Shown here: positions 1 through 34,194 of the stretch, piece after piece
Position numbering within the stretch: position 1 is the first letter of the stretch
Layout of the letters: each line of letters begins with the position of its first letter
Source: Candidatus Taylorbacteria bacterium RIFCSPLOWO2_02_FULL_44_35
GTDB taxonomy: Bacteria > Patescibacteriota > Minisyncoccia > Phycocordibacterales > DSPV01
Reading direction: 5' to 3'
NCBI GenBank assembly: GCA_001822695.1
Contig: MHSF01000012.1
Span: 1 to 34,194 of the forward strand
Length of the DNA stretch: 34,194 nucleotides
Made by a program: the position numbers and the translations under genes
The notes under the pieces: generated by a model
Told to the model about the DNA's origin: nothing
The model's input: the letters and a program-made list of their open reading frames with translations, nothing else
Databases searched by the model: none

Positions 1-1
1 C

Positions 2-97
2 AAACTCTCACCCGTGGAGTTTATGCTATCATCACCATATTATCAGCTAGTCGGAGACCGAGAGTGCAAAACTGGGTGGCCTTATACATTTGCTTGA
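2..97 (+). mobile_element. 3' end of a CDS entering from outside the window, possibly an integrase-core (IS481/IS3-like) transposase
   Basis: Frame 2 is open from the window edge: KLSPVEFMLSSPYYQLVGDRECKTGWPYTFA*. It resembles the 'LSP..F....W..T' tails of integrase-core transposases, but only 31 aa are visible. Confidence 0.35.
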
Positions 98-122
98 CTT
101 TATTTGTGACCCGTGCTAACCT
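94..122 (+). promoter_or_regulatory. sigma70-like promoter
   Basis: TTGACT (94-99), a 17-nt spacer, then TGcTAACCT (extended -10, hexamer 117-122). Confidence 0.5.
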
Positions 123-128
123 ATTGGC

Positions 129-340
129 AGCTAAGGGTGAAGTAGTTTCAATCGCCTGTCGCGGATACTGAACCACACCGGGTCTAACCGCTGGCACTGT
201 GGTAAAGCGCGCACCACATATGACACTGCCCATCCTCAGTTAGTAACCGCTTGTTCGGGGGATAAAACAAATGAGAAAGACACCCCCTATAACTTGACGA
301 TTACGACGCCAGAACCTCGAGTTCTGGCGCTTTTTCTTTT
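129..340 (+). ncRNA. candidate structured non-coding RNA, family not recognised
   Basis: Lies between the promoter and an intrinsic terminator. Imperfect ~20-bp stem pairs 129-150 with 221-241 and encloses hairpins (tgtggt/accaca 198-218; gcgg/ccgc). A further ggggg/ccccc stem at 257-287. Confidence 0.4.
307..340 (+). terminator. intrinsic terminator
   Basis: cgccagaac-ctcga-gttctggcg 9-bp stem followed by ctttttctttt. Confidence 0.75.
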
Positions 341-416
341 CCGCGATTTTTTATGATATACTTCATTTTGTGATTATGATTTTCTTTAATGTTACAAGTT
401 TTAAGTTACAAGTTTT

Positions 417-1097
417 GTGATATATTTTGACAATGTCTCAAAAATTTATACTGATGATTCGGCGGCTTTGCGCGATGTGACCCTCTCTATTGAGCCGAAA
501 GAGTTTATTTCCATTGTCGGCCATTCCGGCGCCGGCAAAACCACTTTGTTGAAAATGATTTTGGCTGAGGAGAAGCCGTCTTCGGGCAAAGTATTTTTTG
601 ATAAAATTGATGTTCACCAGCTTTCCCGGCCGGAAATTACAAAATATCGCCGGCGCATCGGCACGATTTTTCAGGATTTTCGTTTGATTCCCGACAAGAC
701 CGCCTACGAAAATATTGCTTTCGCTATGGAAGCGGCGGGGCGGGGCGACGAGGAAATTGAATCGGATGTGCCCCATGTTTTGGATTTGGTGGATTTGGGC
801 GACAAGCTTTGGCATTTTCCCAACGAACTTTCCGGCGGCGAAAAACAGCGAGTGGCGATTGCTCGGGCGATTGTCAATCAGCCGGAAATTTTAATGGCTG
901 ATGAGCCGACTGGCAATTTGGACCCGATTAACACTTTTGAAATTGTCCAAATTTTGAAAAAAATCAACGACCTCGGCACAACGGTGATTTTGACTACTCA
1001 CAATAAAGGGGTAATTGATTCGCTTGGTAAACGGGTGGTAACCTTGGACGCCGGGCGGGTGATTAGGGATGACGAAAAAGGTCACTATTTGTTGTAA
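417..1097 (+). CDS. ftsE: cell division ATP-binding protein FtsE
   Basis: Walker A GHSGAGKTT, IFQDFRL motif, LSGGEKQRVAIARA signature, ADEPTGNLD; GTG start; 226 aa. Confidence 0.9.
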   Translation: MIYFDNVSKIYTDDSAALRDVTLSIEPKEFISIVGHSGAGKTTLLKMILAEEKPSSGKVFFDKIDVHQLSRPEITKYRRRIGTIFQDFRLIPDKTAYENIAFAMEAAGRGDEEIESDVPHVLDLVDLGDKLWHFPNELSGGEKQRVAIARAIVNQPEILMADEPTGNLDPINTFEIVQILKKINDLGTTVILTTHNKGVIDSLGKRVVTLDAGRVIRDDEKGHYLL

Positions 1098-1102
1098 GCT
1101 GA

Positions 1103-2665
1103 TTATTTCGCAGTTGGGATTTTTAAGAAAAATGTCGCGCCGTTTCCTAATCCGGCCGATTCAACCCAGATATCGCCGCCGTGGTAACGCATAATATCTA
1201 GCGAGATGTGCAAACTGATACCCAATCCTTCCGTGTGGGTGTGTTTAGCATTTGCGCCGCGGAAAAACTTTGAAAAAATGCGCGGCATATCTTCTTTGGA
1301 AATACCAATGCCAAAGTCGCGGATTGAGAGGATTACAAATTTTTTTTTAGATTCTATGTTTAGGATAATCTGTCCGTTGGGTTTGGAGTATATAATTGCG
1401 TTTTCCAAAACCGCCTGAACAGCAAATTGCATTCTCTTGCGATCAACAAATATTTTCGGCAGGGTTTCTGGTATATTAGCTTGAATTGAGACGCGCTTCT
1501 CCTGAATTCGGTTGGTAACCGCGATAATTGTTTCGTTTACAATGCTACGCAGGCTCTCTTTGGAATATGAGTACAAAAATCGGCTTTTCTCGGACTCGGA
1601 TAGTCCGATAAGCATATCGGTAAGTTCAAACAGACCCACATTTGCTTCCGCGATCGCAGCCATAGCGTGTTCCCGTTCTTCTGGTTTGGATTCGCCGCGG
1701 AGCGTATTAAGCGACCAGCGGATATATGTTAGAGGCGTTCTGAATTTGTGAGTGACTATATCAACGAACTGGTATTTAAGAACATCGACTTCTTTGATTT
1801 TTCTCCATACGAATACACCGATGGTCACCGCAATAATTGCTGACGCGAAAGGCATTAGCCATTGTGGGAAATTGGGAAAGATTTGGGCAACAATGTCATT
1901 GGTGTATCCAATCAAAATAATGAATAGGGTAATACCGGTAACACTTAAGGAATATCCGAACGCGCGTTTGGCCAACAAGTTTATGTTTATAATGTCGTAC
2001 CTAATGATCGCGTATGCTACCGGAATTGTGTACAGTCCGGTCAAGGAAGAAATAAATGGGTCAATATTAATTCCGTAGAGCAGGAATTCTGGCACCAGAG
2101 CAACACCAAAGCCGAACAGATAGGCAACGATGAAATATTTTAGCTGATTTCTCGTTCGATAATCCGCTTGATGGTACGAGATGTATAATTGGAATAGAAG
2201 ATAGATAAGGACAATGAAAAAGAAAGCGTCCTGTAAGGCATATAAGCTTCCCGGAACGAAAAAATTAGGCAGATACAACTTAGGTTGCGACGGTTGCAAC
2301 AAATAGTTTGGGAACAGCGCGAAAAATAATACGAGGCCCGCGGCTATGATGTACAGAATTGTAAGCATACGTTTATGCGATTGAGCTCGTCCCGTTACTG
2401 AAAGAATCAAATGAGTGTACAGAACGACAAGGAATAATGTCGCTAGATTAAACATAAAGGCGATTTGCGAAGCACGCGGGTCATGCAAATTAATGCCGAT
2501 TACATAAGAAATCTGCCAGATGCCGGTAGCAATGCTGGCTAAGAAAAAGACCACATTGGAAGACGCGCCTTTGGGCCGGCGGATAAACACTAAAATACCG
2601 AGGCCGAGGCAGACAGAAATTGAAAAAACGAAACCAATATTGGTAATGAAAAGTTCGGCATTCAT
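1103..2665 (-). CDS. multi-TM sensor histidine kinase
   Basis: Large hydrophobic N-terminal region, H-box-like THKFRTPL, N-box ENAIIY, DFGIGI, FSKFFRG, GLGISL. Confidence 0.88.
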   Translation of the reverse strand: MNAELFITNIGFVFSISVCLGLGILVFIRRPKGASSNVVFFLASIATGIWQISYVIGINLHDPRASQIAFMFNLATLFLVVLYTHLILSVTGRAQSHKRMLTILYIIAAGLVLFFALFPNYLLQPSQPKLYLPNFFVPGSLYALQDAFFFIVLIYLLFQLYISYHQADYRTRNQLKYFIVAYLFGFGVALVPEFLLYGINIDPFISSLTGLYTIPVAYAIIRYDIININLLAKRAFGYSLSVTGITLFIILIGYTNDIVAQIFPNFPQWLMPFASAIIAVTIGVFVWRKIKEVDVLKYQFVDIVTHKFRTPLTYIRWSLNTLRGESKPEEREHAMAAIAEANVGLFELTDMLIGLSESEKSRFLYSYSKESLRSIVNETIIAVTNRIQEKRVSIQANIPETLPKIFVDRKRMQFAVQAVLENAIIYSKPNGQIILNIESKKKFVILSIRDFGIGISKEDMPRIFSKFFRGANAKHTHTEGLGISLHISLDIMRYHGGDIWVESAGLGNGATFFLKIPTAK

Positions 2666-2817
2666 ATAATAAGATAATTATACACGTTAAAACTAAATTT
2701 AAAAAGAAAAGGATGAGGAAAGATTTTAAACGTGTATAATAATAAGAAAGGGTGCTGTCTGCTGTAGCAGAATTTCCAATTTCCAATTTCCAATTTTCAA
2801 ACAAATCCTAAATTTCA

Positions 2818-5814
2818 ATGATTAAATTTCGAACGAAGATTCTGATAGCAGCGGTTTTTCTTGGAGTTTTTGGCGGCGCCCCGCTTGGCGTGGGCGCCGC
2901 CACTTTTGTGGATTATCACATTACGGCTGATCTGACCTGGACTTTAGCCGGCAGTCCCTATGTGATTGACAGTTTATGGCTTCAAGTTTATCCCGGCGCC
3001 ACACTTACCATTGAACCCGGGGTGATTGTGAAATTCGGCGACTCTTCCTATATGCATGTTTACGGTAAGTTAAATGCCGTTGGCACCCCAGAAAACAAAA
3101 TCTATTTCACTTCATTGAGAGACGATTCCATCGGAGGCGACACCAACGGCGACGGCGACGCGACCCAACCGTCCGCCTACAATAATTGGAGCGTGTTTAT
3201 GAGAGAAGGTTCCGGTTCTCACACAATAAAAAACGCCGACGCTCAATATTCCAACAATCCTTTCTGGGTTCATCGTTCCGCGGCTGATTTTGAGAATATC
3301 AACATTCGCGAAGCTTTGGCGGCCGGCATTGCCGGCGTGGAAAGCGATGTCCGAATAAAAAACCTGCGGGCCGACATTATCGGCCCCGCCGTTTCCGGTT
3401 TTGGCGGCACATTTGTTCTCAATGATTTGGATATTTCCAGCACCAATCAAAACAAGGTTGGCTTAAGATTTTCCACCGATGCCGAAGTTTCAATCAGCGG
3501 TACGGCGGTCCATGATTTGATTAACGGCATCGGTTTGGCTTTGTTCAGTTCTCACGCCACTGTCACCGATTCTGTTTTCAGAGGCAACGGCCAAGGCATA
3601 AAAGTTGACGATGCCGGCGGCGGTTCTCCCGCTTCACTTTCTGTAGGCCAAAGTTCTATCAGCGATAATACTGATTACGGTATTTACAGCTCTGCCATTA
3701 CCCCAGTGGACGCGAGAAATAATTGGTGGGGCGCTCCGAGTGGGCCGTATCACCCGAGTTTAAATCCGAGCGGGTTTGGCGATGAGGTTTCGGACAATGT
3801 TGATTTTTCAGGGTGGTTTGCCACTGACCCTCTTTCTACGCCCGCCTGCTGTTCATCGGTGGTGTTTATTCCGGGCCTTGAAGCGAGCCGGCTTTATAGA
3901 CCGGGGGCAATCTTTGAGAACCAACTTTGGGAGCCGAACACCAATGATGATGTTCGCGCGCTCGCGCTTGACCCGTTCACTGGCGAAAGCGTCAATGCCG
4001 ACATCTATACCGACGATGTGATTGACGAAGCGTTTTCGGTAAATATTTACAAAAATTTCCTGTCCTTTATGGAAAATATGGCGACAGTGGGAGACATCGC
4101 CGATTTTGAGACCTTCCCTTATGACTGGCGATTAGATGTTAAGGATGTGGTAAGTCGCGCCGTCGCACTTAAAAACGACAGTTATGAAATGATTCCGCGT
4201 CTGCGGGCATTGGCGGCGGCGTCTCAAACCGGCAAAGTGACAATAATCGCCCATTCCAACGGCGGTTTGGTGGCAAAAGAATTATTAAATGCCCTCAAGG
4301 ATTCCGGCGAGGAAAATTTGGTAGACAGATTAATTTTGGTGGCGACGCCGGAACTCGGCACGCCCAAAGCGGCCATGGAAATGCTTCACGGTATGGAACC
4401 GTTCGTTTTTAATTTCCCGCGCGAGGAAGTAACGCGCGAATTGGCGGAAAATATGAAAAGCGCTTACGCCCTGCTACCGTCGGCAGAGTATTTTAATCAG
4501 TTGGGCATCGGCGGACGACCGATTATTGAATTTAGCACAACGACGGCCATCACTTTGCCTTTTCGGGGAATTTACGGCGAAACAATTTCTAGTTATGGCG
4601 ATTTGCGCAAATTCATTTTAGGAGACAACGGCGCGCGGTTGGAGCCGCCGGCGGCTGCCGTGAACTTACCGAATGTTTTGAAAGAATCATTTTTGGCAGT
4701 GGCGGAAACGCGGCACGGCGAACTTGATGCTTGGCAGCCGCCGGCGGGCGTTGATGTCGTTCGGATTATCGGCTGGGGCCTGGAAACGCCGCGCGGTATT
4801 GTCTATAAATCGGCGAGGCAAAATGTTTGCAACGCCGACCTCTCCGTTTGTTCCGTTCAAGAAGTGCTTGACCCCGAACCGCTTTCAACGGCCGAAGGCG
4901 ACGGCACGGTGGTGTATTTGTCGGCCGACGCTCTTGGCGGAGAGAGGTATTATGTGAATATGTTTGATTATAACGAGCAACAAGCCACTATTGATCGTGA
5001 CCACAAAAATATTCTAGAGATAGAGTTACTTCAAGACCTCATCTCTACCCTTGTCAGAAACGAGGACACAACCACATTGCCTGCTTTTATCTTTACCGAA
5101 AAACCAGATAAGGCATCGGTGGCCGAACGTTTAAGAATAGATGTTCACTCTCCAATTGCGCTTCATCTTTACGACTCTCTCGGTCAGCACACTGGCCCTA
5201 TACCGAACCCCGATTTGTCATCCGACCTAGAATTGTTTGAAGAACAAATTCCCAACAGCTATTACTGGCAGTTGGGCGAAGGGCAATACGCCGGAGCGGG
5301 CGGTGTTGCCACTACAACCATTAAGCTTGTCGGCACAGCGCTCGGCGCGGCGACGGTCGGGATAGAACGAGTTATCGGCGATGAAACAATAATTTCTGAC
5401 ATTTTATTTGAAGATATTCCAATCACTGCCGGCGGATTGGCTACGGTTGAGGTCGTTCCCAATACCGAACTGGTAATGTTGCTTGATGTTGACGGTGATG
5501 GAATTATTGACGCTGAAATTACACCCACCGGTCTAACTCCGGAGGACTTAATTGTTATTTTGGAGAGTTTGATAAAAACTCTTGATTTGCCGGATAAAAA
5601 GGAAAAACGGCTTCTTAAGGTTATAGATAGACTTGAGAAAGAATTGGCGAAAGAGCGAAAAAAAGAAAAGGCGGAAAAATTAAAAACGGAGCAGGCTTTC
5701 AAGCATCTATTAAAGATCATTGAGCAATATCAAAAGAAAAAAGTCCTATCAGCCGATGAGGCTAGCGAGTTGATAAGTGTGATTGGGACTCTTATGAGTA
5801 AGGTGGTAAAATAG
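2818..5814 (+). CDS. secreted protein: beta-helix-like repeats plus alpha/beta hydrolase (LCAT/lipase-like) domain
   Basis: Signal peptide; 'WT.AGSPYVI', 'LTIEPGVIVKF' and 'DARNNWWG' beta-helix-associated motifs; FIPGLEAS, PYDWRL, AHSNGG nucleophile elbow (4249-4266), GDGTV. Confidence 0.8.
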   Translation: MIKFRTKILIAAVFLGVFGGAPLGVGAATFVDYHITADLTWTLAGSPYVIDSLWLQVYPGATLTIEPGVIVKFGDSSYMHVYGKLNAVGTPENKIYFTSLRDDSIGGDTNGDGDATQPSAYNNWSVFMREGSGSHTIKNADAQYSNNPFWVHRSAADFENINIREALAAGIAGVESDVRIKNLRADIIGPAVSGFGGTFVLNDLDISSTNQNKVGLRFSTDAEVSISGTAVHDLINGIGLALFSSHATVTDSVFRGNGQGIKVDDAGGGSPASLSVGQSSISDNTDYGIYSSAITPVDARNNWWGAPSGPYHPSLNPSGFGDEVSDNVDFSGWFATDPLSTPACCSSVVFIPGLEASRLYRPGAIFENQLWEPNTNDDVRALALDPFTGESVNADIYTDDVIDEAFSVNIYKNFLSFMENMATVGDIADFETFPYDWRLDVKDVVSRAVALKNDSYEMIPRLRALAAASQTGKVTIIAHSNGGLVAKELLNALKDSGEENLVDRLILVATPELGTPKAAMEMLHGMEPFVFNFPREEVTRELAENMKSAYALLPSAEYFNQLGIGGRPIIEFSTTTAITLPFRGIYGETISSYGDLRKFILGDNGARLEPPAAAVNLPNVLKESFLAVAETRHGELDAWQPPAGVDVVRIIGWGLETPRGIVYKSARQNVCNADLSVCSVQEVLDPEPLSTAEGDGTVVYLSADALGGERYYVNMFDYNEQQATIDRDHKNILEIELLQDLISTLVRNEDTTTLPAFIFTEKPDKASVAERLRIDVHSPIALHLYDSLGQHTGPIPNPDLSSDLELFEEQIPNSYYWQLGEGQYAGAGGVATTTIKLVGTALGAATVGIERVIGDETIISDILFEDIPITAGGLATVEVVPNTELVMLLDVDGDGIIDAEITPTGLTPEDLIVILESLIKTLDLPDKKEKRLLKVIDRLEKELAKERKKEKAEKLKTEQAFKHLLKIIEQYQKKKVLSADEASELISVIGTLMSKVVK

Positions 5815-5818
5815 CGTT

Positions 5819-6253
5819 ATGAAATTAAAATCAGTAAATTTAGTAGTGCTGGCATTATCCGCACTTTCCACATTATTTTCTTATATCGCTTCTGGTGACG
5901 GGCTGGGTTTGTGTGTAGGAGCGGTTGATTATCGTAATTGCATTAGTTCAGTGAATAATATTAGCGAACCACTTTTCTGGGGATTTTTACCACTTCTCGC
6001 GATTTCTTTAATTTTACTTTTCCTCCGCCGCGAGATATTTATGGTGTGGGCGAAGTTTGCCGCGGTGGGTTTTCCGCTCATGCTCGCCATTCTCCTTTAC
6101 ACTTACAACAATAAACCAACCTCGGGAGGTTTCGGTTTGGCCGGTTTGATTTCCGATGAAATGCTGGCAACAACTTTTCTGACCGCCCTTTTCTTCATCA
6201 TCTCCCTTGTCATCATCATATACAAACAACTCAAACTCCGAAAGGACAAATAA
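5819..6253 (+). CDS. small multi-TM membrane protein
   Basis: 144 aa, about 4 hydrophobic segments, a Cys pair in the first loop; starts 4 nt after the upstream stop. Confidence 0.75.
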   Translation: MKLKSVNLVVLALSALSTLFSYIASGDGLGLCVGAVDYRNCISSVNNISEPLFWGFLPLLAISLILLFLRREIFMVWAKFAAVGFPLMLAILLYTYNNKPTSGGFGLAGLISDEMLATTFLTALFFIISLVIIIYKQLKLRKDK

Positions 6254-6300
6254 ATGATATTAACCACGGAGCAGAGCTTCGCCCACCTAAGGGATATGTC

Positions 6301-6317
6301 CAAAGGTTAAACCTTTG
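6301..6317. repeat. REP-like palindrome (AAGGTTNAACCTT family)
   Basis: caaaggtt-a-aacctttg perfect palindrome; the same core recurs three times at 32594-32656. Confidence 0.65.
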
Positions 6318-6340
6318 TCTAAAAAAAGTCGCCGATTGAC

Positions 6341-6366
6341 AAAAAGAGTCCTCTCAAGGAGGACTC
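6341..6366 (-). terminator. intrinsic terminator for the minus-strand genes
   Basis: gagtcctc-tcaag-gaggactc stem with an A-tract on its left, which is a U-tract on the minus strand. Confidence 0.65.
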
Positions 6367-6389
6367 GTGAGATTGGCGGGGAATCACTA

Positions 6390-6833
6390 CTAGGATTTCC
6401 AAGCCGGTTCCAAAATTGACAATTGTCTCGGCAACTTTTCTTCGCCGTCCGGTACCCAATCCAATCGCTGGAATTGGAAACCGGTCTGGCGGCTTAACCG
6501 ATTGTAGCGCTCGGTATTTTCTTTCACTCGGCTAAACAATCGGTGAAGTCTTATTTGTCTCCATTCAGAGCTGAACGAGATAATGTCGGGCTGGTCCATC
6601 CTTTCAACCAAGGTGTTGATTTTTTCCCGCAGATACTGATGCCAGCAAGCCAACGCGAATAATTTGTCGTAATCTCTGAGTTCGGCCCGGGAAAGAATCA
6701 TTCCTTCCCAAGTGACGCGGCGACTGGCTCGTTGTCGGTCTTTTGCCGCACTTTGCAAAAATGCCGCGATGATTACAAGTGCCAACCAAGCAAAGATACA
6801 AATGACAACAATATTCAAAAGAACAGTTTTCAT
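6390..6833 (-). CDS. hypothetical protein with N-terminal TM anchor
   Basis: 147 aa, hydrophobic N-terminus; upstream TTGACA-16-TAAAGT (6870-6843) and a downstream terminator. Confidence 0.65.
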   Translation of the reverse strand: MKTVLLNIVVICIFAWLALVIIAAFLQSAAKDRQRASRRVTWEGMILSRAELRDYDKLFALACWHQYLREKINTLVERMDQPDIISFSSEWRQIRLHRLFSRVKENTERYNRLSRQTGFQFQRLDWVPDGEEKLPRQLSILEPAWKS

Positions 6834-6866
6834 ACTGGTTCAACTTTACTGCGAGGTCTGGTTTTG

Positions 6867-7178
6867 TCAAGAAAGAATTTGAGTGGTGAAGGCGATTAAA
6901 GTGAACAGAAAAAGAAAAGCAAAAGTGGCGATTAGAAGTTGAAAAGATTCTTTTTTCATACCGCTTAAGTAAAGGTGAATTGGGTGACCGAGCACGAGCG
7001 AGCTGGTGATAGCGGCCGAGAGGACAAAAAGTAAAAGCATTGCCGTTGGTCCGCCGAAACCACCGAATTCGCCAAATAGTCGCTGGCCGTTGAAGAGCAA
7101 CCAAGCGATTATCGCAACATAAATAAAAGTGCCAGCTGACTGGAGAAAAGCGTAAGTGATTATTTTTTGTTTGGTCAT
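6867..7178 (-). CDS. small three-TM membrane protein
   Basis: 103 aa, three hydrophobic helices; TGtTATCAT 6 nt upstream of the ATG. Confidence 0.75.
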   Translation of the reverse strand: MTKQKIITYAFLQSAGTFIYVAIIAWLLFNGQRLFGEFGGFGGPTAMLLLFVLSAAITSSLVLGHPIHLYLSGMKKESFQLLIATFAFLFLFTLIAFTTQILS

Positions 7179-7303
7179 TTGGTAATGATAACATTTTTAG
7201 GAGTTTTTTATTACTCCTCCAGTTTATCCCGTTTGCATTTGCACCTAAATTTGCTATCGCGGGAATTAGTGCAGAGTATTTTTATCAGTGAAACAAGTAG
7301 ACA

Positions 7304-7479
7304 TTAATGGGCCAGGGCGATGCCGAGGATTTTTTTGGCGCCGGCGCGGCGCAAGGTTTTCCGCGCTTCGCTTAAAGTGGCGCCGGTGGTGGCGACATCG
7401 TCAACGACGATAATGTTGCGGCCGAGAGGGCTTTCACTGACCGCGAAAGCGCCGCGCAGATTTTTCAGGCGGCTGGCGC
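7304..7479 (-). pseudogene. comF: duplicated 3' fragment of comF
   Basis: 176-nt copy of 10109-10284 with 4 substitutions; encodes only the VVDDVATTGATL...IALAH end. Confidence 0.9.
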
Positions 7480-7812
7480 TGGTCCATATTCGGCGTAATT
7501 TGGGGTTTAGCCATTCTCGGCGCGGCACTCAAAATTTCACGATTGCAAATGCGACCCTGGTTATCCGCTGTTCTTTATCTGGTGATGGGCTGGTTGATTA
7601 CTATCGCCTTTGTTCCTCTTATTCAAAGTATGACCGCCGCCACGCTATGGCTTTTAGTTGCCGGCGGTTTGTCATACGCTGTCGGCTTAGCATTTTTTGC
7701 TCTTGACCGCGTTCTCCTCCATAAAAAATATTTCTGGATGCATGAAATTTTTCACATTTTTGTTCTTGGTGGTAGCGCGCTTCACACAATCGTGATGTTT
7801 TTAATCTTATAA
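7468..7812 (+). pseudogene. 5'-truncated hemolysin III (PAQR/HlyIII) family membrane protein
   Basis: GGWRWSIFGVIWGLAILG...LYLVMGW...GGLSYAVG...HEIFHIFVLGGSALH; the N-terminal half is absent and the frame begins at the comF-fragment junction. Confidence 0.8.
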
Positions 7813-7854
7813 AAGAAAACCGTCCTTGAGGGACGATTGGTGAATTTTGCTTTT

Positions 7855-8148
7855 TCAAGCGGAAACATAAAGACGGCGCGGGAGCGCTTTGCGGCGAGGC
7901 AGTTTCGGAAACAACCTCGTCCTGTAGGCAATCTTCGGAGACACGACGGTGCTGTTTTCTTTCACAAATTTAGTTTGGGTTTTCTTTAGACAGCAGTTGC
8001 AAATTTCAAGCGGGTTGTAAGAACTTAATCGTGTCCCACAAAAAGGACACTTGTTCGGTCCGGAAAATCGCAATGGCGGCCGAGAACCCAAAAAGTCGGT
8101 TAGCGAAAGCGCCCTGATAGAGTGAGCTACATCAACATATGAATTCAT
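7855..8148 (-). CDS. hypothetical protein with possible Zn ribbon
   Basis: CPFC-x12-CNCC; ATG at 8148 preferred over the track start at 8199. Confidence 0.5.
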   Translation of the reverse strand: MNSYVDVAHSIRALSLTDFLGSRPPLRFSGPNKCPFCGTRLSSYNPLEICNCCLKKTQTKFVKENSTVVSPKIAYRTRLFPKLPRRKALPRRLYVSA

Positions 8149-8320
8149 AATAAGAACAGGTACCGAATAAAAAGATACTCCCCCATAACTAAAAGTCAAT
8201 CATTTTTAATTGACGGTGTTGAAAAGTTTTGAAAATGGAACGCCTTATTCAGATGTGGTTGAACGGGTTAAGGCGAAACTTGAGATGGCAATCGGTTGAA
8301 TAATCAGCAAGTTGTAACGC

Positions 8321-8353
8321 ACTCGTGGCTCACAAAGTCACGAGTTTTTCTTT
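8321..8353 (+). terminator. intrinsic terminator-like hairpin
   Basis: actcgtggct-cacaa-agtcacgagt followed by ttttcttt. Confidence 0.55.
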
Positions 8354-8360
8354 AATCGCG

Positions 8361-9929
8361 TTATCTCTGGTCTAAAGGGAGGGTGATTGTGAATTTGCTT
8401 CCTTTTCCTTCGCCTTCCGAAAAAACTTGGATTTTACCTCCATGCCGTTCCACAATGATTTTTGCCATAAAGAGGCCGACGCCGACCCCTTCGGTGTCGA
8501 CGCGTTTCGCGGCGGTCGAGCGAAAGAATTTTGAGAAAATTCGCGTTTGGTCTTCGTGAGAAATGCCGATGCCGGTATCTTTCACGCGAATAATGGCCTC
8601 ATTGCCATTGGTATTAACGGAAACAGTAACCACGCCTCCGGTAGCCGTATAAGCCAGCGCGTTTTCAAGAATGGTCCTTAATACAAAGCGTATTTTGACT
8701 GAATCTAAAAAAACCTCCGGCAAATTATTAGTCATTTGAAAAACGATTCGTACCCCTTTCTCTGAAAACCATTTAAGATAAGGCATTATGATTGGGCGGA
8801 TAAAAGTTTCAAGCTTGACCGCTTCTCGGCGATACATGTAATTTTCTTTTCCGGAATCAGAAAGAGTAGTCAACAGATTGGTAAGTTCTACCAGCCGATT
8901 GTTGGAAATTTTAATGTCCTCAATTTGTTTGCGCTGTTCTGTCGGCAGTTTAATTTTCATAAGCTCTTCCGTTGTCCATTTAATGTGAGTGAGCGGAGTG
9001 CGGAATTTATGGGTAATTATTGTGACGAACTCATATTTCAGCAAATCAGTTTCGCGGATTTTTCGCCAAACGAATACCCCGATGCCGACCGCGATTAGCG
9101 ACGCCAATGACGGAATGAGCCATAAGGGAAATGCCGGATACCGAGCGGCAATAAAATTATTGGAGAAACTGATAAAAATAATGGAAAGACTCATTGCCAC
9201 GACAGTCAAAGCGTAAAGAAATGCTCGTTTGGCTAAAATACGAATGTCCAGCAATTGATAGAAAAGCACGCCGTAGACAAACGGTACGGCATAAAAGAAA
9301 ACAAAGAACAAGCCCCAATTCGGGTCAACTGGAATGTTAAAAACTAAAAGAACCGGAATGAACCCGATAGAGTATCCGAGGGTGAGAGCGAGAAAAAAAT
9401 ATTTGAGCCGATTTCTCATTACCGGGTCTCCCTGTTGATAGGCCCTGAACATCGCCAAAAGGAAATAGACGGGAATGATAAAATTGAAAATGACTCTCAT
9501 TGCCCAATGATAGGCGCCGGCTTCGTAGTAATTTGGAAAATATAATTTCGGTGTTGAAGGCGCGAGAAAAGCGTCCGGTTGTAACAAGTAAAACAGCGTC
9601 AGAAAAATACCCGAAGCGTAAAAAAAAGCGATTAAGTAGCGTTTTTCGCGGGCTTTGCCGATAACCGAAAGCACGCAGTGGACATTAAACATAACGATAA
9701 AAATAATAGAAACGTTAAACATCAGCGCCGCCCGAGAAGAAAGCGGGTCGGTAAGATTAACTCCGATTACATGCGAAATGTAGAAAACCGATACCGAAAG
9801 CATTGTCAAGGCCAGAGTTGTATTCGCCACTTTTCGCGGATGTCCGAAATAAGTGAAAAGCGCCAAACCAAGCGAGACAATTGCCGAAAGGACTGAACCG
9901 ATGTTGTGAATAAGGAGGCTAAGATTCAT
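8361..9929 (-). CDS. multi-TM sensor histidine kinase, paralog of 1103-2665
   Basis: THKFRTPL, ENALAY, DTGIGI, FSKFFR, GVGVGL. Shares 'PKLY.PN' and 'RN.LKYF' with the first kinase. ATG at 9929 has TATAAT 6 nt upstream. Confidence 0.88.
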   Translation of the reverse strand: MNLSLLIHNIGSVLSAIVSLGLALFTYFGHPRKVANTTLALTMLSVSVFYISHVIGVNLTDPLSSRAALMFNVSIIFIVMFNVHCVLSVIGKAREKRYLIAFFYASGIFLTLFYLLQPDAFLAPSTPKLYFPNYYEAGAYHWAMRVIFNFIIPVYFLLAMFRAYQQGDPVMRNRLKYFFLALTLGYSIGFIPVLLVFNIPVDPNWGLFFVFFYAVPFVYGVLFYQLLDIRILAKRAFLYALTVVAMSLSIIFISFSNNFIAARYPAFPLWLIPSLASLIAVGIGVFVWRKIRETDLLKYEFVTIITHKFRTPLTHIKWTTEELMKIKLPTEQRKQIEDIKISNNRLVELTNLLTTLSDSGKENYMYRREAVKLETFIRPIIMPYLKWFSEKGVRIVFQMTNNLPEVFLDSVKIRFVLRTILENALAYTATGGVVTVSVNTNGNEAIIRVKDTGIGISHEDQTRIFSKFFRSTAAKRVDTEGVGVGLFMAKIIVERHGGKIQVFSEGEGKGSKFTITLPLDQR

Positions 9930-9961
9930 GTGGCAATTATAACACAACATTATTGGCTTAT

Positions 9962-9987
9962 AAAAAAACCCCCGTCCAAACGGGGGT
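9962..9987 (-). terminator. intrinsic terminator downstream of comF
   Basis: acccccgt-ccaa-acgggggt with a 7-A tract on its left. Confidence 0.7.
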
Positions 9988-10035
9988 ATGAGATTGGTCG
10001 GTTGGCGATTATTTATTTTCCAACCGAAGGATGAA

Positions 10036-10050
10036 GGATGTCAGACATCC
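10036..10050. repeat. REP-like palindrome variant
   Basis: ggatgtc-a-gacatcc, a compensatory variant of ggatatc-a-gatatcc. Confidence 0.55.
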
Positions 10051-10108
10051 GTAAAATTCTTTTTGCGGCTCTTCACTTGCCCAAGAAAATTTTGATGTAT
10101 TTCTTGTT

Positions 10109-10759
10109 TCAATGGGCGAGAGCGATGCCGAGGATTTTTTTGGCGCCGGCGCGGCGCAAGGTTTTCCGCGCTTCGCTTAAAGTGGCGCCGGTGGTGGCTA
10201 CATCGTCAACGACGATAATGTTGCGGCCGAGAGGGCTTTCACTGACCGCGAAAGCGCCGCGCAGATTTTTCAGGCGGCTGGCGCGCGAATCGGATTTGGT
10301 TTGGCTGGGCGTGTCTTTAACTTTGATTAAGAGTTTTTTTCGGATTTCAAAAATTCCATTTATGTCCAATTTTGCCAATTCGTCCAGCAGAATTTCACAT
10401 TGATTGAAACCGCGTTCCCGATGGCGTTTTTTGGAAAGGGGAATGGGAACAATTAGCGGCTGGGAAAAATTTTCGAAAATTTCCCGTTCGCTAAGTTCCG
10501 CCGTCAATTCGTCAAACAAACATTCGGCGAGCAAGGCGGCAATTAGCGCATTGCCGCGGTATTTGAGCTCCCAAATTGCCGTTCTGACCAATGGGTCGCA
10601 GTAATCAAAAAAAGCGATCAGTTCTTCACGGCCGTTTAGCTCGCGGGAATGTTTGGCGCGGCCAGCAAAGCCGGCCGCGCCCATTTTTTCCAGTTCCGCC
10701 ACTGCCGGCGCTTTCGGCAGGAAAAAATCCAGAAGCCAATTCAGCCATTTTCTAAGCAT
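10109..10759 (-). CDS. comF: ComF family competence protein (PRTase fold)
   Basis: LKY, VPIPLSKKRHRERGFNQ, VVDDVATTGATL. ATG at 10759 has TATGAT 6 nt upstream. Confidence 0.9.
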   Translation of the reverse strand: MLRKWLNWLLDFFLPKAPAVAELEKMGAAGFAGRAKHSRELNGREELIAFFDYCDPLVRTAIWELKYRGNALIAALLAECLFDELTAELSEREIFENFSQPLIVPIPLSKKRHRERGFNQCEILLDELAKLDINGIFEIRKKLLIKVKDTPSQTKSDSRASRLKNLRGAFAVSESPLGRNIIVVDDVATTGATLSEARKTLRRAGAKKILGIALAH

Positions 10760-10897
10760 ACCGATATCATATCTTGAATTACGCAACGACTCCAAGAACA
10801 CCAGATTCGTTAAGGCAAAACTCGTTGGCAGTGTTTCTTGAAAATTGAATTCGGGAGCAGGGAATTTTTAAAATAATGTGATACAATAACTCAAACT

Positions 10898-12025
10898 ATG
10901 GCATTTTTTTCAAAAATTTTCAGCAGTGTGATAGGCGGTAGTGTTGGCAAAACAAGCGTTATTGGCGTTGATGTCGGTTCTTCGGCGCTGAAAATCGTGG
11001 AGCTTAGAGAAAAAGGCGGCCGGGCGGTGCTTGGCACTTACGGCGCATTGGCGCTCGGTCCTTACGCTAATGTTTCCGTCGGCCAAGTGACCAGATTGCC
11101 CAATGAAAAAATTGCCGAAGCGTTGCGCGATGTTTTGCGCGAAGCCAACGCTTCCAGCAAAGTTTGCAGTTTTGCCATTCCCTTGTCAACCAGTTTACTA
11201 TCGCTGATTGAAATGCCGGTTTTGGACCAAAAACAATTGCCGCAAATGGTGCCGATTGAAGCCAGGAAATATATTCCAGTGCCGATGAGTGATGTGACAT
11301 TGGATTGGTGGGTGATACCAAAGAACGAACGGGAAGCGACTGTCAATCCAGCTGACCCGGCCGCCAAAATTCAGAAAGTCAAACTGGCGGATATTCTTTT
11401 GGTGGTGATTCAAAACGCCGCCCTCAATAATTATCGGGAAATTGTCAGGTTGACCGGTTTAGATGTTTCCTTTTTTGAGGTTGAAGCGTTCAGCACTATC
11501 CGAGCGGTGATGAATAGGGAGACAGCGCCGGTGATGATTTTTGATATGGGCGCCGGCGCCACCAAACTTTACATTGTGGAAATAGGCATCGTTAGAATTT
11601 CCCACACCATCAATCGCGGTTCGCAAGACATTACCATGGCTTTGGCCCAATCGCTCGATATCACTGTGGCCGAGGCGGAAAAATTAAAACGGGACAAAGG
11701 ATTAATCGCCGAGGGTAATGCCGGTACCGCCGAAACAGCATCGATAATTTTGAGCTATATTTTTGCCGAGGCCAATCGGGTGTTGGTCGGTTATCAAAGG
11801 AAAAGCGGTAAAGTGGTGCGGCGGGTGATTTTGACCGGCGGCGGTTCAGTGTTGAAGGGGATTTTGCCATTCGCCAAACAAAATTTGGAATCGGAAGTGG
11901 AATTGGCCGACCCATTTGCCAAAGTAGACGCGCCGGCTTTTCTCCAAGGCGTGCTCAAAGATGCTGGTCCCCAATTTACTGTCGCTCTCGGCGTTGCTCT
12001 GCGCCAGTTGCAAGAGTTGGGGTAG
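10898..12025 (+). CDS. pilM: type IV pilus assembly protein PilM
   Basis: Actin-like fold motifs GVDVGSSALKIVEL, EARKYIP, DMGAGAT, LTGGGS, VALGVALR. Confidence 0.92.
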   Translation: MAFFSKIFSSVIGGSVGKTSVIGVDVGSSALKIVELREKGGRAVLGTYGALALGPYANVSVGQVTRLPNEKIAEALRDVLREANASSKVCSFAIPLSTSLLSLIEMPVLDQKQLPQMVPIEARKYIPVPMSDVTLDWWVIPKNEREATVNPADPAAKIQKVKLADILLVVIQNAALNNYREIVRLTGLDVSFFEVEAFSTIRAVMNRETAPVMIFDMGAGATKLYIVEIGIVRISHTINRGSQDITMALAQSLDITVAEAEKLKRDKGLIAEGNAGTAETASIILSYIFAEANRVLVGYQRKSGKVVRRVILTGGGSVLKGILPFAKQNLESEVELADPFAKVDAPAFLQGVLKDAGPQFTVALGVALRQLQELG

Positions 12026-12061
12026 CATTGCGGTAATAAGGGAGGTATAATATATAGGAAT

Positions 12062-12655
12062 ATGGACAGCAAGTTTCAACAATCATTCATTCCTAAAGAA
12101 TCGTTGGGCAGCGGGATGAATTTTCGCGTCGGGCAAGGACTGGGAATTTTTCCGCTTACTGCCATCGTGATTTTTTTGATTTCCGCCGGCGCTTTCGGAG
12201 TGGTCTATCTTTATAAACAATCCGTGGCCAAAGAAATTTCTACACTGGACGCCGATTTGGCGCGGACGCGGGAAGTTTTCCAACCGGCGACTATTGCTGA
12301 ATTCAAAAAATTAAGCAATCGTTTGTCGGTGGCCGACAAACTGCTTAATAATCACACCGCCCTCTCGCAAGTTTTTGGCGTTTTGGAGGCAGCAACGCTT
12401 AAGTCGGTTTATTTCAACAGTTTTTACTTAGCCGGCGCTGACAAAGGATTTTCGCTGGTCTTGAAAGGCGTTGCCAAAAATTTCAGCTCGGTGGCTTCGC
12501 AGTCGGATGTTTTCGGCAAGGACCAAATGATCAAGAACCCGATTTTTTCCAATCTTAACTTAGACCAAAGGGGCAATGTGGTCTTTGATATTACCGCCTC
12601 GGTCGATCCGGCGCTTTTATATTACAAAAACAACCTTGGCCGAGCTAATCAATGA
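12062..12655 (+). CDS. PilN-like pilus assembly protein
   Basis: N-terminal SFIPK, one TM, coiled coil, 'LKGVA'; follows pilM. Confidence 0.75.
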   Translation: MDSKFQQSFIPKESLGSGMNFRVGQGLGIFPLTAIVIFLISAGAFGVVYLYKQSVAKEISTLDADLARTREVFQPATIAEFKKLSNRLSVADKLLNNHTALSQVFGVLEAATLKSVYFNSFYLAGADKGFSLVLKGVAKNFSSVASQSDVFGKDQMIKNPIFSNLNLDQRGNVVFDITASVDPALLYYKNNLGRANQ

Positions 12656-13224
12656 AAAATATTATCTCTTTGATTTTAATAGCGGCGGCGGTTTGGATTT
12701 TTTGGAGTTATACCGACCCGATTTACAAAGAAACCAAGGGACTCAAGGAAATCAGAACCGATTACAAAACCAAACTGGCGCAAGCCAATGAGTTTCGGCA
12801 AAAGTATGAGAATCTCGCCGCCGAATATCAAAGTTTTTCCGAAACTGACATCACTCGTCTTTCGCGGCTGGTGCCTGACACGGTGGCCACGGTGCGTTTA
12901 GTGATGGATGTTAGTGACATCGCTGCTAAACAGAACTTGCTCATTAAAAATATTAAAATCAGCGAGCCAGCTAAGGAAACGGGAGCCGATTTAACGCCCG
13001 GAGCGATTCGCCTCGGCGCAACCGACCAGGATTTTAACAGCATCGATTTAAATTTTTCGGTAACCGGCAGTTATGAGCGGTTTGTCGCGTTTCTCCAAGA
13101 TTTGGAGAGAAGCTTGAGGATTTTAGATGTGACCGAAATAAAATTCGCGGCGACTGATTCCGCCAAAGGAGATAGTGATAGTTATGATTTCAATCTGGGC
13201 CTAAGGTCTTACTGGTTAAAATAA
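12652..13224 (+). CDS. pilO: PilO-like pilus assembly protein
   Basis: TM, coiled coil, LVPD, FSVTGSYERFVAFLQDLERSLRILDV; ATGA overlap with the upstream gene. Confidence 0.82.
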   Translation: MKNIISLILIAAAVWIFWSYTDPIYKETKGLKEIRTDYKTKLAQANEFRQKYENLAAEYQSFSETDITRLSRLVPDTVATVRLVMDVSDIAAKQNLLIKNIKISEPAKETGADLTPGAIRLGATDQDFNSIDLNFSVTGSYERFVAFLQDLERSLRILDVTEIKFAATDSAKGDSDSYDFNLGLRSYWLK

Positions 13225-13227
13225 CTT

Positions 13228-13530
13228 ATGCATCAGAATAAATCGAAAAAAAATAAAATGTTGATTCTTGCCGCGGTGGTAATTGTTGCCGCTTTCATCG
13301 GTTACTCGCTGTTTTTAACCGACCGGACCGACAATTTGGCTTTGGTTTCGCCGCAAGGCGTGAATCAGAGCCAAACGGCGCGTGATTTGCTTGTCTTATT
13401 TGCCGAGTTGTCAGCGTTTGATTTGAATCCGGCTGTTTTGAGTAATCCGGCTTTTGTCTCGCTTGAGGATTTCTCGCGGGAAATTCCCAGTGAGCCGGCG
13501 GGTCGAACCAATCCATTCGTTCCGATTTAG
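13228..13530 (+). CDS. small pilus-cluster protein in the PilP position
   Basis: 100 aa, TM, C-terminal GRTNPF motif. Confidence 0.7.
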   Translation: MHQNKSKKNKMLILAAVVIVAAFIGYSLFLTDRTDNLALVSPQGVNQSQTARDLLVLFAELSAFDLNPAVLSNPAFVSLEDFSREIPSEPAGRTNPFVPI

Positions 13531-13552
13531 TTTTAGTTTTTTGATTTTTTCC

Positions 13553-15274
13553 ATGGGCATTTTAGAAATGTTGGTCAAAAAAAATATCATTGCCGACGAA
13601 GATGTGTTGGCAATCAAGAAAGAACTGAAAAAAACGGGCGCTAAACTGGATGAAGTTTTGCAAAATCGCGGCGTGACGCTAACTGACCTTTTGGCGATTA
13701 AGGCAGGATTTTACGGTTTGTCGGTAAAGGTCCTGGACAATCAAGGTATTCCCTTTGAAGTTTTGCGTTATGTGCCGGAAGAGTCGGCGACTCATTACAA
13801 ATTCGCTCCTCTTGGCATTGTCGACGGTGCTTTGGAAATTGGCATGGTGGAGCCGGACAACATTGAAGCGCGCGACGCCCTGAATTTTATTTCTTCAAAA
13901 GTGGGCATACCCTATAAGGCCTATTTAATTTCTCAAGCCGATTTTGAAAAAATTGCCCAGATGTATAAAGGGTTGTCCGGCGAAGTGTCGCAGGCCTTGA
14001 CTGAATTAGAAACGGAATTGGCCGGCGACCAGATGGAATTGGCGGAGACCAGAGTCGAATCGGGTAAAGATGGCGAAAGTAGCACCAGAATCGTCGAGGA
14101 TGCGCCGGTGACGAAAATTGTTGCCACCATTCTTCACTATGCCGTGGAAGGCAGCGCTTCCGATATTCACATTGAACATTTGGGTGAGAAGATACGGGTC
14201 CGTTTCCGAGTGGACGGCGTCTTGAATACCAGTTTAATTTTACCAGCCCAAGTTCACTCGGCGGTAGTGGCCCGGGTAAAAATTCTTTCCAATATGCGCT
14301 TGGATGAAAAACGGAAACCGCAGGATGGACGATTCAGCGCTCGCATCAGCGGCCGCAAAATTGATTTTCGCGTTTCTACTTTTCCGGCTTATTACGGCGA
14401 AAAGGTGGTGATGAGAATTTTGGATTCGGAAAGAGGCGTTAAGAGTTTGGAATCAATGGGTTTGTCGACTCGCAATCTCCAGCTGATTCGCGCCGCGATT
14501 CAGCGGCCTTACGGCATGGTTCTGATTTCTGGTCCTACTGGTTCGGGTAAGTCCACGACTCTTTATTCTATGTTGAAAGAAGTGGACAAGGAAACGAAAA
14601 ATGTCTTGAGCTTGGAGGATCCGGTGGAATACAACATTCCCGGTATGAGCCAGTCGCAGGTTAGGCCGGAAATCGGTTACACTTTCGCTAATGGCTTGCG
14701 CACTACTTTGCGCCAAGACCCGGATGTCATTATGGTTGGCGAGATTCGCGACAAAGAAACTGCCGGTCTGGCGATTCAGGCGGCGCTGACCGGCCACCTG
14801 GTTTTCTCCACCATTCACACCAACAATGCCATTGGCGTCATTCCTCGTTTGTTGGATATGGAGGTTGATCCTTACTTGATTCCTCCGACCTTGATTTTGG
14901 CGATTGCCCAGCGCTTGGTAAAAACCATTTGTCCTAATTCCGGCAAACCAATTCCAGTAGAAGGCAGTATCAAGTTAATGGTGGAAAAGCAATTTGCTGA
15001 TTTGCCGGCGCAGTATCGTTCTCAAATTCCCATCGGCAAAGATGTGTTGGGGGCAATACCATCGCCGGAATGTCCCAAGGGTACGCATGGCCGGACGGCG
15101 GTAATGGAGGTTTTGGAAATGAACCATGATCTGGAAGCGGCGATTTTGAAAGGCGTCAGCGAAGCGGAGATGTTCAAAATTGCTCGGGCTCAAGGCATGT
15201 TGACGATGAAAGAAGACGCACTGGTCAAGTCCTTCCGTCACGAAATTCCCTTTGAGGAGGTAAATGAGTTATAA
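13553..15274 (+). CDS. pilB: type IV pilus assembly ATPase PilB (GspE family)
   Basis: ASDIHIE, PQDGRF, GPTGSGKSTT, LRQDPDVIMVGEIRD, TGHLVFSTIHTN; ATG at 13553 preferred. Confidence 0.93.
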   Translation: MGILEMLVKKNIIADEDVLAIKKELKKTGAKLDEVLQNRGVTLTDLLAIKAGFYGLSVKVLDNQGIPFEVLRYVPEESATHYKFAPLGIVDGALEIGMVEPDNIEARDALNFISSKVGIPYKAYLISQADFEKIAQMYKGLSGEVSQALTELETELAGDQMELAETRVESGKDGESSTRIVEDAPVTKIVATILHYAVEGSASDIHIEHLGEKIRVRFRVDGVLNTSLILPAQVHSAVVARVKILSNMRLDEKRKPQDGRFSARISGRKIDFRVSTFPAYYGEKVVMRILDSERGVKSLESMGLSTRNLQLIRAAIQRPYGMVLISGPTGSGKSTTLYSMLKEVDKETKNVLSLEDPVEYNIPGMSQSQVRPEIGYTFANGLRTTLRQDPDVIMVGEIRDKETAGLAIQAALTGHLVFSTIHTNNAIGVIPRLLDMEVDPYLIPPTLILAIAQRLVKTICPNSGKPIPVEGSIKLMVEKQFADLPAQYRSQIPIGKDVLGAIPSPECPKGTHGRTAVMEVLEMNHDLEAAILKGVSEAEMFKIARAQGMLTMKEDALVKSFRHEIPFEEVNEL

Positions 15275-15360
15275 TAAAGACATTCAAAATGTAAATATCA
15301 AAATGAAAAATGACAATGTAAAATAAAAAGTTTTGATTTTTTAACTTTAAATTAAATAAT

Positions 15361-15756
15361 GTGGCAGAAGAGAAAAAAGAAAAAGTGCTCATTGTGGACG
15401 ATGACAAGTTTCTTTTGAGCATGTATGCCGTCAAGTTCAAGAACCGCGGTTTTGAGGTGGACACGGCGCTAAGTGGGGCGGAAGCTCTAAGTAAACTTCA
15501 AAGTGATAAAGTGCCGGGTATTATTATTCTGGACTTGATTATGCCTGGTATGGACGGCCATGAATTTATGGCGAAAGTTCGGGAACAAAAGCTGGCGCCG
15601 AAAGCGACAGTGGTTGTTTTGACCAATCAAGGCCAGCCGGAAGATATTGAAAAAGCCAAAAAATACAATATCCAAGGTTACATCGTCAAAGCCAGCACTA
15701 TTCCGTCGGAGGTGTTGGAGGAGGTAATGAAGATGCACCAAAGAAAAAACAATTGA
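15361..15756 (+). CDS. single-domain response regulator (CheY-like receiver)
   Basis: LIVDDD, LDLIMPGMDG, LTN, YIVK; GTG start. Confidence 0.9.
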   Translation: MAEEKKEKVLIVDDDKFLLSMYAVKFKNRGFEVDTALSGAEALSKLQSDKVPGIIILDLIMPGMDGHEFMAKVREQKLAPKATVVVLTNQGQPEDIEKAKKYNIQGYIVKASTIPSEVLEEVMKMHQRKNN

Positions 15757-15766
15757 AAATTGAAAA

Positions 15767-15804
15767 TTGAAAAATCAAAAATTAAAATGACAATTTAAAA
15801 TCTT
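15767..15804. repeat. 38-bp AT-rich dispersed repeat, copy 1
   Basis: Identical to 18239-18276. Confidence 0.85.
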
Positions 15805-15831
15805 CCATTTTGATATTTACATTTTTAATAT

Positions 15832-16893
15832 ATGGATTACGCCAAAGAACTTGAACAATTAATCACGACTGTTATTAAAGAAGGCGGTTCGGATTTGCAC
15901 CTTGCCGCAGGCCGCCACCCAACCATTCGGGTGGCAGGCGCGCTAATTCCACTTCTGAAGCATAGAGTGCTTTCCAAAGAAGACACCTTAGGTTTTGTCA
16001 CCGAACTTTTAACGCCGGAGAACAAGAAACGGTTTTTGGAGACGAAAGAAATAGATTTTTCTTATAGTTATAAAGACCAAGCGCGTTTTCGCGGCAACGG
16101 TTATTTTCAGCAGGGAGCGGTTGGCTTCGCCTTGAGATTGATTCCCAGAAAAATTAGGACATTGGAAGAATTGAATTTGCCGCCGATCCTCGCCACTTTT
16201 GCTGAAAAACAACAAGGTTTTTTCTTGGTGGTGGGTCCCGTTGGGCACGGCAAGACGACAACTTTGGCGGCGCTCATTGACCTCATTAATAGCGCTCGGT
16301 CGGAGCATATTATTACTATTGAAGACCCGATTGAATATATTTTTGAAGAAAAACATTCCATTATTGACCAGCGGGAAGTGAAGATTGACACCAAAGATTT
16401 TCAGACGGCTTTGACGGCGATGTTTCGGGAGGATGTGAATGTTGTGATGATTGGCGAAATGCGCGAGTCGGAAACCATCACTGCCGCTGTTACCGCCGCC
16501 GAGACCGGCCATTTCGTCCTTTCCACTTTGCATACCAACAATGCCGCCCAAACGATTGATAGAATCATTGATTCTTTTCAGGCCGATCAACAGGGGCAGA
16601 TTCGTCTCCAACTTTCCGAGACCTTGACTGGTATTTTTTCTCAACGTCTGGTGCCGCGAATTTCCGGCGGTTTAATCCCGGCTTACGAGCTTTTAATCGC
16701 TAATAGCGCGATCGCGAATTTGATTCGCGAAAGACGCACCCATGAAATCAATACTGTCATTGAAACCGGTTTGGAGCAGGGAATGATTGATATCAACCGG
16801 TCGCTGATTGACCTTGTTCGGCGCAATGAAATCACCGTTGCCGACGCTTACCGTTATACCACCAACCCGAGGTCGTTGGAAAGAATGATGTAG
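15832..16893 (+). CDS. pilT: pilus retraction ATPase PilT
   Basis: GSDLHL, GPVGHGKTTT, IEDPIE, AAETGH, STLHTN, AIANLIRE. Confidence 0.93.
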   Translation: MDYAKELEQLITTVIKEGGSDLHLAAGRHPTIRVAGALIPLLKHRVLSKEDTLGFVTELLTPENKKRFLETKEIDFSYSYKDQARFRGNGYFQQGAVGFALRLIPRKIRTLEELNLPPILATFAEKQQGFFLVVGPVGHGKTTTLAALIDLINSARSEHIITIEDPIEYIFEEKHSIIDQREVKIDTKDFQTALTAMFREDVNVVMIGEMRESETITAAVTAAETGHFVLSTLHTNNAAQTIDRIIDSFQADQQGQIRLQLSETLTGIFSQRLVPRISGGLIPAYELLIANSAIANLIRERRTHEINTVIETGLEQGMIDINRSLIDLVRRNEITVADAYRYTTNPRSLERMM

Positions 16894-16899
16894 TAGCAG

Positions 16900-17019
16900 A
16901 AATTTTCCAATTACTAATTTCTAATGTCTAACCAACTTTCAATGACAAAATTCCTAATTAGACATTTGAGTATTAGATATTAATTAGAAATTAGTTATTA
17001 GGAATTAGAAATTTTAGAC
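16900..17019. repeat. heptamer-periodic imperfect inverted repeat
   Basis: caattac taatttc taatgtc ... tagaaat tagttat taggaat tagaaat; the two arms are complementary. Confidence 0.7.
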
Positions 17020-17020
17020 T

Positions 17021-18229
17021 ATGCTTTTCAAATACCAAGCGATAAATCAAAATGGCCAGCCGGAGCAGGGTGACATTGAAGCGATCAATGTGGAAGTGGC
17101 AATCTCGTCGCTTCAGCGGCGCGGCCTTACCCTCTCTAAAATCACGCCAGCCGAGAGCGATTCATTATTTGCCAAGAATATTTCTTTTTTGAATCATGTT
17201 TCCAATAAGGATGTGGTGATGCTGTCGCGTCAAATGTCTACGCTTTTTGAGGCGCAGGTTTCGGCGTTGCGGATTTTCCGGCTCTTGTCGGCCGAGGCGG
17301 AAAAGCCGGTGATCAGAAAAACTTTGAGCGCCGTTGCTGACGATTTGCAGAGCGGCAGTTCTATCGCTAAAGCGTTGGCTAAACACCCGAAAGTCTTTTC
17401 TGAATTTTATGTCAGTATGGTTCGGGTTGGCGAGGAGACCGGTAAATTGGACCAGACGCTTTCCTATCTGGCTGATTATCTGGACCGTTCTTACGAGGTG
17501 ACTTCCAAAGCCAAGAACGCCATGATTTACCCGGCTTTCGTTGTCGTTGTCTTTATCGGCGTGATGGTTTTAATGCTGACCAAGATTATTCCCAGCCTCA
17601 CGGTGATTTTGAAAGAATCGGGGCAAGATATTCCGATTTACACTAAGGCGGTGATTTTTGTGAGCGATTTTTTGGTCAATTATGGCTTATTCCTTTTGCT
17701 GGGAGTCATTGCCGGCGCGGCGGTGTTGTGGCGGATGACTCGGACACCGTCTGGGCGATTTGCACTTTCCCAGTTTAAACTAAAAATACCCTACATCGGC
17801 GATCTTTACCGGAAACTTTATCTTTCCCGCCTTGCCGACAATTTACATACCATGTTGGCTAGCGCCATCCCGATTGTCAGGGCGTTAGAAATTACTTCTT
17901 CGGTAGTCGGTGACGAGGTCTACCAGGCCATTCTCTTGGAAGTGACCGATTTGGTCAAAAGTGGCAGCGCGCTCTCGGATGCGATGTCGCGTTACCCGGA
18001 GATTCCTGGCATTCTGGTTCAGATGTCTAAAGTTGGCGAGGAATCGGGCGAACTTGGCAATGTTTTAAAGACCTTGGCGAAATTTTATCAACGGGAGGTG
18101 ACCAATGCGGTGGACACAATGATTGGTCTGATTGAACCGGCAATGATTATCGCTTTGGCGGTCGGCGTCGGTTTCCTCTTGACCGCGGTTTTGATGCCGA
18201 TTTACAATATAGCGGGAGGAATCCAATGA
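17021..18229 (+). CDS. pilC: type IV pilus platform protein PilC (GspF family)
   Basis: Two GspF repeats (VGEETGKLD, VGEESGELG), AMIYP, LIEP. Confidence 0.93.
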   Translation: MLFKYQAINQNGQPEQGDIEAINVEVAISSLQRRGLTLSKITPAESDSLFAKNISFLNHVSNKDVVMLSRQMSTLFEAQVSALRIFRLLSAEAEKPVIRKTLSAVADDLQSGSSIAKALAKHPKVFSEFYVSMVRVGEETGKLDQTLSYLADYLDRSYEVTSKAKNAMIYPAFVVVVFIGVMVLMLTKIIPSLTVILKESGQDIPIYTKAVIFVSDFLVNYGLFLLLGVIAGAAVLWRMTRTPSGRFALSQFKLKIPYIGDLYRKLYLSRLADNLHTMLASAIPIVRALEITSSVVGDEVYQAILLEVTDLVKSGSALSDAMSRYPEIPGILVQMSKVGEESGELGNVLKTLAKFYQREVTNAVDTMIGLIEPAMIIALAVGVGFLLTAVLMPIYNIAGGIQ

Positions 18230-18238
18230 AAATAAAAG

Positions 18239-18276
18239 TTGAAAAATCAAAAATTAAAATGACAATTTAAAATCTT
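18239..18276. repeat. 38-bp AT-rich dispersed repeat, copy 2
   Basis: Identical to 15767-15804. Confidence 0.85.
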
Positions 18277-18398
18277 AAAATTTTCCATTTTGATGTTTAC
18301 GTTTTCCATTTCTTAATTATCCCCACCCCCATTTGCTATTTGGCACGGTTTGGTATAATGAAAAGGTCGAAACAATTAATAGTTTTTATTTTTATTCA

Positions 18399-18758
18399 AT
18401 GAAAACAAAAGGTTTTACGCTTATTGAACTTTTGGTGGTTATCGCCATCATCGGTATCTTGGCGTCAGTCGTGCTTGCCAGTTTGAATACGGCTCGAGGC
18501 AAGGCAAAAGGCGCGGCTTTCAAAGCGGAAATGGCTTCAATGAGGGCCAATCTTATCAATGTTTGTGATAGTGTGGCGATAGTAGCAGCTACTGATATGC
18601 CGGCGGTTGGCACTCATGCGTTGGGCTCTATTATTTCCCAAAGCTGCGGTTCAACTGGCTCGGCGACATTTGATGTTACCATTGCGGCCAATAACGGAAT
18701 TACTTGTTCTGCCCAAATAACACAGAATGCCATAACTTATACCGGCGCTTGTCAGTAA
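18399..18758 (+). CDS. type IV pilin (prepilin)
   Basis: MKTKG|FTLIELLVVIAIIGIL class III signal; 4 Cys; ATG at 18399; TGgTATAAT upstream and a terminator downstream. Confidence 0.93.
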   Translation: MKTKGFTLIELLVVIAIIGILASVVLASLNTARGKAKGAAFKAEMASMRANLINVCDSVAIVAATDMPAVGTHALGSIISQSCGSTGSATFDVTIAANNGITCSAQITQNAITYTGACQ

Positions 18759-18780
18759 GATTATTTTTCGACTGAATTCT

Positions 18781-18824
18781 CAAAACTTGCCCCTATATTA
18801 TTAACAGGGGCGGGTTTTGTTTTT
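18781..18824 (+). terminator. intrinsic terminator after the first pilin
   Basis: caaaacttgcccct...aggggcgggttttg followed by ttttt. Confidence 0.65.
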
Positions 18825-18848
18825 GGCGAAAGAAGGTATAATGGCGAC

Positions 18849-19337
18849 ATGAAGAAAGGGTTTACATTAGTAGAGCTTCTGGTAGTAATCGCGATTATCG
18901 CGATTTTGACTTCCATCGTAACGGCAAATTTAAGCTCGGCGCGGCAGAAAGCGCGCGATACCAAGCGAGTATCGGACATTAAACAACTCCAACTGGCTCT
19001 GGCGCTCTACGCTGACGCCAATAGCAATCGTTATCCAGCGGCGCTCGCTTCGCTCGCGCCGATTTATATTCAGGTAATTCCGATGCCGCCTGGCGGTACC
19101 AGTCAAACCACTTATTCATACGCGGCGCTCGGTTCCGGCGCTTCTTGCACTAGCTACCATCTCGGTGTTTTATTGGAAGTGTCGGGTAATGCTTCTTTGT
19201 TAGATGACAGCGACGCGGCAGCGGTCTGGACGACTTGCTCCGGCTCGGCCGCCGATTTTTCCGGCGCCGATACCGGAGGTATCAATGTTTGTTTTATCAC
19301 CGGCGCCACCGCCAATTGTTTTGATGTCAAACCCTAA
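18849..19337 (+). CDS. type IV pilin / GspG-like pseudopilin
   Basis: MKKG|FTLVELLVVIAII, ARDTKRVSDIKQLQLALALY. Confidence 0.92.
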   Translation: MKKGFTLVELLVVIAIIAILTSIVTANLSSARQKARDTKRVSDIKQLQLALALYADANSNRYPAALASLAPIYIQVIPMPPGGTSQTTYSYAALGSGASCTSYHLGVLLEVSGNASLLDDSDAAAVWTTCSGSAADFSGADTGGINVCFITGATANCFDVKP

Positions 19338-19356
19338 CCCTTTTTGTTAGATGTAC

Positions 19357-19377
19357 TGTGGATATCAGATATCCACA
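19357..19377. repeat. REP-like palindrome left of the transposase
   Basis: tgtggatatc-a-gatatccaca perfect 21-nt palindrome. Confidence 0.85.
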
Positions 19378-19411
19378 AACACTATTTCGTTTTAAAATAC
19401 AAGATAAACTT

Positions 19412-20161
19412 ATGCGAAAACAACCTTACACTGTTGGGTCTTATATTCATGTGATAAAAAGGGGAAGTCGCGGTTTATCAATTGTTAGAGATAACAATGA
19501 TCGTTGGCGATTTTTGTTAATGTTGCGTCATTTTAATGACAGCTTCAATTCTCTCAATTGGTTTAGAGATATTGTTGATGCTAAAATATCCAACTCCATG
19601 ATTCGTCCAGATTATTGGCCGAAACAAAATAAAATTGTAAAAATTCTTGGTTTTTGTTTGGTTGAAAACCACTTTCATCTTTTGTTGCAAGAAATAGTTG
19701 ACGGCGGCGTTGCTAAATTTATGCAAAGGCTTGGAATTGGAATGGCGAATCATTTTAACCAGAAATACAATGAGAAAGGGTGTTTATTTCAAGGAGCATA
19801 CCGTTCGAGAACTGTGGATGGTGATAATTATCTTCGTTATGTGAGCGCTTATATTATGGTTAAGAATTCTCTTGAACTTTACCCAAAGGGTGGCCTAGTT
19901 GCCGCAGCAGAAAATTTTGATGAAGCGTTTCAATGGGCATCATCCTATCCATTTTGTAGTTTAGGTGATTATGTTGGTGATAGAAATTCACTAATAGTTG
20001 ATAGAGACATTTTGGGAGAAATTTTTACTCCGAGTGAATTCAAATTTTTTTCCAAAGATTTTATTGAAGGCTTTTTGCAACAACAAAAAGGAGTAAATAA
20101 TGAAAATAAAAAATTGAAACATTTTATGGACGGAATAATGCCCTCGGTTATTTTTGAGTAA
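19412..20161 (+). mobile_element. REP-associated tyrosine (HUH/Y1) transposase, RAYT-like
   Basis: YIHVIKRG, FCLVENHFHLLL (HUH), FNQKY...G.LFQG, YPFCSL; more AT-rich than its neighbours; flanked by palindromes; ATG at 19412. Confidence 0.85.
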
Positions 20162-20170
20162 CCGAAGTTT

Positions 20171-20189
20171 TGTGGATATCAGATATCCA
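20171..20189. repeat. REP-like palindrome right of the transposase
   Basis: tgtggatatcagatatcca, identical to the first 19 nt of the left copy. Confidence 0.85.
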
Positions 20190-20237
20190 TCAGGGTGTAT
20201 TTTGGCAACATCTGATTTTGGCGCTATACTTGTTGCC

Positions 20238-21050
20238 ATGAAAATTTTAGATGGGAAAATCATTAGGGATGAGATTTTGGCGCGGTTGAAAACGGAATTT
20301 GCCAAGTTCCCGACGCCGTCGCGCTTGGCGGTTATTCAAATTGGTGAATGTGACGATTCTACCGCTTATATCCGTCAAAAAAAAATTTTTGCCGATAAAA
20401 TCGGTGCGACAATAGAACATATTAAATTTCCGGAAAATTGCTCATCGGAAGAAATTATAGAAAAAATCGGCGTTCTTAATGCTGACAACGGTGTTCACGG
20501 CATCATTGTTCAACTGTCTTTGCCGAAGGATTTTAACACCGACGAAATTATTGAAGCAATCAATCCCAACAAAGATATAGACGGTCTGACGGCGAAAAAT
20601 TTGCGTCGGTTTTTGGTAGGGGATTTAGACGGCTTAATTCCAGCGACGGCCCGAGGTATTTTGAGGTTGTTGGACTATTACCAAATTCCCATTGCTGGCC
20701 AGCGAGCGACGATAATCGGTCGTTCGCTTTTGGTTGGCAAGCCGGCGGCGCTGGCGCTCTTGGCGCGCGGCGCGACGGTGACAATTTGTCACCGCCAGAC
20801 GAAAAATCTTGCCGCCATTGCCAAAGAAGCTGATATCTTAATAACCGCCGCCGGTCAAAACAATTTGGTCGGCAAAGAATTCGTTTCGTCCGGTCAAACG
20901 GTGATTGATGTCGGTAATGATGTGGACTCGGTGGCGGTTAAAGATATGGTGGGGGCGCTGACGCCGACACCCGGCGGTGTCGGCCCGATGACCGTCGCCT
21001 GTCTCTTTGAAAATTTATTAAAAGCGCGTATAATTAAAAGTCTAAAATAA
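20238..21050 (+). CDS. folD: bifunctional methylenetetrahydrofolate dehydrogenase/cyclohydrolase
   Basis: ILDGK, YIRQK, KDIDG, GRSLLVGKP, TPTPGGVGPMTVACL; ATG at 20238. Confidence 0.93.
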   Translation: MKILDGKIIRDEILARLKTEFAKFPTPSRLAVIQIGECDDSTAYIRQKKIFADKIGATIEHIKFPENCSSEEIIEKIGVLNADNGVHGIIVQLSLPKDFNTDEIIEAINPNKDIDGLTAKNLRRFLVGDLDGLIPATARGILRLLDYYQIPIAGQRATIIGRSLLVGKPAALALLARGATVTICHRQTKNLAAIAKEADILITAAGQNNLVGKEFVSSGQTVIDVGNDVDSVAVKDMVGALTPTPGGVGPMTVACLFENLLKARIIKSLK

Positions 21051-21055
21051 AGCGA

Positions 21056-21133
21056 GGTAAAACCTAAGAATTTTTATCCGCGTCGGAGCCCATCAGCAGA
21101 TGGGTTAAGCGGGAAAAATTATTAGGTTTTGCC
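21056..21133. repeat. long intergenic hairpin element
   Basis: aaaacctaa-gaattttt...ccgc...gcccatc-agca-gatgggt...gcgg...aaaaatt-attaggtttt nested stems. Confidence 0.6.
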
Positions 21134-21166
21134 GAAGCCAAATAACTTATTAAGTAACTTAATTTT

Positions 21167-21964
21167 ATGGATGACAAAAATTGTTGCAGTGGACGAATGA
21201 GAACTTGGTTGACGGTTTTGATTATCGCCGCGGCCGTGTTTTTTGCAGCCAAAGCAATTAAGGAATTAAAAACAATTGGTTTTGTTGGAAAAGAATTGTC
21301 GCCATCGGCTACTATTATGGTTTCTGGCGAGGGTGAAGTGTTGACCAAACCGGATATTGCTTCGTTTTCTTTCACGGTGGAAAAAGAATCATTAAATGTC
21401 GCTGAAGCCCAGTCGGGTTCGGCAAAAATCGTCAATGATATTTTAGCAGAGCTAAAAAAATTAGGGGTGGCTGACAAAGATGTTAAAACGCTCGGTTACA
21501 ATATTTACCCGCGTTACGAATATGTGTCTGGAGGCGTGAGTTACGAATATTATCCAGTCAACGGTGGCAAGCGGGAGTTAGCCGGTTATGTCGTTAGTCA
21601 AACGATTGAAGTGAAAGTGCGCCAGATCGCCGATGCCGGCAAAATTATTTCCAGTATCGGAGAGATGGGCGCTGCTAATTTGAGCGGTCTTTCTTTCTCA
21701 GTGGACAAAGAAGAAGAATTTACAGCTGAAGCGCGTCAAGAGGCCATTGCCGATGCTCAAAGCAAGGCGAAGATTTTGGCAAAAGATTTGGGTGTGACTT
21801 TGGTGAGGATAACAAGTTTCTCCGAATCAAGCAATTACCCAGGTCCCATTTATTATACCAAATCCGCGGAAGCTTATGGCGCAGGCGGTGGGGTAACACC
21901 GGAAGTGCCGTCGGGAGAAAATCGCATCGTGTCCAATGTGACGCTGACTTACGAAATCAGGTGA
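21167..21964 (+). CDS. SIMPL domain (DUF541) protein
   Basis: TM anchor, VSGEGEV..KPDIA, ARQEAIADAQSKA..LA..LGV, V.LTYEI. Confidence 0.88.
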   Translation: MDDKNCCSGRMRTWLTVLIIAAAVFFAAKAIKELKTIGFVGKELSPSATIMVSGEGEVLTKPDIASFSFTVEKESLNVAEAQSGSAKIVNDILAELKKLGVADKDVKTLGYNIYPRYEYVSGGVSYEYYPVNGGKRELAGYVVSQTIEVKVRQIADAGKIISSIGEMGAANLSGLSFSVDKEEEFTAEARQEAIADAQSKAKILAKDLGVTLVRITSFSESSNYPGPIYYTKSAEAYGAGGGVTPEVPSGENRIVSNVTLTYEIR

Positions 21965-22014
21965 TTTTTTTGCGGAGTTGACTTCTTTTGGGGGTTGGAG
22001 TATTATTTCTCCGT

Positions 22015-22035
22015 AACCCCGGAGCGGGGTTTTTT
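22015..22035 (+). terminator. intrinsic terminator-like hairpin
   Basis: cccc-ggagc-gggg followed by tttttt. Confidence 0.5.
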
Positions 22036-22044
22036 AATAGAATC

Positions 22045-22224
22045 ATGAAAATAGTTGAATATATAAAAGAAACTAAAAGTGAGATGAAACATGTCAGTTG
22101 GCCGACCCGCCGGCAGGCAATGGCTTTTACCGCAATTGTCATTGCCATTTCCGTTTTCGTGGCGATTCTGCTCGGTTTGTTTGATTACCTTTTTACTTTG
22201 GGAATTGAGAAATTTATTGCCTAG
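22045..22224 (+). CDS. secE: preprotein translocase subunit SecE
   Basis: [10 protein letters not shown] plus a single TM; upstream of nusG; ATG at 22045. Confidence 0.92.
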
Positions 22225-22316
22225 CGAAGCGAGTAAAATTCAGAATTTTAATTTTAGTTTTGAATTTCCGAGCGAGCGACGGCAATATGAGGTTTAACCG
22301 ATTATTTTGCAATAAC

Positions 22317-22862
22317 ATGTCCAGACAAAACATCACGGGCGAGCGGCATTGGTACGCCATTCACACTTACGCCGGTTATGAAAACGCGGTAGTGCGCAAT
22401 TTGAAACAGCGCATCGAGTCGTTGAGCATGACAGATAAGATTTTCAATGTGGTAGTGCCGACCGAGAAGAAAATAAAAATCAAAGCTGGCAAACGCATTG
22501 AGGACGAGGAAAAGATTTATCCTGGTTACATTTTGGTGGAGATGGTGGTAACCGATGATTCCTGGTATGTTGTCCGCAACACCCCGCGGGTAACCGGTTT
22601 CGTCGGTAGCGGCGTTCATCCGGTGCCGCTTGAAAAAAAAGAGATTGACGAATTGTTCCGTCGGATGAACGCCGCTACGCCCAAACACAACATTGATTTG
22701 GAACTTGACGACGCCGTAACAATTATTGACGGCCCATTTAAGGAATTGGATGGTAAGGTGTCGGAAGTAGACAATGAACGCGGTAAGGTTAAAGTGCTGG
22801 TATCGATGTTCGGCCGAGAGACACCCGTAGAGTTAGATTTTCTTCAAGTCAGGAAAATCTAA
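22317..22862 (+). CDS. nusG: transcription factor NusG
   Basis: [34 protein letters not shown] motif, [12 protein letters not shown]. Confidence 0.96.
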
Positions 22863-22893
22863 AATTTCTAATTACTAATTTCCAATTAAAAAT

Positions 22894-23313
22894 ATGAAAA
22901 AAATTGCGAGACAATTAAAAATGACAATTATTGGCGGCAAAGCAACGCCGGCACCGCCGATTGGTCCGGCTTTGGGTCAGGCAAAAGTAAACATTGGCGA
23001 ATTTATCACCCGCTTCAACGAAGGCACGAAGAAAATGGTGGGCGAGTTGGTGCCGGTGGTGGTGACGGTCTATGAAGACAAAACTTTTGATTTAACTTTC
23101 AAAACCCCGCCAGCTAGTGCCTTGATTCTGAAAGCGGTCGGCAAAGACAAGGGTTCGGGCAAAAACGCGGTTAGCAAAGTTGGTTCCATTACCAAAGCCC
23201 AAGCGCGAGCTATCGCCGAGAAAAAATTACCCGACTTGACCGCCAACGACATTTCCGCCGCCGTGAGAATTATTGAGGGCTCGGCTCGGTCTATGGGGGT
23301 GGAGGTGAAGTAA
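22894..23313 (+). CDS. rplK: 50S ribosomal protein L11
   Basis: GKATPAPPIGPALGQ, KTPPAS, GSARSMGVEV. Confidence 0.97.
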   Translation: MKKIARQLKMTIIGGKATPAPPIGPALGQAKVNIGEFITRFNEGTKKMVGELVPVVVTVYEDKTFDLTFKTPPASALILKAVGKDKGSGKNAVSKVGSITKAQARAIAEKKLPDLTANDISAAVRIIEGSARSMGVEVK

Positions 23314-23398
23314 TAAGTTGGTGTCGGTGCTAACCTTAAGCTATAGCCACGAGTTAGCACATAGTGATTCTAAATTCAACCTCTCTGTATAAGTTGTA

Positions 23399-23875
23399 AT
23401 GCAAAGAAAAAAGACAAATAGAAAAAAAGTTTTAGTGGCAATAAGTGGAGGGATGGACCCACTTCATATTGGGCATGTGCGTCTAATTAAAGCCGCCCAG
23501 AAGTTGGGAGACGAACTTATAATCATACTCAACAACGATAATTGGCTAAAGGACAAAAAGGGATTCGTTTTTATGCCGCAGCGGGAACGCAAAGAAATGT
23601 TAGAGTCTATATGTGGCGTTGACCGAGTTGTTTTTACTGACCACCAACCGGGTGAGTATTTTAAAGATCGAAGCGTTTGTCGGTTACTCAAAAAAATCCG
23701 CCCTCATATTTTTGCCAACGGCGGCGACCGCAAACCAGACGGAGATCCAGTGCCGGAAGTTGCCCTATGCGAAAAGTTGGGAATCGAAATAATCTATAAT
23801 GTTGGCGAGGGCGGCAAGGTTCAATCTAGTTCGTGGCTGTTGGCAAAAGTGGCGCAAGCTAATAGAAAAAGTTAA
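23399..23875 (+). CDS. cytidylyltransferase-family (HIGH) nucleotidyltransferase
   Basis: SGGMDPLHIGH, FANGGDR, KVQSSS. Confidence 0.87.
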   Translation: MQRKKTNRKKVLVAISGGMDPLHIGHVRLIKAAQKLGDELIIILNNDNWLKDKKGFVFMPQRERKEMLESICGVDRVVFTDHQPGEYFKDRSVCRLLKKIRPHIFANGGDRKPDGDPVPEVALCEKLGIEIIYNVGEGGKVQSSSWLLAKVAQANRKS

Positions 23876-23884
23876 AATTATCCG

Positions 23885-24454
23885 GTGCTGGAATACTTTA
23901 TCGTCAAATACGGCTACTTCGCGCTTTTTGCCGGCTCCCTTTTGGAAGGGGAGCTGGTTCTTATTGTTGCCGGGTTCTTGGCGCACCTCGGCCTTTTCAA
24001 CTGGCCGTGGGTGGTGGCGGTGGCTTTAGTCGGTACGATTGTCAGCGACCAATTTTATTTCTACCTTGGCCGAAAGCGCGGCCGGCAATTTTTGGAAAAG
24101 CGTCCGAAGTGGCAGTTGCGTTTGGAGAAAACGCAAACGCTTTTAGACAAACATCAGAATTTGATTTTAGTTGGTTTTCGCTTCCTCTACCAATTTCGGG
24201 CGATTATTCCTTTTGCTTTCGGTTTAAGTCCGATGAGAACGGAAAAGTTTTTGATTTGGAACATTGCCGGCGCGCTGGCCTGGACGGTTCTTTGGACTGG
24301 CGGCGGCTATTTTTTCGGCAACACCTTAGCGGCGCTTTTTACCGATTTCAAACGCTTCCAAACCGAAGCAGTTTACGGTATTATTATTCTGGCACTTTTG
24401 ATTTGGCTGATATATTTCTTATGGAAAAAATTAAAATTTAAAAAACATGTTTAA
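23885..24454 (+). CDS. DedA family membrane protein
   Basis: LEGE...AGFLA, SDQFYFYLGR, FRFL; GTG start. Confidence 0.88.
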   Translation: MLEYFIVKYGYFALFAGSLLEGELVLIVAGFLAHLGLFNWPWVVAVALVGTIVSDQFYFYLGRKRGRQFLEKRPKWQLRLEKTQTLLDKHQNLILVGFRFLYQFRAIIPFAFGLSPMRTEKFLIWNIAGALAWTVLWTGGGYFFGNTLAALFTDFKRFQTEAVYGIIILALLIWLIYFLWKKLKFKKHV

Positions 24455-24848
24455 GAAAACCATCAATTATTTTGACAAATTAGAAGACCGGGTACGTGCC
24501 AAGCTTTCCCGCCACCCGATTATCTATAGTTTTGTGGGTGGTGTCGCCATCGTGCTTTTTTGGCGCGGCGTTTGGATGATTGCCGACCAATATACTTTTA
24601 TGACCGGCTTAGTATCGGTGATTTTAAGCGTTACCCTTTTGCTGATGACTGGTTTATTCGCTTCCTTTTTTGTTGGCGACACGATTATTATTTCCGGTTT
24701 GAAACGCGACAAAAAACTAACCGAAAAAACCGAAGCGGAAGTCAAAGAAGAACTGGCAACCCTGATTGAAGTTAAAGATGATTTGAAGGAAATCAAAGAA
24801 ACTTTATCAGAAATCAAAGAAGCGGAAATCAAAAATCAAACTTCATAA
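24447..24848 (+). CDS. hypothetical two-TM protein with coiled-coil tail
   Basis: 133 aa, FDKLEDRVR...LFWRGVW; overlaps the DedA stop. Confidence 0.8.
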   Translation: MFKKTINYFDKLEDRVRAKLSRHPIIYSFVGGVAIVLFWRGVWMIADQYTFMTGLVSVILSVTLLLMTGLFASFFVGDTIIISGLKRDKKLTEKTEAEVKEELATLIEVKDDLKEIKETLSEIKEAEIKNQTS

Positions 24849-25399
24849 TCATAGTAATCATCATAAGGAATCGTCCAACCGACGGTTTCTTCTATTGAAG
24901 CATTTTCCATAATTTTTCGGAACAAGCGGATGGAATTGCCGTGGGCGGACAGAACGGCATTTTTATTTTCTAGGCGGATTTTTGCCAATAGGTCATCAAT
25001 GAATGATTGGACTCTGGTTTCCACCATCGCGAAACTCTCGCCGCTGGGCGGTGCTTCAAAAAAACCGCGATGAATCAAGTTAAACTTTTCCTCGCCGTTT
25101 TTAGCGATAAATTCTTCGTGCGTCGAACCATTCAACTGGCCATAATTCCTTTCAATCATTCGGTTATCCTCAATAATTTCTCGGCAATCAGGATGATATT
25201 GGAGCACCGCTTTCAAAGTGTCTTTGGAGCGCTGAAGCGAAGTTTGATAAGCGATTCCAAAATTTTTATCTTTAAGTTTCTCGGCAATGATTTTCGCTTG
25301 TTGCCAACCAAGCTCGGTCAATGGCGGGTCGTCAAAACCGGTGAACCGCCGAGCGCGGTTGTAGGTCGTTTCACCGTGTCGAAAAATGTAGATTTTCAC
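24836..25399 (-). CDS. histidine phosphatase family protein, probable cofactor-dependent phosphoglycerate mutase
   Basis: RHGET, FTG..D..LT, ERNYGQLNG, PPSGES, AHGNSIR; downstream of eno. Confidence 0.87.
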   Translation of the reverse strand: MKIYIFRHGETTYNRARRFTGFDDPPLTELGWQQAKIIAEKLKDKNFGIAYQTSLQRSKDTLKAVLQYHPDCREIIEDNRMIERNYGQLNGSTHEEFIAKNGEEKFNLIHRGFFEAPPSGESFAMVETRVQSFIDDLLAKIRLENKNAVLSAHGNSIRLFRKIMENASIEETVGWTIPYDDYYDYEV

Positions 25400-25463
25400 A
25401 ATTATAAGGATTAAATTTCAAGCTCCAATATTCAAGTTCCAAACAATAATTAATAATTAAAAT

Positions 25464-26819
25464 TTAAATTTTAAAATTTGTTTGGGATTTGGAACTTGGG
25501 ATTTGGAACTTAACGAACTCCTCTTCAATCTTCAAGAGTTCGTTGTATTTTACCATTCGTTCCGGTTGCGCCGGCGCGCCGGCTTTAATAAACGGCGACG
25601 CTAGGCCAACCGCTAGGTGGGCGATTGAAGCGTCTAAGGTTTCGCCGGAGCGGTGGGAGACAATTATTTTAAAGCCGGCGCGCTCTGCCATTTTTGCCGT
25701 TTCTATTGTTTCGGTAATCGTGCCGATTTGATTCGGTTTGATGATAATGGCGTTAGCTAGTTTTTGTTCAATGCCGAGTTTGAGCCGTTTGGTATTGGTG
25801 GCGAATAAATCGTCGCCAACCAGCATAATTTTCTTGCCTAAAACAAATTCATTTCGCGAATTTGTTCGGCCGACCCGCTCACGCGGGTTTAGGCCCAGCT
25901 TTTCGGTAATAATTTTCCAATTTTCCAAATCGTCTTCGGCCAAAGGGTCCTCCAGCGACATTATTGGATATTTAGCCAGCCAATCTTCGTAAAGCGAAAT
26001 GAGTTCCGCCGCCGATAGTTGCTGATTGTCTTTTTTCAAAAAATATTTTCCATCTCGTTCAAATTCGCCAGCCGCCGCATCCAAGGCGATTTTTGTTTCA
26101 TCCGTCGTAACTTTAGCGGAGGCAGACCCAATTGCCTCCATGATTATTTCTATCGCCGCTTCGTTAGTCGTCAAAGGGGAAGCGAAACCGCCTTCATCAC
26201 CGAGCGTGAGCGGCAAATTTCTCTCCACCAGAATTTTTTTGAGCGCCTGATAGATTTCCGTGCCGCGGCGCATTTTCTCGGCGAAGCTTATTGTCTCGCT
26301 GTCTAACGGCACAATCATAAACTCTTGAATATCGGTGGAGTTAGCGGCGTGTCGGCCGCCATTCAAAATATTAAACATCGGTGTCGGTATGGTTGGCTTG
26401 CCTATGCCGGCCAGTTCCGCGAAATATTGCCAAAGTTTTTGCTGCCGGCTTTGGGCATTGGCTTTGGCGAAAGCCAGCGAGCTGGCAAGCATCGCGTTCG
26501 CTCCCAGCCGGCTTTTATTTTCCGTACCGTCTTCCTCGATCAATAGCTGGTCAAAATTTTTTTGTTCCAGTTCCAAACCGCTTATTATTTTAGCGATTTT
26601 TTCATTGATATTGGCCACCGCTTTCAGAACACCCTTGCCGTTATAACGGGTCGGATCGTCGTCGCGCAATTCCAGCGCTTCAAATTGGCCGGTGGAGGCG
26701 CCGCTGGGAACGGAGCTGACGCCGTTGGTGCCGTCGGAGAGCGAGAGCACAGCTTCTACTGTCGGCTCACCGCGCGAGTCCAAAATTTCTCGGGCCTGAA
26801 TTCTTTGAATTGTCGCCAT
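25464..26819 (-). CDS. eno: enolase
   Basis: AREILDSRG.PTVE, VPSGASTG, GDEGGF, VGDDLF, IKPNQIGT, SHRSGET; ATG at 26819; 19-aa insertion before KKIMLVGDD. Confidence 0.96.
   Translation of the reverse strand: MATIQRIQAREILDSRGEPTVEAVLSLSDGTNGVSSVPSGASTGQFEALELRDDDPTRYNGKGVLKAVANINEKIAKIISGLELEQKNFDQLLIEEDGTENKSRLGANAMLASSLAFAKANAQSRQQKLWQYFAELAGIGKPTIPTPMFNILNGGRHAANSTDIQEFMIVPLDSETISFAEKMRRGTEIYQALKKILVERNLPLTLGDEGGFASPLTTNEAAIEIIMEAIGSASAKVTTDETKIALDAAAGEFERDGKYFLKKDNQQLSAAELISLYEDWLAKYPIMSLEDPLAEDDLENWKIITEKLGLNPRERVGRTNSRNEFVLGKKIMLVGDDLFATNTKRLKLGIEQKLANAIIIKPNQIGTITETIETAKMAERAGFKIIVSHRSGETLDASIAHLAVGLASPFIKAGAPAQPERMVKYNELLKIEEEFVKFQIPSSKSQTNFKI
25836..25894. repeat. palindromic element in-frame within eno
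   Basis: Terminal gcctaaa/tttaggc, with internal aacaaattc/gaatttgtt and acccgc/gcgggt stems. Confidence 0.75.
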
Positions 26820-26840
26820 ACTTATATTATACTGGCTTTG
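26820..26840. promoter_or_regulatory. overlapping divergent -10 elements (eno / MYG1)
   Basis: TATACT (+, 26828-26833) 7 nt before ATG 26841; TATAAT (-, 26831-26826) 6 nt before ATG 26819. Confidence 0.65.
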
Positions 26841-27737
26841 ATGAAAATTATCACCCACAACGGGACATTTCACGCTGACGATGTTTTTGGCGTGGCTGCT
26901 CTGCTTTTGCGTTTCAAGGATGAACATAAAGAACCAAAAATCATCCGCACTCGAGATCCGGCGACAATCAAAACCGGCGATATTGTTTTGGATGTTGGCA
27001 GTGAATATAACGAAGGGCGAAATCGTTTTGACCATCATCAAATCGGTGGGGCGGGCAAAAGAACTAACAGCGTACCTTACGCCAGTTTTGGTTTGATTTG
27101 GAAAAAATTTGGCGCGGTTGTTGCCGGCAATAAAGCAGCGGCGGAGCTGGTAGACAAAAATTTAGTTCAATTTATTGACGCTGCCGATAATGGTGACGGA
27201 GAATTGAAACCATTCAAGTCCGATGTTTTACCCTATACCATTAAGCGGGCGATTGATGTTTTCAATCCCGACTGGCGCGATGAACGGCAGGATTTTGATG
27301 GCTGGTTTTTTCAGGCAGTTAATTTTGCCGCCGGTATTTTGAAAAGAGAAGTTGAATTTGCTCAAGCAATTTTGGAAAGTCGGCAAGTGATAGACCGGGT
27401 CTACAAAAATTCCGCCGACAAAAGAATTATCGTCTTGGAAAAAGAATATCAATGGGAAAATTATTTGAATAAATATCCTGAGCCGCTGTTTGTCGTTGTG
27501 CCTCGTTTGGGAGAAGGCGATAAAATGATTTGGCGAACCGGTGCCATCAGAGATAATCTAGGTTCTTTCATTAATCGCAGAAGTTTTCCAGTTGCCTGGG
27601 CGGGCAAAAGAGAAAAAGAGCTGGCGGAAATTACCGGCGTGTCAGACGCCTTGTTTTGTCACAATAAGCTTTTTGTCGCTTACGCTAAATCCAAAGAAGG
27701 CGCGCTCGCGCTCGCTAAACTCGCGCTCGCATGTTAA
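26841..27737 (+). CDS. MYG1 family exonuclease
   Basis: THNGTFHADDV, RTRD, DVG, FDHHQ, FCH; ATG at 26841. Confidence 0.9.
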   Translation: MKIITHNGTFHADDVFGVAALLLRFKDEHKEPKIIRTRDPATIKTGDIVLDVGSEYNEGRNRFDHHQIGGAGKRTNSVPYASFGLIWKKFGAVVAGNKAAAELVDKNLVQFIDAADNGDGELKPFKSDVLPYTIKRAIDVFNPDWRDERQDFDGWFFQAVNFAAGILKREVEFAQAILESRQVIDRVYKNSADKRIIVLEKEYQWENYLNKYPEPLFVVVPRLGEGDKMIWRTGAIRDNLGSFINRRSFPVAWAGKREKELAEITGVSDALFCHNKLFVAYAKSKEGALALAKLALAC

Positions 27738-28762
27738 TTGACGAAATAAAAATCCACCTGAAAGCCGGCAAAGGCGGTTCTGGCGTGGTTCGCTGGCGAC
27801 ACGAAAAAGGCAAAGAATTGGCTGGTCCGGGCGGCGGCAATGGCGGTAAAGGTGGCGATGTTTTTGCCCGGGCGATTCGCGACATTGGCGGTTTGGCAAG
27901 CTACCGTCATATTAAGGAACTTTCGGCCGGCCGGGGCGGCGACGGCGAAAATTTCGGCCGGCACGGCAAGAACGGCGCCGATTTATTTTTAGCAGTGCCG
28001 ATTGGTTCGGTTTTGACCAATGCTGATACGCGCGAGCGATTCGAGCTTTTGCGTGAAGGCGAGACGGTAAAAATTTTACAGGGCGGCCGCGGCGGTTTGG
28101 GCAATGAATATTTCAAAACCTCTTTTAACACCTCGCCGCGCCAAAGCACTTTGGGCGGTGTCGGTGAAGCGGCTGATTTTTCCATTGAGCTTCAATTATT
28201 CGCCGATGCTGGTTTAATCGGTTTGCCCAATGCCGGCAAATCGTCGCTGTTGAACGCTCTGTCAGCGGCTCGTGCCAAAGTCGGCGATTATCCATTTACA
28301 ACCTTGGAGCCCAATCTCGGCGCTTTGCACAGCTTTATTCTTGCGGATATTCCAGGACTTATTGAGGGTGCATCAGAAGGAAAGGGACTGGGTCACAAAT
28401 TCTTACGTCATATTCGCCGGACGAAAATTTTGCTTCACTGTATTTCTTTGGAGAATCCCGCCCGACCGGATGATTCCAGTTCCCGCCAGAATGACCTTGT
28501 CGGGCTGGGTTCGGGCGGGGAAGATATTACCGCGGTTTGGCAAACCATCCGCGAGGAATTGAAAAAATATGACCAGGATCTTTTAAATAAAAAAGAAATT
28601 ATCATTTTAACAAAGACTGATTTAGTTGACGCTTCCTCAAGCAAAAAAGCCGAAAAATCGGCGAAAAAACTCTGCCCCGTCGTTTTTGCCGTTTCCATTT
28701 TGGACGAACAATCAATTAAAAACTTTTCCGACTCACTTGTGAAAATTCTGCGGGAGTTGTAA
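27731..28762 (+). CDS. obgE: GTPase ObgE
   Basis: Gly-rich Obg fold, GLPNAGKSS, YPFTTLEP, DIPGLIEG, TKTD; 21-aa insertion after ISLEN. Confidence 0.96.
   Translation: MLIDEIKIHLKAGKGGSGVVRWRHEKGKELAGPGGGNGGKGGDVFARAIRDIGGLASYRHIKELSAGRGGDGENFGRHGKNGADLFLAVPIGSVLTNADTRERFELLREGETVKILQGGRGGLGNEYFKTSFNTSPRQSTLGGVGEAADFSIELQLFADAGLIGLPNAGKSSLLNALSAARAKVGDYPFTTLEPNLGALHSFILADIPGLIEGASEGKGLGHKFLRHIRRTKILLHCISLENPARPDDSSSRQNDLVGLGSGGEDITAVWQTIREELKKYDQDLLNKKEIIILTKTDLVDASSSKKAEKSAKKLCPVVFAVSILDEQSIKNFSDSLVKILREL
28457..28519. repeat. palindromic element in-frame within obgE
   Basis: Exactly 63 nt, bounded by the cccgcccga/tcgggcggg inverted repeat. Confidence 0.78.
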
Positions 28763-28772
28763 GCTATTGCCA

Positions 28773-30170
28773 ATGAACTATTCTTCGACCATTGGACTAG
28801 AAATCCATGCGGAATTGAAAACCACGACTAAGATGTTCTGCAATTCCAAAAATGATCCCGATGAGACCCGTTCCAATGTCAATACTTGTCCGGTTTGTCT
28901 GGGTCACCCGGGTACCTTGCCGGTGATCAATAAGGAAGCGTTCAAACATGTTCTTAAAGTAGGACTCGCGCTTGGCGGTAAGTTGGCCGATTTTACCGAG
29001 TTCGATCGGAAAAATTATTTTTATCCTGATATTCCGAAAGGATATCAAATAAGTCAGTATAAATATCCGCTTGTTTCTGACGGAGAATTAAATGGTGTGA
29101 AAATCACAAGGGTCCATCTTGAAGAAGATACGGGCACATCTTTACACGAAGAAGGGGACTATTCGCTTGTTGATTTCAATCGGGCAGGTGTGCCGTTGAT
29201 GGAATTGGTGACCGAGCCGGTGATTCATTCAGCGAAAGAAGCCGCTGATTTTGCGCGCGAGTTGCAATTGCTTTTGCGTTACCTCGAAGTGTCCGACGCC
29301 AACATGGAAAAAGGGGAGATGAGGGTGGAAGCGAATATTAGTATAACACCCAACACCCAACACCCAACACCCAACAACTTAGGAACGAAGGTGGAAGTCA
29401 AAAATCTTAATTCTTTCAAGGCGGTAGAGCAAGCGATTGGCTATGAAATAAAAAGACAGGTGGGAATTTTGGAGCGGGGAGAAAAGGTGATACAAGAAAC
29501 GCGCGGTTGGGATGACGATAAAGATGAAACGTTTTCCCAAAGGCAAAAAGAGGAATCGCATGATTACCGGTATTTTCCCGAGCCGGATATTCCCAAATTG
29601 AAATTAAGCGAATTGCCGGAATTTAATGTTGCAACGCTTAAAAAAGAACTGCCGGAATTGCCCTGGATAAAGAGGGAACGTTACCTCAGGGATTTTAGCA
29701 TTAAGAGTAACGACATAGAGATTTTTGTTCAGGATAGAAAGCTGGCGGGTTTTTTTGAAGCTACCGCTAATATTTTAGGTGAAAAAAAGTTAATTCAATT
29801 GGCGGCAAATTACATTATCAACGACGGCGTTGACGAAAAAGTTCCGCCGGCCGCTTTCGCGGAACTGATTATGATGATTAACAAGGGTAAATTATCTTCA
29901 CGCGGCGCTAAAGACATTTTGGCGGTGATGTTTCAAAAGGGCGGTTTGCCAGCCGAGATTGCCCGAACTCTTGGCTTACTTCAGAAAAATGATGAAAAAA
30001 CTTTAGTAAAAATCGTTCAACAAGCTATTGACGATAACCCAAAAGTTGTTGTTGAGTATAAATCTGGAAAGACCGCTGCTCTAGAGTTTTTAGTGGGGCA
30101 GGGAATGAAAATGTCTAAAGGTTCGGCTAATCCCGCCGCTCTTCGCAAATTATTTGTGAAACAGCTCTAA
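28773..30170 (+). CDS. gatB: Asp/Glu-tRNA amidotransferase subunit B
   Basis: IGLEIHAEL, FDRKNYFYPD, HLEED, DFNRAGVPLMELVTEP, DYRYFPEPD. Confidence 0.97.
   Translation: MNYSSTIGLEIHAELKTTTKMFCNSKNDPDETRSNVNTCPVCLGHPGTLPVINKEAFKHVLKVGLALGGKLADFTEFDRKNYFYPDIPKGYQISQYKYPLVSDGELNGVKITRVHLEEDTGTSLHEEGDYSLVDFNRAGVPLMELVTEPVIHSAKEAADFARELQLLLRYLEVSDANMEKGEMRVEANISITPNTQHPTPNNLGTKVEVKNLNSFKAVEQAIGYEIKRQVGILERGEKVIQETRGWDDDKDETFSQRQKEESHDYRYFPEPDIPKLKLSELPEFNVATLKKELPELPWIKRERYLRDFSIKSNDIEIFVQDRKLAGFFEATANILGEKKLIQLAANYIINDGVDEKVPPAAFAELIMMINKGKLSSRGAKDILAVMFQKGGLPAEIARTLGLLQKNDEKTLVKIVQQAIDDNPKVVVEYKSGKTAALEFLVGQGMKMSKGSANPAALRKLFVKQL
29344..29378 (+). repeat. heptamer tandem repeat inside gatB
   Basis: taacacc caacacc caacacc caacacc caacaac, encoding ITPNTQHPTPNN. 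Confidence 0.85.
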
Positions 30171-30278
30171 TCTAAAATTTTTTAGAAAGGGTGTGAAACA
30201 CTAGAAAAGCCACAATTTGAGCCAAAAAACTCATCTCGGTTAGCCGAGATGTTGTTTTATAACAAATTTTATTCGCAT

Positions 30279-30559
30279 TTGCCAAATTCTTTTTTGGCCA
30301 GACATTTCTTCGCCGCAATATCAAAATTTTTTCTACCCTTTCCCTTTTGAAAAAGGGAAATTAAAATCTACCTTTGTGATTGAGGATATCAGATATCAAC
30401 AAAATGTGGATATCTGATATCCATCTCACAACAAATTAGTTGAAGGCGTATATCGAGCGGGGGCTTGCGAGTCCCGCCACGGCGGGGAGAGCACGAGGAA
30501 CCCCGCTTAGCGGGATATCCGTGCTTCAAGAAAACACCTGCCGAAAAAGAATTTGGCAA
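30279..30559. repeat. ~280-bp element bounded by imperfect ~32-bp inverted repeats, with nested palindromes
   Basis: ttgccaaattctttttt... (30279-30310) is complementary to ...aaaaagaatttggcaa (30528-30559); the outer 16 bp are perfect. Confidence 0.7.
30375..30430. repeat. inverted REP doublet (REPIN-like)
   Basis: ggatatcagatatc (30384-30397) and tgtggatatctgatatcca (30405-30423), closed by tgtga/tcaca. Confidence 0.75.
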
Positions 30560-30610
30560 TCTTTAAACTTTAAAATTTCTAACCATCTCGGATAGCCGAG
30601 ATGGCTTTAT

Positions 30611-30619
30611 TTATCCACA
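30611..30619 (+). promoter_or_regulatory. DnaA-box consensus
   Basis: TTATCCACA perfect match between inverted agccgagatggct/agccatctcggct arms; single copy. Confidence 0.4.
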
Positions 30620-30669
30620 GCTTTATTAGCCATCTCGGCTCGGATTTTTGGTATAATTTGATTAAATAA

Positions 30670-33600
30670 ATGCCTAAAAACGAATTTATTCTAGCGGGAA
30701 AAAAATTCATTACTTCTAAAAAAGCAGCTTTGCTTTTTGGCTATACCCAAGATTACGTTGGTCAGCTTTGCCGCGGTGGAAAAGTAGACGCTCGACGCAT
30801 CGGCCGAACTTGGTATGTTTGCGAGAAATCTATTTTAGAGCATAAAAAACTATATGGCGCGCCAGCGCGAAAAAAGGAGGAAATAGCCCCTAAAGAAATC
30901 AAAAAGGTGCCGGTAGTCGGTGGAGGAGCTTTACCAATTAAGTCAACGGCACCGAAAATCGGTTTTGACAGGACGAGCGGACCGATAATTCCAATTATTA
31001 GAGAAGTCCCGGCTGTTGGCGAACTTAAATACGAAAAAGAAACGCTGCCGTTTCTGCCGGAAATCGGGCGCGCTGATTTTACCGCGCCCAAAAAAGTCGT
31101 CAGCCAGTTTTTCAAAAAGTCGCTTGGTTTTGTTTTGGCGCTTGTCTTGGTGGTGGGCGGTTACGCCAATCGCACCGAAATTGTTGCCGAAGCGGCGCGA
31201 GGTTTTCGCGCCGCGCAGGACAAAGTAGTGGCGACAATTCAAAAGATTCAAAGGCTTCGCCTTGCGGAAGTCCGCAAGGCGAAGCCTTTAGGTTTTATTT
31301 TTGACCAAAAACCAAAACTTTCTTGGGTTGATTCCAAAATCAACGCCGAGCAAGTGGCGAAAATTTTCGGTTCAACCGGTTTTGTTGATGGCGACAAATT
31401 AGTCCAAGCGGTTTCGGGTGCAGTGAAATTGGCGAGCTTTGATTATTTTGAAAACTTAGTGTCGGTGCCGAAAATTTACTCGGAGGAATATATCGCTTCG
31501 GAAAAACTTCTCGCGCTGGTAGAAAAAGTTTTGCCGGATAAACAACGGATAGCTCTAGAGTCAGTTGCTAAAACTACCTACAATGAGTTGCATCCGATTT
31601 TCCAAAAAACCAGTCGGTTTATCGCTTCGCTCTTTGGTAAACAGACCAATGTTTATCTTGCCGTGGATAATTCACAAACGTCAGCAAAAATTTCTACTAA
31701 TGCAACCACCACGGTCCAAACTAAAACTGTTGTCTTAAGCCCGCGTAATGTTATTCAGGAGATCACTAAAAATATTTCTTATGTTGGCATTTCGCGCGAA
31801 GAGTTTGAAAGTCGGCTTCGGGATATCGCCGCTAAGTTTTTCTCCGAGACCTCGCGGCTGTCCACTGCCACCGCCAGCAATAACACTTACATTAACAATG
31901 TCTATAATACCGTTGCTGGCAGCAACAATCTTGACATGCTTCACAAGGTAACCATCAGTGATTCTTCCATTTTCACCGGTGGTACGGTTACCGGCTCTAC
32001 CATTACCGATTCACCGATTAGCGGTTCTACCGGTTCGTTTACTACTCTTTCCGCTTCCGGCGATACCTCGTTGGCGACCACCTCCGTAAATGGCTCGCTT
32101 ACTCTTTCTCAAATTACCGTGCCCGCTGTTACGACTAACCAACTCTACAATGTTGCCGGCTCAATTTACTGGAATGGCATAGCGCTTGGCGCGGGCGGTG
32201 GCGTTGGTTGGGCGACTTCTACTGCTAACTCGGAATCGATTTATTTCTATGGCTTGAGTAATGTCGGTATTGGCACGACTTCGCCTTACGCTAAACTCTC
32301 GGTCGCTGGCAACGGCGCTTTCTGGAACAACTCCTCCACCGCTATCCCTCTTGATATTTACGGCTTCTACAATCAAACTGCCAACTTGTTCAGAGTGTCT
32401 TCTTCAACGGCAACCGCCACCACCACCGCCTTCGTGATTGATTCCAACGGCAAGGTGGGGGTGGGCACGAGCACGCCGGGGACGGACTTCGCGGTGCAAG
32501 GGGGTTTGCTCGCTTCGGGTGTTGCCAACCTGATGACTCATTGCGTGACGGGAGACACCAAGCTCCGCCGACGAAGACGGAAACGAAAGAATAAAAGGTT
32601 AAACCTTTCTTCAGATTTAAGGTTTAACCTTGAAGATGAAAAAGGTTCAACCTTTTCTCGCGGCGGCGATGACGACTACCTCTACGACGAGGTGATGATT
32701 AAGGATATTGAGGCGGGAGACGAAATCCAAACGCTTGACCAAAAAACCGGCGCTCTCGTCTGGCGCAAGGTCAAAGGCGTCGCCTTCATGGGCACCAAGC
32801 CGATTTTCAAACTCACGACCGCGAGCGGCAAGACCATTCGCACCACGGCGGAGCATCCGTATTTTGTGCGAGAAGTTAAAAAAGACGCGCCGAAAAAGAA
32901 ACCGAAGCTCGGCATTTTCTACGACAACTCCAATATGTTTTACGCTCAGAAAGCCGCCGGCTGGAAAGTTGATATCAAGAAACTCAAAGAGTCGCTCGGG
33001 GCAATGTTTGAGGTAAAATTCTTTAACTTTTACACCGCCTTGCCCAAAGAAGGCGACCCAGCTTTGGCGGGCACGCTTGATTACTTAAAAACTTTTGAGA
33101 AAGAAATTTCTCTGAAGACCAAACTGCTCAAGTATATAAAGACCAAAAAGGAGATAAACGGGAAGATTGTGGAAGTTATGGAGAAAAAGGGAGATATGGA
33201 TGTGGATATCACTCTTGATGTTACAAAAGCCATAGACACTCTTGATGCTTTGCTGATTGTCAGCGGAGACAGCGACCTCTTGCCCCTTAAGAATTATTCT
33301 TTAGACAAGGGAAAGAAAATCGCTTTTGCCGGTTACGAAAACAATATGGCTTGGGAGTTAAGGCGGATACTGCACGCTTATCTGGATGACTACGAAGGAG
33401 AATTGGCTCTTCTTTCACCGGCCAATAATGCTGATAAAAAACAAGCCCCAAGCACAGGGCTTGGGGTTGCGTTATGGCAGGCATTGTATGCGAAGCCGCC
33501 TTCGGTGTCAAGCGGCGGGGTGTGGAAAAAAGTTTCTGGTTTGCGTCAGGGCCAGGAAATCGCTGTGTTGCGCGGCAAGCGGACGGTTTGGGACACAATT

Positions 33601-34194
33601 ACGACGATTGAGTCAATGCCCGCCGAAGATGTTTACGACATTGAAGTGGAAGGAACGCATAACTTCATCGGAAACAGCATCGTCGCCCACAACACCTATG
33701 TCGGGGGGAATCTGACCACCGCTGGTTCGTTCACGCTCAACAGTGAGGCCTTCACCGACCTCACGGGGAGCGGTCTCACCAACACCGGCGGCGTCCTCTC
33801 GCTGGACACTTCTTCGGGCATCATTGCCCACGACTGGAAACAACAAACCGACACCTTCTCGGTGAACGCCCTGACGCCGACGACAACGATACCGATTTGG
33901 ATTAAATCCACCGCCACTTCTTCCTTTGCCGGAGGGATTGAGAGCTGGTCAAAGATTGGCGCTCCGTATTTCAACGCCACGAGCACGACCGCGACTTCTA
34001 CATTTGCGGGCGGTTTGCGAGTCGGCGGCGGCTTGAACGTCACCGGTCTCTCGGGCATCGTCCAAGCGGTCAGCGGCGATTTGAAAAACGGCGCCACCAC
34101 CGACAATCTTTCTGAAGGGGCAACTAATCTCTACTACACCACCGCCCGGGTCAACACCGACGCTCCCAATGTCACTTTGAACACCGCCAATTAC
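30670..34194 (+). CDS. giant intein-containing membrane-anchored surface protein (N-terminal HTH, TM, tail-fibre-like stalk); partial, runs off the window
   Basis: Translated by hand, with no stop in 1175 codons. MPKNEFILAGKKFITSKKAALLFGYTQDYVGQLCRGGKVDARRIGRTWYV (excisionase-like HTH), TM at about aa 151-166, NVGIGTTSPYAKLSV, KVGVGTSTP, TTDNLSEGATNLYYT. TGgTATAAT upstream. Confidence 0.9.
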   Translation, partial: MPKNEFILAGKKFITSKKAALLFGYTQDYVGQLCRGGKVDARRIGRTWYVCEKSILEHKKLYGAPARKKEEIAPKEIKKVPVVGGGALPIKSTAPKIGFDRTSGPIIPIIREVPAVGELKYEKETLPFLPEIGRADFTAPKKVVSQFFKKSLGFVLALVLVVGGYANRTEIVAEAARGFRAAQDKVVATIQKIQRLRLAEVRKAKPLGFIFDQKPKLSWVDSKINAEQVAKIFGSTGFVDGDKLVQAVSGAVKLASFDYFENLVSVPKIYSEEYIASEKLLALVEKVLPDKQRIALESVAKTTYNELHPIFQKTSRFIASLFGKQTNVYLAVDNSQTSAKISTNATTTVQTKTVVLSPRNVIQEITKNISYVGISREEFESRLRDIAAKFFSETSRLSTATASNNTYINNVYNTVAGSNNLDMLHKVTISDSSIFTGGTVTGSTITDSPISGSTGSFTTLSASGDTSLATTSVNGSLTLSQITVPAVTTNQLYNVAGSIYWNGIALGAGGGVGWATSTANSESIYFYGLSNVGIGTTSPYAKLSVAGNGAFWNNSSTAIPLDIYGFYNQTANLFRVSSSTATATTTAFVIDSNGKVGVGTSTPGTDFAVQGGLLASGVANLMTHCVTGDTKLRRRRRKRKNKRLNLSSDLRFNLEDEKGSTFSRGGDDDYLYDEVMIKDIEAGDEIQTLDQKTGALVWRKVKGVAFMGTKPIFKLTTASGKTIRTTAEHPYFVREVKKDAPKKKPKLGIFYDNSNMFYAQKAAGWKVDIKKLKESLGAMFEVKFFNFYTALPKEGDPALAGTLDYLKTFEKEISLKTKLLKYIKTKKEINGKIVEVMEKKGDMDVDITLDVTKAIDTLDALLIVSGDSDLLPLKNYSLDKGKKIAFAGYENNMAWELRRILHAYLDDYEGELALLSPANNADKKQAPSTGLGVALWQALYAKPPSVSSGGVWKKVSGLRQGQEIAVLRGKRTVWDTITTIESMPAEDVYDIEVEGTHNFIGNSIVAHNTYVGGNLTTAGSFTLNSEAFTDLTGSGLTNTGGVLSLDTSSGIIAHDWKQQTDTFSVNALTPTTTIPIWIKSTATSSFAGGIESWSKIGAPYFNATSTTATSTFAGGLRVGGGLNVTGLSGIVQAVSGDLKNGATTDNLSEGATNLYYTTARVNTDAPNVTLNTANY
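32905..33390 (+). other. NYN (LabA/DUF88-like PIN-fold) ribonuclease domain nested in the intein
   Basis: IFYDNSNMFY, FYTA, KKGDMDVDITLD, IVSGDSDLLPL, GKKI...M AWEL. Confidence 0.85.
33435..33511 (-). promoter_or_regulatory. antisense promoter plus terminator unit inside the intein coding sequence
   Basis: Minus strand TTGACA (33511-33506), 17 nt, TACAAT (33488-33483); then ccccaagc-cctgt-gcttgggg and cttgtttttt. Confidence 0.6.

What the first reader, a model, noticed from the sequence alone, without database searches (positions are those of the whole stretch)
33435..33511. Hidden antisense micro-transcription unit at the end of the NYN cargo
Seen: directly after the NYN domain, the minus strand has a near-perfect sigma70 promoter (TTGACA-17-TACAAT, with a small palindrome cgaag-ccgc-cttcg in the spacer). 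About 15 nt later comes an 8-bp GC hairpin and U-tract, predicting a ~40-nt RNA (about 33475 to 33435). The plus strand reads through all of it in-frame. Inference: the intein captured a whole NYN gene plus small-RNA cassette with its stop codon lost. The RNA could be a cognate inhibitor or substrate, as in RNA-antitoxin systems, or an antisense regulator.
Basis: partly seen in the sequence, partly recalled or inferred. Interest (0 to 1): 0.78.

Follow-up and report, generated by a model that had tools for sequence, protein, structure and literature searches.

The report
Small RNA gene inside NYN intein
A tiny backwards-facing gene for a roughly 40-base RNA sits inside a self-splicing protein insert next to its nuclease domain, it accompanies such nucleases in many ultra-small bacteria, and it is probably the nuclease's RNA antidote.

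Summary
On the minus strand, TTGACA-17-TACAAT (33511-33483) is followed 16 nt later by an 8-bp hairpin (33466-33446) and CTTGTTTTTT. The plus strand reads through it as residues 922-948 of an intein that carries a NYN nuclease domain.

The same promoter-hairpin-T-run unit lies at the end of 59 of 80 NYN genes fetched by protein homology alone, and in 0 of 74 control regions. It is convergent in 51 and tandem in 8. Where it is non-coding it holds stops and shifted frames. The stems covary, also among the eight translated copies. All 28 NYN-bearing inteins examined keep a recognisable unit and the NYN acidic residues. No Rfam 15 family matches it.

Related inteins of the same family carry other cargo behind a minus-strand promoter at the same place: antisense type II toxin-antitoxin genes (PemK/MazF, ParE, DUF433-DUF5615) or other small RNAs.

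I read the RNA as an antidote-like partner of the NYN RNase, at about 45%. Transcription and function are untested, because no RNA run holds this DNA.

This scan had already noted NYN-linked promoter-hairpin units and antisense small RNA cargo in inteins on other genomes.

The parts
30670..34194 (+). Host gene: a giant surface-protein ORF (HTH, membrane segment, GIGTTSP-type repeats). It is open at the 3' end of the window.
32542..33693 (+). Intein, 384 aa, from CVTGDTKLRRRRRK at its start to IVAHN at its end, followed by T as the +1 residue.
   Evidence: Pfam Intein_splicing 1.6e-16. End motifs are shared with 5 other inteins and with 79 metagenome loci.
32905..33372 (+). NYN (PIN-like nuclease) domain fused in frame inside the intein.
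   Evidence: Pfam PF01936, 8.9e-15, aa 746-901. The acidic residues D128, N131, D220, D243 and D245 (intein numbering) are kept in all 28 intein-borne copies aligned.
33506..33511 (-). -35 hexamer TTGACA.
   Evidence: TTGAC is invariant (second T at 90% or more) in the 36-sequence alignment A2.
33483..33488 (-). -10 hexamer TACAAT, 17 nt after the -35.
   Evidence: T and A of the first two positions are invariant, and the last T is kept in 90% or more, in A2.
33467..33475 (-). Predicted 5' tail of the RNA (AUAACGCAA). The predicted start is the A at 33475, 8 nt after the -10.
   Evidence: Inferred from promoter geometry. An A 7-8 nt after the -10, followed by a GUnAC-like motif, recurs in the aligned units. 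There are no transcript data.
33446..33466 (-). Hairpin CCCCAAGC-CCUGU-GCUUGGGG: 8 pairs and a 5-nt loop.
   Evidence: Covariation.
33436..33445 (-). T-run CTTGTTTTTT. Together with the hairpin it has the form of an intrinsic terminator.
   Evidence: T-run columns are 90-100% conserved in A3.
33433..33513 (+). The same DNA read on the plus strand as intein residues about 922-948 (DKKQAPSTGLGVALWQALYAKPPSVSS).
   Evidence: In the AlphaFold2 model, intein residues 292-304 have pLDDT under 50 and residues 307-316 form a short helix.

Best explanation
The element is a complete small-RNA gene on the minus strand. It has a near-consensus sigma-70-type promoter, a start at about 33475, a 9-nt 5' tail, an 8-bp GC hairpin and a U-run, which would give an RNA of about 39 nt.

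It belongs to a family of small-RNA genes that are genetically tied to NYN (PIN-like) nuclease genes across Patescibacteria, one RNA gene per NYN gene. The two-gene cassette (NYN plus RNA gene) was taken up into the cargo slot of an intein that lives in giant surface-protein genes. The NYN stop codon is gone, so the RNA gene is also translated on the other strand as a mostly disordered linker.

Most likely function: the RNA is an antidote-like partner of the nuclease. It would bind or decoy the NYN RNase and keep it harmless, as in type III toxin-antitoxin pairs. The cassette would then act as an addiction or defence module that also stabilises the intein.

Shown here: the sequence features, their conservation, the covariation, the linkage to NYN, the module swap, and toxin-antitoxin cargo in sister inteins.

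Inferred: that the unit is transcribed, where the RNA starts and ends, that NYN is toxic, and that the RNA neutralises it.
For: 1. Linkage. 59 of 80 loci fetched by NYN protein homology alone have a strict unit in the 360 nt around the end of the NYN match. The strict rule was: -35 beginning TTG with at least 5 of 6; -10 of form TAnnnT; spacer 16-18; stem of 6 bp or more; T-run. 0 of 74 equal-sized control regions upstream have one. Where a locus has a second unit, it follows a second Pfam NYN gene in 3 of 4 cases.

2. Selection on RNA or DNA structure. In A3 (18 sequences), 8 of 9 stem pairs change on both sides. The covariation score is 0.547 against 0.218 in shuffles (0 of 500 reach it), and slid registers give 0.153 at most. 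In the 8 translated copies alone, 5 of 8 pairs change on both sides, 0.487 against 0.200. In clade 2 (15 sequences), 99% of cells pair, 0.439 against 0.231.

3. Promoter signature. TTGAC, and the TA and final T of the -10, are invariant or at least 90% conserved in 36 units, while the spacers vary. In this genome 18 of 22 near-consensus sites lie outside long ORFs.

4. Not only cis-antisense. The same RNA lies convergent or tandem to NYN in one clade.

5. Co-inheritance. The RNA type tracks the NYN clade on the tree: a long-form clade of 43 rows and a short-form clade of 42 rows, both with support 100. NYN and unit were swapped together in G003.

6. Asymmetry expected of a toxin and its antidote. 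28 of 28 intein-borne NYN copies keep a recognisable unit and the acidic residues. Short inteins that hold a unit but no NYN exist (L196, L190, L199).

7. The same slot and the same promoter place in sister inteins hold antisense type II toxin-antitoxin genes: PemK 59 bits, ParE 27 and 25 bits, DUF5615 80 and 35 bits, DUF433 69 bits.
Against: No transcript has been seen. No RNA run holds this DNA, so the promoter, the start and the terminator are predictions.

Nothing shows that this NYN is toxic or that it binds the RNA.

Known type III antitoxins are tandem repeats placed upstream of a ToxN-type toxin, which this is not.

21 of the 80 NYN loci fail the strict rule; most belong to the long-form clade, and I did not show that each of them has a weaker unit.

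In the window's own genome only 2 of 4 NYN genes have a clear unit: the window's and C9's. C22 has a hairpin, a T-run and a -35 only, and C14 has none that I could see.

51 of the 59 units are convergent, so antisense action on the NYN or host mRNA stays possible for the window's clade, where every copy is convergent.

One unit in L037 follows a reverse-transcriptase gene, not NYN.

The three weaker hits of model R1 in other genomes (31-36 bits) have no NYN within 1.5 kb.

Related sequences are not independent, so all counts overstate the support.
Confidence: 0.45

Rival explanations
1. A cis-antisense regulator. The short RNA pairs with the complementary stretch of the NYN mRNA (here, of the giant host mRNA) and triggers cleavage or blocks read-through. 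This is how lambda OOP RNA acts on cII and how RatA acts on txpA; both examples are recalled, not read here.
For: 51 of the 59 units are convergent with NYN and abut or overlap its 3' end. Every copy in the window's clade is convergent. The plus-strand hairpin lacks a T-run, so NYN or host transcripts should run across the unit.
Against: In the sister clade the same RNA lies in tandem, in the sense direction, after NYN in 8-9 loci that have no minus-strand NYN. Other notes of this scan place such units upstream of NYN (not checked by me). The unpaired 5' tail and the loop are conserved, which pairing with a co-evolving complement does not require. Short inteins keep the unit without any NYN.
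Confidence: 0.2
2. An RNA cofactor, guide or substrate. The NYN nuclease needs the RNA to find or cut its target, or it processes the RNA into an active product.
For: There is one RNA gene per NYN gene, and the RNA type tracks the NYN clade. A conserved single-stranded motif (GUnAC... / UUACAUCC) sits just 5' of the hairpin in both the short and the long forms.
Against: The tail is conserved across distant lineages rather than variable, so it does not look like a programmable guide. The tails show no better pairing with the cognate NYN start regions than shuffled tails do (-4.8 against -4.75 kcal/mol, 25 loci). Units persist without NYN, which is odd for a cofactor.
Confidence: 0.13
3. A DNA-level or transcription-level element of the mobile cassette: an insulator, a polymerase roadblock, or a cassette boundary used in cargo exchange. 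The short RNA would be a by-product.
For: The unit lies at the cargo-to-Hint-C boundary in all cargo types. 26 of 28 NYN inteins and 17 of 18 non-NYN inteins have a strict minus-strand promoter there. The cargo swap in G003 ends near it. One unit follows a reverse-transcriptase gene.
Against: In sister inteins the promoter at this place plainly serves real antisense genes. The transcribed tail and loop are conserved while the promoter spacer is not. Free-standing NYN genes outside inteins have the unit in either orientation.
Confidence: 0.12
4. A chance match, or a decaying relic with no present function.
For: About 10 near-consensus promoter matches are expected by chance in a genome of this size and composition. 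No expression data exist.
Against: Recurrence in 59 of 80 loci against 0 of 74 controls. Compensatory stem changes, also among the translated copies. Hexamers kept while spacers diverge. The TGTCAA of the -35 falls in different reading frames in different intein clades.
Confidence: 0.02

Closest known systems
Type III toxin-antitoxin systems (ToxIN, CptIN, TenpIN). I saw only the abstracts of PMC5086642, PMC12283969 and PMC13682666 in the listing.
   Same: A protein endoribonuclease is paired with a small non-coding RNA encoded beside it. The pairs are cognate, patchy in distribution and multi-copy. Here this is inferred from the linkage between RNA type and NYN clade.
   Different: The candidate toxin is a NYN/PIN-like domain, not a ToxN-type protein. 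The RNA is a single unit of about 40 nt (or about 75 nt) with its own promoter and terminator, usually downstream and convergent. It is not a repeat array upstream in one operon. Binding, processing and toxicity are untested.
Convergent antisense small RNAs that overlap the 3' end of a gene: lambda OOP RNA on cII, and B. subtilis RatA/txpA and SR4/bsrG (type I toxin-antitoxin). These are recalled from knowledge, not read here.
   Same: A short RNA with its own promoter and intrinsic terminator, convergent with the 3' end of the neighbouring gene and complementary to it.
   Different: Type I toxins are small hydrophobic peptides. Here the same RNA family also occurs in tandem with NYN and without NYN, so complementarity cannot be the whole story.
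Inteins with a gene on the opposite strand (antisense homing-endonuclease genes). Scan notes e1-176563 and e1-5643646 say this layout is in print; my searches found no usable paper, so I have not verified it.
   Same: An intein reading frame stays open while the opposite strand of the cargo region holds a separately promoted gene.
   Different: Here the antisense gene is a small RNA, or in sister inteins a type II toxin-antitoxin operon, rather than a homing endonuclease. The in-frame cargo is a NYN domain. I did not see either in print: 'NYN domain' plus 'intein' gave 0 papers. For 'intein' plus 'toxin-antitoxin' I saw only the listing of 15 of 113 papers, whose titles and abstract openings concern toxin-antitoxin biology, inteins as drug targets, and engineered toxin-intein tools, and none describes such cargo.
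VapBC and DUF433-DUF5615 type II toxin-antitoxin pairs with PIN-like toxins.
   Same: A PIN-fold RNase acts as toxin. DUF433-DUF5615 occupies the same cargo slot in sister inteins L182 and L189.
   Different: Their antidote is a protein. The window has no antitoxin protein gene, only the small-RNA unit.

Membership tests
Sigma-70-type promoter plus intrinsic terminator (a small transcription unit) | -35 and -10 hexamers near consensus with a 16-18 nt spacer | tested here: met
   TTGACA-17-TACAAT, 11 of 12. The hexamers are conserved in 36 units.
Sigma-70-type promoter plus intrinsic terminator (a small transcription unit) | A GC-rich hairpin followed directly by a U-run | tested here: met
   8 pairs with 6 G-C, then CTTGTTTTTT. 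The stem covaries.
Sigma-70-type promoter plus intrinsic terminator (a small transcription unit) | A transcript with the predicted ends exists | not testable with these tools
   No run on record as RNA holds the stretch.
Type III toxin-antitoxin system | The toxin is a ToxN/AbiQ-type endoribonuclease | tested here: not met
   The protein is Pfam NYN PF01936. PADLOC gives only weak NYN and HEC-09 matches.
Type III toxin-antitoxin system | The antitoxin is a tandem array of RNA repeats upstream of the toxin, in one operon | tested here: not met
   A single unit with its own promoter lies downstream, convergent in 51 loci and tandem in 8.
Type III toxin-antitoxin system | The RNA binds and inhibits the toxin protein | not testable with these tools
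   This needs expression and binding assays.
Type I toxin-antitoxin system | The toxin is a small hydrophobic peptide | tested here: not met
   The partner is a NYN domain or protein of about 170-200 aa.
Type I toxin-antitoxin system | An antisense RNA overlaps the toxin mRNA | tested here: inconclusive
   True by geometry for the convergent copies but not for the tandem copies. The mRNA ends are unknown.
Any Rfam 15 RNA family | A match at the family's gathering score | tested here: not met
   0 matches in the window. Only tRNAs matched in 20 related loci. The best sub-threshold match at the site scores 17 bits against a gathering score of 42.
Intein (Hint splicing domain) with nested cargo | N-terminal Cys, the TxxH block, and C-terminal HN followed by a +1 nucleophile, in one open frame | tested here: met
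   CVTGDT at the start, TTAEHPYF in between, VAHN followed by T at the end. Pfam Intein_splicing. Splicing itself was not tested.
Intein (Hint splicing domain) with nested cargo | A homing endonuclease domain (LAGLIDADG, HNH or similar) as cargo | tested here: not met
   At E up to 0.1 Pfam gives NYN, the intein/Hint models and a sub-threshold HTH_17, and no homing-endonuclease family.

The most novel reading that the evidence does not exclude
NYN nucleases and their promoter-hairpin RNAs form a new, widespread class of toxin plus RNA-antidote modules in ultra-small bacteria. A family of inteins in giant surface-protein genes would then persist by carrying addiction modules instead of a homing endonuclease. 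The modules seen are NYN with an antisense RNA, antisense MazF, ParE or DUF433-DUF5615 operons, an unknown domain with its own RNA, or an RNA alone. The RNA gene survives even while being translated on the other strand, because losing it would release the nuclease.
Probability: 0.4. Interest if true: 0.9.

Novelty: new variant of a known kind. Interest (0 to 1): 0.8.

Why it matters
If the reading holds, it adds an RNase-plus-RNA pair with a PIN-like toxin to the known toxin-antidote systems. That would give a function to the many small NYN genes of Patescibacteria; this 584-kb genome alone has four.

It would also show that inteins can carry addiction or defence cargo in place of homing endonucleases. 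That bears on the old question of how inteins without a working endonuclease persist.

It is also a clean natural case of one DNA stretch under two constraints at once: a promoter, an RNA hairpin and a terminator on one strand, and an open reading frame on the other.

All of this can be tested with cloned DNA in E. coli.

Tried and rejected
- **RNA evidence.** No RNA holder is listed for window 32600-33900; all 18 holders are DNA.
- **Reads.** Four DNA runs were laid, and all are kept as contigs. No clean intein-less joint appeared (the exact one would be 32541 to 33694). One joint, 32867 to 33434, skips the NYN domain with 14 other letters in between. Its shorter side is 32 letters, its depth is 7-12.5, and it is seen in 4 runs. 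It hints at a relative with the N-terminal Hint part followed directly by the unit, but it is too short to rely on.
- **RNAalifold on the 36-sequence MAFFT alignment** gave no structure, because two clades sit in different registers. I therefore named the stem myself on clade-wise alignments.
- **Tail pairing with the NYN start region.** Cognate -4.8, shuffled-tail -4.75 and non-cognate -4.2 kcal/mol over 25 loci: no signal. Start codons were called mechanically.
- **The unit as a general habit of this genome.** Rejected. Model R1 finds only the window copy at a significant score, plus a weak 18-bit hit beside the C9 NYN gene.
- **R1 in 151 genomes of the same order.** 5 have a hit, the window's own included. 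The one strong hit abuts NYN but has the same sequence as L046. The three weak hits have no NYN nearby.
- **NCBIfam** gave no names for the cargo or the antitoxin-like ORFs.
- **Papers.** 'NYN domain' plus 'intein' gave 0 papers. 'NYN' plus 'Candidate Phyla Radiation' gave 1, judged irrelevant from its abstract opening. For NYN with RNA antitoxin or small RNA, nothing on bacterial NYN-RNA pairs appeared in the listings. Searches for inteins with opposite-strand genes gave nothing usable; in PMC8966425 I read one passage only, and it was irrelevant.
- **Spacer palindrome.** Not conserved.
Full report
**1. What is in the window**

On the minus strand, TTGACA (33511-33506) is followed by a 17-nt spacer and then TACAAT (33488-33483). 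Next come a 16-nt tail, the hairpin CCCCAAGC-CCTGT-GCTTGGGG (33466-33446) and CTTGTTTTTT (33445-33436). The hairpin folds at -18.6 kcal/mol with z = -2.8.

The plus strand is one open frame, 30670-34194. Pfam finds an intein splicing domain at aa 674-1008 and a NYN domain at aa 746-901. From the end motifs, the intein runs from C625 to N1008, which is 32542-33693. The element encodes residues 922-948, between the NYN domain and the C-terminal Hint part.

**2. Is it chance?**

The genome has 584 kb in 32 contigs and 44% G+C. It holds 22 promoter matches at 11 of 12 or better, against a mean of 9.7 in simulated genomes. Of the 22, 18 lie outside long open frames, so this organism appears to use the consensus and to avoid it inside genes.

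A combined scan for promoter, hairpin and T-run gave 9 rows genome-wide, against 2-6 in simulations. The window's unit is the only one at 11 of 12. The unit is therefore rare in this genome and not a general habit of it.

**3. Relatives**

A search of 61 related genomes with the NYN-to-Hint-C protein found a free-standing NYN gene in G033 (L015, 35% identical). Directly after its TAG stop, on the opposite strand, lie TTGACT-17-TACAAT, then 17 nt, then CCAGGC-cttgc-GCCTGG and TTTTT.

The same-genus genome G003 has the same intein at the same host site. Its unit has an 11-bp stem of quite different sequence.

A scan of one genome per species with a six-sequence NYN alignment returned 80 loci, nearly all labelled Patescibacteria. 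I examined the first 14 by eye, and every one has the unit just after the NYN domain. In free-standing genes it follows or straddles the stop, with stops and frame changes inside it. In long frames it is translated.

With a strict rule, 59 of the 80 loci have a unit in the 360 nt around the end of the NYN match, against 0 of 74 control regions upstream. 51 are convergent and 8 are tandem. The -10-to-hairpin distances fall into two classes, 14-19 nt and 45-53 nt. L094 and L095 are the same sequence filed twice, and the loci are related to one another, so these are not independent counts.

**4. Structure and promoter conservation**

In 36 aligned units, TTGAC and the TA and final T of the -10 are invariant or at least 90% conserved, while the spacer varies. 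All 36 have a perfect stem of 6-11 pairs.

Pair counts on MAFFT alignments, with the stem named by me:

| Alignment | Sequences | Cells paired | Stem pairs changed on both sides | Covariation score vs shuffled | Shuffles reaching it |
|---|---|---|---|---|---|
| A3 | 18 | 85% | 8 of 9 (34 cells) | 0.547 vs 0.218 | 0 of 500 |
| A5 (translated copies only) | 8 | 92% | 5 of 8 | 0.487 vs 0.200 | 0 of 500 |
| A8 (7 convergent + 8 tandem) | 15 | 99% | 3 of 7 | 0.439 vs 0.231 | 0 of 500 |

For A3, slid registers reach 0.153 at most.

A covariance model built on A3 recovered L037 and L039 at 77 and 72 bits, although they were not in its seed. No Rfam 15 family matches.

**5. Orientation and partner**

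In one NYN clade the same RNA (A-GUUAC-A/U-UC, stem GCCRGSC, U-run) lies either convergent with NYN or in tandem just after it. In the tandem form the NYN stop TGA sits inside the -35. The nine tandem loci have no minus-strand NYN.

Where a locus has a second unit, it follows a second Pfam NYN gene in L039, L106 and L058. In L037 it follows a reverse-transcriptase gene.

On a tree of 85 NYN domains, the RNA type tracks the protein clade. The long-form clade has 43 rows and the short-form clade 42 rows, both with support 100. The window groups with L033-L035 (support 97) and then L036, next to the free-standing L037-L039. The tree was made by the quick method, and L014, L016 and L059 sit on long branches.

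The long form is a two-hairpin RNA of about 75 nt with the linker GGGUAUUACAUCC. This resembles the short form's tail.

**6. Capture into inteins**

The window's intein type (CVTGDTKLRRRRRK at the start, VYDIEVEGTHNFIGNxIVAHN at the end) sits in giant GIGTTSP-repeat proteins of several candidate phyla. Some proteins hold more than one copy.

Against G003, the Hint-N part is 74% identical and the Hint-C part 63%, but NYN is only 22% and the unit-coded stretch 26%. NYN and unit were therefore exchanged together.

A six-sequence AlphaFold2 model has mean pLDDT 78. The stretch coded by the T-run and hairpin has pLDDT under 50 (residues 292-304), and residues 307-316 form a short helix.

**7. Sister inteins**

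A metagenome scan with the intein alignment gave 79 loci.

- **NYN-bearing inteins.** Of 28 complete ones, 26 have a strict minus-strand promoter near the Hint-C boundary. The other two (L140, L142) have TTGACA-17-TATAAA and TTGACA-17-TACAAC with an intact hairpin and T-run. In an alignment of 27 of these inteins plus the window's (L160 left out), every copy keeps D128, N131, D220, D243 and D245.
- **Inteins without NYN.** Of 18 with no Pfam NYN, 17 also have a strict minus-strand promoter at the same relative place.
- **Antisense toxin-antitoxin genes.** In five of these, the minus strand downstream of that promoter encodes such genes while the plus frame stays open. L166 has PemK/MazF (59 bits). 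L167 and L179 have ParE (27 and 25 bits). L182 and L189 have DUF5615 (35 and 80 bits). L189 also has DUF433 (69 bits).
- **An unknown cargo with its own RNA.** Five others carry an unknown sense-coded domain plus a different structured antisense RNA of about 65-85 nt.
- **RNA only.** Three short inteins (L196, L190, L199) hold an RNA unit alone.

**8. Reading**

The element is a real, selected small transcription unit that travels with NYN.

For function I favour an antidote-like RNA partner of the NYN RNase, at about 45%. The grounds are:

- one RNA gene per NYN gene;
- co-inheritance of RNA type and NYN clade;
- independence of orientation;
- a conserved unpaired tail and loop;
- the asymmetry that NYN never occurs without a unit among the inteins examined, while units occur without NYN;
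- toxin-antitoxin operons in the same cargo slot of sister inteins.

All of these are circumstantial. There are no transcript data and no test of toxicity or binding. Antisense action, a cofactor role and a DNA-level role remain open.

The unit does not meet the defining features of type III or type I toxin-antitoxin families, so I claim at most that it works like one, not that it is a member.

**9. Prior notes and literature**

Earlier notes of this scan, on other genomes, describe:

- NYN genes with promoter-hairpin units (e1-1586783, e1-1278124, e1-1138242, e1-146658);
- repeat-targeting inteins with NYN or PIN cargo and antisense small RNA genes (e1-2028149, e1-997754).

So the scan has met this before. 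I tested the downstream and intein forms here, but not the upstream form.

I found no paper on NYN-linked small RNAs, NYN in inteins, or natural toxin-antitoxin cargo in inteins. I saw listings and abstract openings only, plus one irrelevant passage of PMC8966425. The library lacks most subscription journals, and I read no supplements.

Noticed in passing
L166 (intein 601-1683), L167 (601-1755), L179 (601-1590), L182 (2-1150), L189 (550-1683): Inteins of the same family keep their plus frame open, while the minus strand encodes type II toxin-antitoxin genes (PemK/MazF, ParE, DUF5615, DUF433) downstream of a near-consensus minus-strand promoter.
   Followed up: partly
L161, L168, L171, L184, L202: Inteins with an unknown sense-coded cargo domain (FEVDQSGR.EEL ... 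EYPGYE ... SIG..SPAH; no Pfam match). Each also has a structured antisense RNA unit of about 65-85 nt that shares the motif GGGCUGCGAAUC-hairpin-GUGUAACAGUUC.
   Followed up: partly
L196 (508-1098), L190 (523-1302), L199 (538-1263): Short inteins of 197-260 aa without NYN that still hold a minus-strand promoter, a structured RNA and a terminator.
   Followed up: partly
L042 1-1791: A NYN domain plus its unit lies in frame inside a leucyl-tRNA synthetase gene, with no Hint part on the N-terminal side. The contig ends just after the unit.
   Followed up: partly
L017, L019, L056-L109 (for example L096, Niastella vici): A second, longer NYN-linked RNA form of about 75 nt: a covarying 5' hairpin, the linker GGGUAUUACAUCC, and a terminator hairpin. 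It is convergent with a separate NYN clade, and one record bears a non-Patescibacteria name.
   Followed up: partly
L037 1091-1175 (minus strand): A unit (26 bits with R1) follows a reverse-transcriptase gene (Pfam RVT_1, 84 bits) just upstream of the NYN gene. Its tail resembles that of the L106-type unit.
   Followed up: partly
window 31250-31289: An 18-19-bp perfect inverted repeat (AAAGGCTTCGCCTTGCGG...) lies inside the N-terminal part of the giant ORF. The scanner scores it as terminator-like on both strands.
   Followed up: no
G000 C9:25259-25360 (L116 about 1500-1600): The genome's free-standing NYN gene on C9 has its own convergent unit: TTGACA-16-TACTAT, a 28-nt tail, an imperfect hairpin and a T-run. 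The NYN frame reads through the hairpin.
   Followed up: yes
L034, L040, L041: More than one intein of this family lies in one giant surface-protein frame, each after a GNVGIGTTSP-type repeat.
   Followed up: no
L093, L068, L053 (NYN start regions): A -10-like hexamer (TATAAT or TATACT) ends 6-7 nt before the called ATG of these free-standing NYN genes. This would make leaderless mRNAs. The start codons were called mechanically.
   Followed up: no
window 32867 to 33434 (joint in runs X5, X6, X7, X9): Contigs join the end of the N-terminal Hint part to the start of the unit, with 14 other letters in place of the NYN domain. The shorter side is only 32 letters.
   Followed up: no
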